A stretch of DNA of 64,000 nt, from the NCBI GenBank assembly GCA_937959395.1, contig CALGLR010000055.1, positions 9,603-73,602 of the forward strand. The letters run 5' to 3'. Under the pieces are notes generated by a model, which was not told the origin of the DNA, did not search any database, and was given only the letters and a program-made list of their open reading frames with translations. Both the position numbers and the translations under genes were made by a program. Within the stretch, counting starts at the first letter, position 1. Each line of letters begins with the position of its first letter. Positions 1-64,000 of this stretch are shown here, in pieces. The stretch is from an uncultured Flavobacteriaceae bacterium. Lineage in GTDB: Bacteria; Bacteroidota; Bacteroidia; Flavobacteriales; Flavobacteriaceae.

Positions 1-138
1 TTATTTATTTACCTTCTGTAGAAATTGTTTTCCAGGTTTTTGAGCACTAATATTAGATTTTTTAGATTGTTGTCTAAGAATAGGTGGAATGTCTAAACTA
101 ATTAAGGTGGCGTTAATATAATTAAGTATTCTGTTCAT
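1..138 (-). CDS. hypothetical small protein (45 aa), not in ORF track
   Basis: Hand translation of the minus strand gives a complete ATG(136-138)..TAA(1-3) frame: MNRILNYINATLISLDIPPILRQQSKKSNISAQKPGKQFLQKVNK. No family recognised. Confidence 0.2.
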   Translation of the reverse strand: MNRILNYINATLISLDIPPILRQQSKKSNISAQKPGKQFLQKVNK

Positions 139-271
139 AAATTTGTATTTAATGCTATTAAAATACAATCAATTAGGGGGTGATCTTCATTTACAATTTA
201 AGCAAAAAAAAACAATTATTAACTTATTAAGCATATTTTTCGACGAAATATTCGGTTTCGCCTTAAAATCA

Positions 272-883
272 TTAGATTTTAAGCGGTTTTGTTGAATTAT
301 CCTCAAGCCTTAATGCTGAATAATCTAACTGCCATCCTATAGTTTCTACAATATTTTCAACCAACATTAACGTTTCTAAGGCTTCTTGTTTTGCAACTTC
401 ATAAAGGCCACTTTCTGGTACTTTATCTCTAATATGCTGCTTTGCTTCTTTTTGCAAACCTGTTAAATCTTGTGTTTCGAATTTATTAAAAAGACCATCC
501 GTTTTATCGTAATAATCAATATTAGTTTCGATAGAAAGAATCTCTGGCATAGGAAATTCATTCAATATAATTTGTCTCTTTTTGTGATTGGCTTCCATTT
601 TAATCTTTTTTAGATCAAACCCCACATGTGCTTTTGCTTTTATAACTACTAATGCTTTTTTCTTACTAGTAATTAATTTTAAAAACCGCTCTTTTACATC
701 TTCATAATGATAGATTTCTGCAAAATCGCCTTCTACGCTAATGATCTTACACACCTTTCTTATCTTATCTAATAGTAGTGTAGATTGCGAACTAGCTAAT
801 TGCTTAGATTTATAATTTCTAAATGCTGTATAAACGCCTAATGCTATAAGTGCGCCTATTATAAATGCGAGAAATAGTTCCAT
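272..883 (-). CDS. DUF4230-like membrane-anchored protein
   Basis: 203-aa ORF with one N-terminal TM helix followed by a soluble domain. Layout resembles DUF4230 proteins of Bacteroidota; recognition from memory only. Confidence 0.5.
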   Translation of the reverse strand: MELFLAFIIGALIALGVYTAFRNYKSKQLASSQSTLLLDKIRKVCKIISVEGDFAEIYHYEDVKERFLKLITSKKKALVVIKAKAHVGFDLKKIKMEANHKKRQIILNEFPMPEILSIETNIDYYDKTDGLFNKFETQDLTGLQKEAKQHIRDKVPESGLYEVAKQEALETLMLVENIVETIGWQLDYSALRLEDNSTKPLKI

Positions 884-885
884 GA

Positions 886-1635
886 TTAATCTTCTATTTT
901 ATATAATATAGGTTTACTGGGCGAAGCATCATTTTCAAATGGAGCAATTTGAAGATTTAATACATATTTACCGTCTTTAATCTTATTGGGCACATATATA
1001 AATTCTGTAATCGTTGCTTCTTTACGAATATTCCCATTTACATCCCAAAAAGCCTTATGCGCCAACAGTTCTCCATCATCTTTTTCTTTATCGATACTTG
1101 GTAAATCTATTAGCAAATGTTTAATCCCTCTGTTTCTAATAAAAATGGCAGCTTCTTCAGTTAAATAAGGCCAATTAGTATTAGAATATTGTTTTGATTT
1201 TTTATCTTTTGTATTTGGCATCGTTCTTATAACTACCGCCTCTGGCTTTCTCGTTTTTAATAAATACTTCAATTGAGTATCAGAAATCACATAATCTCCT
1301 CCAATTAGTTCTGGAGCTACAGTAATCACTTCAGCAGTAAATATAAATTGCTTTAAACACTTGTTAATACTATATAATTTTTCCGTTACATGTCCAACAC
1401 ACTCTGTATGTGTACCATGAGCATGTGGGTTGAAATAAATATTATTAAAATTAACATCGCCACCTTCTTTAACACTTCCCACCCATTCTTCTGAACTTAC
1501 AGGCTCTATTTTTGGCGGATCCAAATACCATACATTTACATTGGCATTATTTCCTGTAAGCGGAATAGAGATGTCTATTGGTTTTGATAAATCGATATTT
1601 AAAACTCTGTTGTTTAATCGTATTGTAGTCTTCAT
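886..1635 (-). CDS. cyclase family protein (kynurenine formamidase-like)
   Basis: HAHGTHTECVGH fits the HxGTHxD/E..H metal-binding signature of the putative cyclase family. Confidence 0.65.
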   Translation of the reverse strand: MKTTIRLNNRVLNIDLSKPIDISIPLTGNNANVNVWYLDPPKIEPVSSEEWVGSVKEGGDVNFNNIYFNPHAHGTHTECVGHVTEKLYSINKCLKQFIFTAEVITVAPELIGGDYVISDTQLKYLLKTRKPEAVVIRTMPNTKDKKSKQYSNTNWPYLTEEAAIFIRNRGIKHLLIDLPSIDKEKDDGELLAHKAFWDVNGNIRKEATITEFIYVPNKIKDGKYVLNLQIAPFENDASPSKPILYKIED

Positions 1636-1657
1636 TTATAGCTTCTAAAGAACGGTC

Positions 1658-2848
1658 TTAATTTATTAGTTTAAACAAATGGGAAGCAATTCCATCACTT
1701 AGAAATTGACCTTCTTGCGTTGTTTTTATATTTCCATTATCAATATACAACAAATCTCGTTCCAAATAATTTTGGGCTTGTTCTAGTAGATATGTTTTAA
1801 AAGAGAGACCAAATTCAGTTTCAATTTTAGATAATGAAACGCCCCATATCGTTCTTAAGCCTGTCATTACACTTTCATTGTATTTATCGTTTATAGTAAG
1901 AGTTTCTATTTCTATTGGCAAAATATTCTCTTCTAGAGATTTAATATATTTTGTGTTATTTCTCACATTCCATCCCCGTTGGCTCCCATTAAACGAATGT
2001 GCAGATGGACCAATGCCTATATAGGATTTTCCTTGCCAATATGCTGTATTATTTTTACTAAAAAAGCCTTCAGTTCCAAAGTTGGATAATTCGTAATGAA
2101 CAAAATGTGCTGCTTTTAATTTCTCTGTTAAAATAGTAAACTGTTCATGAGCCTTATCATCATCTATATTTGCTATTATTCCTTTTTTTATATAATTGGC
2201 TAATGCTGTTTTTGGCTCAACTGTTAAAGCGTAGCTAGAAATATGAGGCACGTTATATGAGAGTGCGATATCAATATTTTCCTCCCACTCTTTATTTGTA
2301 GTTCCAGGAATACCATAAATTAAATCTACCGATATATTATCGAAATATTGAGTCGCTTCTTCTATACATTTTTTTGCTTCTGAAGCGTTATGTGCGCGAT
2401 TCATAAGTTTTAAATCTTTTTCAAAAAAAGATTGAATACCAATACTTAATCGGTTAACTCTACTTTTTGATAATTCAATGATTTTTGCCGTATTTAAGTC
2501 GTCTGGATTGGCTTCTAAAGTAATTTCTGGAAGCTTAGTTACCTTATAATTTTTATAAACGGTATCAATTAATAATCGCAATTCACCAATAGATAATAAA
2601 CTTGGTGTGCCGCCTCCAAAATAAATAGTGTCTACAGTCGTATTTTTAAATTCACTTTTACGCAACTCTAATTCTTTCACCAAAGACAAAACAAGTTTCT
2701 CCTTATTCTTTAAAGATGTTGAAAAATGAAAATCACAATAATGACAAGCTTGTTTACAAAATGGGATATGTATGTAGATGCCTGACTCCCCTTCTAGCTT
2801 CCCCAAAGGGGAAGAACTCTTATTCGGCTCTTTTTGAAGTATTTTCAA
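1658..2848 (-). CDS. hemW: radical SAM heme chaperone HemW (HemN-like, oxygen-independent coproporphyrinogen oxidase family)
   Basis: IYIHIPFCKQACHYCDF carries the CxxxCxxC radical-SAM motif at the canonical N-terminal position. No ATG lies upstream of the motif, only TTG at 2848 or 2806. The first codons run through a palindromic repeat. Confidence 0.85.
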   Translation of the reverse strand: MKILQKEPNKSSSPLGKLEGESGIYIHIPFCKQACHYCDFHFSTSLKNKEKLVLSLVKELELRKSEFKNTTVDTIYFGGGTPSLLSIGELRLLIDTVYKNYKVTKLPEITLEANPDDLNTAKIIELSKSRVNRLSIGIQSFFEKDLKLMNRAHNASEAKKCIEEATQYFDNISVDLIYGIPGTTNKEWEENIDIALSYNVPHISSYALTVEPKTALANYIKKGIIANIDDDKAHEQFTILTEKLKAAHFVHYELSNFGTEGFFSKNNTAYWQGKSYIGIGPSAHSFNGSQRGWNVRNNTKYIKSLEENILPIEIETLTINDKYNESVMTGLRTIWGVSLSKIETEFGLSFKTYLLEQAQNYLERDLLYIDNGNIKTTQEGQFLSDGIASHLFKLIN

Positions 2849-2926
2849 AACAATTAGGTTTCTCTTTTAAGTTTAATAAATTTTTGATTAACGAATTACG
2901 ATTTTAGAAGAGCGAAGAAAGCTTAT

Positions 2927-3514
2927 TTATTTCCCCTTTGGGGATTTAAGGGGATTTTTCACCCGTTTCTCATTCTGTTTCACAAAGCTAGACCATCCAG
3001 AATAACTTTTTCCAATTTCAACACGTCCTTGGTTATAAAAATGACATACTGCCGCGGCTAAACCATCCATAGAATCTAAATTCTTAGGTATTGTTTTTAA
3101 CCCCAACATGCTTTGTAACATTTTAGCGACTTGTTCTTTACTCGCATTACCATTGCCTGTAACTGCCATTTTAATTTTTTTTGGAGAATACTCAGTTATT
3201 GGCACTTCTCGAGATAAGCCTGCAGCCATTGCAACACCTTGAGCACGCCCAAGTTTTAACATACTTTGCACGTTTTTACCAAAAAAAGGCGCTTCGATAG
3301 CAATCTCATCCGGATGATGCGTATCTATAAGTTCTATAGTTCGTTCAAAAATTAATTTTAATTTTAAATAATGGTCGCTATACTTTTTAAGGTCTAACTC
3401 ATTTAGTTGAAGAAAAGACATCTTCTTATTAACTACCTTTATAAGTCCAAAACCCATAATAGTTGTTCCAGGATCTATACCCAATATAATTTTTTCACTT
3501 TCCATTAGTTGCAA
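2927..3514 (-). CDS. ruvC: crossover junction endodeoxyribonuclease RuvC
   Basis: ILGIDPGTTIMGFG N-terminus, conserved acidic residues and ~190 aa size. The C-terminal codons run into a palindromic repeat. Confidence 0.9.
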   Translation of the reverse strand: MQLMESEKIILGIDPGTTIMGFGLIKVVNKKMSFLQLNELDLKKYSDHYLKLKLIFERTIELIDTHHPDEIAIEAPFFGKNVQSMLKLGRAQGVAMAAGLSREVPITEYSPKKIKMAVTGNGNASKEQVAKMLQSMLGLKTIPKNLDSMDGLAAAVCHFYNQGRVEIGKSYSGWSSFVKQNEKRVKNPLKSPKGK

Positions 3515-4131
3515 TATTTACAACCACTTAAAGACACCGAAAGACCTAATGTTACTGTTAAAAGATTACTATTAAAAGAACCTTGCCCTGAAGTAAGAGG
3601 ATCAAATTCTTTTGCAAACCCATAAATATAAGAACCATCCACATAAGTAGAAACTGTTTTAGACAATGCATAATGCAACTCTACACCACCCATAACATTA
3701 ATAAAAGAAATATCATTATTTCTAAATTCGCCTAGTGGTTTTATCATAGAATAACCTGGTCCTGCATGAAAAACCAATCCCATACCTATAGGCAAAAAAG
3801 TAATACTTGAAGTTGTATCATATACAAACTGAGCATTAATACGGGTATAATTAAGTTTAAATTCTGGTGTATCATCATCATTAGAAATACGGTTATGACC
3901 TAAATCTAACTTGACTCCTATTTTTTGTTTTAACATATTCTGTACGCCAATATTAATAGTAGGAAAGTTGGTTCCCTTGGCTACAAAAGGTCTAACAAAG
4001 CCATCTTGAGAAGGAGAATTAATACCTAAAGCGAATTGTAATTTCCATTTACTTTCATCTAATTGTCCATAACTAAACGAAAAACTTAAAAGACAAATAG
4101 TAAATAAACAATAGTATTTAAATGTATGCAT
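3505..4131 (-). CDS. outer-membrane beta-barrel (porin-family) protein
   Basis: Signal peptide (MHTFKYYCLFTICLLSFSFSYGQ) and alternating amphipathic beta-strand pattern over ~185 aa. Confidence 0.5.
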   Translation of the reverse strand: MHTFKYYCLFTICLLSFSFSYGQLDESKWKLQFALGINSPSQDGFVRPFVAKGTNFPTINIGVQNMLKQKIGVKLDLGHNRISNDDDTPEFKLNYTRINAQFVYDTTSSITFLPIGMGLVFHAGPGYSMIKPLGEFRNNDISFINVMGGVELHYALSKTVSTYVDGSYIYGFAKEFDPLTSGQGSFNSNLLTVTLGLSVSLSGCKYCN

Positions 4132-4159
4132 TAGATTATATTTAAGTTATTTTGCAATT

Positions 4160-5128
4160 GTGATTTCTAAATTACCCTACAAAACTAAACAATTCTTTTT
4201 TGTACTCATTAAACTGAGTATTGTCTTTGGGGCTTTTTATTTTATTTACAATAAACTCACAACGAACAACAAACTCGATTTCAACGTTTTTGTTACATTT
4301 TTAAGCGAAAAAGCTTTTTTTACACCTAAAAACGTTTCTTTTTTACTCATTTTAACCTGTTTTAACTGGTTTTTTGAAATCACAAAGTGGAAAACCCTAA
4401 CCAGTTCTCTAAAAAAAATCAGCTTTACTGAGGCTCTTGGTCAAAGCTTAGGCTCTTTAACGGCCTCACTTTTCACACCTAATAGAATAGGTGAATACGG
4501 CGCTAAAGCAATTTACTTCAAAACAAAATATAGAAAACGAGTCCTTCTACTTAATTTCATGAGTAATGCCATGCAAATGAGTGTCACCTTATTATTTGGT
4601 TGTATTGGCCTTTTTCTTTTAACACAGCAAAACAATATTGAAATAAATTTTATTAGAGTTTCTCGTGGTCTACTATTTATCATTACTCTAACGTTATTAA
4701 CTATTGTTGGCATTAAGCAAAATAAATACAAGATAAAAGGGTTTACGATTACAAAAATTAAACATTTTATTAACGACCTCCCTTTAAGAATTAAATTAAT
4801 TCCCTGGCTTTTATCTGTTTTGAGATATCTTATTTTTTCATATCAATTTTATTTTTTGTTATCAATTTTCAATATTGAATTGAACTATTTAGAAGCTATG
4901 GTATATATCACTTCATTATATTTATTAAGCTCACTTTTGCCTTCTATATTTATTTTAGATGTGGTTGTAAAAGGAAGTATTGCTATTTATTTATTTTCCT
5001 TCATTAATATAAATGAGCTTACTATTTTAGCAGTAATTACCCTTATGTGGTTATTAAATGTAGTAATTCCAAGTTTTTTTGGTAGCTTTTATGTCCTTAA
5101 CTTTAATTGGCCAAGAAACGAAAACTAA
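4160..5128 (+). CDS. UPF0104 / lysylphosphatidylglycerol-synthase-like transmembrane protein
   Basis: GTG start, polytopic membrane protein, directly abuts the downstream GT2 gene (stop 5128, next ATG 5129). This is a frequent pairing. Confidence 0.55.
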   Translation: MISKLPYKTKQFFFVLIKLSIVFGAFYFIYNKLTTNNKLDFNVFVTFLSEKAFFTPKNVSFLLILTCFNWFFEITKWKTLTSSLKKISFTEALGQSLGSLTASLFTPNRIGEYGAKAIYFKTKYRKRVLLLNFMSNAMQMSVTLLFGCIGLFLLTQQNNIEINFIRVSRGLLFIITLTLLTIVGIKQNKYKIKGFTITKIKHFINDLPLRIKLIPWLLSVLRYLIFSYQFYFLLSIFNIELNYLEAMVYITSLYLLSSLLPSIFILDVVVKGSIAIYLFSFININELTILAVITLMWLLNVVIPSFFGSFYVLNFNWPRNEN

Positions 5129-6253
5129 ATGTCAATACTTATTTTAACCATAGCATTACTTTACACCTTTTTAATAGGCTATTTTGTGATTGGCTTTAAT
5201 CGTCTCCCTTCTTTTTTTGAAGAAAATACTAATCCTGAAACTAAATTCTCAATTATTATTCCTTTTAGAAATGAAGCTAAAAATTTACCCGAATTATTGG
5301 AGTCTTTAAAACATTTAAATTATTCTAAAGATTTATATGAATGTATTTTTATTGATGATGAATCTAATGACAACTCTGTTTTAATTATAACTGAAGCATT
5401 TAAAAATACCACTACACCGTTTCACATCATAAAGAATACTCGGGTGAGTAATTCTCCAAAAAAAGATGCCATTACCAAAGCCATAAATATGGCAAAAAAC
5501 AAATGGATTATTACTACTGATGCCGATTGCGTTTTACCAGAATTCTGGCTAGATATTTTCGATTGTTTTATTCAAAAAAACAATCCTTTATTTATATCTG
5601 GCCCGGTAAGTTATTACGATAACGATTCTTTTTTAAAACGTTTCCAAGCCTTAGATTTTATGAGTTTAATAGGCGCTACAATTGGTGGTTTTGGAATAAA
5701 AAAACCATTTTTATGCAACGGTGCTAATTTAGCTTATAAAAAAGATTTCTTTTTCGATAGTAATGGTTTTAAAGGCAATGATACTATTGCTAGTGGTGAT
5801 GATATTTTTTTATTAGAAAAAGCATTAAAAAAGCATCCTAAAAAAACACTCTTTTTAAAAAACAACAAAGCCATAGTACTAACAAAACCAGAATCCAGTT
5901 TAAAAAATTTAAGTACCCAAAGAGTAAGATGGGCATCAAAAACATCAAATTACAATAACTGGTTTGGAAAATTTACGGGATTAATTGTATTACTTATGAA
6001 TGGGTTATTAGTAGGTACTTTTACATTAAGTTTCTTACAGTTATTTCCCTTTAAAACCTTTGGTTATTTATTTCTTATTAAGTTTGCTGTCGACTTTTTA
6101 TTACTCTTCAAAACAACCCGGTTTTTTAATAATGAAAAACTACTTCGCTCTTATTTAATATCTAGCCTCCTCTATCCTGTTTTTAGTATTTACATTGCTT
6201 TTAAAGCTTTATTTTCTTCTTATAAATGGAAAGGGAGACAGTTCTCAAAATAA
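5129..6253 (+). CDS. family 2 glycosyltransferase (membrane-bound)
   Basis: FSIIIPFRNE..IFIDDESNDNS..TDADC GT-A fold motifs, QRVRW-type motif (TQRVRWASK), flanking TM helices. Confidence 0.8.
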   Translation: MSILILTIALLYTFLIGYFVIGFNRLPSFFEENTNPETKFSIIIPFRNEAKNLPELLESLKHLNYSKDLYECIFIDDESNDNSVLIITEAFKNTTTPFHIIKNTRVSNSPKKDAITKAINMAKNKWIITTDADCVLPEFWLDIFDCFIQKNNPLFISGPVSYYDNDSFLKRFQALDFMSLIGATIGGFGIKKPFLCNGANLAYKKDFFFDSNGFKGNDTIASGDDIFLLEKALKKHPKKTLFLKNNKAIVLTKPESSLKNLSTQRVRWASKTSNYNNWFGKFTGLIVLLMNGLLVGTFTLSFLQLFPFKTFGYLFLIKFAVDFLLLFKTTRFFNNEKLLRSYLISSLLYPVFSIYIAFKALFSSYKWKGRQFSK

Positions 6254-6338
6254 CTGTAACAATCCAACTATATAACTGTATTTCTAGGCTATCATTCCTT
6301 TTTTTTTTACATTTACTATAAATCCAATCTACAGAACA

Positions 6339-7214
6339 ATGAAAAAACTACTTTTTTTATGTTGCCTTATGGCTTTTAATTCTTCTTTAATTGCTCAAGA
6401 AAACTATACGATTAACGGTGAAAATTTAGAACTTAAAACGGAAGTAGACGGCACTATTGATTTATTATGGAATACCATAAATGGACAATACCGTTACTTT
6501 ATTAAAGAGGCAAATAACACGATTACCGAATTAAAAAATGAAAAAGACGCAAATAACAAATACCAAAATGAATACCAACAAACTTTAAAGAATCTTACAG
6601 GGAAAGATGCCTCCAAAATAAAGCTCACATTGTATTCTATTAAGAAATTTGTTAATGATTATAATGCTTCTCAAGATGCTAATTATTCTTTTTCTGAAAA
6701 TAAAGCCGTTTTAAAATCGCGATTAGGCATTTTTGGAGGCCTAACAAATAATCGTTTTCTAACCAACCCAGATAATATTAAAACCGGAACTTTCTCTGCC
6801 GAATTCGAGGTTTTTGGTGCTAAATTAATGACTAAACATGCTGGTTTTGCTAGTATGAAACATACGCTTAGTAAAGATGAGTTCGATTATACAGCGACTC
6901 AAATTGCTTTAGGATATCGTTACCGATTTATTAATAAAGACTGTTTTAATATTTATGCGCAAACCAAATTTGCGACTTATACTTTTTCAAAATCTAAAGA
7001 AACAATACCTTCTCTTGAAGACCCTAATACCTTAATAGAAATAGAAGATTCTGGAAACGCTTTTGATGCGCCTTTTATTTTTGGATTAGGAGCCGATTTC
7101 AAATTAGGAAATGGTTATGCTAGTATTATTTATGATTCTCTATTTGCGTTATTAATAGATAATAAAGATAATTTCCCAATAGATTTTTCGATTGGATACA
7201 AGTTTAATTTATAG
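6339..7214 (+). CDS. hypothetical secreted/outer-membrane protein
   Basis: Signal peptide MKKLLFLCCLMAFNSSLIAQ. The C-terminal half has a beta-rich pattern ending in F-x-L. Confidence 0.45.
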   Translation: MKKLLFLCCLMAFNSSLIAQENYTINGENLELKTEVDGTIDLLWNTINGQYRYFIKEANNTITELKNEKDANNKYQNEYQQTLKNLTGKDASKIKLTLYSIKKFVNDYNASQDANYSFSENKAVLKSRLGIFGGLTNNRFLTNPDNIKTGTFSAEFEVFGAKLMTKHAGFASMKHTLSKDEFDYTATQIALGYRYRFINKDCFNIYAQTKFATYTFSKSKETIPSLEDPNTLIEIEDSGNAFDAPFIFGLGADFKLGNGYASIIYDSLFALLIDNKDNFPIDFSIGYKFNL

Positions 7215-7948
7215 TGGCCTTATTTAATAAAACATCTAACCCAGCTTTTTCACGATACTTCTGGGAACATTCTAATACTCGCGATAATAAAATGACTGTT
7301 AAAGGCATTTTATTAAAATCATTACTTTCTATTTTTCTCATTATATGCATTATTAGTTTTTTATGGGACATGCATAGTAAAGGGGTTAATCTTAAATGGT
7401 ATGGCCTTGGAGGTATGATTAGCGCTATTATAATAAGCATTGTAATATCTGTAAGACAGCAATGGGCCTATTTTTTAGTTCCGCTTTATGCTATAGCTAA
7501 AGGTTTTTTTCTAGGTAGTTTTACGGCCTACGTTCACGATACGTTTCCAAACATGCCTTATCAAGCCATTGGAGTTACTGTTATTACTTTTTTTGTCGTT
7601 TTAATACTTTATCAAACGCGTATAATTGTAGTAACAAAAAAACTTAGAAGCGTTATTATTACTGCTTGCGCTAGTATTTTTATAGTTTATATTATTTCTT
7701 GGATTTTAAGCATATTCGGGATTAAATCTTTTATATGGGGAACCTCATGGATAGCTATAGGTTTTAATGTTGTTGCAGCTATTTTTGCAGCCTTAGCTTT
7801 ATTATTGGATTTTGATTTTATAGAACGCTATAAGAATAAAGCCTCTAAAGACAAAGAATGGCTAGCCACATGGGGATTACTAGTAACTATTATTTGGTTG
7901 TATATTGAAATTTTAAGACTGATGCGCAAATTTGCAATTCGTTTTTAA
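7214..7948 (+). CDS. Bax inhibitor-1/YccA family membrane protein
   Basis: GTG start, N-terminal FNKTSNPAFS motif, then about 7 TM helices and a charged C-terminus. Confidence 0.6.
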   Translation: MALFNKTSNPAFSRYFWEHSNTRDNKMTVKGILLKSLLSIFLIICIISFLWDMHSKGVNLKWYGLGGMISAIIISIVISVRQQWAYFLVPLYAIAKGFFLGSFTAYVHDTFPNMPYQAIGVTVITFFVVLILYQTRIIVVTKKLRSVIITACASIFIVYIISWILSIFGIKSFIWGTSWIAIGFNVVAAIFAALALLLDFDFIERYKNKASKDKEWLATWGLLVTIIWLYIEILRLMRKFAIRF

Positions 7949-8116
7949 CCCTACTTATGAATTAGAACTTCGTTATGAAGCTGAAAGACGTAATAAATAT
8001 TGATATTTTCTTGATTTCAGCATAGCACCGCTATGGTTAAATTAAAAAATATAGTGCAACGGTAATGTTTGAAGTGGTTTTCAGCTGTAATAGATTTTCT
8101 AATGCATAAAACGGGT

Positions 8117-8593
8117 TTAATTAACGCGAACTTCTAAAGGCAATTTAAACGCAGTTTTAACCTGCTGACCTCGTTTTATCGCTGGATAAATTTTAGGCAA
8201 ACGGTCTAGACTCTCCTCTATTTTAGTCCTAATATTTGGTATTTCTAGTTCAGTTAATTCATTAACTTTTATATCTGTTAAGTTTAACAGACCTTCTTCA
8301 GAAATTTCAAAAGCAATTACAATCGTGTCTTTTAAGTCTTGAGTAACTACAATTATTTCTTGTTGAAGGCTTTCCATAATATAGCTTGAAAGTGTAGACT
8401 CAAAACACACTTTCTTTTCTTCTTTAATTAAAGTACTATCGCATGAAGAGAATGTAGGATACACGTCGACTTCATTCCAACTAAATGTTTTGAGCTCTTC
8501 CTTTAAAATGGCTTCAGAAGTTGTCTTTTTTACATTAAAATAGTCGCACGAAATCAGCGTTAATAGTATAAAAAAAGGGAAAATTCGTTTCAT
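8117..8593 (-). CDS. hypothetical lipoprotein, TonB-C-like fold possible
   Basis: Start moved to the internal ATG (MKRIFPFFILLTLISC), which gives a lipobox. The upstream part of the track ORF has no support. Confidence 0.45.
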   Translation of the reverse strand: MKRIFPFFILLTLISCDYFNVKKTTSEAILKEELKTFSWNEVDVYPTFSSCDSTLIKEEKKVCFESTLSSYIMESLQQEIIVVTQDLKDTIVIAFEISEEGLLNLTDIKVNELTELEIPNIRTKIEESLDRLPKIYPAIKRGQQVKTAFKLPLEVRVN

Positions 8594-8717
8594 AAAAACT
8601 ATCAATGCTGAAAAATACAATATTTTAGTTAGTTTTCGTTCATCTACAGCGCTAATACCTATTTCTAATATAAATACCAATTATAACTTAAAATAGATCA
8701 TAATTGGTATAATAGAC

Positions 8718-8744
8718 AAAGCCGAAGACCACAGCTTCGGCTTT
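8718..8744 (-). terminator. intrinsic terminator hairpin downstream of blaR1-like gene
   Basis: AAAGCCGAAG-loop-CTTCGGCTTT 10-bp stem with a moderately U-rich tail on the minus strand. Confidence 0.5.
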
Positions 8745-8797
8745 AAACTAAAATGATTGCTTCCTGTGAGCGAAGTTGAAGAATAGTGATCTAACTT

Positions 8798-10084
8798 TTA
8801 CTCTTTAATCTTAAATTTTATTGGCAAATAATAAGGAACCGTAACCGCTTTTCCTCCATGAGTCCCTGGTATTAATTTTGGAAGCAAACCAACAACTCGT
8901 ATCGCTTCTTCTTCTAAATCAGGATGCGGTGCTCTTGCTTTCAATTCTTTTATTGTACCATCTTCAGAAATTTTGAAAAATACACTTATTTTTAGAACTC
9001 CGGTTAACCCTATATCATCTGCTAATTTTGTATTGAAGTTTTGACCAACTAGTTTATTTATATTCTTTGAAAAACACTTTTTCTGATCTTCTGCGTCTTC
9101 ACAACCTGGAAAAACTGGCACATTCTCTATTATTGAGAAAGCAACCTCATTGGTTTCTACTTTTTTCTCACTATTAAGGCTTTTTTTTTGTTCATACTTC
9201 AAGCTTTCGTCTTGATTTACATCATCACTTTCTTGGACACAAGCGGTATAAAATAGCATACCAACAATTGCTGGAATTAATAATAAATACTTAACTAAAC
9301 TCTGTTGTTTTGATTTTGATTTACTTAACATAATGATTCGTTTTTTGATTAATGATTTTTTAAAAAATGGATTGATAAATGAAATGTTTTTTACTGAAAA
9401 AGCTTGTGCTAATAAACGCTCGTAATAATGTTTCTTATTTTGTGTTATAACCACTTTATCATCGGCGATATACTCATGAAGCGTCGCAATTCTATTTTGA
9501 TAAATATATAGTAAAGGATTAAACCAAAATACGATACGTTGCGCTTCAAAAAATAGTAAATCTAATGAGTGCTTCTCTTTTACATGTATGGTTTCATGTG
9601 CCAATATGCTTTGTCTTTCATCTACATTTAATTGATCTCCAATAAAAACATAACGAAAAAAAGAAAATGCAGCATCACTATTTAATAATGTAATAATTGT
9701 TCCATATTCTGTTTTACTTTTCGGACTCTTAGAAATAAGATGTATTAATTTCACCATCTTTAAAATAAACATAACAAAAGCAAATAGCATTCCTAAATAC
9801 AATACATGTTGCATTGAAAAAGCAAACTCATTTACATTAACTCCGTTATTAGCATCTAATACGTTATTATTAATAACCACTTCCGGCAAACGAATAATAT
9901 ATTCTTGCGGAATTATGTTTTGAAAACTTTCTAATTTAATAAAAGGCAATACTAATGATAGAACACTAGTAATAATTAAATAGGCTCTATTGCAATTAAA
10001 AAACGTTTCTCGCTTTAAAAAAACATCGTAAATCACTATAAATAATAATTGAAATACAATGATTTGAATACTATAATGAATCAT
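8798..10084 (-). CDS. M56 family peptidase / BlaR1-like signal transducer with C-terminal TonB-like domain
   Basis: HETIHVKEKH zinc-metallopeptidase motif (HExxH) in the membrane part. C-terminal domain (VPVFPGC...KAVTVPYYLPIKFK) is typical of TonB C-terminal domains. 4-nt overlap with blaI. Confidence 0.8.
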   Translation of the reverse strand: MIHYSIQIIVFQLLFIVIYDVFLKRETFFNCNRAYLIITSVLSLVLPFIKLESFQNIIPQEYIIRLPEVVINNNVLDANNGVNVNEFAFSMQHVLYLGMLFAFVMFILKMVKLIHLISKSPKSKTEYGTIITLLNSDAAFSFFRYVFIGDQLNVDERQSILAHETIHVKEKHSLDLLFFEAQRIVFWFNPLLYIYQNRIATLHEYIADDKVVITQNKKHYYERLLAQAFSVKNISFINPFFKKSLIKKRIIMLSKSKSKQQSLVKYLLLIPAIVGMLFYTACVQESDDVNQDESLKYEQKKSLNSEKKVETNEVAFSIIENVPVFPGCEDAEDQKKCFSKNINKLVGQNFNTKLADDIGLTGVLKISVFFKISEDGTIKELKARAPHPDLEEEAIRVVGLLPKLIPGTHGGKAVTVPYYLPIKFKIKE

Positions 10085-10446
10085 AACTTTTCATTTTTAT
10101 TAATTTCTTTTAAAACCGATTCTAATTCATCTAAACTGATTTCATTTTTTTTCATAAAAAAGGAAACCATACTTTGAAATGATCCTTGAAAATAGTTATT
10201 TACTAATTTATTTATAGACTGGTTACTGTATTCTGTCTTTTTTAATACAGGGAAATAAATATGTCCCTTTCCTTTTTTTTCATAATCTACAAACCCCTTA
10301 GATTCTAAAATTCTTACTATCGTAGAAACAGTGTTATATGCAGGTTTTGGATCTGGTAATTCCTCTATTATCTGTTTTACATTGGCTTTTTCTAATTGCC
10401 ATAATACTTGCATTATATCTTCTTCTGCCTTTGTTAGTACTTTCAT
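10081..10446 (-). CDS. BlaI/MecI/CopY family transcriptional repressor
   Basis: 121-aa winged-helix protein (LTKAEEDIMQVLW...YNTVSTIVRILESKGFV) overlapping the downstream M56 gene. Confidence 0.85.
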   Translation of the reverse strand: MKVLTKAEEDIMQVLWQLEKANVKQIIEELPDPKPAYNTVSTIVRILESKGFVDYEKKGKGHIYFPVLKKTEYSNQSINKLVNNYFQGSFQSMVSFFMKKNEISLDELESVLKEINKNEKL

Positions 10447-10465
10447 TTTTTTATTTTGTTTTTCA

Positions 10466-10530
10466 AACTAAATAATTAGTTATACGATTCAAATATAACT
10501 ATTTTTTTAGTTTAAACTAATTATTTAGTT
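10466..10530. promoter_or_regulatory. candidate BlaI-type operator palindromes in the blaI promoter region
   Basis: AACTAAATAATTAGTT (10466-10481), TAGTTTAAACTA (10508-10519) and AACTAATTATTTAGTT (10515-10530). All share AACTA/TAGTT half sites. Confidence 0.4.
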
Positions 10531-10585
10531 TTAAAATGTAACATTTTTTTATTTTAAGCGTCTTATATATAAACAATACGATATT

Positions 10586-11083
10586 ATGGATATACTTTTT
10601 GCCTTTATTGGTTTATTATTTATGTGTTTCGGTTTAATTGGCAGCTTTCTGCCCGTTCTTCCTGGTCCAACATTAAGTTGGGTAGGCTTATTAATGCTTT
10701 ATTTAACTAATGCTATTGATAATGATTGGACTTTCCTTGGAATAACATTAATAATTGCCCTTATTGTTTTTGCACTAGATTATATTATTCCTGCTATAGG
10801 TACCAAGAAATTTGGAGGCACAAAAGCAGGTATGATTGGTACCTCTATAGGTTTAGTTATTGGTATTTTAGCTCCTATTCCTGGCGGAATAATTATTGGC
10901 CCTTTCTTTGGCGCTTTACTAGGAGAACTTTATAACAAAGCAGATTCGACGACTGCGTTAAAAGCGGCATTCGGTTCTTTTTTAGGGCTTTTAACTGGAA
11001 CCTTTTTAAAGTTTATTGTCGCAATAATCTATTTTGGATTTTTTATAAAAACGTTTTGGGAGCACAAAGACCTTATTTTTTAA
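10586..11083 (+). CDS. DUF456-like small membrane protein
   Basis: 165 aa, 4 Gly-rich TM helices (GSFLPVLPGP...IPGGIIIGPFFGALLGE). Confidence 0.6.
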   Translation: MDILFAFIGLLFMCFGLIGSFLPVLPGPTLSWVGLLMLYLTNAIDNDWTFLGITLIIALIVFALDYIIPAIGTKKFGGTKAGMIGTSIGLVIGILAPIPGGIIIGPFFGALLGELYNKADSTTALKAAFGSFLGLLTGTFLKFIVAIIYFGFFIKTFWEHKDLIF

Positions 11084-11341
11084 TATAAACACATCTCTTT
11101 TATCCTTTAATAATACCAAATGAATTTCAAAAGTCATTGTTTTAAATTTGAATTATTTTTTATTTACATGAAATAGAAATCGTAAGATTCATAAAATCAT
11201 TAATTTAAAATATAGAATCGTAAACTAAAATATAAGCACAGCATTAGTTACGGTTCTATTTTCTACTGAAATATGAATGAAAAAGAAACCTATTTAACCA
11301 ATAATTTTGATGTTCATTTGGTATAACCATCAAAAAACTGT

Positions 11342-11470
11342 AAAAAGAAACCCTATGTTTTCGAGAGAAAACATAGGGTTATTGTGTAAATGTGCTATTA
11401 CCAACTAATCCCCATTAGTGAGTAACCTAATTTGATTGTTCATCTAATTTACAAAAAATAATAGTTGCTT
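11342..11470 (-). ncRNA. candidate sRNA, copy A (5-prime end approximate)
   Basis: Repeat unit ending in a 14-bp stem (11349-11380) plus U-run on the minus strand, with a 28-nt invariant block next to the terminator. Conserved CTTAGTTTATGTAAA promoter-like box upstream. Confidence 0.4.
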
Positions 11471-11491
11471 TTACATAAACTAAGCGCTCAC

Positions 11492-11511
11492 ATTACGGTT
11501 TCTCCCGTAAT
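11492..11511. promoter_or_regulatory. inverted repeat ATTACGG-N6-CCGTAAT upstream of sRNA copy A
   Basis: Read directly. Same position relative to each repeat copy. Confidence 0.3.
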
Positions 11512-11537
11512 TATTTAATTAATAATCAGAAAACTAC

Positions 11538-11668
11538 AAAAAAGAGGAAACCCCATGTTTTCGAGAGAAAACATAGGGTTATTGTGTAAATGTGCTATTA
11601 CCAACTAATCCTCTTAGTAAGTAACCTAATTGATTGTTAATCTAATTTACAACGAATAATGCTTGGTT
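11538..11668 (-). ncRNA. candidate sRNA, copy B (5-prime end approximate)
   Basis: Same unit as copy A. The stem substitution at 11554 keeps pairing (G-U) only in the minus-strand transcript. Confidence 0.4.
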
Positions 11669-11689
11669 TTACATAAACTAAGTGACCGT

Positions 11690-11709
11690 ATTACGGGTTT
11701 TCCCGTAAT
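11690..11709. promoter_or_regulatory. inverted repeat ATTACGGG-N4-CCCGTAAT upstream of sRNA copy B
   Basis: Perfect 8-bp arms, read directly. Confidence 0.3.
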
Positions 11710-11732
11710 TATGATGATTTTCACCTAATAAT

Positions 11733-11892
11733 CTCAGTTCGACATAAAATGTTAGTGATCAAAGACCGTCAATTCAAGTAAATTTTTGCAACACAGCGAA
11801 AAAAAATAGTGTCCAGAATAGGTTTTTGATACGAAAATCACTGTTCTCGATACACTTCTCCTTAAGTCGAAGCACTCGAACTGACGTGATTT
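11733..11892. repeat. MITE-like ~160-bp element (inverted copy of 20572-20732)
   Basis: Contains CAGTTCGA...TCGAGAACAG...CTTAAGTCGAAGCACTCGAACTGACGTGATT. Aligns by eye with the reverse complement of 20572-20732. Confidence 0.6.
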
Positions 11893-12043
11893 AGAGAGCA
11901 ATTCAGAGGTGTAAATTTCTTCTTATTCAGATTATACTTAAATGGATAGTCCCCTATAATCTTACTTAATCCCTTGAGCCGTCATTTGGTACCTGCGTAG
12001 TCGAAGTTAGCATTAAAACAATTCTAATAAACACATAAATTTA

Positions 12044-12172
12044 TAAAAAGAAGAAACCCTATGTTTTCGAGAGAAAACATAGGGTTATTGTGTAAATGTG
12101 CTATTACCAACTAATCCTCTTAGTAAGTAACCTAATTGATTGTTAATCAAATTTACGACGAATATTAAGTGT
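12044..12172 (-). ncRNA. candidate sRNA, copy C (5-prime end approximate)
   Basis: Third copy of the unit, with terminator stem 12055-12086 plus U-run on the minus strand. Confidence 0.4.
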
Positions 12173-12195
12173 ATTTACATAACTAAGCGAGCTCA

Positions 12196-12215
12196 ATTAC
12201 GGGTTTTAACGTAAT
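12196..12215. promoter_or_regulatory. inverted repeat ATTACG-N8-CGTAAT upstream of sRNA copy C
   Basis: Arms are shortened relative to copy B, but the core ATTACG/CGTAAT is retained. Confidence 0.3.
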
Positions 12216-12245
12216 AGTTACTAATAACAACGTTTAGACTCGCAT

Positions 12246-12290
12246 AAAAAAACTGTTAAAAACACAGAAATTAACATTTTGTTAACAGTT
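12246..12290 (-). terminator. intrinsic terminator after the response-regulator gene
   Basis: Minus strand reads ACTGTTAA-(loop)-TTAACAGT followed by a run of 7 T. Lies 17 nt after the RR stop. Confidence 0.6.
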
Positions 12291-12306
12291 GTGATTTGTG
12301 TTTTCT

Positions 12307-12984
12307 TTACAAAATACCGCGTTCTTGCGCTGCTTTTAACAAAGACTCGTCTTTAGAATCACTTACCTCAAGTAGTTCTCGCAAATGTTTTTTCCGCTTT
12401 TCTATAGTACTTAGCGATACATCTATGTGGTCTTTTATGTTTTTTGTTTTAATCCCTTGAGAGATTAGATGAAGAATTTTAAGATTTGTAGCATCAATTT
12501 CTAAATCTGCTTTAGAAGATTTTTCTACAAATGCTTTTACGGTTTTACTATAAAACGGTGGTTGGGTTAATATCACATGAAATGCACTCGCTAATTCTCT
12601 AGCCGTAAGATCACTTTTTATTAAAAAACCTTCTGGAGCTATAGTATTAATTATATTCTGAATTCTAAAACCTTCATTAAACATGGTAAGAATAACGATT
12701 ATGGCTTCAGGTATTTTTTCACGCACACATTTAGCAAGGTCATAGCCTGATTTAAATTTCCCATCATTAGATGGTGGTATACTAATATCAAAAAACAACA
12801 TGTCGTAAGGATATCCACTAGCTATGGATCCTTCTATAGCTGCAATAGACTCATCACAGTTATTAGCCGTTTCAATAATAAGGTCGTGATTTGCGTTTTT
12901 GGTAGCCAGCAACGTATTTTTATACCCTTCGAGAATCATAGGGTGATCATCTGTCATTAATATTTTAATTGTTCTGGTGGCCAT
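12307..12984 (-). CDS. LuxR/NarL-family response regulator
   Basis: Receiver domain (ILMTDDHPMILEG, phospho-acceptor region MLFFDISIPP) plus C-terminal LuxR HTH (LKILHLISQGIKTKNIKDHIDVSLSTIEKRKKHL). Confidence 0.85.
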   Translation of the reverse strand: MATRTIKILMTDDHPMILEGYKNTLLATKNANHDLIIETANNCDESIAAIEGSIASGYPYDMLFFDISIPPSNDGKFKSGYDLAKCVREKIPEAIIVILTMFNEGFRIQNIINTIAPEGFLIKSDLTARELASAFHVILTQPPFYSKTVKAFVEKSSKADLEIDATNLKILHLISQGIKTKNIKDHIDVSLSTIEKRKKHLRELLEVSDSKDESLLKAAQERGIL

Positions 12985-13004
12985 ATATAATATATCGTCT
13001 CTTT

Positions 13005-15044
13005 TTAGTTAGGAACCTGAATGGTTAAGGTCGTTCCTTTGTTTAGTTTCGTATTAATTTTTAATTCGCCTTGTATTTCTTTTACTCTAGCATACATGTT
13101 TTTTAAACCAATGCCCTTTTTTGCTTTTTCTAAATCAAAACCTGCTCCATCATCTTTAATAATGAGTTTAATTTGGTCTTCGATTTGCTCAAAACTAATA
13201 TCTACTCGCGAACCTTTAGCATGCTTATATATATTTTGTAACGATTCTTGTATAATTCTATAACAATGCATCTTTACTTTATTCGTTAAAGACTCCCAAT
13301 TAATATCGTTATTCTCTTCTAAACTGTATTCTAAATTATAAGCACTTGTTTGTTTATCGACTAATGCCTTTACAATATCAAAATAGCCAGAGCTTGTAAC
13401 AAAATCGGTGTTTAATTCGTGTGATACTTTACGAATATCTTGTTCTATAGCTTGCAACTCTTCTATATAATTACCTCGTGTTTCTATCGCTTCATCTGTT
13501 TTACTAAAGTTTAAGCTATCTAAGCTTAGACGCACTCCAAACAAACGCCCAAGAACACCATCATGCAACTCTTGCGATATTTGTTTCTTCTCCTGCGCTC
13601 TACCCTGGTCTACCTTTTCTTGTTGTGATAGCATAAGGTTGTAGATCTCTTCGTTAAATTCTTGTTGTTTTTGAGCCAATTCTAACTCTTTATTTTTCTC
13701 TCGCTGTGTTTTGATAATATACAATAAAAATAATGTAATTGCTAATATCCCCGTAACCAAGAGTAACCACAAACGTTGCTTAGAAATTTGTTGGTTCTCT
13801 TCTTTTACTTCTATATTTTCTAGTTTTACTTCTTCGGTCTCATATTCTATACGTGCAAATTTATTACGTATAGCGCGTTCTGCTGTTTGAAGACTATCAC
13901 TGAGCTTAATTCTTTCAAGCAAATATTTTTTGGCATCTAAAGCAGGTTCTATTTTTGATTTGAGTTCAAGTGCAGTTATAACAAATTCATTAATATTTAA
14001 TTCTTTACCTAATTGATATGCTTTGTTTGCATAATGTAACGCCGAATCTTTTTCTTCAATATTTTGGAAGTATTCTGAAAAAAATAAACTAGCGGATATT
14101 ATTTCTACATCATTTTTTTTAGAAATGCTTATTGATAAAGATTCTCTATATAAATCTTCAAGTTCATTATTAGAAATATTTCCTTCTAAGAATTTAGTAT
14201 ATGCCAAACTAGATAGTATGATTGCATAAGTAGAAATATCTTTTTCTTTTAACCTTTTTTTTGTTTTTAAAAGATTATTATATCTTTTAATTGCTTCTTT
14301 ATAATTCCCTGATCGTCTATAAACATTAGCAATATTAACTAAAGAATATAAATTTAAATCATCGTTTTCTTTGATTTTTGATGAAAAACTTAAGGCTTTA
14401 TTATGATATTCTAAAGACTTATCATATTGTTTTAGTTTATTTGAAACTATTGCTAGAAGGTTATTAAGTTTCCATAATTTATCATATTTCCAATCGTTAT
14501 CTGGAAGACTCTCAGCAATTTCGATAGCACTAATAGCATTAACTTCTGAACCAATATAATCACGTTCAGTTTCTTGAAGGTCTGCCATATTATAAAGAAT
14601 TGAACACTGATTTTTATGATTCGAAAGATTTTTATATGCTTTTACAGCCTTATAATAGTAAAAATAAGCACTGTCACTTTTAAATTTATCGTGAAAATAA
14701 TATCCTAAAATTTGATTAGCATTTGCAATAGCAGACGAGTCTTTAATTCTTTTAGCCAAAAATAAGTTTTTATGATTTATTGGATATAATGAATCTATTT
14801 TACCATCAATTAGAAACAAGTATGACAGTGTTTTTTGGCTCTTTAAAATAGTAGAATCATTATGCTTTTTAGATAATTTTATTGCCTGGTAAGCAGATTT
14901 ATAACGTTCTTCAATAGTTAGTTTATTATTTTTAGCTTCAGAACGGAACTCAAGAATTTCATTTAATTCTTTTTCCTGAGCAAATACATTTATGCATGCT
15001 AAAAAAACTGTAAGATATAGGGTGATTTTAATCAATGTAAACAA
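13005..15044 (-). CDS. sensor histidine kinase with large extracytoplasmic TPR-like domain (HisKA_3 type)
   Basis: TTG start, signal-like N-terminus, ~390 aa of TPR-like helical repeats, single TM (LWLLLVTGILAITLFLLYII). Then a coiled coil, H-box ELHDGVLGRL and the HATPase motifs DDGAGF and GIGLKNM. Confidence 0.85.
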   Translation of the reverse strand: MFTLIKITLYLTVFLACINVFAQEKELNEILEFRSEAKNNKLTIEERYKSAYQAIKLSKKHNDSTILKSQKTLSYLFLIDGKIDSLYPINHKNLFLAKRIKDSSAIANANQILGYYFHDKFKSDSAYFYYYKAVKAYKNLSNHKNQCSILYNMADLQETERDYIGSEVNAISAIEIAESLPDNDWKYDKLWKLNNLLAIVSNKLKQYDKSLEYHNKALSFSSKIKENDDLNLYSLVNIANVYRRSGNYKEAIKRYNNLLKTKKRLKEKDISTYAIILSSLAYTKFLEGNISNNELEDLYRESLSISISKKNDVEIISASLFFSEYFQNIEEKDSALHYANKAYQLGKELNINEFVITALELKSKIEPALDAKKYLLERIKLSDSLQTAERAIRNKFARIEYETEEVKLENIEVKEENQQISKQRLWLLLVTGILAITLFLLYIIKTQREKNKELELAQKQQEFNEEIYNLMLSQQEKVDQGRAQEKKQISQELHDGVLGRLFGVRLSLDSLNFSKTDEAIETRGNYIEELQAIEQDIRKVSHELNTDFVTSSGYFDIVKALVDKQTSAYNLEYSLEENNDINWESLTNKVKMHCYRIIQESLQNIYKHAKGSRVDISFEQIEDQIKLIIKDDGAGFDLEKAKKGIGLKNMYARVKEIQGELKINTKLNKGTTLTIQVPN

Positions 15045-15259
15045 ATTTCATGTATTCAAAGTAATACATTTTATATAAATCTAGTTTAAAAATCTAAATT
15101 CATCAACTCATATGTATTTTAATTGAAAAATTTTATTTTCAAACTTTTTACAATTGTAAATTAATAGAGTTTCTTCTATGTAAGATTAAAGTTTAATATT
15201 ATGTCTGTTTACAAAAAGAAACATTAGTAAATTTTAAAACTTTGTTGATATTTAATTTT

Positions 15260-15439
15260 CTATCCCTGCCCTGGTACATCTTTTACCTTTATATCTATTA
15301 AAGCTGTCAACTTTACTTTTGGTTGATTGATCTCATGATTTGAAGATTCATTCTCTCCTGTTTCTTCTTTTAACTGGCTTATTCCTGTTAATAATGCAAT
15401 CGCAAAAATGGCTAGTACTGTAATTTTTAATGTTTTCAT
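15260..15439 (-). CDS. small secreted peptide paralog P1 (59 aa, not in ORF track)
   Basis: Hand translation: MKTLKITVLAIFAIALLTGISQLKEETGENESSNHEINQPKVKLTALIDIKVKDVPGQG. Confidence 0.6.
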   Translation of the reverse strand: MKTLKITVLAIFAIALLTGISQLKEETGENESSNHEINQPKVKLTALIDIKVKDVPGQG

Positions 15440-15472
15440 AATGTTTTATTTTTGTGTTATTCAATCAATTTT

Positions 15473-15652
15473 CTATCCCTGTCCTGGCACATCTTTCACC
15501 TTTATATCTATTAAAGCTGTCAACTTTACTTTTGGTTGATTGATCTCATGATTTGAAGATTCATTCTCTCCTGTTTCTTCTTTTAACTGGCTTACTCCTG
15601 TTAATAATGCAATCGCAAAAATGGCTAATACTGTAATTTTTAATGTTTTCAT
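15473..15652 (-). CDS. small secreted peptide paralog P2 (59 aa, not in ORF track)
   Basis: MKTLKITVLAIFAIALLTGVSQLKEETGENESSNHEINQPKVKLTALIDIKVKDVPGQG. Differs from P1 by one residue plus synonymous changes. Confidence 0.6.
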   Translation of the reverse strand: MKTLKITVLAIFAIALLTGVSQLKEETGENESSNHEINQPKVKLTALIDIKVKDVPGQG

Positions 15653-15685
15653 AATGTTTTGTTTTTGTGTTATTTAATCAATTTT

Positions 15686-15865
15686 CTATCCCTGTCCTGG
15701 CACATCTTTTACCTTTATATCTATTAAAGCTGTCAACTTTACTTTAGGCTGATTGATCTCATAATTCGAAGATTCCTTTGCTCCTGTTTCTTCTTTTAAC
15801 CGGCTTACTCCTGTTAATAATGCAATCGCAAAAATGGCTAATACTGTAATTTTTAATATTTTCAT
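15686..15865 (-). CDS. small secreted peptide paralog P3 (59 aa, not in ORF track)
   Basis: MKILKITVLAIFAIALLTGVSRLKEETGAKESSNYEINQPKVKLTALIDIKVKDVPGQG. Confidence 0.6.
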   Translation of the reverse strand: MKILKITVLAIFAIALLTGVSRLKEETGAKESSNYEINQPKVKLTALIDIKVKDVPGQG

Positions 15866-15897
15866 AATGTTTTGTTTTTGTTATTATAATTAATTTT

Positions 15898-16080
15898 CTA
15901 TCCCTGTCCTGGCACATCTTTTACCTTTATATCTATTAAAGCTGTCAACTTTATTTTCGGCTGGTTTACCTCATGATTTGAAGATTCATTCGTCCCAGTT
16001 TCAGTCTCTTTTAACTGGCTTACTCCTGTTAATAATGCAATCGCAAAAATGGCTAGTACTGTAATTTTTACTGTTTTCAT
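15898..16080 (-). CDS. small secreted peptide paralog P4 (60 aa)
   Basis: Track ORF: MKTVKITVLAIFAIALLTGVSQLKETETGTNESSNHEVNQPKIKLTALIDIKVKDVPGQG. Confidence 0.6.
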   Translation of the reverse strand: MKTVKITVLAIFAIALLTGVSQLKETETGTNESSNHEVNQPKIKLTALIDIKVKDVPGQG

Positions 16081-16452
16081 AATGTTTGGTTTTTTGTTAT
16101 TTTAATTAATTTTTTAAATTTTGGTCTCTAAGTGTTATGTCGTAAGTAATATGTATATACTACAATAAGCCGTATGAAATTATCATACAGAGCCCTTGTA
16201 AATCGTAATGTATTTTTTATTAAATAAGTTTAGTGACATTAAGGGATTCAATAAGTACCTCGAAGATATGGGCTATAACTAAAAGTGTATAAAATTACCG
16301 ATAAAGTCTGTTGTTTTTTGGATGAAGTGTTGTTTTACTTCATTTATCGATCGATAATCGATTTTTTATTTTTTTGCACATTCAAAAATAAGACATATCT
16401 ACTTAACTTTCAATAGATTATTACTATACATTAATAAATAAAATCATTGTTT

Positions 16453-16869
16453 TTAGGCCTTCTTTTTGTTTAGCTGTTTAATGTAAAAAGAGGGATAAAT
16501 ACCTACCTGTTTATAAAATGCTTTAGAAAACGACTCTGTATTATTAAAACCAACTTGTTCGGCTATCGCTTTAATGGTATAATTTCGAAGTTTACTATTT
16601 ACTTTTAAAGTTTCAATCGCATAGTTAATACGCAAGTTTTTTATATAGTTAGAATACGAATCGCCTTTGTAATGCTTTATAATTTTAGACAAATAAGACG
16701 AATTGGTTTCTAATTGCTTGGCTAAGCTATTTACCGTTAACTCGTTTAGTAAATATCCTTTTTGTGATTCAAATTGTTTTAGACCTTTTAAAACTGTTTC
16801 AATAATTTCTGGAGAAATATCTAATGAGGTAATTGTTGTTGTTTTCGGTAAAACATATATGACGCAAAA
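16453..16869 (-). pseudogene. AraC-family HTH domain remnant (N-terminally truncated)
   Basis: The open frame extends upstream of the track TTG to a stop at 16870-16872. It encodes ...ISPEIIETVLKGLKQFESQKGYLLNELTVNSLAKQLETNSSYLSKIIKHYKG..., a complete AraC double-HTH. There is no ATG/GTG start and no sensor domain. Confidence 0.5.
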
Positions 16870-17000
16870 CTAATAATTAAAACCATAAAATCTTATTTTA
16901 TTTGAAAAGCATCTGTAATGAACTCGATTTACTAAACATAGACGTTCTAGAAAAGACATAAGTGTATTACCCTTCTCTAAATTTTATCTAATTTTGCATT

Positions 17001-18557
17001 ATGGTAAAAGAAATTCAGTTAAGGGTTACACTTAAAGAGGAAGAGCGTTCAGATATTTTATTGCTAAAATCGGCAATTTATTTAGATATCAACCGCTCTG
17101 ATATTACAGGAATAAAAATACTTCGCAAATCTATAGATGCTCGAAAGGCAAAAATTATATTAAATTACAAAGTAGCCGTTTATATAAAAGAACTTTTACC
17201 AGAAACTTCAGAATACAATTTTACTTATAGAGATGTTTCTAAATCTAAACCCATTCACATTATTGGCTTTGGTCCTGCTGGAATGTATGCAGCTCTTCGC
17301 TGTATAGAACTAGGTTACAAACCTATCGTTTTAGAGCGCGGTAAAAATGTACAAGACCGACGTAGAGATATAAAAGCCATAAACCAAGATCATGTTGTAA
17401 ATAATGATTCTAATTATTGTTTTGGAGAAGGTGGAGCTGGAACGTATAGCGACGGAAAATTATATACCAGAAGTTTAAAACGTGGTGATGTGCGTCGTAT
17501 TTTTGAAAACCTTGTTTTTCATGGTGCTACCGATCAAATTCTTATTGATGCACACCCACATATAGGAACCAACAAACTTCCAAAAATCATTCAGAATATT
17601 AGAGAAACCATATTAAAATATGGCGGAGAAGTTCATTTTGAAACCCGCGTTGTCGATTTTAGTATCAAAAATAAAAAGATAGAGGCTATTCATCTTCAAA
17701 ACGGAGACGAGCTTGTTACAGATCGTGTTATTCTAGCTACAGGACATTCGGCTAGAGATATTTTTTATTTATTAGATAAAAAGAAAATTGCCATAAAAGC
17801 AAAATCTTTTGCAATGGGAGTTCGTGTAGAACATCCGCAACATATTATAGACAGTATTCAATATCATTGCAAGGATGATCGTCACGAATTACTACCTGCA
17901 GCTGCTTACAGCTTAGTACAACAAGTAAAAGAACGAGGTGTCTATTCGTTTTGCATGTGTCCCGGAGGCTTTATTGTTCCTGCAGCGACTCAAAATGGAG
18001 AGGTCGTTGTTAATGGTATGTCGCCTTCAAGACGAAATAATAAATTTGCTAATTCTGGAATTGTTGTTGAAATAAATACTGAAACCGATTTAGGGAAATA
18101 CGAACACTATGGAGAATTAAAAGCCTTAGAATATCAAAAAAATCTCGAACGTATAGCCTTTACTGCTGGCGGAAGAAACCAAACTGCTCCAGCACAACGT
18201 TTAACCGATTTTGTTGAAGGCAAACTCTCTAATTCACTAAATGAAACCTCTTACCAACCAGGTCTTAATAGCTCGCCTTTACATTCGCTCTTACCAAAAC
18301 ATATAGGTGGCAGACTTCGTAAAGGGTTTGAAGCTTTTGGCAGAAAAATGAAAGGGTATTATACTGAAGAAGCTAATATTATTGGTGTAGAATCTCGAAC
18401 CTCATCTCCTGTTAATATTCCAAGAAACGAAACTTTAGAACACCCAGAAGTTGATAATTTATTTCCTTGCGGGGAAGGTGGTGGCTATGCTGGCGGTATT
18501 ATATCTGCAGCTATGGATGGTGAACGTTGTGCCGAAGCGGCTATAGGTAGCTATTAG
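17001..18557 (+). CDS. NAD(P)/FAD-dependent oxidoreductase (COG2509-like)
   Basis: Rossmann motif IIGFGPAGMYAA, C-terminal CGEGGGYAGGIISAAMDG typical of this FAD protein family. Confidence 0.75.
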   Translation: MVKEIQLRVTLKEEERSDILLLKSAIYLDINRSDITGIKILRKSIDARKAKIILNYKVAVYIKELLPETSEYNFTYRDVSKSKPIHIIGFGPAGMYAALRCIELGYKPIVLERGKNVQDRRRDIKAINQDHVVNNDSNYCFGEGGAGTYSDGKLYTRSLKRGDVRRIFENLVFHGATDQILIDAHPHIGTNKLPKIIQNIRETILKYGGEVHFETRVVDFSIKNKKIEAIHLQNGDELVTDRVILATGHSARDIFYLLDKKKIAIKAKSFAMGVRVEHPQHIIDSIQYHCKDDRHELLPAAAYSLVQQVKERGVYSFCMCPGGFIVPAATQNGEVVVNGMSPSRRNNKFANSGIVVEINTETDLGKYEHYGELKALEYQKNLERIAFTAGGRNQTAPAQRLTDFVEGKLSNSLNETSYQPGLNSSPLHSLLPKHIGGRLRKGFEAFGRKMKGYYTEEANIIGVESRTSSPVNIPRNETLEHPEVDNLFPCGEGGGYAGGIISAAMDGERCAEAAIGSY

Positions 18558-18664
18558 CTTTTGGCTTTTGGCTGATTAAAATTGTTCTATTTTGATGAAT
18601 TAAACAACCTGTTATAGAGATTAGTAGTTAATTACTTATAATTGAATTGAAATATCTTGAAAAT

Positions 18665-18728
18665 GTCTGGAGCGCAGTCAAAACCTACTTTTAACAAACG
18701 AATAGTTCTCGACTGCGCTCGAACAGAC
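18665..18728. repeat. palindromic GAGCGCAGTC-box element
   Basis: GTCTGGAGCGCAGTC...GACTGCGCTCGAACAGAC terminal inverted repeats. Sister copy at 35308-35378. Confidence 0.65.
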
Positions 18729-19017
18729 ACGATTTTATTATTTCGAACTCACCTTAGTAGGTCATTTTGCACTCAATAAAAATATTTTGCAACTAGCTAT
18801 CTCTAGTTGAGCCTATTTGAAAACACGAGTTCGGCATAAGAAAATTACGTCAATTCGTCCCGAAGCTTCGGGATCGACTTTAGGAAAAGCGTATCGAGTC
18901 CCGATAGCTATCGGGAGTAATTTTCTTATCAAGAATCTAATAATCCAACTTGTTGACTAAAAAAATACGGCTTCAATATTTATTTCCTATTTTTGAAACC
19001 TTAAAAAGATCAAACAA

Positions 19018-19911
19018 ATGAATGCATATATATTTCCTGGTCAAGGTGCTCAATTTACAGGAATGGGACTTGATTTATACGAACGTTCTCCTGAAGCACA
19101 GCACTTATTTGAAGATGCAAATGATATCTTAGATTTCCATATCACCGATATTATGTTTGAAGGCACTCCTGAAGCACTAAAAGAAACTAAAGTAACACAG
19201 CCTGCAATTTTTTTACACTCTGTGATACTTGCTAAAATGTTAGGAGATAGTTTTAAACCAGATATGGTTGCTGGGCATTCGCTTGGAGAATTTTCTGCTT
19301 TAGTAGCCAACGGCACTTTAACTTTCGAAGATGGTTTAAAACTCGTTTCTAAACGTGCATTAGCCATGCAAAAAGCTTGTGAATTACAACCTAGCACAAT
19401 GGCTGCCGTTTTAGGATTAGAAGATCATATTGTAGAAAAAATATGTAAAACAACTCCAGGAATCGTTGTTGCTGCTAATTATAATTGCCCTGGGCAACTT
19501 GTAATTTCTGGAGAAATAAATGCTATAAATGCAGCTTGCGATAGTTTAAAAGATGCTGGAGCAAGACGTGCCTTAGTATTACCAGTTGGAGGTGCTTTTC
19601 ATTCGCCTTTAATGGAACCTGCTCGCGAAGAGTTAGCAACTGCTATAGAAAACACAACATTTAACAAACCAAATTGTCCAATATATCAAAATTTTACCGC
19701 TAGTGCGATTATTAATGAAGCTGAAATTAAATCCAATTTAATATCACAATTAACAGCTCCAGTTAGATGGACACAATCTGTAGAAAAAATGATTGCAGAT
19801 GGTGCTACATTATTTACTGAAGTTGGCCCTGGTAAAGTACTACAAGGTTTGGTTAGAAAAATTAATAGAGACGCACAAACTGCTTCTGCGACATTACAAC
19901 AAGAAGCTTAA
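19018..19911 (+). CDS. fabD: malonyl CoA-ACP transacylase
   Basis: FPGQGAQ, active-site GHSLGE, and GGAFHS motifs. Confidence 0.92.
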   Translation: MNAYIFPGQGAQFTGMGLDLYERSPEAQHLFEDANDILDFHITDIMFEGTPEALKETKVTQPAIFLHSVILAKMLGDSFKPDMVAGHSLGEFSALVANGTLTFEDGLKLVSKRALAMQKACELQPSTMAAVLGLEDHIVEKICKTTPGIVVAANYNCPGQLVISGEINAINAACDSLKDAGARRALVLPVGGAFHSPLMEPAREELATAIENTTFNKPNCPIYQNFTASAIINEAEIKSNLISQLTAPVRWTQSVEKMIADGATLFTEVGPGKVLQGLVRKINRDAQTASATLQQEA

Positions 19912-19974
19912 TTTTTTAATACAAGAATCTTACTATAAAACAGATTCTTATATTTTATTATAATTTAATTACAG

Positions 19975-20484
19975 GTGAAAAATAAACGTACCGTATTTAT
20001 TATTCTATTCATTATATTTAATATTGCTATAGATCAAATATCTAAAGTTATTGTTGAAAATAATGTCGATCGAGGAAGCGAAGCTCCTATTATAGGTGAT
20101 TATTTTACTTTACATTATGTGAAAAACGCAGGTGCTTTTTTAGGAATGGGAAGTGACTTTAACCCTATTCTTAAAACCATTTTATTACTAATATTACCAA
20201 TTGCAGTATTAGTATTTGTACTTGTTCATTTATTTAGAGACAAAACTATGGATCGTAATTCTGTAATAGGTTTTTGCTGTGTTGTTGGTGGTGGCATTGC
20301 CAATATCTATGATCGTTTACTCTATGGAGAAGTCACTGACTTTTTACACATCGATTTAGGAGGTCCTTTCCGAACCGGAATTTTTAATATTGCAGATGTT
20401 TCTGTAATGGTAGGTATGGGGTTTTTATTACTTTCTAATTTTAAAAGTAAAAAAGCAGTGAAGGTTGAAGAAGAATCTTTTTAA
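19975..20484 (+). CDS. lspA: lipoprotein signal peptidase II
   Basis: GTG start, 4 TM helices, conserved NxGAAF-like (KNAGAFLG) and FNIADVS motifs. Confidence 0.85.
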   Translation: MKNKRTVFIILFIIFNIAIDQISKVIVENNVDRGSEAPIIGDYFTLHYVKNAGAFLGMGSDFNPILKTILLLILPIAVLVFVLVHLFRDKTMDRNSVIGFCCVVGGGIANIYDRLLYGEVTDFLHIDLGGPFRTGIFNIADVSVMVGMGFLLLSNFKSKKAVKVEEESF

Positions 20485-20571
20485 ATTCTATGTAAAAATG
20501 GCATTAGCACGAATAAGTATTTTATACCTCACAGGTTTTAAAAACCTGCGAACGTGAGTTCAACTTAAGAA

Positions 20572-20732
20572 AATCACGTCAGTTCGAGTGCTTCGACTTT
20601 AGGAGAAGTGTATCGAGAACATAGATTTCCTTACCAAAAACCTATTCTCGATACTATTTTTTTCCACTTTATTCCAAAAAATCACTCGAACTGACAGTTT
20701 TTGATCACCGACACCTTTATATCGAACTGAAG
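20572..20732. repeat. MITE-like ~160-bp element (inverted copy of 11733-11892)
   Basis: AATCACGTCAGTTCGAGTGCTTCGACTTTAGGAGAAGTGTATCGAGAAC...CACTCGAACTGACAG with internal terminal inverted repeats. Confidence 0.6.
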
Positions 20733-20742
20733 TTGTAAGGTA

Positions 20743-22020
20743 TTAGTTTTTATAAATCTCCCCTTCTTTCATAACAAATACGACATTCTCCATAGTATTA
20801 ATGTTTTCAGTAGGATCTTCATCTGTCGCCACAATATCTGCAATAAAACCTTCTTTAAGTTGCCCTAATTTGCCTTCCATATCTAATAATTTAGCATTAG
20901 TTATCGTTGCCGATTGGATTGAAAACATTTCAGACCAACCTGTTTCTACCATATACCCAAACTCTTTAGCATTTTCACCATGAGGAAATACACCAGCATC
21001 TGTACCAAATGCTATATTTACTTTTTCCTTATAAACCATAGCAAATGTTTCTCTTAACGCCGCATCTATCTTTTGTATTTTCGGAATTATAATTTCTGGA
21101 TAATACCCAGGAATTTTAGCTTGCTTAGCAACATATCTACCAGCAGATAAAGTGGGTACTAAATACGTATTGTATTTTTTCATTAAGAGTGCCGTTTCTT
21201 TATCCATTAAAGAACCATGTTCTATTGTTTGTACCCCCGCTTTAATAGCACGCTGCATACCTTCTTTTCCATGAGCATGAGCGGCAACAGACATCCCGTA
21301 CTCATTAGCCGTTTTTACAATTTCGTTCACTTCGTCTTGAGTAAATTGAGGATTATGTCCATTTTTACTAACACTCAATACGCCACCAGTAGCTGTTATT
21401 TTTATAACATCGGCACCATTTTTATAACGTTGTCTTACTGCTTTTCTAGCATCTGCAGGACTATTAATAACACCTTCAGCAGGCCCAGGATCTCCCATTA
21501 ATATTTTCTTTCTACCATTGGTAGGATCGGCATGACCTCCAGTTGTTCCTATTGCTTTTTCAGCAGTAAAAATACGCGGACCAGGTACTTTCCCTTTAGC
21601 AATCGCTTTTTTAATAGCTACGTTCACACCACTTCCTCCTAAATCTCTTACTGTAGTAAATCCTGCTAATAAAGTTCTTTTAGCAATTTCGGCAGCAGTA
21701 AAAGCAACATCAGCTTCATTTTGTGTAAACTCTTCTAAGTATCGTGTAGGACTCGTTTCGCCTTCAATATGCACATGCATATCTATTAATCCAGGCATTA
21801 CAGTCTTAGATTTTAAATCAATAACAACATCTGTGCTATTTTCGGCAGTTAGGAACCCATTTTTAATGGATTCAATCTTGGTTCCGTTAACAATTATCGT
21901 TTTATTAATAAGCACTTTTCCTTTTTCAGTATCTATAATCTTTCCACATTGTAAATAGGTTTTTTGAGCATTTACTATTAATGTAAAAATAAAAAATAGA
22001 CTAAAAATAACTTGTTTCAT
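20743..22020 (-). CDS. secreted amidohydrolase family metallo-hydrolase
   Basis: Signal peptide, GLIDMHVHIE metal-binding motif, and HAHG / TDAG motifs. Confidence 0.8.
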   Translation of the reverse strand: MKQVIFSLFFIFTLIVNAQKTYLQCGKIIDTEKGKVLINKTIIVNGTKIESIKNGFLTAENSTDVVIDLKSKTVMPGLIDMHVHIEGETSPTRYLEEFTQNEADVAFTAAEIAKRTLLAGFTTVRDLGGSGVNVAIKKAIAKGKVPGPRIFTAEKAIGTTGGHADPTNGRKKILMGDPGPAEGVINSPADARKAVRQRYKNGADVIKITATGGVLSVSKNGHNPQFTQDEVNEIVKTANEYGMSVAAHAHGKEGMQRAIKAGVQTIEHGSLMDKETALLMKKYNTYLVPTLSAGRYVAKQAKIPGYYPEIIIPKIQKIDAALRETFAMVYKEKVNIAFGTDAGVFPHGENAKEFGYMVETGWSEMFSIQSATITNAKLLDMEGKLGQLKEGFIADIVATDEDPTENINTMENVVFVMKEGEIYKN

Positions 22021-22035
22021 AACTGTGAGGGATTT

Positions 22036-23049
22036 TTAAAGTTGTTGCTGCCATTTCCATGCAGAAAGCATCGCATCATCCAGAGAAGACTCAGCTTTCC
22101 ACCCCAATTCATTATTAGCTTTGTGAGTATCTGCATAAGCAGAGACCACATCACCTTCTCGTCTTGAGGTTATTTTGTAATTTAATTTTTTATTAGAAAC
22201 GCGTTCAAACGACTGTATCACTTCTAATACAGAGCTCCCTTTACCAGTTCCTATGTTAAACACCTCATTATTACTTTTATTTTTATTTTGTAAAAGACGT
22301 TGAAGTGCCACCACATGAGCTTTTGCTAAATCTACAACATGAATATAATCACGAATACACGTTCCATCTTTTGTTTGATAATCGTCTCCAAATACCGATA
22401 ATTGTTCGCGCATGCCTACACCTGTTTGCGTAATAAATGGCACTAAATTTTGAGGCACTCCTATAGGTAACTCACCTATTTTAGCTGTTTTATGAGCTCC
22501 TATAGGGTTAAAATAGCGCAAAGAAATGGCTTTCATTTTAGGGTTTACTTTACAAGCATCTGTAATAATATCTTCACCTATTTTTTTTGTGTTTCCATAA
22601 GGAGATTCTGCTTGTTTTACTGGAGCATCTTCAGAAATCGGCATTTTTTCGGCTTGACCATAAACGGTACAAGACGAACTAAATATAAAATTAGAATTTT
22701 TTAATTTCTGTACTTCTTGAAGTACATAAACCAAAGTATTTATATTATTCTCATAATAAAGCAATGGTTTTTCGACACTTTCTCCTACAGCTTTACTTGC
22801 TGCGAAATGAATAACTCCTTTAATATCTTGATGTTTTAAGAAAAAAGCTTCAACAGTTTGCTTATTCTTTAAATCTAGTTTTTCGAATTCTAGTTTCTTT
22901 CCTGTTATTGCTGTAATACCATCAAGAACATTAATTGATGAATTAGATAAATCATCAATAATAATAACATTATAGCCCTTATTTTGTAATTCGACAACCG
23001 TGTGAGAACCTATAAACCCTAACCCACCTGTTACTAATATTTTATCCAT
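22036..23049 (-). CDS. galE: UDP-glucose 4-epimerase
   Basis: VTGGLGFIGSH Rossmann motif, YGNTK catalytic motif, ~337 aa. Confidence 0.85.
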   Translation of the reverse strand: MDKILVTGGLGFIGSHTVVELQNKGYNVIIIDDLSNSSINVLDGITAITGKKLEFEKLDLKNKQTVEAFFLKHQDIKGVIHFAASKAVGESVEKPLLYYENNINTLVYVLQEVQKLKNSNFIFSSSCTVYGQAEKMPISEDAPVKQAESPYGNTKKIGEDIITDACKVNPKMKAISLRYFNPIGAHKTAKIGELPIGVPQNLVPFITQTGVGMREQLSVFGDDYQTKDGTCIRDYIHVVDLAKAHVVALQRLLQNKNKSNNEVFNIGTGKGSSVLEVIQSFERVSNKKLNYKITSRREGDVVSAYADTHKANNELGWKAESSLDDAMLSAWKWQQQL

Positions 23050-24181
23050 TTACAAATTCTAAAATCTTATTAGTTATATATTCTATTTGTTCGTTATCTA
23101 ATTCGGTGTGCATTGGTAAAGAGATTACTTCTTTAATAAGCTGATTGGTTACTTTAAAATTAGACTCTTCGTAACTAGAATTAGCATATGCCTTTTGCTT
23201 ATGTAAAGGAATTGGATAATAGACTCCGCAAGGAATACCGTTATCATTTAAATGTTTAACTAACCCATCTCGATCTACATCCTTAACTTTTAAAGTATAT
23301 TGATGGAAAACATGGCAATTACAGCTATCACAAATGCCTTCACATCCATTTACCGTTTTTGGTGTTTCTATTTTATCGTGATTGGCAAATGCTTTATTGT
23401 ATTTTCTAGCTGCATCACGTCGTGCATTATTATAAGTATCTAAATGCGGTAGTTTGGCATCTAAAACCGCTGCTTGAATAGAATCTAACCTTGAGTTTAC
23501 TCCAACAACATCATGGTGATAACGTTTATACATTCCATGATTTACAATACCTCTAAGTATATGCGCTAAATCGTCATCGTTAGTAAAAATAGCACCTCCA
23601 TCTCCATAACAACCTAAATTTTTTGAAGGAAAAAACGAAGTAGAAGCCACATGCCCTATTGTTCCTGATTTTTGTTTTTCACCATTACTATAAGTATAAT
23701 CTGCACCAATACCTTGAGCGTTATCCTCTATTACATATAAATCATGTTCTTTAGCTATAGCCATTAACGCTTCCATATTTGCACATTGCCCAAATAAATG
23801 TACAGGAATAATTGCTTTAGTTTTAGGAGTTATCGCTTTCTTAACGGCTTCAATATCTATATTAAAATTATCAGGATCAACATCAACCAAAACTGGAGTT
23901 AAATTTAAAAGTGCAATGACCTCAACCGTTGCAGCGAAAGTAAAATCGGCAGTGATAACCTCATCTCCTGATTTTAAACCTAATCCCATCATTGCGATTT
24001 GTAATGCATCTGTACCATTAGCACATGGGATAACATGTTTTACACCTAAATAACGCTCTAAGTTTTTTTGGAATTCATGAACTTTTGGACCGTTTATATA
24101 AGTTGAAGTATTTAAAACGTCTTGAATAGAGCTATCTACTACATTTTTTATCCCTTTATATTGACCTTTAAGATCAACCAT
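23042..24181 (-). CDS. DegT/DnrJ/EryC1/StrS family aminotransferase
   Basis: Start moved to ATG 24181 (MVDLKGQYKGIK, the canonical N-terminus). PLP-lysine region FFPSKNLGCYGDGG. Confidence 0.85.
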   Translation of the reverse strand: MVDLKGQYKGIKNVVDSSIQDVLNTSTYINGPKVHEFQKNLERYLGVKHVIPCANGTDALQIAMMGLGLKSGDEVITADFTFAATVEVIALLNLTPVLVDVDPDNFNIDIEAVKKAITPKTKAIIPVHLFGQCANMEALMAIAKEHDLYVIEDNAQGIGADYTYSNGEKQKSGTIGHVASTSFFPSKNLGCYGDGGAIFTNDDDLAHILRGIVNHGMYKRYHHDVVGVNSRLDSIQAAVLDAKLPHLDTYNNARRDAARKYNKAFANHDKIETPKTVNGCEGICDSCNCHVFHQYTLKVKDVDRDGLVKHLNDNGIPCGVYYPIPLHKQKAYANSSYEESNFKVTNQLIKEVISLPMHTELDNEQIEYITNKILEFVNG

Positions 24182-24300
24182 TTGAATTTTATTCACGTAC
24201 TTGAATTTAATATTATTTACACAATGCGTTGGCAACGAAATTACAAAATTCGCAAATGGTAAACAATGAATTGTTTATTTTAGCACAAATGTATTTTTAA

Positions 24301-25533
24301 TTGAATTTTCTATATTGTTCTATAATTCAAATCGCTCATTTTTTTTTAAAATGTAGCGCGCCTTTTAACAACAAAATTAAACTTGGCGTAAAGGGCCGTT
24401 CCAAAACTTTTTCAATATTAAAAAAGGCGATTCTACCTAGTGACAAAATGTTATGGTTCCATTGTGCTTCTTTGGGTGAATACGAACAAGGCCTTCCTGT
24501 TTTTAAGGAATTACGCAAAGATTACCCCAAACATAAAATTATATTAAGCTTTTTCTCTCCTTCAGGTTATGAAATAAAAAAAAATAATTCAATAGCAGAT
24601 GTCGTTGTTTACCTTCCTTTAGATTTAAAAAAGAATGCAAAACAGTTTTTAGATCTTGTACAACCTGAATTAACTATTTTTGTGAAATATGAAATATGGC
24701 CAATTTTTTTAAGTGAATTAAAAAAAAGAAAGCACAGAACTGTATTAATTTCGGCATTATTTAGGAGCAATCACTCATTTTTTAAGCCTTATGGCAAAAT
24801 TATAAGACAAGCTTTGTTTTCATTTGATCATATTTTTACCCAAAATAACGAATCTAAAGAATTACTAGAAAAAATAGGTTACAAGTCGGTTTCTGTCTCT
24901 GGAGACACGCGTTTTGATCGCGTGATACAACAATTAGAACAAGATAACACCCTTGAATTTATTAAATTGTTTAAACAAGATAAACTATGTATTGTAGCTG
25001 GTAGCACTTGGCATGAAGACGAACAGTTTCTTGTAAATTATATTAATGAAACGACATTAGATACTAAATTTATAATTGCTCCTCATAATATTAAACAAAA
25101 CCAAATTAATCAACTAAAGAAAAGTATCAATAAAAAAACAATTTTGTTTTCTGAAAAGACAGATAAAGAGTTTTCAAACCATCAAGTCTTTATAATTGAC
25201 ACTATTGGAATACTCTCCAAGATATACAACTATGCAGACATTGCCTATATTGGTGGAGCTATTGGAAAAACTGGACTTCATAACACTTTAGAGGCTGCAA
25301 TATTTGAAATCCCAATAGTAATTGGTAATAATTATTCTAATTTCCCTGAGGCTTCTGATATGATTAAAAACAGTGGCATGTATTCTATTTCTAATCAAAC
25401 AGAGCTAAATAATAGTTTTAACTCTCTTATTAAAGACCCTGAAAAGCGTAAGTATTCAGGTCAACAAAATCTTAAATATATTATAAAATATAAAGGTGCA
25501 GTAGTCCAAATCATGAATTATCTGCGTAAATAA
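24301..25533 (+). CDS. waaA: 3-deoxy-D-manno-octulosonic acid (Kdo) transferase
   Basis: WFHCASLGEYEQG motif and ~410 aa GT30 layout. TTG start. Confidence 0.8.
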   Translation: MNFLYCSIIQIAHFFLKCSAPFNNKIKLGVKGRSKTFSILKKAILPSDKMLWFHCASLGEYEQGLPVFKELRKDYPKHKIILSFFSPSGYEIKKNNSIADVVVYLPLDLKKNAKQFLDLVQPELTIFVKYEIWPIFLSELKKRKHRTVLISALFRSNHSFFKPYGKIIRQALFSFDHIFTQNNESKELLEKIGYKSVSVSGDTRFDRVIQQLEQDNTLEFIKLFKQDKLCIVAGSTWHEDEQFLVNYINETTLDTKFIIAPHNIKQNQINQLKKSINKKTILFSEKTDKEFSNHQVFIIDTIGILSKIYNYADIAYIGGAIGKTGLHNTLEAAIFEIPIVIGNNYSNFPEASDMIKNSGMYSISNQTELNNSFNSLIKDPEKRKYSGQQNLKYIIKYKGAVVQIMNYLRK

Positions 25534-25640
25534 TAATATGATTTAACATTTAACCAAAACTGTTAAAATTGTTAAAAAAATATAATATATTGCAATTATG
25601 CAAGCATAACGTTTGCATGTAAACATGAAAATCAAAACAA

Positions 25641-26201
25641 ATGAAAAAATTACTTTTAAGCCTAAGTTTAATATTTGCTATGGGTGTATCTATTACTTCT
25701 TGTAGAGAAGTTAAAGAAAATGTAGATAGTGCAGGAGACGCAATAGAAAGCGCAGCAGATGCTACTAAAGATGCAGCCGGAAACGCTGTTGATGCGGCTG
25801 GTAATGCAGTAAACAACGCTAAAGATGCGGCAGGAAATGCTGTTGATGCAGCTGGTAACGTTATTGAAGGTGCTAAAGATGCCGCTGGTAACGCTGTTGA
25901 TGCGGCTGGTAATGTTATTGAAGGCGCTAAAGATGCAGCTGGAAATGCTGTTGATGCGGCTGGTAACGCAGTAAACAATGCTAAAGATGCAGCTGGAAAT
26001 GCTGTTGATGCGGCTGGTAACGCAGTAAAAAATGCTAAAGACGCGGCGGGAAACGCTGTTGATGCGGCTGGTAATGCAGTAAACAATGTTAAAGATGCGG
26101 CAGGAAATGCTGTTGATGGAGCAAAAAAGACAGCTACTGATGCAACTAAAGATGCTGCGAATAAAGTAGGAAACAAAGTAGATCAAATTAAGAAGAACTA
26201 A
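25641..26201 (+). CDS. repetitive Ala/Gly/Asn-rich lipoprotein (LEA/YtxH-like helical repeats)
   Basis: Lipobox SITSC followed by six or more 18-aa repeats KDAAGNAVDAAGNAVNNA. Confidence 0.6.
   Translation: MKKLLLSLSLIFAMGVSITSCREVKENVDSAGDAIESAADATKDAAGNAVDAAGNAVNNAKDAAGNAVDAAGNVIEGAKDAAGNAVDAAGNVIEGAKDAAGNAVDAAGNAVNNAKDAAGNAVDAAGNAVKNAKDAAGNAVDAAGNAVNNVKDAAGNAVDGAKKTATDATKDAANKVGNKVDQIKKN
25767..26120 (+). repeat. 54-nt in-frame tandem repeat (6 full units plus a partial one)
   Basis: Unit starts (AAAGATGC) at 25767, 25821, 25875, 25929, 25983, 26037 and 26091. Confidence 0.9.
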
Positions 26202-26222
26202 TTTTTCACTTCCTTATAAAAC

Positions 26223-26256
26223 AAAAAACCAGAACTTAACGTTCTGGTTTTTTTTG
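26223..26256. terminator. bidirectional intrinsic terminator
   Basis: A-run, AACCAGAAC-TTAAC-GTTCTGGTT stem, then T-run, between convergent genes. Confidence 0.8.
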
Positions 26257-26290
26257 TTTTGTACTATTTTAATAAGATAGTAATAAGCTA

Positions 26291-27037
26291 CTATTTCTTA
26301 TTAGCATCATTAATATACTTCTTTAAAGCCATCGTCATTGAAGGTGTTTCAGGTGTTGGAGCAGATATATCTACTCTTAGTCCTTTAGCCTCTACAGCTT
26401 TAATTGTTGTATTTCCAAAAACAGCAATTCTTGTATCATTTTGCTTAAAATCTGGAAAATTATGAAATAATGATTCTATTCCTGACGGACTAAAGAACAC
26501 TAATATATCATAATATACATTTGCCAAATCTGACAAATCACTTATAACCGTTTTATAAAAAACGGCTTCTTTCCAGTTAATTCCTAACTCATTAAGAATT
26601 TTAGGGACTTCAGGTTTTAATTTATCTGTTGTAGGTAATAAGAATGTTTCATCCTTATACTTTTTAATTAATGGAGATAACTCTGCAAATGTACGTTTAC
26701 CAACATAAATCTTACGTTTTCTATAAACGACATACTTTTGAAGATAATAAGCAACTGCTTCAGATTGGCAAAAATACTTCATTGAATCTGGCACTTTAAA
26801 ACGCATTTCTTCAGCAACTCTAAAGAAATGATCTACAGCATTCCTACTTGTAAGAATTATAGCAGTAAAAGACGTTAAATCTACTTTTTGTTGTCTTATT
26901 TCTTTTGAAGGAACGCCTTCTACGTGTATGAATGGACGAAAATCAATTTTTACTTTTTGCTTCTCTTGAAGGTCAAAATAAGGCGAATTTTCAATTTTAG
27001 GTTCTGGTTGGGATACTAAAATAGTCTTCACTTTCAT
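26291..27037 (-). CDS. uroporphyrinogen-III synthase-like (HemD family) protein
   Basis: ~250 aa, ILVSQPEP...FTSRNAVDHFF pattern. Sits next to a DUF4271-like membrane gene, as in other Flavobacteriia (from memory). Confidence 0.6.
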   Translation of the reverse strand: MKVKTILVSQPEPKIENSPYFDLQEKQKVKIDFRPFIHVEGVPSKEIRQQKVDLTSFTAIILTSRNAVDHFFRVAEEMRFKVPDSMKYFCQSEAVAYYLQKYVVYRKRKIYVGKRTFAELSPLIKKYKDETFLLPTTDKLKPEVPKILNELGINWKEAVFYKTVISDLSDLANVYYDILVFFSPSGIESLFHNFPDFKQNDTRIAVFGNTTIKAVEAKGLRVDISAPTPETPSMTMALKKYINDANKK

Positions 27038-27061
27038 ATATGGCTGTATTTTAAACCCTTA

Positions 27062-27706
27062 TTAGCTTGTAACTGTTTTGTACAAGATAATATAGGGGGA
27101 AATTTCAAGTGTGCAAAGATACAAAATAAAATAAAAAATATTCTTTTTAATTACAATTTGATTGCGTTTATAAAAAAAATAAAGTCCTACAGCATTAACT
27201 AGAAGTAAAAAAATCACTATTGAAATGATTCCTATTTGAGTTAATCTAACACTATAAACCAAGAAAATGTTTATTGGCAACAACAATATCCCTATAAAAT
27301 TACGGTAACTTATTTTTTGAAAAATATAGTCATTAACTATTCCTTCTATATCTAATGCACTACTCAATAATCGCTCTGTTAGCACTTTTATAAGAAAAAA
27401 AACGCCTATGACTATGGTAAACTTAAAAATATTAAATTGACTTATACTTCCAGTATTAGTAATAAACCCCCAAGACAGGTAGCAAAAAACACCTAAACCT
27501 ATAATTAAATTACTAAAAAGTAACGCTTCAAAAGTATCTAAAAACTTTTGCTCACGAGAAAATACTTTAACATACCTAAAGTTAATTAGTAATAAAGTAA
27601 ATTCTTTAAAACGTTTAGAATAAACAATTTTTGTTATCGTTAATAATAATAAACAAATAACAAATAATATTGTAAAAATCTCTGTTGATGTTATAGTTCT
27701 TAACAT
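27062..27706 (-). CDS. DUF4271-like polytopic membrane protein
   Basis: 214 aa, about 6 TM helices, positioned upstream of the HemD-like gene. Confidence 0.5.
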   Translation of the reverse strand: MLRTITSTEIFTILFVICLLLLTITKIVYSKRFKEFTLLLINFRYVKVFSREQKFLDTFEALLFSNLIIGLGVFCYLSWGFITNTGSISQFNIFKFTIVIGVFFLIKVLTERLLSSALDIEGIVNDYIFQKISYRNFIGILLLPINIFLVYSVRLTQIGIISIVIFLLLVNAVGLYFFYKRNQIVIKKNIFYFILYLCTLEISPYIILYKTVTS

Positions 27707-27873
27707 GGCATAAAATTATTACAATTATTTATAGATCACACACAAATTATTAAGGAATATTTAAAAAAAAGTAATACTCAAATATGTACATTTGCTTAAA
27801 ATTCAAAGTTTTTAATCGAAACGTAGTATTTCGATTTTTAACTTAGCAACTAAAGAGAGAGACTTTTAAACAA

Positions 27874-28596
27874 ATGAAAGACGCTATAGTCATCATTCCA
27901 ACTTATAATGAGATTGAAAACATTGAGGCTATTATTAATGCTGTATTCTCATTGTCAAAAACCTTTGATGTACTAGTGGTAGATGACAACTCTCCCGATT
28001 TAACTGGAGAAGCCGTAAAATTACTTCAAAAAAAATACCCATACCAATTGTTTTTAGAATCACGAACCGAAAAATCTGGTTTAGGAACTGCTTACATTCA
28101 TGGTTTTAAATGGTCCTTAGAAAACAACTATCAATATATTTTTGAAATGGATGCCGATTTTTCGCATAATCCAAAAGATTTAATTAGACTTTACAATACG
28201 TGTCATATTGAAAAGGCAGACATTGCCATTGGCTCACGTTACATTAAAGGCGTTAACGTCGTAAACTGGCCTCTTAGCAGGGTTATACTATCCTATGGAG
28301 CTTCTATATATGTTAGATTAATTACAGGAATGAAAATTAAGGATACAACTGCTGGTTTCATATGCTATAAAAGGCACGTATTAGAGGCTTTAAATTTAGA
28401 TGAAATTAAATTTGCTGGTTATGCTTTCCAAATAGAAATGAAATTCAAAGCTTACTTAAAACAATTTACAATAAAAGAAATACCAGTTATATTTACAGAT
28501 CGAGTTAAAGGAGAATCTAAATTAAGTTCAGGAATTATTTCTGAAGCTATTTTTGGCGTCATAAAAATGCGATTTAATAGCTTATTTCAAAAATAA
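27874..28596 (+). CDS. polyprenol/dolichol-phosphate mannosyltransferase (GT2)
   Basis: VIIPTYNE..VVDDNSPD..EMDADFSH motifs. Confidence 0.8.
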   Translation: MKDAIVIIPTYNEIENIEAIINAVFSLSKTFDVLVVDDNSPDLTGEAVKLLQKKYPYQLFLESRTEKSGLGTAYIHGFKWSLENNYQYIFEMDADFSHNPKDLIRLYNTCHIEKADIAIGSRYIKGVNVVNWPLSRVILSYGASIYVRLITGMKIKDTTAGFICYKRHVLEALNLDEIKFAGYAFQIEMKFKAYLKQFTIKEIPVIFTDRVKGESKLSSGIISEAIFGVIKMRFNSLFQK

Positions 28597-28605
28597 AAAA
28601 GGATT

Positions 28606-29952
28606 ATGGAGCAGAAAAAAACACTTATTAAAAATGCCAAAATTGTAAATGAAGGTTCAATTTTTAATGGAGATATATTAATTGAAGGAGAGCATATTGT
28701 TAAGATTGCAGAATCAATCCCTTCTAAATCTGCTGATATAACTATTGTAGATGCTGAAGGTAATTATGTTTTCCCTGGAATTATAGATGATCAAGTACAC
28801 TTTAGAGAACCTGGACTTACTCATAAAGGGAATATCAAAAGTGAGTCTAGAGCTGCAATTGCTGGAGGTATTACTTCTTTTATTGAAATGCCAAATACAA
28901 ACCCTCAAGCAACAACCATAGAAGAATTAGATAAAAAATTCGACACCGCTTCTCAAACCGCCTACGCAAATTATTCATTTATGTTTGGAGGCACAAACGA
29001 TAATTTAGACGAAATTTTAAAAGTAGATCCAAAAAAGGTAGCGGCTCTAAAACTATTTTTAGGTTCTTCTACTGGAAATATGCTTGTAGATGATCCAGAG
29101 GTTATTGAAAACATATTCTCTAATACCGATTTATTAATTGCTGTGCATTGCGAAGATGAAACAACAATAAAAGCAAACACCGAAAAATATATTAATCAAT
29201 TTGGTGAAGATATACCCATAAAATACCATCCAATTATTAGAAGTGAAGAGGCTTGTTATTTATCATCTTCAAAAGCCATTGAGTTAGCAAAAAAAACAGG
29301 AGCTAGACTTCATGTTTTTCATTTATCGACTGGAAAAGAAACACAATTGTTTTCTAATAAAATACCCCTTGCCGAAAAGAAGATTACAGCAGAAGTATGT
29401 ATCCATCATTTATGGTTTTGCGATGAAGATTATGATGAAAAAGGCACCTTCATTAAATGGAACCCAGCCGTAAAAACAGCTAACGATAGAGATTTATTGC
29501 TAAAGGCGCTTCTAGATGATCGTATTGATGTTATTGCTACAGATCATGCACCACATACTCTTGAAGAAAAAAACAACACATACACTAAAGCCCCCTCTGG
29601 TGGCCCATTAGTACAACATGCATTACCAGCTATATTAGAAATGCACCACCAAGGTAAAATTTCGATAGAAAAAATAGTAGAAAAAATGTGCCATAACCCA
29701 GCTATTTTATTTCAAATTGAAAAACGAGGTTATGTAAAAGAAGGTTATTTTGCCGATTTAGTTATTGTAAACCTTAATCACCCATGGACTGTAAAAAAAA
29801 ATAATATCCTATATAAATGTGGATGGTCTCCATTTGAAGGCAACACCTTTAAATCAAGAATATCTCACACTTTTGTAAATGGAAATTTAGCATTTTCTAA
29901 TTTTAAAATTAATGAAAACAGATATGCTAAACAACTAACCTTTAATAGATGA
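28606..29952 (+). CDS. pyrC: dihydroorotase
   Basis: PGIIDDQVHFREPG metal site, ATDHAPH motif, ~448 aa class I type. Confidence 0.85.
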   Translation: MEQKKTLIKNAKIVNEGSIFNGDILIEGEHIVKIAESIPSKSADITIVDAEGNYVFPGIIDDQVHFREPGLTHKGNIKSESRAAIAGGITSFIEMPNTNPQATTIEELDKKFDTASQTAYANYSFMFGGTNDNLDEILKVDPKKVAALKLFLGSSTGNMLVDDPEVIENIFSNTDLLIAVHCEDETTIKANTEKYINQFGEDIPIKYHPIIRSEEACYLSSSKAIELAKKTGARLHVFHLSTGKETQLFSNKIPLAEKKITAEVCIHHLWFCDEDYDEKGTFIKWNPAVKTANDRDLLLKALLDDRIDVIATDHAPHTLEEKNNTYTKAPSGGPLVQHALPAILEMHHQGKISIEKIVEKMCHNPAILFQIEKRGYVKEGYFADLVIVNLNHPWTVKKNNILYKCGWSPFEGNTFKSRISHTFVNGNLAFSNFKINENRYAKQLTFNR

Positions 29953-30440
29953 AACTAAGATTTATATACCTATTCTTAATAGTACTTGTAACGTCTTGTT
30001 ATAAAATTGAGCGACCAGAAAAGCCTAAACATTTTATTACTAAAGATAAAATGATAGCTATTTTAGTAGATATTTCTTTAATAAATTCGGCTAAAAGCGT
30101 TAACAAGAAAGTAATAGAAAAAAACGGTATTATTCCTGACGAATACATATACAAAACACATGGGATAGACAGTGTTATTTTTGCTGAAAACAACGAATAC
30201 TACGCCTACAAAATAAGTGAATATCAAGACATATATACTAAAGTAAAAGACAGCCTAGACAAGCTAAAAAAGAAATATAAAGCGATAGAAGCTATAGAAA
30301 AAGCCAAGAAAGCTAAAAAAGATTCTATAAAAAAGGCAGGGAAAATCAAATCGAAACCGGAAAAACTTCAAAAAATAAAAGATATTAATAAAATCAAATC
30401 TTCAAATAAAAATGAAGACAACAAACACGAAGAAATGTGA
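29949..30440 (+). CDS. DUF4296-like lipoprotein with Lys-rich tail
   Basis: Lipobox LVTSC, 4-nt overlap with pyrC, Lys-rich low-complexity C-terminus. Confidence 0.45.
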   Translation: MKLRFIYLFLIVLVTSCYKIERPEKPKHFITKDKMIAILVDISLINSAKSVNKKVIEKNGIIPDEYIYKTHGIDSVIFAENNEYYAYKISEYQDIYTKVKDSLDKLKKKYKAIEAIEKAKKAKKDSIKKAGKIKSKPEKLQKIKDINKIKSSNKNEDNKHEEM

Positions 30441-30621
30441 CTTCGACTTCGCTCAGCCACCAAAACAACTTCGCTCAGCCAATGAAACAACTTCTCTCTG
30501 ACTCAAAATAATTCAATTATGATTGATTATAAAAATCTAACTAATTGGCCGCTCCTTAAATTCAATTTAGTTAATTGATTATCAGCAAAATAAGTTGTAT
30601 TTTTATTTATTTGCGTTGACT

Positions 30622-31638
30622 TTAATTGGTTTTATGTTCGTTTAAAAAATGTTTTGCTGTTATTTCTAAAACCTCATTTATTGGAGTAAATTTAAATTTA
30701 AGCGATTCGTTAATCTTAGTAGTATCATAAATTGATGTTATACACAATATTCTTGCTAAGTTCTTACTCAAAACACGTCGTTTACCAGTAAGTTTGTGTT
30801 TTAACCAGTCTGCTCTCCATGCCAAACTTAATAAACGCGGGGTGGCTTTCTTCTTTGGTGGATTCACCTTTAATAATTTAGCCACTTCAAAAATTAATGA
30901 TTTATAACTCCTATTTTCTGCAACCAAAATAAAACGCTCATTTACGATAGCGCTTTTCATTAATTCAATCATAGAATTAGCAACATCGTTTACAGATACA
31001 TATCCAACACTTCCAGAGGGATAATAATTAAGTCCATTGTTTATCTGCTTAAAAATACTACCACTACCATAATTCCAAATTCCTGGACCTAATATAACAC
31101 CTGGGTTAACTATTACAGCGTCTAAACCTTCTTGCGTCCCTCTCCAAACTTCTAATTCCGCCCCATACTTAGTAATTCCATAAACATTATTTTCTGCTTC
31201 AGGGTCCCAAGCAGTAGTTTCTGTTATTTTTTGATTTTTTTTAGGCTCTCCAATAGCCGCAACACTACTTATGTAACATAATTTTTTAATCTTATTACTA
31301 ATACACAAATTCACAATGTTTGCAGTACCTTCAATATTTGTTATTCTTAAAAGTTCAAATTTATTAGGCTCAAAAGAAACAAATGCTGCACAATGATAAA
31401 CATATGTAACTCCAATAAAAGCATTTTCCAACAAAGGAATATCATTAAGATCTGCTTTAACCCATTCTATTTTCGAAAATAAATCATCAACATTTTCAGT
31501 GTAATAAGAAAAAATTCGCTTAACTACTTCTAATTTTTTTTCTTGCCTATAAATAGCGCGAACCGACTTCTTACTCTCTAATAGTTTGAATAGCAAATGA
31601 GCACCTACAAATCCTGTTCCTCCTGTGATTAAAATCAT
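30622..31638 (-). CDS. NAD-dependent epimerase/dehydratase (SDR) family protein
   Basis: ITGGTGFVGAHL Rossmann motif and YGITK catalytic YxxxK. Confidence 0.75.
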   Translation of the reverse strand: MILITGGTGFVGAHLLFKLLESKKSVRAIYRQEKKLEVVKRIFSYYTENVDDLFSKIEWVKADLNDIPLLENAFIGVTYVYHCAAFVSFEPNKFELLRITNIEGTANIVNLCISNKIKKLCYISSVAAIGEPKKNQKITETTAWDPEAENNVYGITKYGAELEVWRGTQEGLDAVIVNPGVILGPGIWNYGSGSIFKQINNGLNYYPSGSVGYVSVNDVANSMIELMKSAIVNERFILVAENRSYKSLIFEVAKLLKVNPPKKKATPRLLSLAWRADWLKHKLTGKRRVLSKNLARILCITSIYDTTKINESLKFKFTPINEVLEITAKHFLNEHKTN

Positions 31639-31787
31639 GATACTAATGTAAAATTATCTATTATTGCATCCTAATTATGCATTGATTTTTATCTTTGCGT
31701 TTTTAACACCATTTCTAAATAGAAATTATCAATTTCATTCTATTCTAAAATGGCAAATAAATTTCTGAATTAAAATAACACGAAACA

Positions 31788-33098
31788 ATGGCTAACGAAT
31801 TTGTAGAGGAATTAAAGTGGAGAGGAATGGTACATGATATCATGCCAGGAACTGAAGAACAGTTAAATAAAGAAATGACATCGGCTTATATTGGTTTCGA
31901 TCCTACATCTGATTCTTTACATATTGGAAGTTTAGTTCCTATTATATTGTTAGTGCATTTAGAAAAAGCTGGACACAAACCTATTGCGCTTGTTGGAGGA
32001 GCTACGGGTATGATTGGTGATCCTTCAGGAAAAAGTGATGAACGTAATTTATTAGACGAAGCAACTCTTGCTCATAATGTGGCAGGAATTAAGAGTGTTT
32101 TATCTCGTTTTTTAGATTTTAATTCTACTAAAAAAAACGCACCTGTTTTAGTAAACAACTACGACTGGATGAAAAACTTCTCTTTTATTGATTTTGCTAG
32201 AGATGTTGGAAAGCGTATTACAGTAAACTACATGATGGCTAAAGATTCTGTAAAGAAACGTTTATCTGGAGAAGAAGGAAATATAGGAATGTCTTTTACT
32301 GAATTTACTTACCAGTTAATACAAGGTTACGATTTTTATCATTTACACAAAGTAATGTCTTGTAAATTACAAATGGGAGGCAGTGATCAATGGGGAAATA
32401 TAACGACAGGAACAGAATTGGTTAGACGAATGAATGTTGGTAATGAGGCAGCAAAAGCCTATGCTATGACTTGCCCTTTAATTACAAAAGCAGATGGTTC
32501 TAAATTTGGAAAAAGTGAAGGGGGAAACATCTGGCTAGATCCAAACAAAACTTCAATATATAAGTTTTATCAATTTTGGTTAAATACTAGTGATGAAGAT
32601 GCCGAAAAGTATATTAAAATATTTACCTTTTTAGACAAAGGCACCATTACTTCTATAGTAAAAGAACACAAAGAAACACCTCACCTTCGTCTTTTACAAA
32701 AACGTTTAGCCGAAGAAGTCACTACTTTTGTACATTCTAAAACTGATTATGAAAATGCAGTAAAAGCATCAACAATATTATTCAGCAAAGATTTTAAAAA
32801 TGATATTCAATCATTGGATGAAAACTTATTTTTAGATGTATTTGAAGGCGTACCTCAAGCAGAAATTTCTTTAATAGATTTAAATGATGGATTAGATATG
32901 ATTGCAGCATTATCTGCTAAAACTAATTTTTTAGGATCTAACGGGGAAGCTAGACGTGCATTAAAAGAAAACGCAGTTTCTGTTAATAAGACAAAGGTAA
33001 ATGACAGCTATACGCTTTCATCAAAAGATTTAATAAACGATAGATATATTATTTTAAATAAAGGAAAAAAGAACACTTATATTTTGAAAGTGGTTTAG
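31788..33098 (+). CDS. tyrS: tyrosine--tRNA ligase
   Basis: HIGS (HIGH) and KFGKS (KMSKS) class I motifs, C-terminal S4-like domain. Confidence 0.93.
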
Positions 33099-33175
33099 GT
33101 TTGAAATTTGACTATTGATGTTTTAGCATTAATGATAAGTCACGGTCATAAACTATTGAAAAAACACTAATTAAA

Positions 33176-33415
33176 TCATGGGTTTATTTCATTGCGAATA
33201 ATACCTGACTCAAAAAGTTCTTTGAACAAATCAAATTGCTCTTTTGACAGATTGAGTTTTTCTCGATCTAAAATATTTTGAGTTTTTTTTAATAGCTTAG
33301 TTTGATATTCTGTTCGTTTATCTTCATTCAAAACAGATAATAATGCATCCATTTGAACTCTTAAAACTGCAATTACAGCTTGATTTCCAATTTTACTAAC
33401 TTCTTCATTATTCAT
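33176..33415 (-). CDS. hypothetical helical protein (79 aa)
   Basis: Uninterrupted ORF in AT-rich DNA. No family recognised. A plus-strand terminator just beyond its start raises some doubt. Confidence 0.4.
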   Translation of the reverse strand: MNNEEVSKIGNQAVIAVLRVQMDALLSVLNEDKRTEYQTKLLKKTQNILDREKLNLSKEQFDLFKELFESGIIRNEINP

Positions 33416-33459
33416 ATATAATTTTTAACTAATTTAATAAATTAATTGTTTCAGCTGCC

Positions 33460-33488
33460 AATGTTGGTGTTTTTCACCAACATTTTTT
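33460..33488 (+). terminator. plus-strand intrinsic terminator hairpin
   Basis: AATGTTGGTG-TTTTT-CACCAACATT followed by TTTT. Confidence 0.55.
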
Positions 33489-33759
33489 CAATATTAAACT
33501 TTCACGAACAAGAAGAGGTGTCTAAATAATTCGGTGCAATCGGCAATATTGCGCTTAGAAACACATGATGTGAAATTTAGGTATAATTCATGGGATCCCA
33601 CCTGGGGCGGAATTAATTCAACCAGCTTTGTTTCTTTCTCGCTTTGCGCTTGGAAATAAAGAGCTTCACTAAAAGGGAGAAGCCTGCAAGCAACTAAGCA
33701 ATACAGGCTTCAAGTAATTAGTCAACCAACTAAAAACTAACTTTAAATATTTTAACTAA

Positions 33760-34218
33760 CTAATCTGTTTTAGAAATTGTTTTCCATAAACGATCAGCCT
33801 TTTCTTTTAATTCATCTGGGTTATTTTCTCGCCATGATTCTAAGGTATTTACTCCCCAAGAATTATAAAACAAATAGAGTTTACCATCTCTAATCTCAAA
33901 AGTTTCAGGATCTACTGATACTTTTTTTCCTTTTTCAGCAATTGCATAAGCACAATAACCTCCATATTGAGGCAAATACTTATCGGGATTGGCTTTAAAT
34001 TTGATTAAATTTTCTTGTGAAGAAAACTTAAATTTTAAGCCGCGCAAATATAGTGTATTTTTTTCATCCCCTATCTCTGGTTTATTAGAAAAATAAGAAA
34101 TTAAATCATATCCTTCTGCAACAAATCCTTTTTTTGTATTAAAATCTACATAAGGCTCTTCACTTTGAGCTTGAAGAGATAAACTTCCTATAAAAAAAGC
34201 GATAAAAAATAACTTCAT
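33760..34218 (-). CDS. YHS domain-containing secreted protein
   Basis: Signal peptide, GYDLISYF...FKFSSQENLIKFKANPDKYLPQYGGYCAY pattern. Cys occupies the position that is Sec in selenoprotein versions (from memory). Confidence 0.6.
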   Translation of the reverse strand: MKLFFIAFFIGSLSLQAQSEEPYVDFNTKKGFVAEGYDLISYFSNKPEIGDEKNTLYLRGLKFKFSSQENLIKFKANPDKYLPQYGGYCAYAIAEKGKKVSVDPETFEIRDGKLYLFYNSWGVNTLESWRENNPDELKEKADRLWKTISKTD

Positions 34219-34265
34219 TCTCCCATAGTCTAAGTTAATTTAAAATCATTACAAAATTGTTAAAA

Positions 34266-35246
34266 TTATATTAACAATAAATTACAACCTCTTAAATCAC
34301 TAGTATCAAAGCGTCCTAAAATTTCATGTTTTGTAGAGCTTAACTTCCTTCCCAAATCTTGAGTTGCAATAAAAGAACAAGAATTAATATTTGCTAAGTC
34401 TATAATATTAATCCCTCCCGTTTTTTTATCTTTTTGAAGTGTTAATGCATCTTCTGGATCTCTAATTAGTATTTTCATCCAATTCGGACAATTAAAAACC
34501 CCTTCTCCCATAGAATAACCTTGACTTAAGAGTTCTGTCATTCCATATTCACTATGTATGTGATTCACCCCAAATCCTTTTTTTAGAATATCATGTAGTT
34601 CTTCACGAATAAGCTCTTTTCTTCTTCCTTTCATCCCGCCAGTTTCCATAATAACAGTCGTGTTTAAATTAAATTTAAACTGCTCAACTAAATCTAAAAG
34701 AGCAAAAGAGACACCAATAAGCAACACTTTTTTTCCTTCTGAATCTAATCTTAATAAAGTGTTTTTCAATTCTAAAAAATTATCTAAATAAAACCCGCTT
34801 TCTGGCTGTTTAGATTGTTTTATTAGAGCGTCTACCATGTAGATTAATGAAGAGCCTTCTCGTTCTAAATAACTAGGCAACAATGCTAAAATCACATAAT
34901 CTTCGCTATTTCCATAAAATTGATTAAAACTTTTATTAAAGCTTTTCTCATAAAGACCAAGATCTGTAACATAGTGATTACTTACTTGAGCTCCCGTTGT
35001 TCCACTACTAGTAAATGTTTTAAGTATGGTTTCTTTACTACTAACTACGTGATGTGTTTTAAAAAACTGAATTGGCAAAAACGGAATATCTTCTACCCTA
35101 TTTATATCACTAGGGTTTTTATATAGCAAATCGCAAAAAGAACGGTACACCCTATTATTCTCAAACTGATATTGAAAAACCTCTAGAGCCAATTTATTAA
35201 AATTAGCATCTGTGTTTATATTAAAAATAGCGTCTGTATCAAACAT
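34266..35246 (-). CDS. LuxE/PaaK-like acyl-protein synthetase / acyltransferase
   Basis: TSSGTTG adenylate-forming motif, ~326 aa. Confidence 0.55.
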   Translation of the reverse strand: MFDTDAIFNINTDANFNKLALEVFQYQFENNRVYRSFCDLLYKNPSDINRVEDIPFLPIQFFKTHHVVSSKETILKTFTSSGTTGAQVSNHYVTDLGLYEKSFNKSFNQFYGNSEDYVILALLPSYLEREGSSLIYMVDALIKQSKQPESGFYLDNFLELKNTLLRLDSEGKKVLLIGVSFALLDLVEQFKFNLNTTVIMETGGMKGRRKELIREELHDILKKGFGVNHIHSEYGMTELLSQGYSMGEGVFNCPNWMKILIRDPEDALTLQKDKKTGGINIIDLANINSCSFIATQDLGRKLSSTKHEILGRFDTSDLRGCNLLLI

Positions 35247-35307
35247 GTATTACAAAAGTATAGAAAATAAAAAGAGGCTGTCTAAAAAGTTAAAAACATA
35301 GCTAAAT

Positions 35308-35378
35308 GTCTGGTTGAGCGCAGTCGAAACCTACTAATTATCAATAGATCTTTAGTTCTCGACTGCGCTCGAACGGAC
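35308..35378. repeat. palindromic GAGCGCAGTC-box element
   Basis: GTCTGGTTGAGCGCAGTCG...CGACTGCGCTCGAACGGAC. Same family as 18665-18728. Confidence 0.65.
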
Positions 35379-35430
35379 AGAAATAATACTTTTAAGACAG
35401 CCCCTTTTAAAAAAATTAATATGTAATGCG

Positions 35431-36285
35431 TTATTTAATTATTAATCGCTTAACCACAGAAGCATTATTCTGCGAAACTTTCAATAGGTAAATACCACTA
35501 TTTAAACTAGAAACATCTAAACGATTACCAGTTAAAACTTCTGACATCACTTGTTTACCTAATAGGTCGTAAATAGTTATATCTACTAGGTTCTCAAATC
35601 CAGTTTCAACAATTACGATATCTCTTGCCGGATTTGGATAAATACGAATCTCTGAAGCCTGAAAAGTTTCATTAGATAAAACAATATCGTAATTTCCAAT
35701 TCCTCCCATTATAGTTTCAAATGTCTCAGATCCACCTTGGCAAACTCCTAACTCATTTAATGTAGAAACACTAGGAATCATCCAATTAGACATCGTAAAA
35801 GTTCCATCTGGTAACGTTCCATTTATTCTTCTCGCATAAGAATCTTTATATTCCCATAAAGAAGCTGTACCATCTACTCCATCAATTCCATATTGATCAA
35901 TAACCATTGAAGTTGTTGTTTCTATAATTCTAATTCGATCATCTCCATTTAGATTCATTACTCCAGAGATCAAAACTGGAGAAGATAAAGCTGAAGGAAA
36001 TTCAGATTCAAAAGCAACATCACTAGTAGACGTTGTAACATATACAAAACCGTCTGTCACTATTCCAAAAGAAGATAAATCTGTTGTGCTTCCCCAATCG
36101 GTATTAGCATTAGTTTGATTTTCTAAAGAAAATAAAGAAAAATCAACCGTTCCTTTAGCAAAAATCTCTAAAAGCTTAGGGGTTCCACCTGCACAATCCC
36201 CGTCTACTATTGCAGTTAGTATTGGCGTTTGACCATAAGAAATACTTACCATCAAAAATGTAAACAAAAAGTAAATTTTTTTCAT
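35431..36285 (-). CDS. secreted protein with T9SS type A C-terminal sorting domain
   Basis: Signal peptide plus C-terminal IYPNPARDIV...GIYLLKV...KRLIIK motif. Confidence 0.7.
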   Translation of the reverse strand: MKKIYFLFTFLMVSISYGQTPILTAIVDGDCAGGTPKLLEIFAKGTVDFSLFSLENQTNANTDWGSTTDLSSFGIVTDGFVYVTTSTSDVAFESEFPSALSSPVLISGVMNLNGDDRIRIIETTTSMVIDQYGIDGVDGTASLWEYKDSYARRINGTLPDGTFTMSNWMIPSVSTLNELGVCQGGSETFETIMGGIGNYDIVLSNETFQASEIRIYPNPARDIVIVETGFENLVDITIYDLLGKQVMSEVLTGNRLDVSSLNSGIYLLKVSQNNASVVKRLIIK

Positions 36286-36525
36286 AATATATAAGTTTGA
36301 ATTTAACCCAACAAATATACATTAGATAACACATCTAAACACTTTCATTACATGAATTTTATATAAATTTAATGATATAGTAATAAAGCTTTGAATACAA
36401 AAAAACAATCTTTTGTTTTTAACCTCTTTAAGACACAGTATGTTATAGAATTGTTATCATTTCACATCACCTTTAATCTTAAGGGATTAGTCTTATCTTT
36501 ACAGTATTAAAAGTGATGAATTTCT

Positions 36526-37209
36526 ATGAATAAGAATGATATAAAGATTTTATTAGTAGATGATGAACCAGACATCCTAGAGATTGTAGGTTATAACCTT
36601 TCTAGTGAAGGGTATCAAATAATTACTGCCGAAAACGGATTCGAAGCAGTAAAAAAAGCTAAAAAACACAAACCTCAACTTATCATTTTAGATGTGATGA
36701 TGCCAGAAATGGATGGGATTGAAGCTTGCGAAAAAATTCGTAAAATACCAGAATTAAGCAGTACTATAATCACTTTTTTAACCGCTCGAGGAGAAGATTA
36801 CTCTCAAGTAGCTGGTTTCGATGCTGGAGCAGATGATTATATTACCAAACCCATTAAACCCAAAGTGTTAACGAGCAAAGTAAAAGCACTTTTAAGACGT
36901 TTAAAAGAAGATGATTCCTCTTCTAATATTATTAAAGTAGGTAATTTAACTATAAATAGAGACGAATATAAAATTGTTCTTAATGAAGAAGAAATTATAC
37001 TTCCTAGAAAAGAATTTGAACTTCTATCATTACTCGCTTCTAGACCTGGAAAAGTATTTAAACGAGAAGATATTTTAGACAAAGTATGGGGAAACGAAGT
37101 TATCGTTGGAGGACGTACTATAGATGTTCACATTCGCAAACTTCGTGAAAAAATTGGAGACGATTGTTTTAAAACCGTAAAAGGAGTAGGTTATAAATTT
37201 GTAAATTAG
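36526..37209 (+). CDS. OmpR/PhoB-family response regulator
   Basis: ILLVDDEPDI, LIILDVMMPEMDG, and a winged-helix C-terminus (GYKF). Confidence 0.9.
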   Translation: MNKNDIKILLVDDEPDILEIVGYNLSSEGYQIITAENGFEAVKKAKKHKPQLIILDVMMPEMDGIEACEKIRKIPELSSTIITFLTARGEDYSQVAGFDAGADDYITKPIKPKVLTSKVKALLRRLKEDDSSSNIIKVGNLTINRDEYKIVLNEEEIILPRKEFELLSLLASRPGKVFKREDILDKVWGNEVIVGGRTIDVHIRKLREKIGDDCFKTVKGVGYKFVN

Positions 37210-37238
37210 CCCAATAGAATTTTACCTATTACACATCC

Positions 37239-38276
37239 TTGAAACTTACAAGAACATATCGCTTTGCAATAAAGACATCGTTTTATATCACTTTGTTTTT
37301 AGCGCTTTTAATGGGGCTATTCTTATCTGTTTTTTATCACCTTGAAATTGTTCCTTTAATCGTATTTACAATTGTATGTTATTTTATATGCTTTGTAATA
37401 ATTCAAATTCGTGTCGAACGCTTTATTTACCGCAGAGTTAAAAATATTTATGATGATCTTAAACTTTTAGAATCTGCAAATTTCACTAAAGAAAGTATTA
37501 CGACAGACATGGGTACACTTACTCAAGAGATCGATAAATATGCTAGAAATAAAAAACTAGAAATTGAAACCCTAAAAGTAAGAGAAGAGTATCGAAAAGA
37601 GTTTTTAGGGAATGTTTCTCATGAATTAAAAACCCCTCTATTTACAGTTCAAGGTTATATTCTTACACTACTAGACGGTGGTTTAAATGACCCTAAGGTT
37701 CTTGAAAAATATTTAGGTCGTGCAAATAAAGGTGTAGAACGATTAATTTATATCGTTAAAGACCTAGATATGATTACGAAGCTTGAAGTAGGCGATTTAA
37801 GCTTAAATATTGAGAAATTCGATATTATTGATCTGGTGAAGAATGTTTTTGAACTTTTCGAGATGAAAGCATCAAAAAAAGAAATTACATTAACTTTTGA
37901 TAGACATTATGAAACACCTGTATATGTTAATGCAGATCAAGAACGTATTCAACAAATACTTTCTAATTTAATAGTAAACTCTATAAAATATGGGAGTGAG
38001 AGAGGAACTACTGAAATTAGCATAGAAAATTTAATAAAAAACAAGGTTATTGTTAGAGTAACAGATAATGGAGAAGGTATTGAAGCAGAAAACATTCCGC
38101 GTTTATTTGAACGTTTCTATCGAGTAGATAAAAGTGGTTCTAGAAAAGAAGGTGGTTCAGGTTTAGGACTGGCAATTGTAAAACATATTATTGAAGCGCA
38201 TGATGAGCGTATTTATGTAGAAAGCGAATATAATGTGGGTAGTGAATTTTCATTTACTCTCGAAAAAAGTAAATAG
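37239..38276 (+). CDS. sensor histidine kinase (HisKA/PhoR-like)
   Basis: TTG start, 2 TM helices, H-box FLGNVSHELKTPL, N/G boxes (DNGEGI, GGSGLGLAIV). Confidence 0.85.
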   Translation: MKLTRTYRFAIKTSFYITLFLALLMGLFLSVFYHLEIVPLIVFTIVCYFICFVIIQIRVERFIYRRVKNIYDDLKLLESANFTKESITTDMGTLTQEIDKYARNKKLEIETLKVREEYRKEFLGNVSHELKTPLFTVQGYILTLLDGGLNDPKVLEKYLGRANKGVERLIYIVKDLDMITKLEVGDLSLNIEKFDIIDLVKNVFELFEMKASKKEITLTFDRHYETPVYVNADQERIQQILSNLIVNSIKYGSERGTTEISIENLIKNKVIVRVTDNGEGIEAENIPRLFERFYRVDKSGSRKEGGSGLGLAIVKHIIEAHDERIYVESEYNVGSEFSFTLEKSK

Positions 38277-39311
38277 TTCACTAAAATTAGTAGTTGTTTC
38301 CGTTCTCTTAAACCCTTTGTAATTATCTATTTGCTTAAGTTTTTCTAAATTAAAATGATTTTGTTTACAATAGGGAGCTATTCCTTTTAAAAGCAATGAT
38401 TCTGCTAAGTATTCTTGTTCAGATTGCCCTGGTGTTGGAATAAAAAATACTTGTTTCTCTAATGCTGCTAAATCCATAATTGTAGTATAACCAGATCGAG
38501 ATATAATTAGTTTACTAGAATTAATAGCTACTTCTAAATCATGAGAAGTCATAAAGTTATAAATTGTAAACTGGTTAACTTTCAAAGTCGTCTGTTTAGT
38601 TTCTATTTTTCCTTTTACAAATAAAATTTCACCTTCATAATCTTTTAATTCTTTTAATAATTTCTCTTCTAACAATTGCCGCTGTGGTTCTGGTCCAGAA
38701 AGCAAAACCATTATATCATATTTCTTTTCTACTGTTTTTTTAACCATACGGCTTAAAGGACCAATATAAATTGCTTTTAATTCCTTTTCCTTTGAAAATA
38801 AATGCCCTAATTTTCCAGATAGATTAGGTTCCTTTTCAAAATCTGGAACCCAAACGGTGTCAAATTTCTTAAGAAACTGTTGATGAACTTTACTTGTTGC
38901 TTTAGATGTATTTCCACTTAAAACATGAAGCTGATGTGTTATAAAAACTGAAGGTACTCTATCGCTCCTAACCCCAAACCTATTATCCGAAATTATTCCT
39001 GAAAGATTAAACTCGTCTACGATTCTATCTATTTGCTTTTTTTCAGCGATAATTGCCTTATATATCTTTTTAGATTGTTTAAATAATACCCATTTAAAAA
39101 AGCGGCTATTCTTAGCATATTTAATATTATAACCCGTTAAGGGTAAGAAAATAAGTTTCGGAAACTCTTTTCTTAACAATTCTAAAGACGCTCCATCACT
39201 AGCTATTATAGGTTCATAGTTATTTTCTAGTAATGCATTGATTATTGGAATGCATCTAGTTGCATGTCCAATACCCCAATTTAAAGGCGCTACAAGAATT
39301 CGTTTTTTCAA
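38250..39311 (-). CDS. GT28/MurG-like glycosyltransferase family protein
   Basis: N-terminal PLNWGIGHATRC and C-terminal SRSGYTTIMD motifs. Its 3-prime end overlaps the convergent kinase gene by 27 nt. Confidence 0.6.
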   Translation of the reverse strand: MKKRILVAPLNWGIGHATRCIPIINALLENNYEPIIASDGASLELLRKEFPKLIFLPLTGYNIKYAKNSRFFKWVLFKQSKKIYKAIIAEKKQIDRIVDEFNLSGIISDNRFGVRSDRVPSVFITHQLHVLSGNTSKATSKVHQQFLKKFDTVWVPDFEKEPNLSGKLGHLFSKEKELKAIYIGPLSRMVKKTVEKKYDIMVLLSGPEPQRQLLEEKLLKELKDYEGEILFVKGKIETKQTTLKVNQFTIYNFMTSHDLEVAINSSKLIISRSGYTTIMDLAALEKQVFFIPTPGQSEQEYLAESLLLKGIAPYCKQNHFNLEKLKQIDNYKGFKRTETTTNFSELFTFFESK

Positions 39312-39436
39312 GAGTACTTATTTTCGTTTAAAAATTTAATTTAGAGAATCTTCTTAACTTTTATCTTTAATTTCAAAGATAATCATAAACATCTCTTATA
39401 TATTTCCTTAATTTTACCGAAAATTTAATATCAGGA

Positions 39437-40111
39437 GTGGGAAGCAAAAATAAATTAAAACGATTTAAAGAAAATGAAACGTTTGAAAATGTGTTTCAGC
39501 CTAGTAGAGACGAACTAGTAGATCAAACATATCCATTAAAAGGAAATTGGAATACGACTTTTTTTAAAAACAACAACCCTTTAGTTTTAGAATTAGGATG
39601 TGGAAAAGGCGAGTATACTGTTGCACTAGCTAAAAAATTTCCAAACAAAAACTTTATTGGTATTGATATTAAAGGGGCACGTTTTTGGAGAGGAGCCAAA
39701 ACAGCAATTGAAGAAAAAATTCCTAATGCCGCTTTTTTGCGTACTCAAATTGAGTTAATTGAATATGCATTTGCAGAAGCAGAGGTCGATGAAATATGGA
39801 TCACTTTTCCTGATCCTCAAATTAAATATAAGCGCACAAAACATAGAATGACAAATTCTGAGTTTTTAAAACGTTACAAAACTGTTTTGAAACCTAATGG
39901 TGTTATGAATCTAAAAACCGATAGCGAATTTATGCATGGCTATACCTTAGGTTTATTACATGGTGAAGGTCACGAAGTATTATACGCAAATCATAATGTT
40001 TATAAACAAGAAGGCAGCCCAGAAGAAGTTACAAGTATTCAAACCTATTACGAAAGTCAATACCTTAAAGAAGACAAACCAATTACGTATATTAGGTTTA
40101 AAATTAAATAG
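39437..40111 (+). CDS. trmB: tRNA (guanine46-N7)-methyltransferase
   Basis: LELGCGKGEY SAM motif and ITFPDPQ motif. GTG start. Confidence 0.85.
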   Translation: MGSKNKLKRFKENETFENVFQPSRDELVDQTYPLKGNWNTTFFKNNNPLVLELGCGKGEYTVALAKKFPNKNFIGIDIKGARFWRGAKTAIEEKIPNAAFLRTQIELIEYAFAEAEVDEIWITFPDPQIKYKRTKHRMTNSEFLKRYKTVLKPNGVMNLKTDSEFMHGYTLGLLHGEGHEVLYANHNVYKQEGSPEEVTSIQTYYESQYLKEDKPITYIRFKIK

Positions 40112-40113
40112 CA

Positions 40114-40743
40114 TTGAATATAACTATCGTATTTTTTTCAAGTCTACTTATTGCTATTATTGGCGTTATCCCTCCAGGATTACTTAATATGACTGCTGCA
40201 AAAATTAGCGTAAAAGAAGGCCATGTTCGTGGCTTAGTTTTTTCTATTGGAGTTTGTGTAATTGTAATAATACAAACACTAATTGCTGTTATTTTCGCAC
40301 GATATTTAAGTAATCATCCTAGTATCATAGACATTTTAAAACGAGTCGCTTTTGTAATTTTTGTACTTATAACTATTTACTTTCTTCTTATAGCTAACAA
40401 AAAAGGAAAACCAAATATAGAAACCAATGTAAAAAGCAAGAAAAGTCGATTCTTTCAAGGTATGTTATTATCAAGCTTAAATGTTTTCCCTATACCTTAC
40501 CAAGCTTATATGAGTGTTACACTAGCCAGCTTTGGCTTATTAACGTTCGACACTACTGGGATTTCATCTTATGTTGCAGGTGCAACCATGGGAACTATGG
40601 TGACACTTTATATTTATATTTTCTTCTTCGATCGTATTAAAAGTAAGCGAATTAAATCTCAAAAAAATATGAATTACCTCATCGGGACTATTACTGGTGT
40701 CATTTCTATTGTTACTTTTATAAACCTTATTAAAGAACTATAA
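40114..40743 (+). CDS. LysE-family amino-acid exporter-like membrane protein
   Basis: About 6 TM helices, PPGLLNM N-terminal motif, TTG start. Confidence 0.5.
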   Translation: MNITIVFFSSLLIAIIGVIPPGLLNMTAAKISVKEGHVRGLVFSIGVCVIVIIQTLIAVIFARYLSNHPSIIDILKRVAFVIFVLITIYFLLIANKKGKPNIETNVKSKKSRFFQGMLLSSLNVFPIPYQAYMSVTLASFGLLTFDTTGISSYVAGATMGTMVTLYIYIFFFDRIKSKRIKSQKNMNYLIGTITGVISIVTFINLIKEL

Positions 40744-41072
40744 TGAAACCCGAAACTCTTAATTTTTTCGATAAAGTCTACGAAGTTGCCAAACGCATTC
40801 CCTATGGAAGAGTAACGAGTTATGGAGCTATTGGAAACTATTTAGGAGCACCTAGAAGCGCTAGGATGGTTGGTTATGCAATGAATGGATCGCATGGAAA
40901 AGATGTTCCTGCGCATCGTGTTGTAAACAGAAAAGGTTTATTAACAGGCAAACACCATTTTGACGGCACAAACTTAATGCAACAACTTCTAGAAAGTGAA
41001 GGGGTTAAGGTTATTGAAAACCAAATTCAAGATTTAGAAAGTGTGTATTGGGATCCAAACAAAGAGCTTTAG
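40743..41072 (+). CDS. MGMT-family DNA-binding protein (Atl-like, no obvious PCHR active site)
   Basis: IPYGRVTSYGAI...VPAHRVV shows Ala instead of the catalytic Cys context PCHRV. Confidence 0.75.
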   Translation: MKPETLNFFDKVYEVAKRIPYGRVTSYGAIGNYLGAPRSARMVGYAMNGSHGKDVPAHRVVNRKGLLTGKHHFDGTNLMQQLLESEGVKVIENQIQDLESVYWDPNKEL

Positions 41073-41097
41073 GAATGGTTTTTGATTCCTTTTTAGA

Positions 41098-41958
41098 ATG
41101 AAAAAATTTTCTACATACATTATCATTTTACTGGTTTTCTTCTCGTGTTCAGAAAAAACAAATCAAAAAGAAACAGTATCGTTACCTAAATTGATCCCTG
41201 CAAAATATGATTCTATATTGTCTTTAAATATAGACAAAATGATCGCTTCAAAACCGGTGGTTTATGGAATTAATGTTAAGGATAGTTTTAATTTATCGCA
41301 AAAAACCGATTACAATAGACAAAACTTCACAGACTCATACCCTTGGAACGCATTAAAAAAAGACAGTTTAATTGTTATAGTAGACACCACTTTTATTAGT
41401 TTTACTAGTAATGAATTAGCCAGATTTAGCTCTATCCCACCACCTCCTCCTCCTAAAAATAGTAAAATGTATTCAAAAGAATATGAATTAGAATATAAAA
41501 AAATTAAGAAGCTAATTAAAGAAAGAACTCTAAAACATTTCAAAACTTATCCTTTGTATGTTTACAATTCTTCATCACAGTATGTAGAAGTTCAAATGCC
41601 CTTACAAGGTGACGATTTATATTTTATTATTGAAGCGCTAGATCAATCTAAAAACTGGAAACCAATTGAATACTGGGACCAACCAGGTTTTTTATGTGGT
41701 ACTGGACATGAAGATTATGTTTTAAAACCTAAACATTTTATAGTATCTGCAGTTAAAAAATATAATGGAGACTATAAAACTAAAATGAGAATTAAACTTA
41801 AGTCGTTTGATAAAACATATTATTCAAATGAATTTTCAGGTACCATGAATTTAAACCAATTTGATGCAACCAAAGTAATTTCCAATTTTGATAAAAAATT
41901 CGGCAATAGAAATGATGAAAAACATAAGAGAAGGAAAAAAATGCTTTTTTTAGATTGA
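41098..41958 (+). CDS. hypothetical lipoprotein
   Basis: Lipobox FFSC and a PPPPPPP run. No family recognised. Confidence 0.45.
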   Translation: MKKFSTYIIILLVFFSCSEKTNQKETVSLPKLIPAKYDSILSLNIDKMIASKPVVYGINVKDSFNLSQKTDYNRQNFTDSYPWNALKKDSLIVIVDTTFISFTSNELARFSSIPPPPPPKNSKMYSKEYELEYKKIKKLIKERTLKHFKTYPLYVYNSSSQYVEVQMPLQGDDLYFIIEALDQSKNWKPIEYWDQPGFLCGTGHEDYVLKPKHFIVSAVKKYNGDYKTKMRIKLKSFDKTYYSNEFSGTMNLNQFDATKVISNFDKKFGNRNDEKHKRRKKMLFLD

Positions 41959-42122
41959 TTTTAAAGAAATTTAAGCCTTATACCTATTTATTAGCTAAAA
42001 ACTTCTTACTTCTAACTTCGTACATCTAACTTTCTTAGTATCTTTGCACTTTAGAATGATTCTTGATAAGTGATGCTCAAATTTTTAGAGCGCAGTGATT
42101 AAAAGTTTGTGTAGCAGAACTT

Positions 42123-42142
42123 ATTCTCACGAAGGTGGGAAT
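42123..42142. repeat. REP-like hairpin (ATTCCTGC-CTTC-GCAGGAAT family, variant, opposite orientation)
   Basis: ATTCTCAC-GAAG-GTGGGAAT followed by CTCAT. Lies 60 nt upstream of mrp. Confidence 0.55.
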
Positions 42143-42202
42143 CTCATTAAGTAATCTTGTAATTAATTTGAAAAGAAAAAACCCTTTTGTAAGGAAACCT
42201 AT

Positions 42203-43339
42203 ATGAAATTTACAAAACAAGACCTATTAAAAGCACTAGAAACTATAACTGTACCTGGAGAAGGGCAAAACATGGTTGAAAGTGGTGCTGTGAAGAATAT
42301 TGTAACTTTTGCCGATGAAGTTATCGTAGACATTACGATAAAAAACCCTGCTTTACAAGCACGTAAAAAAACAGAAGCCGATATTGTTAAAACGATTCAA
42401 GACAAGGTTTCTGCAGAAGCTAAAGTAAAAGTGAATATAACGGTAGAAGCCCCTCCTGCAAATGCTAAAAATGAAATAAAAGGAAATCCTATTCCTGGAA
42501 TTCAAAATATAGTAGCTATTGCTTCCGGAAAAGGAGGTGTTGGTAAATCTACTGTTACCGCAAACTTGGCAGTAACATTGGCAAAAATGGGATTCAAAGT
42601 TGGTGTTTTAGATGCCGATATTTATGGACCATCAATGCCAATTATGTTTGATGTAGAGATGGAACGCCCGCTATCTACAACCGTAAACGGAAAATCAAAA
42701 ATGAAACCCGTAGAAAATTACGGCGTTAAAATTTTATCTATAGGTTTCTTTACCAAACCAGACCAAGCTGTTGTTTGGAGAGGACCAATGGCTGCAAAAG
42801 CATTAAATCAAATGATTTTTGATGCTGCTTGGGGTGAATTAGATTTCTTATTACTGGATTTACCTCCTGGTACTGGAGACATCCATTTAAGCATCATGCA
42901 ATCCCTACCCATTACTGGTGCAGTTGTAGTAAGCACACCTCAAAATGTAGCACTAGCAGATGCAAAAAAAGGAGTCGCAATGTTCCAACAAGAAAGTATA
43001 AATGTTCCAGTTCTAGGTATTATAGAGAATATGGCTTATTTTACTCCTGAAGAACTTCCTGAAAATAAATATTATATCTTTGGAAAACAAGGTGCTAAAT
43101 ACTTAGCAGAAGATTTACAAGTCCCTTTGTTAGGAGAGATTCCATTAGTGCAAAGTATAAGAGAAGCTGGAGATATAGGTCGTCCTGCTGCTTTACAAGT
43201 AGCAACACCTTTAGAAAAAGCTTTTGAAACTATTACAAGGAACGTGGTGCAAGAGGTTGTTAATAGAAATACAGACTTGCCACCTACAGAAGCAATAAAA
43301 ATTACAACAATGGCTGGATGCTCAGCAATCAAGAAATAA
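42203..43339 (+). CDS. apbC: Mrp/NBP35/ApbC iron-sulfur cluster carrier ATPase
   Basis: N-terminal DUF59-like domain, deviant Walker A SGKGGVGKST, C-terminal Cys pair region. Confidence 0.9.
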   Translation: MKFTKQDLLKALETITVPGEGQNMVESGAVKNIVTFADEVIVDITIKNPALQARKKTEADIVKTIQDKVSAEAKVKVNITVEAPPANAKNEIKGNPIPGIQNIVAIASGKGGVGKSTVTANLAVTLAKMGFKVGVLDADIYGPSMPIMFDVEMERPLSTTVNGKSKMKPVENYGVKILSIGFFTKPDQAVVWRGPMAAKALNQMIFDAAWGELDFLLLDLPPGTGDIHLSIMQSLPITGAVVVSTPQNVALADAKKGVAMFQQESINVPVLGIIENMAYFTPEELPENKYYIFGKQGAKYLAEDLQVPLLGEIPLVQSIREAGDIGRPAALQVATPLEKAFETITRNVVQEVVNRNTDLPPTEAIKITTMAGCSAIKK

Positions 43340-43395
43340 TTAATACATTTTGTCCCTTTCCTTTGGAGAGGGTTAGGGTGAGGAAAAAATAAGAC

Positions 43396-43638
43396 ATGAC
43401 TACAGAAGAACTAAGACTAAATATTGAAAAAGCGCTTGACGAAATTCGTCCTTTTTTACAAAGTGATGGAGGAGACATTTCATTATTATCTATAGAAGAT
43501 GATAAGCTTGTAAAAGTACAGTTAGAAGGTGCTTGTGTAGGATGCAGCGTAAACCAGATGACATTAAAATCTGGAGTTGAAATGACTATTAAAAAATACG
43601 CACCGCAAATAGAAGAAGTTATTAATATTGAAAACTAA
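43396..43638 (+). CDS. NifU C-terminal-domain (Nfu-like) protein
   Basis: 80 aa with the GACVGC motif. Confidence 0.85.
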   Translation: MTTEELRLNIEKALDEIRPFLQSDGGDISLLSIEDDKLVKVQLEGACVGCSVNQMTLKSGVEMTIKKYAPQIEEVINIEN

Positions 43639-43696
43639 TTTATAGAAAGGCAACTTCAAGTTGTTTTTTTGAATAGATTATTGAATTAAAAAAATA

Positions 43697-43728
43697 ACCT
43701 ACAAGGCCTTAAAACCTTGTGGGTTTTT
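43697..43728 (+). terminator. intrinsic terminator after nifU-like gene
   Basis: ACCTACAAGG-loop-CCTTGTGGGT followed by TTTTT. Confidence 0.7.
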
Positions 43729-43756
43729 AAATAAAATATGAGGTGGAAATCATGAG

Positions 43757-43776
43757 ATTCCTGCCTTCGCAGGAAT
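43757..43776 (+). repeat. REP-like hairpin ATTCCTGC-CTTC-GCAGGAAT at the fnr start region
   Basis: Perfect 8-bp stem, part of a 25-nt string identical to 44955-44979. Confidence 0.8.
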
Positions 43777-43778
43777 AC

Positions 43779-44840
43779 ATGATAAAAACAGACATACTTA
43801 TTATCGGTGCCGGGCCAACAGGTTTATTCACCGTTTTTGAAGCAGGGTTATTAAAATTAAAATGTCACTTAATTGATGCCTTACCTCAGCCTGGCGGACA
43901 ATGTTCAGAAATTTATCCAAAGAAACCAATCTATGATATTCCAGCATACCCAGAGATTTTAGCTGGTGATCTTACAGAGAAACTAATTGAACAATCTAAA
44001 CAATTTGAACCTGGTTTCACTTTAGGGGAACGCGCCGAAACTATAGATAAACAAGAAGATGGCTCTTTTATAGTTACTACTAATAAAGGCACTAAACATC
44101 AAGCTCCAATTGTTGCTATTGCAGGTGGTTTAGGCAGTTTTGAACCTAGAAAACCACCTATTCATAACATTACAGATTTTGAAGATAAAGGTGTAGAATA
44201 CATTATAAAAGAACCAGAACTGTATCGTAACAAAAATGTAGTGATTGCTGGTGGTGGTGATTCTGCATTAGATTGGAGTATTTTTTTAAGCGATGTAGCA
44301 TCTAGTGTTACCCTAATTCATAGACGTAATGAATTTCGAGGCGCATTAGATTCCGTAGAAAAAGTACAAAAACTCAAAAATGAAGGCAAAATTAAGCTAA
44401 TTACACCTGCAGAAGTTGTAGGTATAGTTGGTGATGATAAAGTAGATGCCATTGTATATAAAACAGCCGATCATATTCAAAAAAAAGTGACACTTGAAAC
44501 CGATCATTTTATTCCACTTTTTGGATTATCTCCCAAACTAGGACCAATAGCCAATTGGGGGTTAGAAATTGAAAAAAATGCAATTATAGTTAATAATGCT
44601 TTAGATTACCAGACTAACATCCCGGGTATTTTTGCTATAGGAGATGTGAATACATATCCTGGAAAGCTAAAATTAATTCTTTGCGGTTTCCATGAAGCCA
44701 CCTTAATGTGTCAAGCAGCTTATAAAATTATAAATCCTGGCAAGCGTTTAGTATTGAAATACACCACAGTGAGTGGCATCGATGGTTTTGACGGTTCTAG
44801 AAAGGAAGCTCCAAAGGCTGTTATAAAGAAAATAGAATGA
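43779..44840 (+). CDS. ferredoxin--NADP(+) reductase (thioredoxin-reductase-like type)
   Basis: Preferred start gives MIKTDILIIGAGPTGLF. Second Rossmann motif IAGGGDSALDW. Alternative in-frame starts are ATG 43752 and GTG 43743, inside or next to the REP. Confidence 0.85.
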   Translation: MIKTDILIIGAGPTGLFTVFEAGLLKLKCHLIDALPQPGGQCSEIYPKKPIYDIPAYPEILAGDLTEKLIEQSKQFEPGFTLGERAETIDKQEDGSFIVTTNKGTKHQAPIVAIAGGLGSFEPRKPPIHNITDFEDKGVEYIIKEPELYRNKNVVIAGGGDSALDWSIFLSDVASSVTLIHRRNEFRGALDSVEKVQKLKNEGKIKLITPAEVVGIVGDDKVDAIVYKTADHIQKKVTLETDHFIPLFGLSPKLGPIANWGLEIEKNAIIVNNALDYQTNIPGIFAIGDVNTYPGKLKLILCGFHEATLMCQAAYKIINPGKRLVLKYTTVSGIDGFDGSRKEAPKAVIKKIE

Positions 44841-44960
44841 AAGGCATTAAATTTGATATTATAAAATGTCACACTGAGCGCAGTCGAAGTGTTAATAGGA
44901 ACTTTTAGACGACTCTAAATGACAACGAAATTAAAAAATATTTTAAACTTAAAACATGAG

Positions 44961-44979
44961 ATTCCTGCCTTCGCAGGAA
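44961..44979 (+). repeat. REP-like hairpin at the ferredoxin start region
   Basis: ATTCCTGCCTTCGCAGGAA, second copy of the 25-nt string. Confidence 0.8.
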
Positions 44980-44985
44980 CTAAAG

Positions 44986-45318
44986 ATGGAACAAGACATA
45001 AACATAACAATTACAGACAGAGAAGGTAAAGTTCATAAAATAGAAGCGCCTACAGATATGGCAATGAATTTAATGGAAGTCGTTCGTTCTTTTGAAATAG
45101 AGCCTGAAGGCACTGTTGGGGTTTGTGGAGGCATGGCTATGTGCGCTTCTTGCCAATGTTATGTATTAAGTGATACAGTACTACCAGAAATGCAAGACGA
45201 TGAAGAAGCGATGCTTAGTGAAGCGTTTTACGTTAAAGATAATTCGCGTTTAGGATGCCAAATACAAATGACTCCAGAAATGGAAGGTCTTATTGTAGAA
45301 CTAGCTCCTGAAAGTTAG
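44986..45318 (+). CDS. 2Fe-2S ferredoxin (adrenodoxin/putidaredoxin type)
   Basis: CGGMAMCASCQC ... LGCQ cysteine pattern. Preferred start is MEQDINIT; an alternative in-frame ATG at 44956 lies inside the REP. Confidence 0.85.
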   Translation: MEQDINITITDREGKVHKIEAPTDMAMNLMEVVRSFEIEPEGTVGVCGGMAMCASCQCYVLSDTVLPEMQDDEEAMLSEAFYVKDNSRLGCQIQMTPEMEGLIVELAPES

Positions 45319-45325
45319 CTAAAAG

Positions 45326-45367
45326 CTCCGCAAAACTATTCATTAAAACAATTCTGCGGAGTTTTTA
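45326..45367 (+). terminator. possible terminator after ferredoxin gene
   Basis: CTCCGCA...TGCGGAG 7-bp stem with a long loop, followed by TTTTTA. Confidence 0.45.
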
Positions 45368-45543
45368 TTTAGTAAAATATACTATGAATTCATTTAAACT
45401 TTTTCAATTTGCTAAAAAATTGCCCTTTTGTCTCTAATTTTATCCTTTTTTTCATTCCGTAGTTATGCTATGCAACTCAAAAAAGTAGTCAATTAAAACC
45501 AAAATGACTAATTTTCGCTTAAATCTAAAAGTTTAAATGAGTT

Positions 45544-46233
45544 CTATAAGTAATCACAATCATTCAACTGTGGAGATATTTTTATTTTTTTAATATCATA
45601 TCCTTGTTTTATAAGCCTAATAAGCATGCCTATAAAAACTCTTTTTTCTTTGAAAGATCTTAGTTTTGGTGAGCGACTTAATATGAATAAATTTTCTCTA
45701 TTTGGTTCTCCAACAACGGCAAAATCATAAGGCGCATCATTATTAAATGCTACTAAATCTATTATCCAATAATCCCCAGGAAAAGGGATATTGTCGAAGC
45801 GTACTTTTAATTTTGCGTTACTTTGGGTGTCTACAATTTCTGCACTACCACTAATGGTATTTGAATCTCCCGTAATAATTGATGTGCAATTGTTAAGAAC
45901 ACTAACACCGTTTGTTATCGCCTCATAATCTGCAGTAGTACATTTACACGTTAAATTGAAAAAAGTGGGGAAGTTTGCCAATTCAAACCAACGACCAGCG
46001 TAACGATCTAAATCCACGAAATCTACTGTTTGAACATCTCCAAAACGATTAAAATTATCAGACTTAGAGACTTCAACAGCTTCATTAACTAATTCATTTA
46101 ATAAATCTTCGGTTAGCGATATACTTTCATCTTGTTTAACATCTGGTTCTACTGTGGTTTCTTCTTTTTCACAAGAAAATAAACCAAAGGTTAAACATAG
46201 AATTAGGACGTAGAGGGATTTTTTTGCTTTCAT
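45544..46233 (-). CDS. lipocalin (Blc-like) lipoprotein
   Basis: Start moved to MKAKKSLYVLILCLTFGLFSC (lipobox). YAGRWFE lipocalin motif. Confidence 0.7.
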   Translation of the reverse strand: MKAKKSLYVLILCLTFGLFSCEKEETTVEPDVKQDESISLTEDLLNELVNEAVEVSKSDNFNRFGDVQTVDFVDLDRYAGRWFELANFPTFFNLTCKCTTADYEAITNGVSVLNNCTSIITGDSNTISGSAEIVDTQSNAKLKVRFDNIPFPGDYWIIDLVAFNNDAPYDFAVVGEPNRENLFILSRSPKLRSFKEKRVFIGMLIRLIKQGYDIKKIKISPQLNDCDYL

Positions 46234-46340
46234 AATTTTAGTATTGCTATTTTGTTTAATGTTTATTAATAAATGTAAAATATTAAACAAAATGAGCGTA
46301 TTTATTGTTAAAGTTTTAACAATAAATTAGCATAAAATTA

Positions 46341-47243
46341 TTAATTCCCTGTGATATAATCAATTAGCTCCCTTGGCCCTTCTAAAACAGCTCTTACAAT
46401 TTTAAGAGTACCGTCGTCTTGGGTAGCAATATGCCATTTAATAAGTGATATGCTACCATTTTCTATTTCAATGCCTGTAATACTTCTAGGGTGAACACAA
46501 CTGCCGTCGTTAAAAAAAGCAATATCACCAGGTTCAGGAAAACGGGGTCGATGTGTATGACCAACAATAGTTACTAAATTATTATTTTGGGTTATCCACT
46601 TCTTTGTTTTTCGTTCAACCTTTATAAGTTCAGTATAGTTTTTTGCAGGGCTTGTAGGATCTGCAATCCCCATTACATTTAAAGGTTTCCAAAGCACACG
46701 AACCATAAATCGGCTCCATTTCCAAAATATATAATTCCACCAATCGGCTTGATGCCCATGGGTTAAAAATATTTCCTGCCCCGTATTACAATGTTTTAAA
46801 ACCACTCCTTCATGATAGGTAATGTCTTTAAACAACTCTATATCTTCCCCTGTTTTAGGATCAAAATAAGTCGCCAAATATTTTTTTACATAATTAGAAT
46901 CTCTATACACCATATCATGGTTTCCCCATATCATATGAAGTCTATCTCCTTTGTGAAACAACTTTAATAACATATAGACATTCTTATGTGCATGAAGAAT
47001 AGATTCGAATTTCAGATTCTCCCATAATTCATCGCCGTCTCCTAATTCACAATATTGAAAACCTTCGGCATAGTAGTGTTTAAGGGCATGAAAATAGATA
47101 TTTCTATTCTTTGAAAAATCATCGGCAAAGCTATTATCTCCACGATGGCAATCGCTAAAAAGCACTATTTTGCTATCATTATCAAAATCGACAATTTTTG
47201 CTTCTTTGTATGCGCGATCTAATCTCTTTTTTGCTGAAAACAT
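46341..47243 (-). CDS. metallophosphoesterase family protein
   Basis: LFSDCHRGD, GDGDELWE, GNHD and GHTH motifs. Confidence 0.75.
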   Translation of the reverse strand: MFSAKKRLDRAYKEAKIVDFDNDSKIVLFSDCHRGDNSFADDFSKNRNIYFHALKHYYAEGFQYCELGDGDELWENLKFESILHAHKNVYMLLKLFHKGDRLHMIWGNHDMVYRDSNYVKKYLATYFDPKTGEDIELFKDITYHEGVVLKHCNTGQEIFLTHGHQADWWNYIFWKWSRFMVRVLWKPLNVMGIADPTSPAKNYTELIKVERKTKKWITQNNNLVTIVGHTHRPRFPEPGDIAFFNDGSCVHPRSITGIEIENGSISLIKWHIATQDDGTLKIVRAVLEGPRELIDYITGN

Positions 47244-47492
47244 ATAGTAAATGTAAACAAAATTCCATAAAAAATATATTTTAAAAATCTCAATAAGATA
47301 AAATGTCCTATCGAGCGCAGACGAGATGTTTATTGGTTAAAAACTTCTCGATTTTAGCCTTTCTTGAGCAATAATCGAAGGACTCGAACAAACAAAAAAT
47401 GCGTTTTAAAAATAAGCTTCTCGATACAAATTTACATCGTTTCACTAAGTAAATTCACTCGAAGTGACGCAGCTGCAAAAAAGATAACTCAA

Positions 47493-47530
47493 TAAAAAAA
47501 TGCGCTTTAATATGAAGCGCATTTTCTTAT
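47493..47530. terminator. bidirectional hairpin, functional terminator for the acyl-CoA dehydrogenase gene (minus)
   Basis: A-run, AATGCGCTT-loop-AAGCGCATT, then T-rich tail. Confidence 0.7.
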
Positions 47531-47565
47531 TTTCAACAGTGAGATGACAAATGTCTCTTAGCGAC

Positions 47566-48744
47566 CTATTTAAAAGCATTTAAACCAGTAACATCTAAAC
47601 CTGTAATAAGTAAGTGAATATCGTGTGTACCTTCGTAAGTGACAACACTTTCGAGATTCATCATATGCCTCATAATGCTATATTCACCACTAATTCCCAT
47701 ACCTCCTAACATTTGCCTAGAATCTCGAGCAATTTTAAGAGCCATATCTACATTATTACGTTTCGCCATAGAAATTTGGGCAGAAGTTGCTGTTCCATTT
47801 TCTCGCATCACGCCCAATCTCCAAGCTAATAATTGTGCTTTGGTTATTTCTGTGATCATTTCGGCTAATTTCTTTTGTTGCAATTGAAACTGTCCAATAG
47901 GTTTTCCAAATTGTATACGTTCTTTACTATATCTTAAAGCCGTATCGTAGCAATCCATTGCTGCTCCTATTGCTCCCCAAGCAATACCAAAACGTGCAGA
48001 ATCTAAGCAACCAAGTGGCGCTCCTAATCCTGATTTATTGGGTAATAAATTTTCTTTAGGAACCTTTACATTATCAAAAATAAGCTCTCCTGTTGCACTT
48101 GCACGAAGTGACCATTTATTATGTGTTTCTGGCGTAGTAAAACCTTCCATTCCTCTTTCTACAACTAACCCATGTATGCGCCCGCTTTCATCTTTTGCCC
48201 AAACGACAGCAATCTGGCAAAAAGGCGAATTAGAAATCCACATTTTAGCACCATTTAAAAGATAATGGTCACCCATATCTTTAAAATTCGTTATCATAGA
48301 CCCAGGATCACTTCCATGATTAGGTTCGGTTAAACCAAAACTACCTATCCATTCTCCGCTAGCTAATTTTGGAAGGTATTTTTTACGTTGCGCTTCATTT
48401 CCATACTTCCATATAGGATACATTACTAAAGACGATTGCACAGAAGCTGTACTTCTCACTCCAGAATCTCCACGTTCTATCTCTTGCATAATTAAACCAT
48501 AAGAAATCTGGTCTAATCCAGCACCTCCATATTCTTCAGGAATATAGGGACCAAAAGCACCTATTTCTGCTAAACCACTTACAATTTGCTTTGGGAATTC
48601 AGCTTTCTGAGCGTATTCTTCAATAATTGGTGAGACATCACGCTTTACCCATTCTCTTGCAGCATCACGTACTAATTTATGCTCATCAGTTAATAGCTCG
48701 TCTAAGTTATAATAGTCTGGCGCTTCGAATAGGTCTGGTTTCAT
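47566..48744 (-). CDS. acyl-CoA dehydrogenase (glutaryl-CoA dehydrogenase-like)
   Basis: GLTEPNHGSDP and YEGTHDIH motifs, 392 aa. Confidence 0.9.
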   Translation of the reverse strand: MKPDLFEAPDYYNLDELLTDEHKLVRDAAREWVKRDVSPIIEEYAQKAEFPKQIVSGLAEIGAFGPYIPEEYGGAGLDQISYGLIMQEIERGDSGVRSTASVQSSLVMYPIWKYGNEAQRKKYLPKLASGEWIGSFGLTEPNHGSDPGSMITNFKDMGDHYLLNGAKMWISNSPFCQIAVVWAKDESGRIHGLVVERGMEGFTTPETHNKWSLRASATGELIFDNVKVPKENLLPNKSGLGAPLGCLDSARFGIAWGAIGAAMDCYDTALRYSKERIQFGKPIGQFQLQQKKLAEMITEITKAQLLAWRLGVMRENGTATSAQISMAKRNNVDMALKIARDSRQMLGGMGISGEYSIMRHMMNLESVVTYEGTHDIHLLITGLDVTGLNAFK

Positions 48745-48851
48745 CTGTTATTTATTGTTTTTTTAAACTAAAGTAAATTAATATACTTTAGTTTTTTATA
48801 TAAAGTTCTGAAACAAAAATAACGAAAAGGGACCCATTGCCCAATTTAAAT

Positions 48852-49565
48852 CTACATTTTCAAATAAAAATCTTTAGTAAGATTTATATAGTCTTTTGTA
48901 TATTGATGTCTGGCAGTTTCTATTATTAATTCATTTTTAATAATTTCACTTTTATTGAAAGAAAATTCAATAAGACTTCTTTTAATTTCTGAAGAGGGTG
49001 TTCCTTTTATATGCAAAACACGATTAGTAAATAGTTTAAACGAAGACGCCAAAGACATAAAATGTGATTCTTCTGCATAAGGAATTACAACACAAAACCG
49101 CCCTTCTTCATCTAATAAATGAGATACGCCTTGTAATAAATGTTCAAATGGTAACGCATCCTGAAATCGTGCTAAATCACGCTGCTCATTTTCAGTTTTA
49201 TAATTTTCAGAATAAAATGGCGGATTAGAAATAATTAAATCATACTTATCTTCTATTTCCTCAGCAAATTCCTGAAATGAAGCATGATAACAAAATAACC
49301 GATCTCCCCAAGGAGAGTTTTCAAAATTAGAAACACATTGTTCGTAGGCAGAATCATCAATCTCTATAGCGTCTATAACTTCTGCACCACTACGTTGTGC
49401 AAGCATTAAAGACAAGACACCTGTACCAGCACCAATATCTAATATTGAAAACGGATTCTCTTTAATAAAAGCCCAAGCACCAAGTAAAACGCCATCTGTT
49501 CCTATTTTCATAGCACATTGGTCTTGGTTTACTGTGAATTCTTTGAATTTGAATGGTTTATTCAT
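48852..49565 (-). CDS. tRNA1(Val) (adenine37-N6)-methyltransferase-like SAM methyltransferase
   Basis: ILDIGAGTGVLSLM SAM motif and NPPF catalytic motif. Confidence 0.7.
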   Translation of the reverse strand: MNKPFKFKEFTVNQDQCAMKIGTDGVLLGAWAFIKENPFSILDIGAGTGVLSLMLAQRSGAEVIDAIEIDDSAYEQCVSNFENSPWGDRLFCYHASFQEFAEEIEDKYDLIISNPPFYSENYKTENEQRDLARFQDALPFEHLLQGVSHLLDEEGRFCVVIPYAEESHFMSLASSFKLFTNRVLHIKGTPSSEIKRSLIEFSFNKSEIIKNELIIETARHQYTKDYINLTKDFYLKM

Positions 49566-49615
49566 ACGTGTTATTTCTAAGAAAGCAGAAATCTATTTCA
49601 ATATATAGTATTTGG

Positions 49616-49635
49616 ATTCCTACCTTCGCAGGAAT
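49616..49635. repeat. REP-like hairpin (same family, opposite orientation)
   Basis: ATTCCTAC-CTTC-GCAGGAAT followed by GAC. Confidence 0.6.
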
Positions 49636-49640
49636 GACAG

Positions 49641-50177
49641 CTATTCTTCTTCCTCTAAGTAAAGATCTATAAGTCCTTCTGGAGTATTAACAATAATTAC
49701 TTTATTTTCTTTATCTACTTTAGATATAAACGCGTCATTCATTGGGATTAATATCTCAACTCCGCCACGGTCTATTTCAAACAAAGCTTGAGCTGTAGTA
49801 TCATTTACTCCTGTAATTACCCCAACTTCACCATAATTTACATCTTTAACAGTAAACCCAGTAATTTCATGATAATAGAATTTATCATCTTCTAGCTCTG
49901 GTAAAAAAGAGATTGGCAAATACAATTCACTCTTTATTAATGCAAGGGCATCTTGCTCTGTATCCACATCTTCAAACTTAACACGAAGTAATTCTGTTTT
50001 ATGTAATTGCGATTTTTCAATAAAAAAAGGAATTAAAGTCCCTTTTAAATCTATAAACACAGATTCTAATTGTTCATAAATTTCGGGTTGATCTGTATCT
50101 AGCTTTACTAAAATCTCCCCTTTAAAACTATATTTTTTTACAATCTTTCCTAAAAAGAAACAGTCTTCTTTATTCAT
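49641..50177 (-). CDS. rimM: 16S rRNA processing protein RimM
   Basis: GKIVKKYSFKGE N-terminus, PRC-barrel C-terminus, downstream of rpsP. Confidence 0.85.
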   Translation of the reverse strand: MNKEDCFFLGKIVKKYSFKGEILVKLDTDQPEIYEQLESVFIDLKGTLIPFFIEKSQLHKTELLRVKFEDVDTEQDALALIKSELYLPISFLPELEDDKFYYHEITGFTVKDVNYGEVGVITGVNDTTAQALFEIDRGGVEILIPMNDAFISKVDKENKVIIVNTPEGLIDLYLEEEE

Positions 50178-50180
50178 TTT

Positions 50181-50200
50181 ATTTCCGCGTAGACGGAAAT
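50181..50200. repeat. REP-like hairpin variant
   Basis: ATTTCCGC-GTAG-ACGGAAAT followed by CTCAT. Same flank as the 42123 copy. Confidence 0.55.
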
Positions 50201-50237
50201 CTCATTGTTCCCGCCAAAATTTAATTTAGTATTTTAT

Positions 50238-50264
50238 TAAAAAATCCCGCTAATAGCGGGATTT
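50238..50264 (-). terminator. terminator/attenuator between rpsP and rimM
   Basis: AAATCCCGC-TAATA-GCGGGATTT with a T-run on the minus strand. Confidence 0.65.
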
Positions 50265-50294
50265 AATAGAATCTTATTTCAAGTTTTACTCGAT

Positions 50295-50816
50295 TTATTC
50301 TTCTTCGTTAGAAGCAACAGGAGTTTCCTCTGTTCCTTCTTCAACAACAGCTTCTGCTTCCTCTACTATAGGTGCAGCTGCAGCTATTCTAGCATCATTA
50401 ACCGCTTTCTCAGCAGCTAACGCCTTAGCCTTAGCATCTGCTTCAGCTTTTGCTAAATCGCCTTTTTTGGCATCTACTTTTCCAGATTTTTCATCTAGCC
50501 AAGCATTAAATTTAGTTTCTGCTTGCTCTTCTGTTAAAGCCCCCTTTCTAACTCCACCTGCAAGGTGATTCTTTAGCATAGCACCTTTGTAAGACAATAA
50601 CGCTTTAGCAGTATCTGTTGGTTGCGCACCATTTTGCAACCATTTTACAGCTCCATCAACATCTAATTCGATTGTTGCTGGGTTAGTGTTTGGATTGTAA
50701 GCACCTAATTTCTCTAGGTATTTACCATCTCTTTTTGCTCTTGCATCTGCTGCAACGATCCAATAATAAGGTTTACCCTTTTTACCGTGTCTTTGTAATC
50801 TAATTTTTACTGACAT
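50295..50816 (-). CDS. rpsP: 30S ribosomal protein S16 with Ala/Glu-rich C-terminal extension
   Basis: MSVKIRLQRHGKKGKPYYWIVAADARAKRDG N-terminus. Confidence 0.92.
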   Translation of the reverse strand: MSVKIRLQRHGKKGKPYYWIVAADARAKRDGKYLEKLGAYNPNTNPATIELDVDGAVKWLQNGAQPTDTAKALLSYKGAMLKNHLAGGVRKGALTEEQAETKFNAWLDEKSGKVDAKKGDLAKAEADAKAKALAAEKAVNDARIAAAAPIVEEAEAVVEEGTEETPVASNEEE

Positions 50817-50970
50817 ATAAAATTAATTTGTGAGGTTCTCGACCTCTATTATTAATAAGTGCGCAAAGATACAATATTTTTTTAATTTTCAAGTTTTTAA
50901 TGACTTAACACCTTAATTATTATTTTTGTTATATTTTTGGAAGGTAAAAATGTAAATGTAAGTAAGATAT

Positions 50971-52419
50971 ATGAAAAAAGCAGTTTTACTACTAGTTATG
51001 GTAGTCGGTTTTTTTAGTTGTAGTAATAATGTAGAATTTAACAATCCTGCAATGCAAGCTAAGAAAGATGGGGAGATATGGAAAGGAACATCATTTAGAG
51101 CAAATGTAGATGCAAATGGAAGATTAACAATAACGGGGTCATCAGATGATACTGATAATTTAACATTAAGAGTAACCTCTACTGTTTTAGCAACTTACGA
51201 ATTAGGGAATACCGTATCTGAAGCAACATATAATGACGGCGTTAGCACATTATACTCAACCAATAATAGCCCAGATCCAACTGTTTCATTATACGAACCA
51301 GACGGACAAATAGAGATCTATGAATATGATAGTGAAAATAAAGTCGTTTCTGGTCGTTTTAATTTTAATGCTTTTGATATTTCTGGCTTTAAAACCATAA
51401 ACTTTAATCAAGGTGATTTTTACAGAGTACCCGTAACAGGAGAAACAATAGATAATTCTTGTGATATTGCGACTCAATTAGTAACAACTACTGAAACTGT
51501 TTTTAACGCTACACCAACTTCAGATCCTAATTATTCTACCGCGTGTAATTCTTATAAGGATGCATTAACTAATAAAATTAATGCTTGTGGCGATGATAGT
51601 GGCAGCTTGCAAGCAATAATAGATACTTTAGGAGATTGCACTGTTGGCGTTGACCCTTGCGACATTGCTACTGCAAACGCAAATGCTGCCGAAACAGCTT
51701 ATAATGCGGTTCCTAATACAGATGCACAATATCCAACAGTATGTAATGACTACAAAACTGCATTATTAAATAAAATTACACAGTGTGGAGATGCAAATGG
51801 GAGCATTCAAGCCATAATAGATAGTCTCGGGAATTGTACAATTGTTACGGGTAGTCCATGTGATATAGCAACTGCAAATGCAGATATGGCCGAAATAGTA
51901 TTTAATGGCACTCCTAATACGGATCCTCAATACCCTACGGCATGTAACGATTATAAAAGTGCATTACAAATTAAAATCACAGAATGTGGTGATCCTACTG
52001 GAAGTATACAAACGATTATAGATGGTCTTGGAGACTGCTCTGCGGTAACTACAACTGGTGTAATTAGTGTCGATTTAGGCACTGCAGGATTGACATTTGA
52101 GGAAGAAATCACAGTAACACCTAATGGCACAGATTTAAATGTTTCAGCTAAAGATGGCTCAAGTGGTAATATAGTTTCATTCACGGTTGGACAAGGTGCA
52201 ACTGGAATAGATATTATTACCAATTTCATGATCCAGATTGGACCAGCAGGCGGCACAACCTATATCCCAACTACAGATCCAGCGGAAGTCTTTACCTCTA
52301 ACATTACGATTAATAATGGTACCGTTATTAACGGAACGTTCTCTGGCACAATACAAGCTACAGGAGCAGCTGCTCCAGATTTAACATTAAACAACGGAGT
52401 TATTGATATAATGTATTAA
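50971..52419 (+). CDS. hypothetical lipoprotein with three 4-Cys repeats
   Basis: Lipobox FFSC, then three ~63-aa repeats CDIAT..TACN(D/S)YK.AL..KI..CGD..GS.Q.IID.LG.C. Confidence 0.5.
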   Translation: MKKAVLLLVMVVGFFSCSNNVEFNNPAMQAKKDGEIWKGTSFRANVDANGRLTITGSSDDTDNLTLRVTSTVLATYELGNTVSEATYNDGVSTLYSTNNSPDPTVSLYEPDGQIEIYEYDSENKVVSGRFNFNAFDISGFKTINFNQGDFYRVPVTGETIDNSCDIATQLVTTTETVFNATPTSDPNYSTACNSYKDALTNKINACGDDSGSLQAIIDTLGDCTVGVDPCDIATANANAAETAYNAVPNTDAQYPTVCNDYKTALLNKITQCGDANGSIQAIIDSLGNCTIVTGSPCDIATANADMAEIVFNGTPNTDPQYPTACNDYKSALQIKITECGDPTGSIQTIIDGLGDCSAVTTTGVISVDLGTAGLTFEEEITVTPNGTDLNVSAKDGSSGNIVSFTVGQGATGIDIITNFMIQIGPAGGTTYIPTTDPAEVFTSNITINNGTVINGTFSGTIQATGAAAPDLTLNNGVIDIMY

Positions 52420-52445
52420 TTATAAATCCTTAAACATATTATTTT

Positions 52446-52476
52446 AAAGACTGTCTGAAAAGACAGTCTTTTTTTG
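52446..52476 (+). terminator. intrinsic terminator
   Basis: AAAGACTGTC-loop-GACAGTCTTT followed by a T-run. Confidence 0.85.
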
Positions 52477-52584
52477 TTTACAACTCGTAAAAAATTTCAC
52501 TTAAAAAAGCAACTATTTTGCTTATTTTTATCGCTAGATTAGTTATTAACTAATCCTTCATGAAAACAACTAAACACTCCTTAG

Positions 52585-55500
52585 ATGTACTTAATTTTTG
52601 ATACAGAAACTACTGGTTTACCTAAACGCTGGGATGCACCAATTACCGATGTCGATAATTGGCCACGTTGTATTCAAATCGCATGGCAATTGCATGACGA
52701 CATGGGAAACTGTATTGAGAGTCAAGATTATTTAGTAAAGCCAGAAGGTTTTAATATTCCTTATGATGCCGAAAAAATTCATGGCATATCTACTGAGCTA
52801 GCAGAAGAGCAAGGTGTTAATCTTATTACCGTTTTAGAAAAATTTAATATCGCTTTAAGCAAAACAAAATTTGTAGTTGGACAAAATGTAAAATTCGATC
52901 TTAACATCATGGGAGCCGAATTTGTTAGAGGAAATATTGCAAATCAACTCCAAGAATTACCAGTTTTAGACACCTGTACAGAGCATACCGCAAGTTTATG
53001 CCAAATTCCTGGCGGACGTTACGGAAAATTTAAGCTACCAACACTTTCAGAATTACATAAATTTTTATTTGGTGATGGCTTTGCTGAAGCTCATAATGCC
53101 ACAGCCGATGTAGAAGCGACAACGCGTTGTTTCTTTGAATTAATTCGTAAAGAACAATACACAAAAGAACAATTAGACGTTCAGCCAGATTATTTTGAAA
53201 ATTTTAATAAGGCGAATCCCCAACCAATTAAATTAATTGGTTTAAAACATATTAATTTAAAACGTGAAAGCGCTAAAATTAATACCCGTTTACAACAAGC
53301 TGAGACTAGTGTCGTTTCAGATCAAGACATTAAAAAAAACATACAAAATTTACAAGACGTCGATTTTGCACACCTTCATAATCACTCACAGTTTTCGGTA
53401 TTACAATCGACTATGAGTGTTTCAGATTTGATTCAAGTTGCTGCTGATAATAATATGCCAGCTGTTGCTTTAACCGATCATGCAAACATGATGGGGGCCT
53501 TTCATTTTGTAAATGCGGCAAATAAGCACAATAAAGGAGTTAAATCTAAAAAAGCTGAAGCTGAAGAAAAAGGGGAATCATTTACTGACAAAGAAGTAAA
53601 ACCCATTCTAGGTTGTGAATTTTTTGTTTGTGAAGATCATTTAGACAAATCTAGAAAAGACAACGGTTACCAAATTGTACTACTTGCGAAAAACAAGAAT
53701 GGCTATCATAATTTAGCAAAATTATCGTCTCATGCCTTTACAGATGGCTTTTATTATGTTCCAAGAATTGATAGAAAATTAATTCAGCAATACAAAGACG
53801 ATTTAATTGTATTAACAGGAAATTTATATGGCGAAGTTCCCAGTAAAGTTTTAAATATTGGTGAAAATCAAGCTGAAGACGCTTTGCTTTGGTGGAAAAA
53901 CGAATTTCAAGACGATCTTTATGTCGAATTAATGCGTCATAATCAAGAAGATGAAAACCGCGTTAATCCAACACTATTAAAACTGGCTCAAAAGCACAGT
54001 ATAAAAATTGTTGCAACAAATAATACCTATTACGCAAAACAGGAAGATGCTAATGCACACGATATTTTATTATGTGTAAAAGAAGGCGAAAAACAAGCAA
54101 CACCTATTGGTCGCGGACGTGGATATCGTTACGGCTTACCCAATCAAGACTACTATTTTAAGTCTTCTGAAGAAATGAAAAATGGGTTTAAAGACCTTCC
54201 TGAAGCCATTTCTAATATTCAAGAAGTTGTAGACAAAGTTGAAACCTATCAATTAGCACGCGATGTTTTATTACCTGCATTTGATATCCCAGAAAAATTT
54301 ATAAAAACTGAAGATGAACAAGACGGCGGTAAACGTGGTGAGAATGCATTTCTACGTCATTTAACCTATGTGGGAGCGAAAAAACGTTATGGTGATGAAT
54401 TGTCTGAAGAAGTCATAGAACGTTTAGATTTTGAACTAGAAGTTATAGAAAAAACGGGATATCCTGGTTATTTCTTAATTGTTGAAGATTTTATTCGAGA
54501 GGCTAGAAATATGGATGTTTCTGTAGGACCAGGACGTGGTTCTGCTGCTGGTTCTGTAGTTGCCTATTGTCTTTGGATTACAAATATAGATCCGCTTAAA
54601 TACAATCTGCTTTTTGAGCGTTTCTTAAATCCAGATCGTGTAAGTATGCCCGATATTGATATCGATTTCGATGATGAAGGCAGAAGCCGTGTTATGGACT
54701 ATGTAATCAAGAAATATGGCAGCAATCAAGTGGCACAAATTATTACTTACGGGACCATGGCCGCAAAATCGTCTATTCGAGATACTGCCCGTGTACTTGA
54801 TTTACCATTATTTGATGCCGATCGTATTGCAAAATTAATCCCAACCATGTCTAAACTGCACAAAATTTTTGGAGCAGATGAAAAGGGATTAAAAAACATG
54901 TTTAGAGCTGAAGATTTAGAAAAAGTAAACGAGCTTTTAAATATCTCTGATGGTAACGATTTGCAAGCCCAAACATTAAACCTCGCAAGATCGCTAGAAG
55001 GCTCGGTTAGAAATACAGGAATTCATGCTTGTGGTGTCATTATTACACCGGATGATATTACTAAATTTGTTCCCGTTGCTACAGCAAAAGACTCCGATTT
55101 ATATGTCACTCAGTTTGACAACTCTGTTGTAGAAGATGCCGGATTATTAAAAATGGATTTTTTAGGATTAAAAACCTTAACCCTAATTAAAGATACCGTT
55201 AAGATTGTTAAAGCGAAACACGACATACTACTTGATCCTGAAAACTTCCCGCTAGATGATGAAAAAACATACGAACTTTTTCAACGCGGAGAAACCGTAG
55301 GCGTTTTTCAATACGAATCGCCAGGAATGCAAAAGCACATGAAAGATCTTAAACCTACAGTGTTTGATGATCTTATTGCAATGAATGCATTATACCGTCC
55401 CGGTCCAATGGAATACATCCCTAGTTTTATTAAAAGAAAACATGGCGATGAAGATATAGAATATGACCTTCCAGCAATGGAAGAATACCTTAAAGAAACT

Positions 55501-56973
55501 TATGGTATTACTGTTTACCAAGAGCAAGTGATGCTCCTTTCTCAAAAGCTTGCCGATTTTACAAAAGGTGAAGCCGATGTCTTGCGTAAAGCCATGGGGA
55601 AAAAGCAAATTGCTGTACTTGATAAAATGAAACCTAAATTCATTGAGCAAGCAAACGCTAAAGGACATGATCCTAAAAAACTAGAAAAAATATGGAAAGA
55701 TTGGGAAGCCTTTGCTAGTTACGCCTTTAATAAATCGCACTCTACATGTTATGCTTGGATCGCCTACCAAACGGCTTATTTAAAAGCCCACTACCCTGCC
55801 GAATATATGGCAGCCGTGTTATCTAATAACATGAACGACATTAAGCAAGTTACTTTCTTTATGGAAGAATGTAAACGTATGAAATTAGATGTTTTGGGAC
55901 CAGATGTAAATGAATCTTATTATAAATTCTCTGTAAATAAAGATTATGCTGTGCGTTTTGGAATGGGAGCCATAAAAGGTGTTGGCCATGGTGCAGTTAT
56001 GACTATTGTTGAAAACAGAAAAGAAGATGGGAATTATAAATCAATTTTCGATTTAGCAAAGCGTATCGATTTACGAGCAGCCAATAAAAAAGCGTTTGAA
56101 AACTTAGCACTAGCTGGAGGTTTTGATTGTTTCGAAGGCATACACCGCGCTCAGTATTTTCAGAAAGAAGGAAGCGATTTAACCTTTTTAGAAAAAGCAA
56201 TAAAATATGCTCACAAATTTCAAGAAAATGAAAACTCTGCACAAGTCAGTTTGTTTGGTGGTGCTAGTGAAGTACAAATAGAAGAACCACAAATACCACC
56301 ATGCGAAACTTGGGGAACCATGGAAAAACTAGCCCAAGAACGTGAAGTTGTTGGCGTCTATATTTCTGGTCATCCTTTAGATGATTTTAAAACAGAAATG
56401 AAAACGTTTTGCAACGCAAATATTGCCATGTTTAACGATTTAGAAAGCTATGTTAATAGAGAATTAACTTTTGGGGGCGTCGTAACCGATGTGCAACATC
56501 GTGTAAGTAAACAAGGAAAAGGATGGGCCTTATTCACCATTGAGGATTATACAGACAGTTTTGAATTTCGCATATTTGGTGAAGAGTATTTGAAGTTTAG
56601 ACATTTTTTAATGCATAATAACTTCGTTTATGTAAAGTCTTTTATTAGAGAAGGCTGGGTAAATAGAGATACAGGTAAAAAAAGTGATCCACGCTTGCAA
56701 TTCAATAGTTTCCAACTGCTACATGATGTTATGGACAGTCAAGCAAGAAAACTATCCATTCAATTAAGATTAAAAGAGCTCGAGAAAGACAAAATTCAAG
56801 ACTTAAAAGCACTTTTAAATATGCACCCTGGCAGCCAATCATTGAATTTTGTTATTTATGATAGTAAAGAAAAAGTAAAACTGGAAATGCAAAGCAGAAG
56901 ACAAAAAGTTAAAGTCTCTCAAGAATTGTTAAGTGAATTAGAAGAACGGCAGATCTATTTTAAATTAAATTAA
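52585..56973 (+). CDS. dnaE: DNA polymerase III alpha subunit with fused N-terminal DnaQ-like 3-5 exonuclease domain
   Basis: N-terminal LIFDTETTGLP (ExoI) and HNATADVEAT (ExoIII). Then PHP (HLHNHSQFS), the palm PDIDIDF motif, and a C-terminal OB fold. 1462 aa. Confidence 0.93.
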   Translation: MYLIFDTETTGLPKRWDAPITDVDNWPRCIQIAWQLHDDMGNCIESQDYLVKPEGFNIPYDAEKIHGISTELAEEQGVNLITVLEKFNIALSKTKFVVGQNVKFDLNIMGAEFVRGNIANQLQELPVLDTCTEHTASLCQIPGGRYGKFKLPTLSELHKFLFGDGFAEAHNATADVEATTRCFFELIRKEQYTKEQLDVQPDYFENFNKANPQPIKLIGLKHINLKRESAKINTRLQQAETSVVSDQDIKKNIQNLQDVDFAHLHNHSQFSVLQSTMSVSDLIQVAADNNMPAVALTDHANMMGAFHFVNAANKHNKGVKSKKAEAEEKGESFTDKEVKPILGCEFFVCEDHLDKSRKDNGYQIVLLAKNKNGYHNLAKLSSHAFTDGFYYVPRIDRKLIQQYKDDLIVLTGNLYGEVPSKVLNIGENQAEDALLWWKNEFQDDLYVELMRHNQEDENRVNPTLLKLAQKHSIKIVATNNTYYAKQEDANAHDILLCVKEGEKQATPIGRGRGYRYGLPNQDYYFKSSEEMKNGFKDLPEAISNIQEVVDKVETYQLARDVLLPAFDIPEKFIKTEDEQDGGKRGENAFLRHLTYVGAKKRYGDELSEEVIERLDFELEVIEKTGYPGYFLIVEDFIREARNMDVSVGPGRGSAAGSVVAYCLWITNIDPLKYNLLFERFLNPDRVSMPDIDIDFDDEGRSRVMDYVIKKYGSNQVAQIITYGTMAAKSSIRDTARVLDLPLFDADRIAKLIPTMSKLHKIFGADEKGLKNMFRAEDLEKVNELLNISDGNDLQAQTLNLARSLEGSVRNTGIHACGVIITPDDITKFVPVATAKDSDLYVTQFDNSVVEDAGLLKMDFLGLKTLTLIKDTVKIVKAKHDILLDPENFPLDDEKTYELFQRGETVGVFQYESPGMQKHMKDLKPTVFDDLIAMNALYRPGPMEYIPSFIKRKHGDEDIEYDLPAMEEYLKETYGITVYQEQVMLLSQKLADFTKGEADVLRKAMGKKQIAVLDKMKPKFIEQANAKGHDPKKLEKIWKDWEAFASYAFNKSHSTCYAWIAYQTAYLKAHYPAEYMAAVLSNNMNDIKQVTFFMEECKRMKLDVLGPDVNESYYKFSVNKDYAVRFGMGAIKGVGHGAVMTIVENRKEDGNYKSIFDLAKRIDLRAANKKAFENLALAGGFDCFEGIHRAQYFQKEGSDLTFLEKAIKYAHKFQENENSAQVSLFGGASEVQIEEPQIPPCETWGTMEKLAQEREVVGVYISGHPLDDFKTEMKTFCNANIAMFNDLESYVNRELTFGGVVTDVQHRVSKQGKGWALFTIEDYTDSFEFRIFGEEYLKFRHFLMHNNFVYVKSFIREGWVNRDTGKKSDPRLQFNSFQLLHDVMDSQARKLSIQLRLKELEKDKIQDLKALLNMHPGSQSLNFVIYDSKEKVKLEMQSRRQKVKVSQELLSELEERQIYFKLN

Positions 56974-57009
56974 AGCATTTATTAACTAAAACTGCAAAAT
57001 AGTGCCTTA

Positions 57010-57045
57010 ATAAAAAATCTCATCTCTGACATTAGAGATGAGATT
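57010..57045 (-). terminator. intrinsic terminator (strong on minus strand) between convergent genes
   Basis: AATCTCATCTCT-loop-AGAGATGAGATT 12-bp stem with a T-run on the minus strand. Confidence 0.75.
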
Positions 57046-57067
57046 ATCTATAGTTTAAAATTAGATA

Positions 57068-58534
57068 TTAATTCAAAATTTTCTTACTGTAAAATTCACC
57101 ATCTATATTTCCTTGTACAATGTACAAACCAGACTGAGTCAATTCAAAATTAACCTTATCATTTCCACTACTATTTATGACCTCGATTAGCCTTCCTGTC
57201 ATATCATAAACGTTAAGATTTATCGTTTTTTGACTTACTTCACTTAAATCAATAACAAAATGGTTCTTTGATTTTTTCTGTATTGATAATTCTTTTTTCT
57301 TACTAGAAATTAGTTTTTCTAAATTACGCTTTCTAGTTACCGTAATATCCTGTATATAAGTTCTTTTGTTAGCACCATCAAATCTACCTAGCCGTATTCT
57401 ATTGGGAGAAAAATTATAATCAGGATGCGAAAAAGTTATAATTCTAGATTCTCCTGGACGAGCTGGCAAAGAATAATGCAATCGAGCTCTTACTTTGGCA
57501 CCATTTATACGCCAAGTACTTTCAATATTAGAATTAACCTCTACATAACCTGTAAAATCTGCGCCATTAGAATACTTAAACCGACCTCTCACTTCATTCC
57601 ATTTATTAGCTTCAAGAATGGCTTTACGAGAAGAATAATTATTTTTCTCATAAAAATCTACAGCCATAGATGGTCGTTTGGCAAAAGAAACCCAACTACC
57701 AAGCAATTTATTTTTCATTTTCCTGTAGCCATTAGCATCTGCAGATTTGTTTCCATCTCCATAACCCAATGGTGCATCAGTTACAAAATTATTAATGGTT
57801 AACAAAGAAGAACGGTTATCTCCTCTTCCTGGATTCCCTGCAATGTCATAGCGATGGGTTTGTAAGAGATCACTAACATTATTTGCAGCAAAATCATTCT
57901 GTCGAGTAAAATCAAACTCATAATGCAACCAAGATGGTGCGTTATTACCAAAGTTTCTTTCAGATAAAACAATTAAGCGCTTATTGGTTTGAATTAAAGC
58001 ATTTAATGTTGGCCATCTTTTATTTTTCTGTGGTTGAGAATATAAATAATGATCTATATCTGCTCTAGAATTACATCTATTTCCTCTTCCATTAAAAGCA
58101 TCATTAATATGATTTACAGTAACGTCTCCATCAATTTGCATGTGTAGTGTTATTATTTCATTACGATTTCTGTCCAGAAATCTTTTGATGTCTTCTAAAA
58201 AATCACACATCTCCATCCAGTGAAAATAACCACCAGCACCATGACCTAAATGTAGAAAAGAACCTTTAAACACATTAGAAACTCTTCCGTATTGTAAATC
58301 AATCATAAAACTACGAACCCCATTATTAAGTTGTGTATTTATAGAGTGTTGTTGATTTTTACCTCCTGCTCCTCCATCACTAGCTCCAATTTCAGGGTTT
58401 TGAAATGCATTGTGAGTAATTAGCCATGAAATCTCATCATATCGTCTATTTTTATTAAGGTCTTCCGTTTTTTGGCCATATCCAAATGTAAGACCTAATA
58501 AAATCGTTGCTAGTAAAGTAATTTGTTTTTTCAT
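57068..58534 (-). CDS. secreted PI-PLC X-domain-like phosphodiesterase with T9SS C-terminal sorting domain
   Basis: Signal peptide, WLITHNAF ... RSFMIDL PLC-like motifs, C-terminal GLYIVQG...KKILN sorting-domain pattern. Confidence 0.6.
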   Translation of the reverse strand: MKKQITLLATILLGLTFGYGQKTEDLNKNRRYDEISWLITHNAFQNPEIGASDGGAGGKNQQHSINTQLNNGVRSFMIDLQYGRVSNVFKGSFLHLGHGAGGYFHWMEMCDFLEDIKRFLDRNRNEIITLHMQIDGDVTVNHINDAFNGRGNRCNSRADIDHYLYSQPQKNKRWPTLNALIQTNKRLIVLSERNFGNNAPSWLHYEFDFTRQNDFAANNVSDLLQTHRYDIAGNPGRGDNRSSLLTINNFVTDAPLGYGDGNKSADANGYRKMKNKLLGSWVSFAKRPSMAVDFYEKNNYSSRKAILEANKWNEVRGRFKYSNGADFTGYVEVNSNIESTWRINGAKVRARLHYSLPARPGESRIITFSHPDYNFSPNRIRLGRFDGANKRTYIQDITVTRKRNLEKLISSKKKELSIQKKSKNHFVIDLSEVSQKTINLNVYDMTGRLIEVINSSGNDKVNFELTQSGLYIVQGNIDGEFYSKKILN

Positions 58535-58828
58535 ATCTAATTGGTTATTTGTTTGTTAAAGCACACTTGTAAGTTTAGTATTTACTCTTTGAGCTAAAAT
58601 CAATAAAACTAGGCTTACAATTTTTTAAGTTCATAAAAAAATAAAAAAAATCAATATCTTATCGATTAAAAGCATATAAACTAGCTTATTTAAAGCCTCA
58701 TCCTCAAAAACAATAACTCTTAACAATGACTGAATAGCCAAAACAAATTATTAGGTTGTAAGCTTTAGCAAAAATTTTGACTAATTTTGTATATTAACAA
58801 GAATTTTAATTCAATTAAACTAAATATT

Positions 58829-59152
58829 ATGGCATTAGAAATAACAGATGCAACTTTTGAAGAAACAGTATTAAAGAGTGACAAACCAGTAATGGTAGAC
58901 TTCTGGGCTGCTTGGTGCGGACCTTGTCGTATGGTTGGACCAATTATAGATGAAATTAGTAAAGAATACGAAGGAAAAGCTGTTGTAGGTAAGATTGATG
59001 TTGATGCAAATCAAGAATTTGCAGCGAAATATGGTGTACGTAACATTCCTACGGTTTTAGTTTTCCATAATGGAGAAGTAGTAGGCCGCCAAGTTGGCGT
59101 TGCTCCTAAAAATGCTTATTCAGAAGCAATAGACACATTATTAACAGAGTAA
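58829..59152 (+). CDS. trxA: thioredoxin
   Basis: Start moved to MALEITDATFE. WCGPC active site. 107 aa. Confidence 0.92.
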   Translation: MALEITDATFEETVLKSDKPVMVDFWAAWCGPCRMVGPIIDEISKEYEGKAVVGKIDVDANQEFAAKYGVRNIPTVLVFHNGEVVGRQVGVAPKNAYSEAIDTLLTE

Positions 59153-59181
59153 ATAATACTCTAATTATTATAAAGTAATCT

Positions 59182-59212
59182 AAAAAGGTTTGCCTCGTGG
59201 CAAACCTTTTTT
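59182..59212 (+). terminator. intrinsic terminator after trxA
   Basis: AAAAAGGTTTGCC-TCGT-GGCAAACCTTTTTT. Confidence 0.9.
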
Positions 59213-59237
59213 ATATTTTAGATGAAAATTAATAACC

Positions 59238-59783
59238 ATGAGTAAACAAATAAAACCACAAGATCTTATAGATAGTAAATTATTAGACGAACGAAAAGTA
59301 TTCTTATGGGGTATGGTTAACGACAAATCGGCTAAACATGTTATCGATAGACTTTTATATTTAGACGCAATTGAGAAAAAAGATATTCATTTATACATTA
59401 ATAGTCCTGGCGGTTATGTTACTTCTGGCTTTGCGATGTACGATTGCATAAAATCTCTTAAAAGTGAAGTGTCTACAATTTGTACAGGATTAGCTGCTTC
59501 TATGGGATCTATACTATTATCGGCAGGAGAAAAAGGAAAACGTTTTATACAACCTCATGCCAGAGTTATGATTCACCAACCTAGTGGTGGTGCTCGAGGA
59601 CAAGCCAGTGATATAGAAATCACAGCTAAAGAAATTATAAAAACAAAAGAGCTTAGCGCAAAAATATTAGCCGACAATTGTGGGCAAAAATATGACCAAG
59701 TTATTAAAGATTTTAATAGAGACCACTGGATGGGAGCCGACGAATCTGTAAAATATGGAATTGTTGATGGTGTTTTAGAGTAA
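59238..59783 (+). CDS. ClpP-family serine protease, N-terminally short paralog
   Basis: YINSPGG, catalytic Ser in AASMGS, His in MIHQP, Asp in NRDHWM. 181 aa. Lacks the usual ~15-residue N-terminal axial loop segment. Confidence 0.8.
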   Translation: MSKQIKPQDLIDSKLLDERKVFLWGMVNDKSAKHVIDRLLYLDAIEKKDIHLYINSPGGYVTSGFAMYDCIKSLKSEVSTICTGLAASMGSILLSAGEKGKRFIQPHARVMIHQPSGGARGQASDIEITAKEIIKTKELSAKILADNCGQKYDQVIKDFNRDHWMGADESVKYGIVDGVLE

Positions 59784-59891
59784 AGAAAAGAATTAAATGT
59801 CACATTGAGCGCGCAGTCGATAGTTATCGGGAGCACATATATTAATATAATGATCCCGATAGTTATCGGGACTGTCCGCGAAGGAATAGAG

Positions 59892-60821
59892 ATGAATTTA
59901 AGAGACGAACTAAATAAAACTGGCGGATTTAAAAACCTTGAACACTTAGCGAAACAAGTTGTTGAAGGTTTTATATCTGGAATGCACAAAAGCCCTTTTC
60001 ATGGTTTTTCTGCAGAATTTGCGGAACATAAAATATACAATCAAGGAGAAAGCACTAGGCATATCGATTGGAAACTGTTTGCCAAAACCGATAAGCTTTA
60101 CACAAAACGTTATGATGATGAAACCAATCTTCGTTGCCATATTGTATTAGACAATAGTAGTTCTATGCATTATCCAAAATTAGAAGAATTTTCTATTTCT
60201 AGTTTAAATAAAATTGCTTTTTCGGCTCTCGCTGCAGCTTCTATGATGCACATCTTAAAAAAACAACGCGATGCAGTTGGACTAAGCATTTATAGCGATG
60301 CTTATGATTTTTACGCTCCTGAGAAAGGAAGTGAACGCCATCACCAAATGCTATTAAACAAACTAAGCAATGCGGTCATTTCTAAGCCTGTTAATAAAAC
60401 AACAGACACTTATACTTACTTACACCAAATAGCTGAAAAGATTCATCGCCGCTCATTAATATTTGTTTTTACAGATTTATTTCAAACCACTGCAAATGAA
60501 ACACAGTTATTCGAGGCTTTAAGACATCTAAAACACAATAAGCATGAAGTTGTGTTATTTCATGTTTTTGACAGAGAAAAAGAGCTTAAATTTAATTTTG
60601 ATAACAAACCAAAACGTTATATCGATGTTGAAACTGGTGAGTTTATTAATTTATATTCTGAAACGGTTAAAGATAATTACGAAAAAGCAATTTTAGAATA
60701 TTTTGAAAAATTGCGTTTAAAATGTGGTCAATATCGCATCAAATACGTTGAGGCTGATATAAATAAAAACTTTGACTCTATTTTAACAACCTATATGATA
60801 GAGCGCGAAAAATTTATTTAA
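59892..60821 (+). CDS. DUF58 (vWA-like, MIDAS DNSSSM) protein
   Basis: Start moved to MNLRDEL. HKSPFHGFSAEFAEHK DUF58 signature and VLDNSSSM MIDAS motif. The upstream part of the track ORF crosses a palindromic repeat. Confidence 0.8.
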   Translation: MNLRDELNKTGGFKNLEHLAKQVVEGFISGMHKSPFHGFSAEFAEHKIYNQGESTRHIDWKLFAKTDKLYTKRYDDETNLRCHIVLDNSSSMHYPKLEEFSISSLNKIAFSALAAASMMHILKKQRDAVGLSIYSDAYDFYAPEKGSERHHQMLLNKLSNAVISKPVNKTTDTYTYLHQIAEKIHRRSLIFVFTDLFQTTANETQLFEALRHLKHNKHEVVLFHVFDREKELKFNFDNKPKRYIDVETGEFINLYSETVKDNYEKAILEYFEKLRLKCGQYRIKYVEADINKNFDSILTTYMIEREKFI

Positions 60822-60901
60822 AAATTATTTTCAAAAAAAAGCTCTAAAAAGATTTGACATATTAAAATAGCAATGTATATTTGCCATCGCAATAAAGCAA
60901 C

Positions 60902-60975
60902 GGTCTGGTAGTTCAGTTGGTTAGAATGTCGCCCTGTCACGGCGAAGGTCGCGGGTTCGAGTCCCGTCCAGACCG
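60902..60975 (+). tRNA. tRNA-Asp (GTC)
   Basis: Hand-folded cloverleaf: acceptor GGTCTGG/CCAGACC, D stem GTTC/GAAT, anticodon stem TCGCC/GGCGA with loop CTGTCAC, T arm GCGGG-TTCGAGT-CCCGT, discriminator G. No encoded CCA. Confidence 0.9.
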
Positions 60976-60993
60976 CTAAAAATTGCAAAAAAG

Positions 60994-61021
60994 AAAGCTC
61001 TGAGAAATTAGAGCTTTTTTT
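60994..61021 (+). terminator. intrinsic terminator after tRNA-Asp
   Basis: AAAGCTCT-loop-AGAGCTTT followed by a T-run. Confidence 0.85.
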
Positions 61022-61365
61022 AGCAGTAATTTTAAAATATACTTTAGCACTCTTAACGAGTCTAATTAAAAGCAGTTGTGTTGTTTGATAGATGTAAAAA
61101 TCTATCAAAGTGGTGAAGAAGCTGGATTTATTTTCAGCGACTGCCAATGGAAAGCTTTCCTTTTTTCTTTCGATATTAATCGAAAACAAGAAAATTGGGA
61201 TGCTTTTTTGCTTTACACGCCTTATATCTTAGTCATTTATATAAAAAACCTTACCATTCAAACGCTTTCTTCATCATTTTATCTTATTTTTAGTAGATAT
61301 GCACCTTAAGGCATGATTTTTTAGTAATTTTAAGGTCTATTTTCAATCATTTTTTTAGTTATAAT

Positions 61366-63840
61366 ATGACAGATGTATTTATTTCAGATAAATTAAAAGA
61401 AGCTGTAAAAATTGCTCAGGCAATAGCAAGAGAATATTCACATGTAGAATACTCATCGGCTCACCTATTAAAAGCACTATTACACAAAAATATTGGGATG
61501 TTGAAATACATCGAAAGTATTGGCCAAGACGCTTACTATATTGAAGAATGGTCCGAAGTAAGACTAGAAGCGTTACCAAGAACTACTAAAGTTCCTGAAA
61601 ACCCAAGTAGTGATAATGCTATCGAAGCTATTTTATACGAAGCAGAGAGTGCCAAATTAAAAATTGGAGTCGAAGATGTTAATGAGTTTTGTGTTTTAAT
61701 AGCATTATGTACACCTGGTGTAGGCTTTACTTTTGAACAGCTTAAATCAATGCCATTGACTCCTGCAGAGATTATTAATAACCTGACTGCTAATGGACAT
61801 AAGCCAACTGAAATTGAAGATATTGTTTCTAACAATTCTTCAGCTAATAAAAGTGCAGCTTCTAATTCTATTTTACAAACGTACTGTATAGATAAAACAG
61901 CAGATGCGAAAAGCGAAACTCTTGAAAAAATTTCTGGTCGTGATTCAGAAATTAAAATGATAACAGAAATTCTTGGAAGACGTTCTAAACCAAATGTTTT
62001 AGTATTAGGAGATCCTGGTGTTGGTAAAACAGTATTATTAAATGGTTTAGCCTATGCAACACTTAGCGAATCTATTCCTGATCATTTAAAAAATGCCCGC
62101 GTTTTTGAATTGGATTTTATTCATTTAGTTTCTGGTGCAGGTTATAAAGGAGAAATCGAAGATCGATTAAAAAAAGTAATCGAAGCCGTAAAGAATTTTG
62201 ATAAGCCTATTCTTTTAATTGATGAATTAAATAATTTAACCGATAAAAACTCTGGAAACCAAGGCTTAGCTAATATTTTAAAAGCGGAATTGGTTAAAGG
62301 TGATTTAACAATTATTGGAACAGCAACTAACGATTCCTTTAGAAAACATATTGAAACAGACGAAGGACTTTCAAGACAATTTGAAATAATTCGCTTGCAA
62401 GAACCTAATGAAGATGAAGCTTTGCGAATGATTGCAAATACGGTATCGTATTATACCGATCATCACAAATTAGAAATAGATAAAGGCGGTATTAAAGAAG
62501 CTATTCGTTTAGCAAAACGTTATAATAAAGAACGTAGTTTACCAGATTCTGCTATTGATTTAATAGACAGAACCATGTCTGCTACAAAATTCATGATTCA
62601 AACCTCGCAGCCAGAAATAGCTGCCTTAAAACTTCAGCTTGAAGAGTTGAAGAATAGTGATTTGAAAAAGGAGGAATTACTTGCTGAACAAGCGTGGTTA
62701 AATCTTCAAATGAAAAATAAATTAAGCTATTTACTATTTAGTGATATTCCTGAAGAGTTATTGTATCAGAATATAAAAACACCTAAAGCTGGCTTTACTT
62801 TACTTAAAAAATTACTTGACCAACTTAATGAAACAGCTAGTCAAGAAAAAACAAGCATTACTAAAGCAGACATTGCGTCTACAATAGCAAATAAAACAGG
62901 AATTCCTACAGGAAAACTTCAAAGTGACGAGAAAGAGCGTTTACTTAACATGGAAGCTGAATTACAAAAACGAGTTATTGGTCAAGACCACGCCGTAAAA
63001 GTAATAACTGAAGCCGTTTTAGAATCGCGTTCTGGTTTAAGTAAACCAGGATTACCAACAGGATCTTTCTTTTTCTCTGGACCAACAGGAACAGGTAAAA
63101 CAGAATTAGCAAAAGCATTAGCCGAATTTTTATTTCAAACTGAAACTTCGATTATAAGATTTGACATGTCTGAGTTTAAAGAAGAACACTCGGCAGCACT
63201 TTTATATGGAGCACCTCCAGGATACGTAGGTTATGAAGAAGGTGGGTTACTTGTAAATAAAATTAGACAAAAACCATATTCTATTGTTCTTTTTGATGAA
63301 ATTGAAAAGGCGCACCCTTCTGTTTTTGATATTTTTCTTCAAATTTTAGACGAAGGAAAACTGTCTGACCGTTTGGGAAAAGAAGGTGACTTCTCTAATG
63401 CTGTAATCTTATTTACTTCTAACATAGGAAGCGATCATATTGTAAAATCTTTTGGAGATGGTATCATTCCTAAATCTAGTGACTTGTTAGAAATGATGGG
63501 CAATCATTTTAGACCTGAGTTTTTAGGACGATTAACAGAAATTATTCCTTTCTCACCAATTACAGAAAACAACGTTGCTAAGATTTTTAAAATTCAGCTT
63601 AAAGATTTACACAAAGCATTAGAAAAACAAGGTATTAATTTAGAACTTTCAGAGAAAGCGATTAATCATTTAGCCCAAAAAGGATTTACTCCTAAATATG
63701 GTGCAAGACCACTAAGAGGTGTGATAAGAAACGATTTAAGATCGCCACTTTCTAAACTTATCATCTCTGGGAAGATAGAAAAAGGAGCAAAAATAGTCCT
63801 AGATGTCGGTAAAAACGGCCAGTTAGACTGGAAATATTAG
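61366..63840 (+). CDS. ClpB/ClpV-like double AAA+ ATPase (possible T6SS TssH)
   Basis: Clp_N domain, Walker A GDPGVGKT and GPTGTGKT, Walker B LLIDE and VLFDEIEKAH, short (~100 aa) middle domain. No IGF/LGF ClpP-docking tripeptide seen. 824 aa. Confidence 0.8.
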   Translation: MTDVFISDKLKEAVKIAQAIAREYSHVEYSSAHLLKALLHKNIGMLKYIESIGQDAYYIEEWSEVRLEALPRTTKVPENPSSDNAIEAILYEAESAKLKIGVEDVNEFCVLIALCTPGVGFTFEQLKSMPLTPAEIINNLTANGHKPTEIEDIVSNNSSANKSAASNSILQTYCIDKTADAKSETLEKISGRDSEIKMITEILGRRSKPNVLVLGDPGVGKTVLLNGLAYATLSESIPDHLKNARVFELDFIHLVSGAGYKGEIEDRLKKVIEAVKNFDKPILLIDELNNLTDKNSGNQGLANILKAELVKGDLTIIGTATNDSFRKHIETDEGLSRQFEIIRLQEPNEDEALRMIANTVSYYTDHHKLEIDKGGIKEAIRLAKRYNKERSLPDSAIDLIDRTMSATKFMIQTSQPEIAALKLQLEELKNSDLKKEELLAEQAWLNLQMKNKLSYLLFSDIPEELLYQNIKTPKAGFTLLKKLLDQLNETASQEKTSITKADIASTIANKTGIPTGKLQSDEKERLLNMEAELQKRVIGQDHAVKVITEAVLESRSGLSKPGLPTGSFFFSGPTGTGKTELAKALAEFLFQTETSIIRFDMSEFKEEHSAALLYGAPPGYVGYEEGGLLVNKIRQKPYSIVLFDEIEKAHPSVFDIFLQILDEGKLSDRLGKEGDFSNAVILFTSNIGSDHIVKSFGDGIIPKSSDLLEMMGNHFRPEFLGRLTEIIPFSPITENNVAKIFKIQLKDLHKALEKQGINLELSEKAINHLAQKGFTPKYGARPLRGVIRNDLRSPLSKLIISGKIEKGAKIVLDVGKNGQLDWKY

Positions 63841-63912
63841 GAATTACACCTTATCAAAAAAAAAGTTTATATATTTATAGAATAAACGCTAATTAATTCA
63901 ATAATACTACTT

Positions 63913-64000
63913 ATGAGCGATACATACGGATTAGGAGGATCAGAAGTACAATCTGATGCTAATGAAGCCATTCAGCAAATACCACAAAACAGAACGCTAT
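63913..64000 (+). CDS. partial CDS running off the window (MSDTYGLGGSEVQSDANEAIQQIPQNRTL...)
   Basis: ATG at 63913, open to the window end. Possible T6SS sheath small subunit, from weak recollection only. Confidence 0.35.
   Translation, partial: MSDTYGLGGSEVQSDANEAIQQIPQNRTL

Follow-up and report, generated by a model that had tools for sequence, protein, structure and literature searches.

The gap past a NarL/FixJ-type response-regulator gene in the DNA of an uncultured Flavobacteriaceae bacterium holds three similar units, each ending in a hairpin, and the question this locus raises is whether these units are genes and, if so, of what kind. The preliminary description took them to be three paralogous non-coding RNA units on the minus strand. 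This reading held up. A repeat finder run over the window (the whole stretch of DNA analysed, 64 kb) gave three direct copies, A, B and C (11339-11476, 11539-11676 and 12045-12182), and the position of the unit proved to be conserved in about 110 loci. A second short repeat family found in this way was the palindrome ATTACGG..CCGTAAT, at the three sites given in Table 1 as putative operators. In a three-way alignment the mean column identity of the copies was 86%, with copy A the most diverged. The 28 nt that had been said to be identical in all three copies just 5' of the terminator (TTAGTTGGTAATAGCACATTTACACAAT) gave exactly three exact matches in the whole window, all on the minus strand, whereas none of 100 shuffles gave a match. 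A covariance model search of the 64-kb window detected no copies beyond the three.

Coding capacity was sought by comparing copies and lineages, and no open reading frame (ORF) within the units, on either strand, kept a conserved frame. Short ORFs inside the units read on through the terminator, the core carries indels of 0-2 nt that shift every frame between lineages, and AUG is absent from the commonest type. The spacing of the units is 200 nt between A and B and 506 nt between B and C because a MITE-like insertion, which is separate from the RNA genes, lies between B and C.

Table 1 Positions in the window of the repeated units, their predicted signals and the adjacent genes
Feature	Position	Strand	Basis
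Predicted small-RNA gene, copy A (transcript ~100 nt)	11340-11440	-	covariance model, 56.0 bits over 11338-11445
Predicted small-RNA gene, copy B (transcript ~100 nt)	11538-11638	-	covariance model, 59.5 bits over 11538-11643
Predicted small-RNA gene, copy C (transcript ~100 nt)	12044-12144	-	covariance model, 64.8 bits, E = 6e-10, over 12044-12149
Terminator hairpin, copy A (14 bp, 4-nt loop, T-rich tail)	11349-11380	-	terminator scan
Terminator hairpin, copy B (14 bp, 4-nt loop, one G-U pair)	11549-11580	-	terminator scan
Terminator hairpin, copy C (14 bp, loop UCUC, then UUUCUUCUUUUU)	12055-12086	-	terminator scan
28-nt block, copy A	11381-11408	-	exact match
28-nt block, copy B	11581-11608	-	exact match
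28-nt block, copy C	12087-12114	-	exact match
Predicted -7 box, copy A (TAAATTAG, one mismatch)	11444-11451	-	aligned with >100 relatives
Predicted -7 box, copy B (TAAATTAG, one mismatch)	11642-11649	-	aligned with >100 relatives
Predicted -7 box, copy C (TAAATTTG, perfect TAnnTTTG)	12148-12155	-	family alignment
Inverted repeat ahead of copy A, putative operator	11492-11511		motif count and family phasing
Inverted repeat ahead of copy B, putative operator (ATTACGGGAAAACCCGTAAT on the minus strand)	11690-11709		motif count and family phasing
Inverted repeat TTACG-N8-CGTAA ahead of copy C, putative response-regulator operator	12196-12215		~47-59 nt before -7 box
MITE-like insertion between copies B and C (inverted ends CAGTTCGA/TCGAACTG)	11723-11892		84% identity over 171 nt to window 20571-20741
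NarL/FixJ-type response-regulator gene, directly upstream of array	12307-12984	-	full-length alignment to NarL, RcsB and VraR structures
Sensor histidine kinase gene (TPR repeats between two hydrophobic segments, then HisKA_3 and HATPase_c)	13005-15044	-	domain matches

A family fixed next to a two-component system

The element turned up again in a pattern scan, at about 110 genome loci spread over more than 25 genera of marine Flavobacteriaceae, and in about 110 loci the RNA is preceded by an orthologue of the response regulator. In almost all of these the core is found 150-210 nt past the stop codon of the regulator gene and on the same strand. The window's regulator gave a match to the receiver domain and a weak match to the GerE domain. 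The carriers include the marine polysaccharide-degrading Algibacter, Tamlana, Mariniflexile, Lacinutrix and Xanthomarina; among cultured strains the element is found in Tamlana fucoidanivorans CW2-9, Lacinutrix neustonica HL-RS19, Algibacter sp. R77976 and Xanthomarina spongicola DSM 22637. A metagenome scan added just five further relatives of the window's own lineage, all Lacinutrix-like single copies. The next gene after the element is usually a convergent DUF456 gene, and at most loci no more than a few tens of nt separate its stop codon from the terminator; in the window the gene is 260 nt away, and in a number of loci it is missing or distant. Most genomes carry a single copy, with one copy per complete-genome match, whereas the window has three, and arrays of 9 and 13 copies occur in two uncultured isolates. 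Each copy in these arrays, as in that of the window, repeats the half-sites described below, the -7 box, the body and the terminator, and this gives comparative support to the earlier proposal that the units are independent transcription units. The part of the unit most conserved is the body, not the half-sites. Genes for small secreted proteins are found just upstream of the kinase gene, four of them in tandem in the window.

Searches with Rfam 15 (4227 models), in which membership means a score at or above the gathering threshold, returned only a tRNA and an S16-Flavobacteria leader from the whole window. When hits in the unit region with E up to 10 were admitted, sub-threshold noise appeared, mainly at the terminator hairpin, the best score being 21.8 bits where 114 were needed. 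Eight related loci and a Pseudalgibacter gap gave nothing at the element, in agreement with the preliminary description, which had matched the units to no RNA family. We found no published description of the element. It is, as judged from its sequence and position, an undescribed non-coding RNA family fixed downstream of a conserved two-component system.

Terminator, transcribed strand and RNA body

The strong intrinsic terminator claimed for each unit is present in all three copies as a 14-bp hairpin followed by a U-run. In the family alignment 9 of the 10 counted pairs of the terminator helix showed compensatory changes, that is, changes on both sides of the helix, and 98.7% of the cells were paired; the observed covariation values were reached by none of 500 shuffles. 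The helix also reports on the strand. The plus strand of copy B reads AACCCCATG, which is GAAAACATGGGGTT on the minus strand, and the change therefore keeps a G-U pair in a minus-strand RNA, as had been claimed, and fits the minus strand only. Across the family, G-U cells outnumber A-C cells by 125 to 3, an excess that only selection acting on RNA accounts for. The T fraction past the stem was 0.72 on the regulator-sense strand versus 0.48 on the other. The G-U and A-C counts fix the predicted transcribed strand as the regulator-sense strand (minus in the window), the strand that the preliminary description had favored.

Each unit consists of phased TTACG/CGTAA half-sites, a -7 box, an RNA body of about 100 nt and the terminator helix. 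All family members have the core GUUGRUAAUAGCA..UUUACA in common. Since the scan used this core as its pattern, part of the invariance seen in the core, and in the 3' strand of the first helix, comes from ascertainment. The proposal that the 28-nt block forms a single-stranded seed fits about half of it: pairing is predicted for the 5' half, UUAGUUGGUAAU, whereas the 3' half, AGCACAUUUACAC(AA), about 15 nt, is predicted to be an unpaired linker. Minimum-free-energy folding of six RNAs left the linker unpaired in four (window copy A and three relatives, one per lineage) and paired part of it in window copies B and C. We regard this predicted unpaired linker as a candidate seed. The first helix showed only one-sided G-U changes, and its 5' partner strand differs between lineages. 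In the commonest lineage the first loop, AAUCCCUCA, and the terminator loop, GUGAGAGAC, are almost invariant while the terminator stem covaries. Both loop motifs are absent from the window copies and from several Lacinutrix-like copies, in which the linker is kept.

Two other readings of the body were discarded. In the commonest type the terminator loop has a Shine-Dalgarno-like stretch, GGAGGUGA, which varies (GGAUGUGA and GGACCUGA also occur) rather than being conserved and has no start codon after it. A small opposite-strand ORF of 8-10 codons, MLL(S/P)T.., was seen by eye in all three lineages; it was rejected because the sole variable base of the core is a first codon position, because indels hit the start codon and because there is nothing downstream to regulate. 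Concerning possible pairing partners, duplexes between the RNA and the leader of its own small-ORF/kinase operon were no better in energy than those of shuffled RNA (20 loci; mean z = +0.43). In the 64-kb window, a small sample for target prediction, the complement of the linker gave two weak extra matches; the sole near-complement, with two mismatches, is about 340 nt inside a 248-aa ORF and away from any start codon.

Promoter and putative operator

Promoters were called by match to the consensus, and transcript starts were placed from the -7 box; hence the predicted span of copy C runs from about 4 nt past its box to the end of the U-run. The -7 consensus of Bacteroidota is TAnnTTTG (PMC7366714). 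A perfect match was found in 116 of 132 family units, 33-47 nt ahead of the core, and alignment with more than 100 relatives identified the box of the window units as TAAATT(T/A)G. The preliminary description had assigned this role to another conserved box, CTTAGTT(T)ATGTAAA. That box exists (11470-11484, 11668-11682 and 12174-12187), but it occupies the position that the proximal regulator half-sites and the -33 region have in relatives, and the true -7 box lies about 25 nt farther downstream. Hence, the predicted RNA is about 100 nt long rather than the ~130 nt put forward earlier. A stand-alone trans-acting small-RNA gene is expected to have a promoter of its own, and such a predicted promoter is provided by the -7 box, including at every copy within the arrays.

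The most informative regulatory feature of the locus is one that the preliminary description left uninterpreted, the palindrome at each unit's 5' edge. TTACG-N8-CGTAA occurs three times in the window, only at these units, where 0.04 occurrences are expected. Throughout the family the half-sites keep to fixed positions: TTACG is found at -38 (+/-1) in 70% of the units and at -60 (+/-1) in 14%, and CGTAA at -49 to -46 in 68% and at -27 to -24 in 22%. At least one of these 5-mers, which are rare otherwise, is present in 126 of 135 units. Near-perfect TTACGG-N5-7-CCGTAA sites in 1.06 Mb of loci numbered 56, and 47 of these are at the promoters of the element. The window units have the distal palindrome only, the proximal site being degenerate. 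In a single case a copy lies without an adjacent two-component system, and that copy is also without half-sites.

The palindrome could in principle be an RNA hairpin, a reading that we rejected in favor of a DNA site because the half-sites are kept by position and sequence in differing combinations and because copy C is without the inner pairs yet keeps TTACG/CGTAA. Given the adjacency of the regulator gene and its conservation, the phased half-sites are likely to be the operator of the adjacent regulator, which probably switches on the RNA. Autoregulation of the kinase operon through the same operator was considered and dismissed, since no site with up to one mismatch is present upstream of it and the few distant sites fall in coding regions. 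No second regulon member with the operator motif was seen in the 1.06 Mb of loci scanned.

Proposed function, alternatives and relation to known small RNAs

Transcription, control by the regulator and a seed mechanism with targets, as we infer them, would fit together as follows. The phosphorylated regulator would bind the phased TTACGG/CCGTAA inverted repeats centred about 40 and 60 nt upstream of the start and activate a promoter of the primary-sigma type with a good -7 box (TAnnTTTG) and without a clear -33 box. Transcription would end at the strong hairpin and its U-run. The RNA would be composed, in order, of a first stem-loop with the conserved 3' strand UUAGUUGRUAAU, a linker of about 15 nt that is conserved and unpaired, AGCA(CA)UUUACAC, and the terminator. 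The linker would most likely act as a seed pairing with mRNAs elsewhere in the genome, and the extra copies (3 in the window, 9 and 13 elsewhere) would raise the dose of the same RNA. We assign a probability of about 0.6 to this explanation as a whole, namely self-contained RNA genes of about 100 nt that are activated by the regulator and use the linker as seed.

An alternative that we consider unlikely, though it has several arguments behind it, is that the RNA is a sponge that titrates a protein or another RNA rather than pairing through a seed, with copy-number expansion tuning the titration capacity. The arrays of 9 and 13 near-identical complete units suggest selection for dose, the loops AAUCCCUCA and GUGAGAGAC are almost invariant in the commonest lineage, and the operon leader at the same locus again contains a similar motif, TTAATTA..TCCCTCA, which could be a shared binding site. 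Moreover, Bacteroidota have no known Hfq or ProQ (PMC7366714), and the search for pairing with the RNA's own operon leader was negative. However, the loop motifs are missing from the window and from several Lacinutrix-like copies that retain the linker, no candidate protein partner was found, and dose effects fit base-pairing RNAs equally well. Improbable in our view is that the element is no independent gene but a 3'-UTR-derived RNA from the end of the regulator operon, or else an antisense region and bidirectional terminator that it shares with the convergent DUF456 gene. The regulator gene had been credited with a terminator of its own at 12246-12290, but the hairpin there is weak and at most a putative terminator (-12.9 kcal/mol, z = -1.1; 28 of 200 shuffles fold as well), and hence transcripts might read through it. 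The element also keeps a very constant distance from the stop codon of the regulator gene, and at most loci the DUF456 stop codon is close by. Such an origin does not account for the -7 box and phased sites ahead of internal array copies far from the regulator gene, and a shared terminator accords poorly with the loci where DUF456 is missing or distant, with its distance in the window and with a U-run that lies on the regulator-sense strand.

Two further readings would do without a regulatory RNA of this kind. Very improbable is a function at the DNA level only, for instance as decoy arrays of regulator sites with no functional RNA. That the half-sites conserve position and sequence and not a pairing partner, and that they multiply along with the units, would suit decoys, but the body is more conserved than the sites and ends in a hairpin with compensatory changes and the G-U excess given above. 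Scarcely credible is that the units are dispersed MITE- or REP-like mobile repeats, or repeats of the type I toxin-antitoxin kind. The copies are tandem and have hairpins, and a true MITE-like element does lie between B and C; against this, the unit is fixed in position in about 110 genomes, a result that bears directly on the mobile-repeat possibility raised earlier, complete genomes give one copy per match, no other copies are present in the 64 kb, plasmids and phages gave no match and the units are without flanking terminal inverted repeats. No conserved small hydrophobic ORF, as a type I toxin would require, was found on either strand across copies or lineages.

The preferred reading, regulator-activated RNA genes with a linker seed, could be extended to a complete signalling module in which the kinase, through its extracytoplasmic TPR domain, senses a small secreted protein encoded just upstream, the RNA is the main or only output of the regulator, dose is set by a copy number of 1-13 and titration possibly prevails over seed pairing. 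We offer this extension as speculation and doubt that it holds in full; if true, the module would be new to Bacteroidota and a functional counterpart of the Vibrio Qrr and Pseudomonas Rsm circuits, assembled from unrelated components. Small RNAs have been studied in very few cases in Flavobacteriia, and we found none tied to a two-component system. As the family supplies a ready-made regulator hypothesis, a predicted operator, a predicted promoter and a candidate seed, it provides a testable entry into post-transcriptional control in a phylum without known Hfq or ProQ. It also opens a view on the output of an uncharacterised TPR sensor kinase, and the natural copy-number series of 1, 3, 9 and 13 is an unusual resource on small-RNA dosage.

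The element appears to be a new small RNA of a known kind, linked to a two-component system. Within its own phylum it resembles GibS of Bacteroides thetaiotaomicron and Rfp18 of Flavobacterium psychrophilum in its TAnnTTTG promoter type, AT-richness, length class (about 100-200 nt) and intrinsic terminator. Those RNAs are not described as two-component-linked or tandemly amplified, and the element shows no similarity to a curated RNA family in Rfam searches. Intergenic small RNAs of Bacteroidota are thought to regulate through extended single-stranded seeds without Hfq (PMC7366714; PMC9723704).

Small RNAs of other phyla offer further comparisons. As in the case of the element, several paralogues and an upstream palindrome of the 6-N5/6-6 form are found for RsmY/RsmZ, whose regulator belongs to the same broad family. 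In the GacS-GacA system the NarL/FixJ-type regulator binds an 18-bp palindrome ahead of the RsmY and RsmZ genes. Its site is TGTAAG..CTTACA, in contrast to TTACGG..CCGTAA here, the window's regulator scores far below the cut-off of the GacA model (18.8 versus 280 bits) and the window RNA has a single GGA (GAGGAUUAG) where RsmY and RsmZ have repeated loop GGA motifs that bind CsrA/RsmA. OmrA and OmrB are adjacent sibling small RNAs of enterobacteria activated by EnvZ-OmpR; they too are neighboring paralogous genes that each have a promoter and a terminator of their own, with identical ends, a diverged middle and a dependence on a response regulator that is presumed in the present case. Sibling small RNAs have been reviewed (PMC4211561). 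They differ in that no sequence or Rfam similarity exists, their regulator is OmpR-type rather than NarL-type and their conserved block is at the 5' end rather than beside the terminator. Unlike OmrA/OmrB, the present gene directly follows the two-component operon, its host phylum is without known Hfq and feedback on its own operon is not supported by the duplex energies given above. The Qrr RNAs of Vibrio, four to five paralogues activated by LuxO, are likewise near-identical with an invariant stretch and, as may be the case here, are the output of a phosphorelay; their copy number also varies from species to species, suggesting dose control. Qrr genes, however, are scattered and Hfq-dependent, with sigma-54 promoters and a regulator of the NtrC type, whereas the copies here are tandem with a predicted Bacteroidota primary-sigma promoter and a NarL-type regulator, and no Rfam Qrr match was obtained. 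To our knowledge the PrrF genes of Pseudomonas aeruginosa never exceed two copies. They are repressed by Fur rather than activated by a two-component system and are unrelated in sequence, but PrrF1 and PrrF2, like the present units, are near-identical genes arranged head to tail with a short spacer between them, and each has a promoter and a regulator site of its own.

Predicted RNA units between the regulator and DUF456 genes

A repeat search of the window found three direct copies (A, B and C) of a unit in the gap between the DUF456 and response-regulator genes, and their three-way alignment gave 86% mean column identity. The 28-nt block TTAGTTGGTAATAGCACATTTACACAAT, described earlier as identical in the three copies, occurs three times in the window, on the minus strand only (0 of 100 shuffles matched); in each case a 14-bp hairpin with a T-rich tail comes next, which the scan calls as a minus-strand terminator. 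With filters off, the family covariance model recovered only the three copies from the 64-kb window (64.8, 59.5 and 56.0 bits), the next-best match scoring 21.5 bits. The three units are confirmed as real, and they are conserved. The B-to-C spacing (506 nt) is the odd one owing to a MITE-like insertion between these copies. The inserted repeat (~170 nt, 11723-11892, inverted ends CAGTTCGA/TCGAACTG) has an 84% identical counterpart between convergent genes at 20571-20741. An inverted repeat with 29-nt arms (11113-11141 / 11296-11324, 79% complementary, 154 nt apart) falls in the 260-nt stretch separating DUF456 from copy A, which has weak similarity to intergenic DNA of two related loci (L073 and L039).

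Searches of Rfam 15, the check proposed in the preliminary description, gave no match to the units of the window or its relatives at gathering or permissive thresholds, and no description of the family was found in full-text literature searches. Rfam matches in the window were an S16-Flavobacteria ribosomal-protein leader (50822-50856, minus) and a tRNA (60902-60975, plus); an Algibacter locus (L051 5120-5193) holds a Flavo-1 RNA unrelated to the unit family.

Conservation, gene context and copy number

Many Flavobacteriaceae encode homologues of the regulator; the top match, from a metagenome, is 91% identical, and those of named genera are ~61% identical. Three loci with close homologues (L001, L002 and L004) have one unit directly 3' of the regulator gene. 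Five named genera (Hyunsoonleella, Pseudalgibacter, Bizionia, Xanthomarina and Mangrovimonas) share the gene order small ORF, kinase, regulator, ~250-nt gap and convergent DUF456, and in all five the unit can be recognised within the gap, its terminator being different and covarying. The pattern TTNGTTGRTAATAGCA-N0-2-TTTACA, derived from window-like and five-genus units and scanned against one genome per species, hit at least 119 stretches; among the matches listed, four, in unrelated phyla, are due to chance, and nearly all others belong to Flavobacteriaceae, in more than 25 genera. In these listed matches 150-210 nt separate the orthologous regulator gene from the conserved core, which lies 3' of that gene on its strand and usually 70-140 nt ahead of DUF456; complete genomes have one copy each. 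The plasmids and phages searched gave no match to the unit sequence. The unit, with its fixed position after the regulator gene, is therefore a positionally conserved gene and not a mobile repeat, which had been raised earlier as a possible refutation.

One family member, in a Hyunsoonleella metagenome-assembled genome (L020 4321-4426), sits beside an unrelated gene for 280 aa, away from any kinase or regulator gene, and is the only copy found that lacks an adjacent two-component system; in its promoter region a -7 box is present and TTACG/CGTAA half-sites are absent.

The regulator has receiver and LuxR-type domains and aligns over its full length with NarL, RcsB and VraR. The kinase encoded before it (679 aa) has TPR repeats between two hydrophobic segments, followed by HisKA_3 and HATPase_c. 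The four tandem small proteins of the window (59-60 aa) begin with a signal peptide and are conserved at the C-terminus (..KVKLTALIDIKVKDVPGQG); at this site relatives have just one small ORF, often encoding a lipoprotein (..LTSCTKQDLNEDD). These proteins matched no Pfam or NCBIfam family; such a small signal-peptide protein might serve the TPR sensor as ligand or partner. Next to DUF456 the window encodes (8798-10446, minus) a BlaI-type repressor (Penicillinase_R) and a BlaR1-like M56 peptidase with TonB_C, and many relatives likewise keep the two in synteny with the module.

Most genomes have one unit. The covariance model found 9 complete units after the regulator gene in one uncultured Flavobacteriaceae isolate (L080 3860-6315) and 13 in another (contig CANMAQ010000001; L048 27-7231 plus L044 6757-7810), the latter array being split by a 4.4-kb insertion, a block of genes. 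Every array unit has its own operator, -7 box, body and terminator, an argument for independent transcription units, as had been proposed. Since L080 has a single small ORF upstream of the kinase despite its 9 RNA units, amplification of the RNA units is independent of that of the small ORFs.

Promoter, RNA body and terminator

The anatomy of the unit was taken from an alignment of 116 non-redundant family members among the matches listed. The core is preceded at 33-47 nt by a -7 box, which matches TAnnTTTG without mismatch in 116 of 132 units. TAnnTTTG is the motif of the Bacteroidota primary sigma factor, and in flavobacteria a -33 motif often cannot be detected (PMC7366714). The box first proposed, CTTAGTT(T)ATGTAAA, lies ~25 nt upstream of the aligned -7 box, whose position would therefore shorten the RNA, counted to the end of the U-run, from the 130 nt first suggested to ~100 nt.

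Upstream of the -7 box are strictly phased half-sites, at least one being present in 126 of 135 units, and these 5-mers are rare elsewhere. Together they make two inverted repeats of the form TTACGG-N5/6-CCGTAA, spaced by two helical turns, whose centres would lie at about -41 and -62 relative to the start as placed from the box. The half-sites kept differ between lineages. The window keeps the distal palindrome, an ATTACGG..CCGTAAT repeat that accounts for its only three TTACG-N8-CGTAA sites, and RNA-unit promoters account for 47 of the 56 near-perfect sites counted over 1.06 Mb of fetched loci. Because sequence and position are kept and not pairing partners, we read the half-sites as putative protein-binding DNA sites; RNA hairpins were rejected on the same grounds.

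Features of the module and of the unit promoter
Feature	Position	Strand	Remark
DUF456 gene	10586-11083	plus	one border of the gap holding the units
Response-regulator gene	12307-12984	minus	other border of the gap
Four tandem paralogous small-protein genes	15260-16080	minus	directly upstream of the TPR kinase
-7 box TAAATTTG	12148-12155		copy C
-7 box TAAATTAG	11642-11649		copy B
-7 box TAAATTAG	11444-11451		copy A
TTACG half-site	-60 (+/-1) from box start		14% of units
CGTAA half-site	-49 to -46 from box start		68% of units
TTACG half-site	-38 (+/-1) from box start		70% of units
CGTAA half-site	-27 to -24 from box start		22% of units

In the RNA, RNAalifold paired the 5' end (AUCAAC) with GUUGRU of the core, a helix that is 99% paired with only one-sided G-U changes, its 3' strand being fixed by the search pattern. 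In predicted folds of Lacinutrix-like and window copies this strand pairs instead with an internal segment. The 28 nt had been proposed as a single-stranded seed. Predicted folds of copy A and one relative per lineage leave ~15 nt, AGCA(CA)UUUACAC, single-stranded before the terminator and pair UUAGUUGRUAAU, so only part of the block is likely free; folds of copies B and C pair part of the ~15-nt linker.

In the terminator, 9 of 10 counted pairs are changed on both sides and 98.7% of cells are paired, with none of 500 shuffles reaching the observed values. The C at 11554 in copy B does produce a G-U pair when the minus strand is transcribed, and one terminator among L001, L002 and L004 has a second, independent G-U change. 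Both helices together have 125 G-U versus 3 A-C cells, and it is the regulator-sense strand (minus in the window) that has the T-rich tail, in agreement with the RNA strand first assigned. The core of the first reading as a whole is right; promoter, transcript length, seed extent and regulator terminator are corrected. Many genera of the commonest lineage have an almost invariant terminator loop, GUGAGAGAC, in a stem with compensatory changes, which is unusual for such a loop; window-type terminators have a UCUC loop in a GUUUUC/GAAAAC stem.

Possible action of the RNA

The best supported reading is a ~100-nt non-coding RNA made from its own gene, which the adjacent NarL-type regulator would activate through the phased inverted repeats. 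Transcription would end at the unit's own terminator, the RNA would act in trans via its conserved linker and extra copies would raise its dose. No complementarity was found between the RNA and its own operon leader, nor a credible target within the 64-kb window.

A serious rival is that the RNA titrates a protein or another RNA, as copy numbers of up to 13, the two invariant loops of the commonest lineage (AAUCCCUCA and GUGAGAGAC, the latter in the covarying terminator) and recurrence of a similar TTAATTA..TCCCTCA motif in the operon leader would suggest, although the window's own copies lack the loop motifs. Read-through, giving the first copy a 3'-UTR origin, is possible because the hairpin after the regulator gene, earlier taken as that gene's own terminator, is weak, but it leaves the promoters before internal copies unexplained.

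Compared with known two-component-dependent small RNAs, the predicted RNA functionally resembles OmrA/OmrB in having adjacent siblings, Qrr in multiple paralogues and dose, and RsmY/Z in a NarL-family regulator and palindromic upstream site. However, it lacks the features that define these systems (regulator class, sigma-54 promoter, GGA motifs and sequence), and is a new RNA family functionally like two-component-dependent small RNAs.

The leader of the small ORF/kinase operon is itself strongly conserved in L005-L120, ~3.1-3.3 kb upstream of the RNA core, in the order ATTCCCTCAAAA, covarying hairpin plus U-run, AAGTTAATTATCCATTTTTCCCTCA, second covarying hairpin, TAACCTTAAAATCGAAT and ATG. 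Its TTAATTA..TCCCTCA motif resembles, and is not complementary to, the first RNA loop in most genera.

Follow-up and report, generated by a model that had tools for sequence, protein, structure and literature searches.

The window, that is the whole stretch of 64 kb that was analysed, contains on its minus strand four tandem genes for small exported proteins of 59-60 aa, the gene for a 679-aa histidine kinase, the gene for a NarL-type response regulator and three sRNA-like units of ~98 nt. The original prediction had placed all of these elements on this strand and at these positions, and their presence was confirmed. The features are the following.

16081..16350, minus strand: putative promoter and 5' leader region of the peptide array, with ATCGAT palindromes, CTTCATCCA/CTTTATCGG repeats and a AATCCCTTAA motif
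15254..16113, minus strand: tandem array with the four small exported-protein genes (Tandem Repeats Finder: period 213 bp, 4.0 copies, 93% matches)
15898..16080, minus strand: small exported protein copy 1, 60 aa, N-terminal signal-type helix, C-terminal VPGQG
15686..15865, minus strand: copy 2, 59 aa, identical to database protein P0121
15473..15652, minus strand: copy 3, 59 aa, paralogous ORF
15260..15439, minus strand: copy 4, 59 aa, paralogous ORF
13005..15044, minus strand: sensor histidine kinase, 679 aa (Pfam: TPR_12, HisKA_3, HATPase_c)
15044-14976, minus strand: kinase signal peptide or TM1, aa 1-23 (hydropathy; ends VFA|QE)
14975-13779, minus strand: periplasmic ~8-TPR superhelix of the kinase, aa 24-422 (Pfam, hydropathy, AlphaFold model)
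13778-13704, minus strand: kinase TM2, aa 423-447 (hydropathy)
aa 448-679 of the kinase, minus strand: HisKA_3 and HATPase_c core (Pfam)
12307..12984, minus strand: NarL/FixJ-type response regulator, 225 aa, REC domain and LuxR-type HTH
12232..12306, minus strand: spacer past the regulator, weak AU-rich hairpin and U-run, conserved TGTTAAwwTT motif
12196..12215: dyad operator of sRNA unit A (ATTACGTTAAAACCCGTAAT on the minus strand), centre about -62.5
12148..12155, minus strand: -7 promoter box TAAATTTG of sRNA unit A, identified by sequence and conserved in relatives
12046..12143, minus strand: sRNA copy A, ~98 nt, terminator stem 12086-12055
11720..11895: MITE-like repeat insert with terminal inverted repeats, between sRNA A and B
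11690..11709: dyad operator of sRNA unit B, perfect match
11540..11637, minus strand: sRNA copy B, -7 box 11649-11642, terminator 11580-11549
11492..11511: dyad operator of sRNA unit C, perfect match
11342..11439, minus strand: sRNA copy C, -7 box 11451-11444, terminator 11380-11349

The hydropathy profile of the kinase contains two hydrophobic segments only (aa 1-23 and aa 423-447), and since these flank the TPR region of ~400 aa, this region is extracytoplasmic, as had originally been proposed. The AlphaFold model of the kinase has a pLDDT >90 across aa 30-365 with 17 helices, and Foldseek returned as best matches of the sensor domain the 8-TPR domains of LGN/Pins (E about 2e-11, target-normalised TM about 0.7), several of them from structures solved in complex with partner proteins; for the kinase core the matches were DesK/VraS. 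Many polar residues of the TPR domain, chiefly Asp, Asn, Ser and Gln, are invariant. The NCBIfam model for FimS gave a partial match (aa 75-455) with 41 bits, which is far under the family cut-off of 600, thus the kinase is not a FimS ortholog.

Kinase orthologs with ~50% identity are present in more than 25 genera. The regulator gene is located directly 3' of the kinase gene in all 80 genome loci retrieved via the kinase, and a regulator ortholog adjoins this side of the kinase wherever the sequence of a locus extends that far. Directly 5' of the kinase a small exported-protein gene was found in 93 of the 96 loci (about as many for the family of copy 1), with a gap of 58-376 nt if the upstream copies of multi-copy arrays are set aside. 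A homologous sRNA is located ~150-210 nt past the regulator in essentially all loci with sequence there, and the sRNA profile matches 142 of 147 sources; the other five are truncated or visibly divergent. The reverse search with the sRNA motif as sole query found the regulator just upstream in every one of the 52 testable metagenome contigs, in 51 of them with its end at a distance of 138-173 nt; the remaining contig (L086) contains a tandem sRNA duplication. Likewise, a kinase ortholog follows each of the peptides P0127, P0131 and P0122. Co-occurrence and synteny in other genomes had been proposed as the check on a single module, and in ~140 independent loci, approached from the kinase, the sRNA and the peptide side, the four components stay together and are co-inherited. 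Since synteny is retained to this extent, the argument from adjacency has become strong evidence. As judged from this comparison of sequences, the small exported protein, the membrane kinase, the regulator and the sRNA gene are a real gene module of marine Flavobacteriaceae. It is apparently new to description, a record of the module being found neither in Rfam, Pfam and NCBIfam nor in the literature.

The multiple sRNAs and the peptide array, originally seen as the architecture of the system, turned out to be exceptions, since the rule is one peptide gene (91 of 96 loci) and one sRNA (140 of 142 sources). Peptide arrays are confined to the window and the loci L005 and L064, sRNA arrays to the window and L086. 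The multi-copy arrays are lineage-specific, with the peptide gene amplified to four and the sRNA to three copies in this genome.

The four small-protein paralogs of the window are 86-93% identical to each other. The mature protein has ~35 aa, is Lys-rich with a basic cluster and ends with a conserved (V/I)P-x-(Q/N)-G-COOH motif. At the homologous position, the Algibacter/Flaviramulus/Mariniflexile clade has a gene for a lipoprotein, whose lipobox Cys makes the product membrane-tethered. The peptide leader is conserved in the relatives over ~250-300 nt and contains the CAyTTmATCGA repeat twice as well as TCCATT..CCCTC motifs; the window contains a reduced version of it and a hairpin at 16190-16170. 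Because a terminator-like hairpin is located between the peptide gene and the kinase gene in 44 of 73 loci, the two genes may be separate transcription units. A search for the regulator dyad in front of the peptide and kinase genes found none, and so gives no indication of a feedback loop through the regulator.

We suggest that the small protein binds the TPR sensor of the kinase. It would remain periplasmic or membrane-bound, occupy the concave TPR groove and thereby set or report kinase activity, either as a co-sensor or as a ligand that signals by its abundance, its proteolysis or its displacement. Such a pairing is plausible because the sensor is periplasmic and confidently modelled, its nearest folds are those of LGN/Pins, the small protein combines a basic cluster with a C-terminal motif that is conserved, and the TPR domain has invariant polar residues. 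A precedent is PorA, the periplasmic ligand of PorY (PMC12152298).

Alternatively, the input signal might be something other than the small protein, which would then have an auxiliary role in modulating or stabilising the kinase (like MgrB, SafA, SamT or LiaF) or be no more than a co-located envelope protein. The TPR domain would in this case sense something else, for instance a lipid, an unfolded protein of the envelope or a peptide from a host or an alga. Kinases are commonly modulated by small proteins of the membrane or the periplasm (PMC13425233), no ligand is known so far for the related TPR sensor of FimS (PMC11053733), and the hairpin often found between the two genes as well as the fast divergence of the mature sequences, which even includes a switch between soluble protein and lipoprotein, would fit. 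The near-absolute synteny over more than 25 genera, the long conserved leader that the peptide gene has of its own and the conserved C-terminal motif stand against this reading, which we regard as rather unlikely; they point to a specific partnership, yet a ligand and a modulator would both be compatible with them.

Clearly less probable is that the small proteins are secreted pheromones of a quorum or cell-to-cell circuit resembling RRNPP and LuxO-Qrr systems, with arrays by design. The peptides carry export signals, peptide binding is a known ability of TPR domains and the nearest folds of the sensor are peptide-binding 8-TPR domains, and the dosage of the peptide gene is raised in three lineages. 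However, Sec export in a diderm ends in the periplasm, a peptide of ~35 aa exceeds the size limit of general porins, no gene for a dedicated exporter is linked in the loci, and one clade has the tethered lipoprotein. In addition, the arrays are exceptional and the features that define RRNPP and LuxO/Qrr are absent here. Periplasmic Sec export together with the lipoprotein argues for a cell-bound co-sensor or ligand instead of a quorum signal, hence the cell-to-cell signalling originally suggested is unlikely and the module looks like an envelope-sensing pathway.

Downstream of a small protein acting as co-sensor or ligand, the kinase would phosphorylate the regulator, as is known for the HisKA_3 family. 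The best solved relatives of the regulator are NarL, RcsB and VraR, and with 18.8 bits against a cut-off of 280 it is not a member of the UvrY/GacA family. The terminator originally assigned to the regulator gene exists as a hairpin with a U-run but is weak (-9.4 kcal/mol, z = 0.13) and therefore not convincing.

The three sRNA-like units, direct repeats with one dyad apiece as originally described, all have a -7 box of the Bacteroidota type (TAAATT[T/A]G) and a terminator with a 14-bp stem. The perfect dyad ATTACG-N8-CGTAAT occurs three times in the 64 kb, once per unit. The dyad TACGG-N5/6-CCGTA, with at least nine of ten positions matching, was found 78 times in the 200 nt past the regulator versus 11 times in the other ~1.0 Mb. 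Dyad centres are located exactly at -42 in 53 loci and at -64 in 48 loci, a spacing of 22 bp. The Bacteroidota -7 consensus is TAnnTTTG at -12..-5 (PMC9723704); the -7 box has a constant distance to the dyads and to the conserved 5' end of the sRNA in about 70 loci, and a -33-like TTG is present in just 6 of 72 sRNA promoters. Residue 168 in the HTH domain of the regulator is R in 65 loci with an N5 spacer and H in five of five N6 loci, a co-variation that may stem from a single clade and hence from a single evolutionary event; in the window this residue is L and the spacer N6. Operator geometry, the promoter without a -33 element and the co-variation of residue and spacer all support the link from regulator to sRNA made in the original prediction. 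Regulator dimers would bind the tandem dyads and activate a promoter that has a good -7 box and no -33 element; very probably, the regulator switches on the sRNA gene.

The sRNA units of the window have fold z-scores of -5.7 to -6.2. Across genera the sRNA is more conserved than the flanking spacers, compensatory changes were found at all eight pairs of the terminator helix (95% of cells paired vs 23-42% in slid controls), and 57 of 69 motif-bearing sequences have a C-rich motif in the loop of the 5' hairpin. The apical loop UUAAUCCCUC is conserved in most genera, the UAAUAGCA linker is invariant, and the remainder of the ~1.5 Mb searched is free of the element. By these marks the sRNA is a real gene of ~100 nt, which would be transcribed independently. 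It would act post-transcriptionally, most likely by base-pairing via the single-stranded apical loop and linker; target prediction gave no targets. The window sRNAs lack the CCCUC loop and the proximal dyad present elsewhere, have kept the distal dyad and have a diverged apical region (the apical loop is GGGG in copy C vs GAGG in copies A and B), thus the canonical mechanism may be altered in this genome. The MITE-like repeat between units A and B has a second copy (84-88% identical) at 20571-20741 and is outside the module. That the units have no function as RNA and are instead repeats, cis-acting elements of the DNA or the 3' end of the regulator transcript, with dyads bound by an unrelated factor, is very improbable: no Rfam family is matched, the hairpin lies between convergent genes and could serve as bidirectional terminator, and the MITE-like repeat is genuine, but the constant promoter spacing, the conservation, the terminator covariation, the absence elsewhere and the co-variation of operator spacer and regulator all speak for an RNA gene.

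Of the original interpretation, the single module, the extracytoplasmic TPR domain and the regulator-sRNA link are retained, while the array design, the two analogies to RRNPP and LuxO/Qrr and cell-to-cell signalling are not. We consider it reasonably probable that a signalling module of Flavobacteriaceae, conserved and made up of four obligate parts, is present in the window as a locally amplified copy and works by the mechanism proposed here.

With LuxO-Qrr and RRNPP systems the module shares the concept of a peptide or signal acting through a phosphorelay on sRNAs; RRNPP receptors also use TPR domains to bind peptides. LuxO is an NtrC-type sigma-54 activator and the Qrr RNAs are an Rfam family, whereas here the regulator is NarL-type, the promoter has a sigma-A-type -7 box and the Rfam search of the sRNA units matched neither Qrr nor any other family, so that a counterpart of Vibrio LuxO/Qrr was rejected. 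RRNPP receptors, which belong to Gram-positives, are one-component regulators in the cytoplasm and sense re-imported peptides. The TPR domain here is the periplasmic sensor of a kinase, fused to it, with LGN/Pins-type domains instead of RRNPP receptors as nearest folds, and RRNPP identity was rejected as well. LGN/Pins-type domains hold extended peptides of 30-40 residues in their inner channel, a length close to that of the mature small protein; they are structural analogues only, being eukaryotic cytoplasmic proteins with about 16% identity, and the likeness is one of fold class and not functional homology.

MgrB-PhoQ, SafA-PhoQ, SamT-RstB and PorA-PorY are similar in that a two-component system has a genetic tie to a very small protein, either exported or located in the membrane. 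The circuit in which SamT modulates RstB also feeds an sRNA, OmrB (PMC13425233), and PorA-PorY is a precedent from Bacteroidota. Unlike in these systems, to which there is no sequence relationship, the small-protein gene here is located immediately 5' of the kinase gene and is not a regulon member, no operator for the regulator was detected at its promoter, and the receptor is a TPR superhelix.

FimS-FimR of Porphyromonas gingivalis has, like the module here, a Bacteroidota kinase with a periplasmic ~8-TPR sensor between two membrane segments (PMC11053733). In contrast to FimS, for which no small exported partner has been described and the ligand is not known, the kinase here has a HisKA_3/DesK-like core with a NarL-type partner, and the predicted output is an adjacent sRNA and not fimbrial genes. 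The GacS/GacA (BarA/UvrY)-RsmX/Y/Z (CsrB/C) systems also have a NarL/FixJ-type regulator with sRNA genes, sometimes paralogous, as conspicuous direct targets, a palindromic upstream activating sequence before each sRNA gene (the GacA box TGTAAG-N6-CTTACA) and copy numbers that vary by lineage. They differ in that the regulator here is outside the UvrY/GacA family, the kinase is not of the unorthodox tripartite type, CsrA-type targets are not indicated and the sRNA is without repeated GGA motifs, resembling a single-seed base-pairing RNA. FimS and GacA-Rsm are nevertheless closer parallels to this module than RRNPP and LuxO/Qrr.

The minus-strand genes analysed here make up a two-component system whose dedicated output is probably an sRNA and whose candidate partner is a small protein, a combination not yet described in the phylum. 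The original prediction knew of no equivalent in Bacteroidota, and a full-text literature search likewise found no description of such a module. Its proposed layout of four peptide ORFs, a kinase, a regulator and three sRNA-like units, all on the minus strand, was borne out by the ORFs and the raw sequence. The features are as follows (window positions):

16080-15260, minus strand: four ORFs for small proteins of 59-60 aa, 86-93% identical to each other, forming a tandem repeat (213 bp x 4.0)
15044-13005, minus strand: histidine kinase, 679 aa, with Pfam domains TPR_12, HisKA_3 and HATPase_c
12984-12307, minus strand: response regulator, 225 aa, best solved relatives NarL, RcsB and VraR
12046-12143, 11540-11637 and 11342-11439, minus strand: three sRNA-like direct repeats (copies A, B and C), each with a dyad, a TAAATT[T/A]G box and an intrinsic terminator with a 14-bp stem
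11720-11895: MITE-like repeat of about 170 nt that separates sRNA copies A and B; its terminal inverted repeats are AATCACGTCAGTTCGA ... TCGAACTGAGATT
10081-10446 and 8798-10084: BlaI/BlaR1-like pair, consisting of a Penicillinase_R protein and a second protein that combines an M56 peptidase domain with TonB_C

The check proposed with the original prediction, co-occurrence and synteny of the components in other genomes, was carried out, and in none of the data examined did a component occur independently of the others. Kinase orthologs with about 50% identity are found in many Flavobacteriaceae genera. A single kinase sequence as query returned no genome loci; with an alignment of 32 orthologs as query, 80 genome loci surrounding kinase orthologs were retrieved, which represent more than 25 genera (Olleya, Lacinutrix, Bizionia, Psychroserpens, Winogradskyella, Gelidibacter, Xanthomarina, Mangrovimonas, Algibacter, Flaviramulus, Mariniflexile, Formosa and others; L-numbers below denote such genome or metagenome loci). 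Every locus with enough sequence has a regulator ortholog (52-60% identity) directly behind the kinase. A small-protein profile gave a same-strand match in 50 of the 80 loci, 100-350 nt ahead of the kinase, and inspection of the remaining 30 revealed the same kind of small-protein gene in a divergent form; in a broader count, the gene was present in 93 of 96 loci, 91 with one copy. Behind the regulator, nearly every locus contains two dyads (inverted repeats that are putative operators), a -7 box and a conserved RNA of about 100 nt.

The reverse test from the side of the sRNA gave the same picture. Searching metagenome contigs with the sRNA motif alone yielded 65 loci, of which 52 have at least 450 nt of upstream sequence, and in 51 of these 52 a regulator ortholog ends 138-173 nt before the sRNA motif. 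Locus L086, at first sight an sRNA without a nearby regulator, was rejected as an exception, its sRNA unit being tandemly duplicated behind the regulator. An exhaustive search with the peptide profile added 16 further clusters (45-83 aa, mostly 56-63 aa), and in all those that were looked up and have sufficient flanking sequence, the small-protein gene is followed by a kinase ortholog. One of the loci, L147, contains the complete set of peptide, kinase, regulator and sRNA, followed, as in the window, by a DUF456 gene in convergent orientation and then one that is BlaI-like.

Past the module, the window (8798-11083) has a convergent DUF456 membrane-protein gene (10586-11083) and then the BlaI/BlaR1-like pair, neighbours that recur in a distant genome (L147:7256-8174). 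On the other side, just upstream of the leader of the module, a 79-aa ORF (16453-16692, minus strand) comprises an AraC-type HTH_18 domain alone; it is too short for a normal AraC-family regulator and is perhaps what remains of a gene. Several loci have a tRNA gene ahead of the leader, and in Algibacter-type loci the upstream neighbour, judged by sequence, seems instead to encode the C-terminal end of a regulator.

The kinase carries a HisKA_3 domain (DesK/NarX/LiaS-type) with an H-box, together with HATPase_c. HisKA_3 was matched with 25.9 bits (Pfam cut-off 24), HATPase_c was matched as well, the H-box ELHDG is unchanged in 32 orthologs, and DesK and VraS were Foldseek matches of the kinase. 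Hydropathy revealed only two hydrophobic segments, aa 1-23 (ending VFA, before QE) and aa 423-447, the second directly followed by a basic stretch. The TPR region of about 400 aa, located between the signal peptide/TM1 and TM2, is therefore periplasmic, in line with the extracytoplasmic position originally assigned to it. An AlphaFold model built on 32 orthologs, with a pLDDT above 90 over aa 30-365, contains a TPR superhelix of 17 helices. Best Foldseek matches of the sensor are the 8-TPR domains of LGN/Pins, many of them solved in complex with partner proteins. These domains hold extended peptides of 30-40 residues in their inner channel. Many Asp, Asn, Ser and Gln residues of the TPR domain are invariant among the orthologs. 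In kinases of the Algibacter/Flaviramulus/Mariniflexile clade (L048-L081), the first 80-100 or so sensor residues are no longer alignable with the kinase of the window.

The small protein belongs to no family in Pfam or NCBIfam, and its sequences across the loci fall into three flavours. The common one, which includes the proteins of the window, consists of MKTLKITLLLLAVLLLTVSG, a signal-peptidase-I-type site and then QSSD...DLLAH.KKK..(V/L)P-x-(Q/N)-G-COOH. The Xanthomarina/Mangrovimonas flavour also has VPTQG at its C-terminus. The Algibacter/Flaviramulus/Mariniflexile flavour is a mini-lipoprotein (...LTSC, then TKQDLNEDDVL...TGG...), encoded about 60-280 nt upstream of the kinase in L048-L081. 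Its mature N-terminus, C-TKQDLNEDDVL, is strongly conserved and acidic, and it is reminiscent of the surface-export signal of Bacteroidota lipoproteins. The C-terminal motif and a basic cluster are retained in the small proteins.

In most of the loci L002-L081, a conserved leader of some 250-300 nt precedes the peptide gene (window 16081-16350; e.g. L012:5300-5630), for which Rfam gave no match. Upstream of the -7 box of the leader, two CAyTTmATCGA repeats are spaced by about 21 nt and are often part of an ATCGAT palindrome. Past the box follow a hairpin and one or two TTAATwATCCATT..TCCCTC motifs, which resemble the apical loop of the sRNA. Of 74 leaders, 53 possess these motifs; in the window and its closest relatives they are missing or reduced. 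Taken together, these leader elements suggest a second regulator, and perhaps also a partner that the leader shares with the sRNA. A strict operon model is disfavoured because 44 of 73 loci have a stable, terminator-like hairpin with a T-run between the genes for the small protein and the kinase (window spacer 15045-15259; also e.g. L017, L028 and L020). This hairpin suggests either partial termination, yielding more peptide mRNA than kinase/regulator mRNA, or separate transcription units.

The regulator is of the NarL/FixJ type, with a receiver that has an acidic pocket (DD motif) and a phospho-acceptor Asp (in FFDISIP), and with a C-terminal LuxR/GerE HTH. Pfam matched Response_reg and, weakly, GerE; full-length NCBIfam alignments were obtained with MctR, NarL and RcsB, all under the equivalog cut-offs, and the closest PDB relatives NarL, RcsB and VraR cover aa 6-214. 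The terminator that had been assigned to this gene turned out to be a weak AU-rich hairpin, no better than shuffled sequence, and a stable structure was not confirmed. Right behind the stop codon lies a short motif conserved across genera, (A)ATGTTAAwwTT (window 12270-12300), which is found within the first 40 nt or so past the stop in many loci (e.g. L002, L005, L012 and L018); the hairpin around it is weak.

The dyad points to a link between regulator and sRNA. In the 200 nt behind the regulator, TACGG-N5-CCGTA (no less than 9 of 10 positions matched) was counted 78 times, compared to 11 times in the other ~1.0 Mb of the loci. Counted from the +1 that is implied by the -7 box, the dyad centres are located exactly at -42 (53 loci) and -64 (48 loci), 22 bp apart. 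The -7 box, mostly TATATTTG, is of the consensus Bacteroidota type, for which positions -12 to -5 have been reported (PMC9723704). The promoter consensus reads TACGGTTTT.CCGtA-N7-TaCGGTTTT.CCGcA, followed 19 nt later by TATATTTG, and only 6 of 72 promoters have a TTG-like element at -33. On sequence grounds, these features mark the promoter as activator-dependent, with class II and class I sites, and the regulator would be its activator. Upstream of the peptide or kinase genes the dyad was never recurrent among the loci; autoregulation of the operon through the same dyad was rejected, with no dyad upstream of these genes in any locus.

The spacer between the dyad halves co-varies with the regulator. 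A sub-clade consisting of the window, L005, L018, L009 and the Olleya loci L006 and L007 has a spacer of six nucleotides (N6), and in exactly these loci regulator residue 168, at the start of the HTH domain (window about 12481-12483), is H, or L in the case of the window; 65 N5 loci have the otherwise conserved R. L008 combines Arg at this position with one N5 dyad and one N6 dyad. The co-variation is supportive of a regulator-operator link and not decisive, since it possibly reflects a single evolutionary event. The -42/-64 geometry and the spacer switch with its matching regulator change make this a clean system for studying promoter activation in Bacteroidota.

The canonical sRNA, the version found in most relatives, starts with a 5' hairpin (TCAACA.../...TGTTGA) that has (A)UUAAUCCCUC in its apical loop, continues with an invariant single-stranded UAAUAGCA and ends with an intrinsic terminator. 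In an alignment of 75 sequences, 8 of 8 pairs in the terminator helix have compensatory changes, and 95% of cells are paired, versus 23-42% after sliding of the partner columns. From the MAFFT alignment, RNAalifold recovered the terminator alone; the register of the 5' hairpin differs among clades, and this hairpin was judged instead by single-sequence folds and a manually defined stem. The outer 5' stem defined in this way is 95.6% paired and nearly invariant, with little covariation, and the single-sequence folds placed the C-rich motif in a loop in 57 of the 69 sequences possessing it.

A profile HMM of the sRNA matches 142 of 147 sources, the five misses being truncated contigs or visibly divergent copies. 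Rfam gave only chance-level matches for the window and the canonical loci, at gathering as well as permissive thresholds, and no ATG-initiated ORF is visible in the sRNA sequences shown. The predicted sRNA has its own promoter and intrinsic terminator, appears non-coding and is conserved in sequence and structure, features that characterise genes of trans-acting bacterial sRNAs. Its mode of action and targets are putative. The search for sites complementary to the loop (GAGGGATTAA) in the loci gave no recurrent adjacent target; what it revealed were CCCTC motifs, in the same sense, within the leader of the operon. Scanning the 64-kb window with its own sRNA by RNAduplex returned only duplexes that were long, imperfect and uninformative, and no target is claimed.

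Peptide and sRNA arrays are lineage-specific. Peptide arrays were found only in the window (4 copies), L005 (4) and L064 (6), and sRNA arrays only in the window (3 copies) and L086 (2). In L086, a metagenome locus, the two tandem sRNA units behind the regulator (700-1300) each have their own dyad pair, and the first unit has a diverged loop (TTTAATCCCAAT); this duplication is independent of that in the window. The sRNA copies of the window have kept the distal dyad alone, with its centre at about -62.5 and an N6 spacer, and a perfect dyad ATTACG-N8-CGTAAT is present only three times in the 64 kb, once per sRNA unit. The copies do not have the CCCUC loop; instead, their inner hairpin (..CUAAGAGGAUUAG..) is like the canonical loop in reverse complement. 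TAAT-CCTCTTAGTAA (window 12100-12135, likewise in copies B and C) matches best, against TAATCCCTCTTAGTAA of canonical loops (e.g. L058:3259-3355), and the mean score is 14.3 for the reverse complement versus 9.8 for the forward orientation and 10.9 +/- 1.2 for shuffles, a modest support (z about 2.7). These scores are only suggestive of an inversion of the loop between the stem arms in the lineage of the window, from CCCUC to GAGG. The repeat that separates copies A and B recurs at 20571-20741 (84-88% identical, intergenic between convergent genes) and looks like a MITE or REP-type mobile element.

We infer that the small protein binds to the sensor of the kinase, a link that is better founded than by adjacency alone. 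According to hydropathy and signal sequences, both are located in the same compartment, the periplasm, and the mature small protein of about 35 aa matches in size the 30-40 residue peptides of LGN/Pins-type channels. Such binding would also fit the retained C-terminal motif and basic cluster of the small proteins and the invariant Asp, Asn, Ser and Gln residues of the TPR domain. A Bacteroidota precedent for a periplasmic protein as kinase ligand is PorA-PorY (PMC12152298), and in SamT-RstB-OmrB a small protein modulates a kinase in a circuit that feeds into an sRNA (PMC13425233). Cell-cell signalling, one of the two options in the original prediction, is unlikely, since Sec exports the product into the periplasm of a diderm cell, no exporter gene is linked to this product of about 35 aa, the homologous gene of one clade encodes a membrane-tethered lipoprotein, and the arrays that suggested a dosage-based design are lineage-specific.

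Tentatively, the module might represent an unrecognised Flavobacteriaceae-specific envelope pathway, in which a periplasmic mini-protein or mini-lipoprotein acts as ligand or co-sensor of a FimS-class TPR kinase with a single dedicated sRNA as output; we regard this as possible and somewhat short of probable. If true, it would be the first two-component-controlled sRNA regulon in Flavobacteriia and would provide the first ligand class for periplasmic-TPR kinases. It may even be, as a speculation, that one partner binds both the loop of the sRNA and the conserved TCCATT..CCCTC motifs in the leader, thereby closing a post-transcriptional feedback loop. In the lineage of the window, the loop appears inverted to the complementary sequence, which would rewire that feedback loop.

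Flavobacteriaceae are major marine polysaccharide degraders, and post-transcriptional regulation in their class is almost unexplored. To our knowledge, the phylum Bacteroidota has neither Hfq nor ProQ. Here an sRNA has an obvious regulator, its operator is defined and a candidate for the input is at hand, which makes the module an entry point to sRNA biology in this phylum; one functionally studied sRNA of the class, Rfp18, was found in the literature (PMC9723704). In addition, a periplasmic TPR sensor is paired here with a co-encoded candidate ligand, and the signal is unknown even for FimS, the best-studied relative (PMC11053733).

Compared with known systems, the kinase works like FimS of P. 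gingivalis, to which it is distantly related. Both have a multi-TPR periplasmic sensor flanked by two membrane segments, and the NCBIfam FimS model aligns to aa 75-455 of the kinase; orthology was rejected, the score being 41.3 bits against an equivalog cut-off of 600. The ligand of the periplasmic TPR sensor of FimS is unknown, and FimS is considered a drug target (PMC11053733). For the arrangement of regulator and sRNA, the closest logic is that of Gac/Rsm, with a NarL-type regulator and a palindromic upstream activating sequence. This likeness is one of layout alone: the dyad sequence differs from the GacA box, the regulator reaches 18.8 bits against a cut-off of 280 for NF007018 (UvrY/SirA/GacA) and is not a family member, and the canonical sRNA, with its one C-rich loop (UUAAUCCCUC), lacks repeated GGA hairpins. 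The TPR domain had also been likened to RRNPP receptors, whose defining features it does not share: these are cytoplasmic, act themselves as transcription factor or phosphatase and bind a re-imported processed peptide, whereas the TPR domain here is periplasmic and fused to a kinase, and the top 50 fold matches of the sensor include no RRNPP structure. The proposed LuxO-Qrr architecture does not apply either; the sRNAs have no match to Qrr in Rfam, and LuxO is an NtrC-type, sigma-54-dependent regulator, whereas here a NarL-type regulator is combined with a sigma-A-type TAnnTTTG -7 box.

Follow-up and report, generated by a model that had tools for sequence, protein, structure and literature searches.

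Peptide signalling through dedicated receptors is textbook knowledge in Gram-positive bacteria. The receptors of the RRNPP group (Rap, NprR, PlcR, PrgX, Rgg) are cytoplasmic and need the re-import of a 5-10-aa peptide by Opp. In ComCDE- or Agr-type systems, the peptide has a double-glycine leader or depends on AgrB for its processing, and it is sensed by a polytopic HPK10 kinase working with a LytTR regulator. Small proteins that act on the periplasmic side of a kinase are also known, such as MgrB and SafA for PhoQ or CpxP for CpxA, and they are often targets of the system themselves. Sensor kinases with periplasmic TPRs are common in Bacteroidota and their ligands are unknown. For example, FimS from Porphyromonas gingivalis has a periplasmic sensor of about 8 TPRs located between membrane segments, and its signal is stated to be unknown (PMC11053733). 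In the PorA-PorY system, which belongs to the type IX secretion regulon of P. gingivalis, a self-encoded exported protein binds the kinase in the periplasm; basic residues and the last strand of PorA matter for this ligand role (PMC12152298). A kinase with a self-encoded exported ligand is therefore not without precedent in the phylum. No description of peptide signalling through dedicated receptors in Bacteroidota was found in the literature searched.

The locus considered here was found in a window of 64,000 nucleotides (the whole stretch of DNA that was analysed) from an uncultured Flavobacteriaceae bacterium. Its minus strand carries four head-to-tail ORFs of 59, 59, 59 and 60 aa, with a period of 213 nt, followed by the genes of a sensor histidine kinase and of a response regulator (Table 1). 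This locus is the amplified form of a widespread and undescribed three-gene module.

This module resembles the Rap-Phr and other RRNPP systems by the presence of a small gene beside the gene of a receptor with a long TPR superhelix, and by the layout of the small product: Sec-type signal peptide, variable pro-region and conserved, species-specific C-terminal end. A Sec-signal pro-peptide encoded beside the receptor gene, as in Rap-Phr, is found in 64 of 69 assessable loci, the signal being recognised by sequence features. However, the bacterium is here Gram-negative and the TPR domain is located in its periplasm, as part of a HisKA_3 kinase; there is no sequence homology, and evidence of processing is absent. 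A cytoplasmic TPR receptor reached via Opp, as in the RRNPP group, is not found: the sole TPR protein is the membrane kinase, and no opp genes were found in the window or in the related neighbourhoods. Release of a C-terminal fragment has indirect support only, from the absolute constraint on 16 aa within arrays and from the Lys cluster that precedes xP[TS][QN]G. In the same way, the module shares with ComCDE, AgrBDCA and PlnABCD the order peptide, histidine kinase, response regulator, as well as strain- or species-specific peptide variants and a plausible autoregulatory promoter. It differs from them by its Sec signal, its soluble periplasmic TPR sensor, its HisKA_3 kinase and its NarL-type regulator; no double-glycine leader, nearby ABC exporter, HPK10 kinase or LytTR regulator was found at the window locus. 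The module is thus hybrid-like between the Rap-Phr/RRNPP and ComCDE-type designs and is a member of neither.

Like FimS of the FimS/FimR system, the kinase of the window is a Bacteroidota kinase with a periplasmic multi-TPR sensor. Its match to the FimS model NF053520 of NCBIfam (41.3 bits, E=6e-11) is far under the cutoff of 600, so it is not a FimS orthologue. Furthermore, FimS controls fimbriae and no partner peptide has been described for it. With regard to the basic residues and last strand that matter in PorA, the peptides of the window family end in a hydrophobic strand and a Lys cluster. However, PorA is a T9SS cargo acting by a C-terminal domain of about 80 aa, PorY has no TPR domain, and there is neither homology nor tandem amplification. 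MgrB, SafA and CpxP are likewise small exported or membrane-anchored proteins located at the periplasmic side of a kinase, but they are single-copy, usually encoded at a distance from the kinase gene and unrelated in sequence, and their sensors are not TPR domains. Evidence for a modulation of the MgrB, CpxP or PorA type is only circumstantial here (linkage, shared compartment, upstream element recurring after the regulator gene), and there are no binding data.

Table 1. Features of the window locus (nt positions are counted from the first letter of the window; aa positions refer to the kinase)
Feature	Position	Strand	Evidence
P4 peptide gene, 60 aa	15898..16080	(-)	ORF; P0002 in NCBI/ENA; HMM E=3.9e-30
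P3 peptide gene, 59 aa	15686..15865	(-)	ORF; P0003; HMM E=2.8e-29
P2 peptide gene, 59 aa	15473..15652	(-)	ORF; P0001; HMM E=1.3e-31
P1 peptide gene, 59 aa	15260..15439	(-)	ORF; P0004; HMM E=3.4e-31
Tandem repeat array, 213-nt unit x 4.0	15254..16113	(-)	Tandem Repeats Finder
C-terminal 17 codons, example of P1, KLTALIDIKVKDVPGQG	15260..15310	(-)	Alignment; pN=0, pS=0.13 (codons 43-59)
Non-coding region 5' of the array, must hold the promoter	16081..16452	(-)	Sequence; motif survey
Spacer between P1 and kinase gene	15045..15259	(-)	Hairpin search
Sensor histidine kinase, 679 aa	13005..15044	(-)	Pfam, NCBIfam, sequence, AF2, Foldseek
Kinase signal, cleavable-looking, ends VFA/Q (slash = apparent cleavage point)	aa 1-22	(-)	Sequence
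Kinase periplasmic TPR domain, ~400 aa	aa 24-424, nt 13773-14975	(-)	Pfam TPR_12 and others
Kinase TM helix, single	aa 425-444, nt 13713-13772	(-)	Sequence
NarL/LuxR-type response regulator, 225 aa, receiver + GerE helix-turn-helix	12307..12984	(-)	Pfam, NCBIfam

Tandem Repeats Finder describes the array as a single repeat with 93% matches and a score of 1438. Each unit consists of 180-183 nt of coding sequence and an A-rich spacer of 32-33 nt, whose 3' end is AAAACATT, directly before the ATG. The four peptides share 92-98% identity, and all end with the same KLTALIDIKVKDVPGQG (positions 43-59). P4 is the first copy of the array and also the most divergent one; P1 is the last copy and the closest to the kinase gene. 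The peptide HMM did not reveal any fifth copy in the 64-kb window, and searches of the array against Rfam families and of a plasmid collection gave no match. The first-pass annotation, made without database searches, had described these four ORFs with their coordinates, their lengths and a period of about 213 nt, which held exactly. The alignment also confirms its invariant 17-aa C-terminus, with differences only in the N-terminal and middle parts, and its synonymous differences between P1 and P2 (GTA/GTG twice and GGG/GGA). Three of the genes had been called invisible to the ORF track; this is explained solely by the 60-aa cutoff of that track, and all four are already called as genes in public NCBI/ENA records (79,933-nt contig).

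The same annotation had argued for translation under purifying selection, and this claim held. The pN/pS ratio, obtained by Nei-Gojobori counts over every pair of copies, is 0.20 among the four copies of the window (pS 0.183, pN 0.037) and ranges from 0.18 to 0.45 in five further arrays. Within the window copies, pN and pS reach 0.031 and 0.044 in the signal part and 0.072 and 0.41 in the middle part (see Table 1 for the last 17 codons). When six independent arrays are considered (the window, L003, L004, L005, L022 and L025), the last 16 codons include 23 variable codon columns that are synonymous-only and no replacement, versus 12 synonymous-only and 22 replacement columns in the first 21 codons. 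The C-terminal tail, constant within an array yet different from genome to genome, is the segment under the strongest selection.

It could be objected that the array is a non-coding tandem repeat or that the ORFs are spurious, as the genome is AT-rich, the ORFs are short and experimental evidence of expression is absent. The synonymous-only pattern of the C-terminal codons is incompatible with a non-coding repeat. The low pN/pS across the six arrays, the intact frames in about 110 homologous protein clusters and the absence of any Rfam match also speak against this explanation, which can be considered as practically ruled out. The peptide ORFs are real genes under purifying selection, although no expression data exist.

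A word-indexed protein search with one copy recovered only the four genes of the window, and an exact look-up of P0001 gave no result. By contrast with this, when 1.84 billion representatives were searched exhaustively with a profile, about 15 small proteins of 56-63 aa were recovered with end-to-end matches, and a second round using the alignment of these proteins gave 109 clusters at 90% identity. The homologues, about 110 clusters of 55-63 aa, are named "hypothetical" except for one stray "YceK" label. All those found by profile search come from marine Flavobacteriaceae (Olleya, Lacinutrix, Mesoflavibacter, Psychroserpens); single-copy homologues located 5' of the orthologous kinase in Bizionia and Mangrovimonas widen the range of the family. 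Searches of Pfam, NCBIfam and PDB sequences with several members gave nothing significant. Weak N-terminal matches to lipoprotein, MamI and NVEALA models were rejected as signal-peptide noise. A pattern scan of GTDB genomes with the peptide alignment yielded a single match, in Paraburkholderia (27 residues at 44% identity; the E-value holds relative to the candidates only), which was judged spurious. The full-text literature searched, which does not cover all journals, describes neither this peptide family nor any peptide partner of a TPR kinase.

Conservation within the family is highest at the N-terminus, which consists of MK(S/T)LKIT and a hydrophobic core. In the weighted conservation profile, the start M-K-x-L-K-I-T is nearly invariant and leads into the conserved core. 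Next come a polar linker that varies, a stretch of moderate conservation (N-[KH]-E-[VI]-K-K and V-K-L-T-A) and a C-terminal end made of a Lys cluster, then an invariant Pro and [TSG]-[QN]-G. The N-terminus would be a Sec-type export signal, an inference that rests on sequence features only. The AlphaFold2 model of the peptide (67-sequence alignment) is confident for the N-terminal helix only; the pLDDT of the mature part is 51-66, and this part is therefore without a stable fold of its own. Distant subgroups, which keep the size, position and N-terminus of the family, show a lipobox-like Cys at the end of the signal (FVAC, FTSC; in L049, L059, L065-L071, L076, L079-L081 and L084) and have acidic tails. 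These variants support export, and they suggest that at least some relatives would be tethered to the membrane rather than free; both points are deduced from sequence features. The copies of the window have no Cys and do not meet the lipobox pattern [LVI][ASTVI][GAS]C.

The kinase carries HisKA_3 and HATPase_c domains (Pfam, NCBIfam) in its cytoplasmic part, after the TM helix. As the TPR block is located between the signal peptide and this helix, it is periplasmic. From the peptide gene(s) on, the locus continues with the kinase, the regulator, DUF456 (on the opposite strand), BlaI and a BlaR1/TonB_C protein. The same order is found in Lacinutrix neustonica, Olleya sp. Bg11-27, three Mesoflavibacter contigs, Bizionia and Mangrovimonas, and also in one metagenome relative whose kinase shares 86% identity; the genes located 5' of the peptide gene vary among these loci. 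In all related loci examined, the regulator adjoins the kinase and the peptide gene lies 65-400 nt upstream of the kinase orthologue.

A metagenome search with an alignment of the kinase periplasmic domain alone gave 75 loci (30-49% identity), of which 69 were assessable, that is, had at least 300 nt upstream of the kinase. Scanning with the peptide HMM revealed a family ORF upstream and on the same strand in 64 of these 69 loci (56 at E<1e-3), with a median gap of 150 nt between peptide and kinase genes, and no comparable match elsewhere in the 2.5 kb scanned. The five exceptions have paralogous-looking kinases or a different small signal-peptide ORF upstream. The linkage of the peptide gene to the kinase and regulator genes is near-obligate. 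Furthermore, distances between mature peptides correlate with those between TPR domains (Mantel rho 0.62, p ~5e-4). Peptide and TPR domain diverge together, but this correlation alone cannot separate co-evolution from shared descent. The split kinase gene of L003 (Lacinutrix neustonica) was examined as a pseudogene that would argue against coupling and was rejected as such: many neighbouring genes are also split there, so that indel errors in the assembly are likelier.

These results bear on the other proposals of the first-pass annotation. The co-occurrence with TPR-HisKA_3 kinases that it had offered as a check is strongly positive, and no disrupted peptide ORF, which would have counted as a refutation, was found at orthologous loci. 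Its unrecognised family is still without match in Pfam, NCBIfam or PDB, and its signal-peptide-like N-terminus holds on sequence features only. The resemblance to Phr-type peptides that it had pointed out remains an analogy, the candidate receptor being the periplasmic TPR domain of a membrane kinase and not a cytoplasmic RRNPP protein. As for an exported pro-peptide signal, the lipoprotein-type relatives argue against free diffusion in part of the family.

The model of kinase residues 24-420 (AF2, 66 sequences) has a pLDDT of 91.7 and a pTM of 0.86. It shows about 18 helices (about 9 helix pairs) forming a TPR superhelix, and a long helix leading into the membrane. The TPR fold and the periplasmic topology of the sensor domain are established. 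The best Foldseek matches in the PDB are TPR domains of LGN/Pins (E ~1e-9, TM 0.6-0.77), in structures where extended partner peptides are bound in the inner channel. Other matches include RapF, RapH, a phage Rap with its pheromone and the pLS20 Rap with Phr* (TMq 0.52-0.59). Taken together, the LGN and Rap matches have TM values of 0.5-0.77 and only 14-17% identity. The sensor fold is therefore predicted by the model to be of the peptide-clamping kind, with a ligand that is unproven: because long TPR superhelices resemble each other generically, likeness of fold is not proof of ligand.

The last peptide gene of nearly all related loci is followed, 10-30 nt after its stop codon, by a strong hairpin with a T-run (dG -11 to -27), whose stem sequence varies by locus. 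Between the peptide and kinase genes, most loci have 100-200 nt and a strong terminator. The relatives also carry a heptamer, TCCCTC[AG], at two distances from the ATG, about -75 to -95 and -140 to -165, and TTAAT(T/A)ATCCATT precedes it at both. A third copy lies directly after the regulator gene, and elsewhere in these loci the heptamer hardly occurs. This suggests, from sequence alone, that the peptide gene of most genomes forms a regulated transcription unit of its own, bounded by a terminator. It might be a target of the adjacent regulator, although this is no more than a possible inference. A sigma-70 promoter scan was discarded, as it gave no enrichment over shuffles and is unsuited to Bacteroidota.

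The window departs from this organization. Its 5' region holds no full TCCCTC[AG] element, only a degenerate ATCCCTTAA at about 16239-16247, and the gene 5' of the array is a truncated AraC-type ORF; this 5' flank has therefore probably been rearranged. No strong terminator was found in the spacer between P1 and the kinase gene (best dG -5.7), and the array may possibly be read through into the kinase operon. As the window is devoid of the usual upstream element and terminator, regulation there may differ.

The position of the ORFs, directly upstream of the kinase gene, on the same strand and at a short distance, and the absence of a terminator after P1 in the window could suggest cis-acting leader peptides (upstream ORFs) controlling transcription or translation of the kinase operon. 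This is very doubtful. Amino acids are conserved across genera, including those of the Sec signal and of the C-terminal motif, and lipobox variants exist among the relatives. Furthermore, most loci have the strong terminator and the 100-200 nt mentioned above before the kinase gene, and 4-5 copies would be useless for attenuation.

A second alternative is that the genes encode precursors of RiPPs or bacteriocins (graspetide-like or class II) regulated by the two-component system. Tandem near-identical precursor genes are common for such products, and a variable middle with a conserved end is known in some precursors. However, Pfam scans of the window neighbours revealed none of the expected genes within about 10 kb (modifying enzyme, ATP-grasp, radical SAM, peptidase-ABC exporter, immunity), and such genes are also absent from the called genes of 9 related loci. 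The signal is of Sec type and not a double-glycine or other leader, the single copy is ancestral and the mature peptide of the window is net acidic. This explanation too appears most improbable.

Our best reading is that a Sec-exported peptide acts by its C-terminal tail on the periplasmic TPR domain of the kinase and has been amplified for dosage. Without expression, localisation or binding data, it could as well prove wrong as right. According to this reading, the four genes would be copies of one small exported peptide, the dedicated partner of the downstream kinase. After export, the peptide would be cleaved or anchored by its N-terminal helix, leaving an unstructured mature part of about 38 aa in the periplasm, the compartment of the 400-aa TPR superhelix. 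The C-terminal segment (hydrophobic strand, Lys cluster and x-Pro-[TSG]-[QN]-Gly-COOH) would bind the concave TPR channel, the recognised part being the C-terminal 16-20 residues or so, and would thereby determine the balance between kinase and phosphatase activities towards the NarL-type regulator. The separate unit and the conserved upstream element seen in most genomes would suit a target that this system controls by feedback. In the clade of the window, the 3-5 copies, whose C-terminal part is kept identical, would increase the dosage of a single species-specific peptide. The binding itself, the sense of the regulation, the feedback and the exit of the peptide or of a C-terminal fragment from the cell are inferred only.

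The main competitor is that the peptide is an output. It would be an exported effector (e.g., envelope-associated, adhesive or protective) and the main target of the two-component system, without contact with the kinase, and amplification would simply yield more effector. This remains possible: the gene comes with a promoter element and a terminator of its own, amplification in tandem is a usual mark of selection for the dosage of a product, some relatives are lipoprotein-like and the mature part is unstructured. However, it leaves unexplained why the pairing is kept down to 30-35% kinase identity while the rest of the neighbourhood changes, and why selection focuses on a short species-specific C-terminal tail. 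It also has to face a sensor of the peptide-binding fold type located in the same compartment. An input role is favoured over a mere output on these grounds: a pairing that outlasts deep divergence while none of the other neighbours stays the same, a peptide and a sensor that share a compartment, a sensor fold of the peptide-binding type, and a constraint that falls on a short genome-specific tail.

Several observations go against the ligand reading. Linkage and co-divergence would also be expected from a mere regulated output. Four or five relatives of the kinase have no peptide gene. The TPR likeness to LGN and Rap is generic.

If the peptide is nevertheless a ligand, a ligand or modulator that stays in the periplasm is likelier than a diffusible signal leaving the cell, because a 4-kDa peptide cannot cross the outer membrane unaided and because some relatives are lipoprotein-like. 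A processed C-terminal fragment is still possible, as a Lys cluster precedes the tail. A bolder interpretation, which is conceivable but tentative, is that of a self-made ligand in a pherotype-like (species-specific) autocrine or quorum circuit in Bacteroidota. If true, it would join RRNPP-style peptide recognition by TPRs to a two-component phosphorelay, and other orphan TPR sensor kinases of the phylum, for example those of the FimS type, may also sense endogenous exported peptides.

The ligand reading has the merit of supplying a testable candidate, an exported peptide of about 38 aa, for one family of periplasmic-TPR kinases. As Olleya, Lacinutrix, Mesoflavibacter and Bizionia are cultivable, experiments with synthetic peptides and deletions are straightforward. 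The arrays also provide a natural example of dosage amplification in which the copies are identical only in their functional part.

A single copy is the rule and the ancestral state: it is found in 62 of the 64 metagenome loci, as well as in Bizionia and Mangrovimonas. The copy numbers of metagenome loci are lower bounds; short-read assembly collapses such arrays, and that of L006 contains a run of N. Arrays occur in the Olleya/Lacinutrix/Mesoflavibacter clade and its relatives, with 5 copies each in L003, L004 and L005, 4 copies in the window and in L022, 3 copies each in L007 and L025, and at least 2 copies in L008. Within a genome the copies hardly differ, those of different genomes have diverged, and close Mesoflavibacter contigs carry 5 or 3 copies, of which the first and the last are shared. 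This sameness within genomes and these differences in number between close contigs point to unequal crossing-over and gene conversion.

The peptide gene of the related loci (numbered L, genomes and metagenomes that mostly carry the peptide gene, the kinase and the regulator) is preceded by a conserved cis element, TTAAT(T/A)ATCCATT followed by TCCCTC[AG], which lies at about -85 relative to the peptide-gene ATG, with a second copy at about -150. This distal copy is interrupted by a short hairpin, whose sequence differs. Furthermore, a third copy (TTAATTAATCCCTCA) is found directly 3' of the regulator gene, within a conserved stem, ATCAACA...TTGTTGAT. Two readings of the element are possible: the regulator could use it as its operator, or it could act as a dedicated promoter. 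In the window, it is not intact and is represented only by a degenerate copy.

Almost all loci also have strong terminator-like hairpins (dG -11 to -27, with a T-run after the stem) between the peptide gene and the kinase. In the related loci, they lie 10-30 nt past the last peptide stop, and their stem sequences are different at each locus. The exceptions, where such a hairpin is absent, are the window (15045-15259), L003 (Lacinutrix neustonica), L008 and L025.

On the regulator side of the module, one gene order is conserved across genera, a functional link of these neighbours to the module being no more than possible: regulator, DUF456 gene (on the opposite strand), BlaI-type repressor and a TonB_C-containing BlaR1-like M56 protein. 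In the window, the regulator and DUF456 genes are separated by a 1.2 kb ORF-free spacer harbouring three copies of a repeat of roughly 140-200 nt, each including AACCCTATGTTTTCGAGAGAAAACATAGGGTT, a 32-nt perfect palindrome, as well as a second hairpin, ATTACGGGTTTTCCCGTAAT. This repeat may be a REP or MITE-like element, which it resembles. On the other side of the module, an AraC-family ORF of 79 aa that retains only the C-terminal HTH_18 domain is probably a truncated remnant, in keeping with a rearranged 5' flank of the peptide array.

Coordinates of the features of the window and of the related loci
Feature	Location	Position	Strand
Cis element, examples	L009	7534-7612; 10884	
Cis element, other examples	L011, L028, L029, L041, L058, L079		
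Cis element, degenerate copy	window	16239-16247	
Regulator-DUF456-BlaI-BlaR1-like order	window	8798-11083	
Same order	L004, L005, L009, L011		
ORF-free spacer	window	11084-12306	
Spacer repeat copies	window	11339-11476; 11539-11676; 12045-12182	
AraC-family ORF	window	16453-16692	-
S16-Flavobacteria ribosomal leader (Rfam)	window	50822-50856	-
tRNA (Rfam)	window	60902-60975	+
Run of N	L006	about 7715-7810	
Pattern match	L001	10001-10081	
Lipobox-like subgroup	L049, L059, L061, L065-L071, L076, L079-L081, L084		

The Rfam matches in the window, a ribosomal leader and a tRNA, assign it to Flavobacteriia; no other RNA family of this database was matched there.

In L. neustonica (CP113088.1), the kinase, BlaR1-like and TPR genes are each broken into several ORFs and dnaE is uncalled. 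All five peptide genes are intact. The split genes were considered as pseudogenes, a reading that was rejected, assembly indel errors looking likelier. The peptide array of a TARA metagenome scaffold (L006) contains a run of N. Short-read assembly collapses or breaks arrays, so that the copy numbers obtained from metagenomes are minimal values.

When genomes were scanned for the pattern of the peptide alignment, the sole match was in Paraburkholderia sp. GAS199 (L001), where 27 residues in the hydrophobic and linker region showed 44% identity. It was discounted as a family member, being probably a chance match.

Lastly, a distant subgroup of small upstream ORFs has a signal ending in a lipobox-like Cys (FVAC, FTSC) and an acidic tail ending in GG(x)(I/L/V)D or PGG(Q/N), in place of KK..P[TS]QG. 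From sequence alone, these putative products might be the proposed kinase partner in lipoprotein form.
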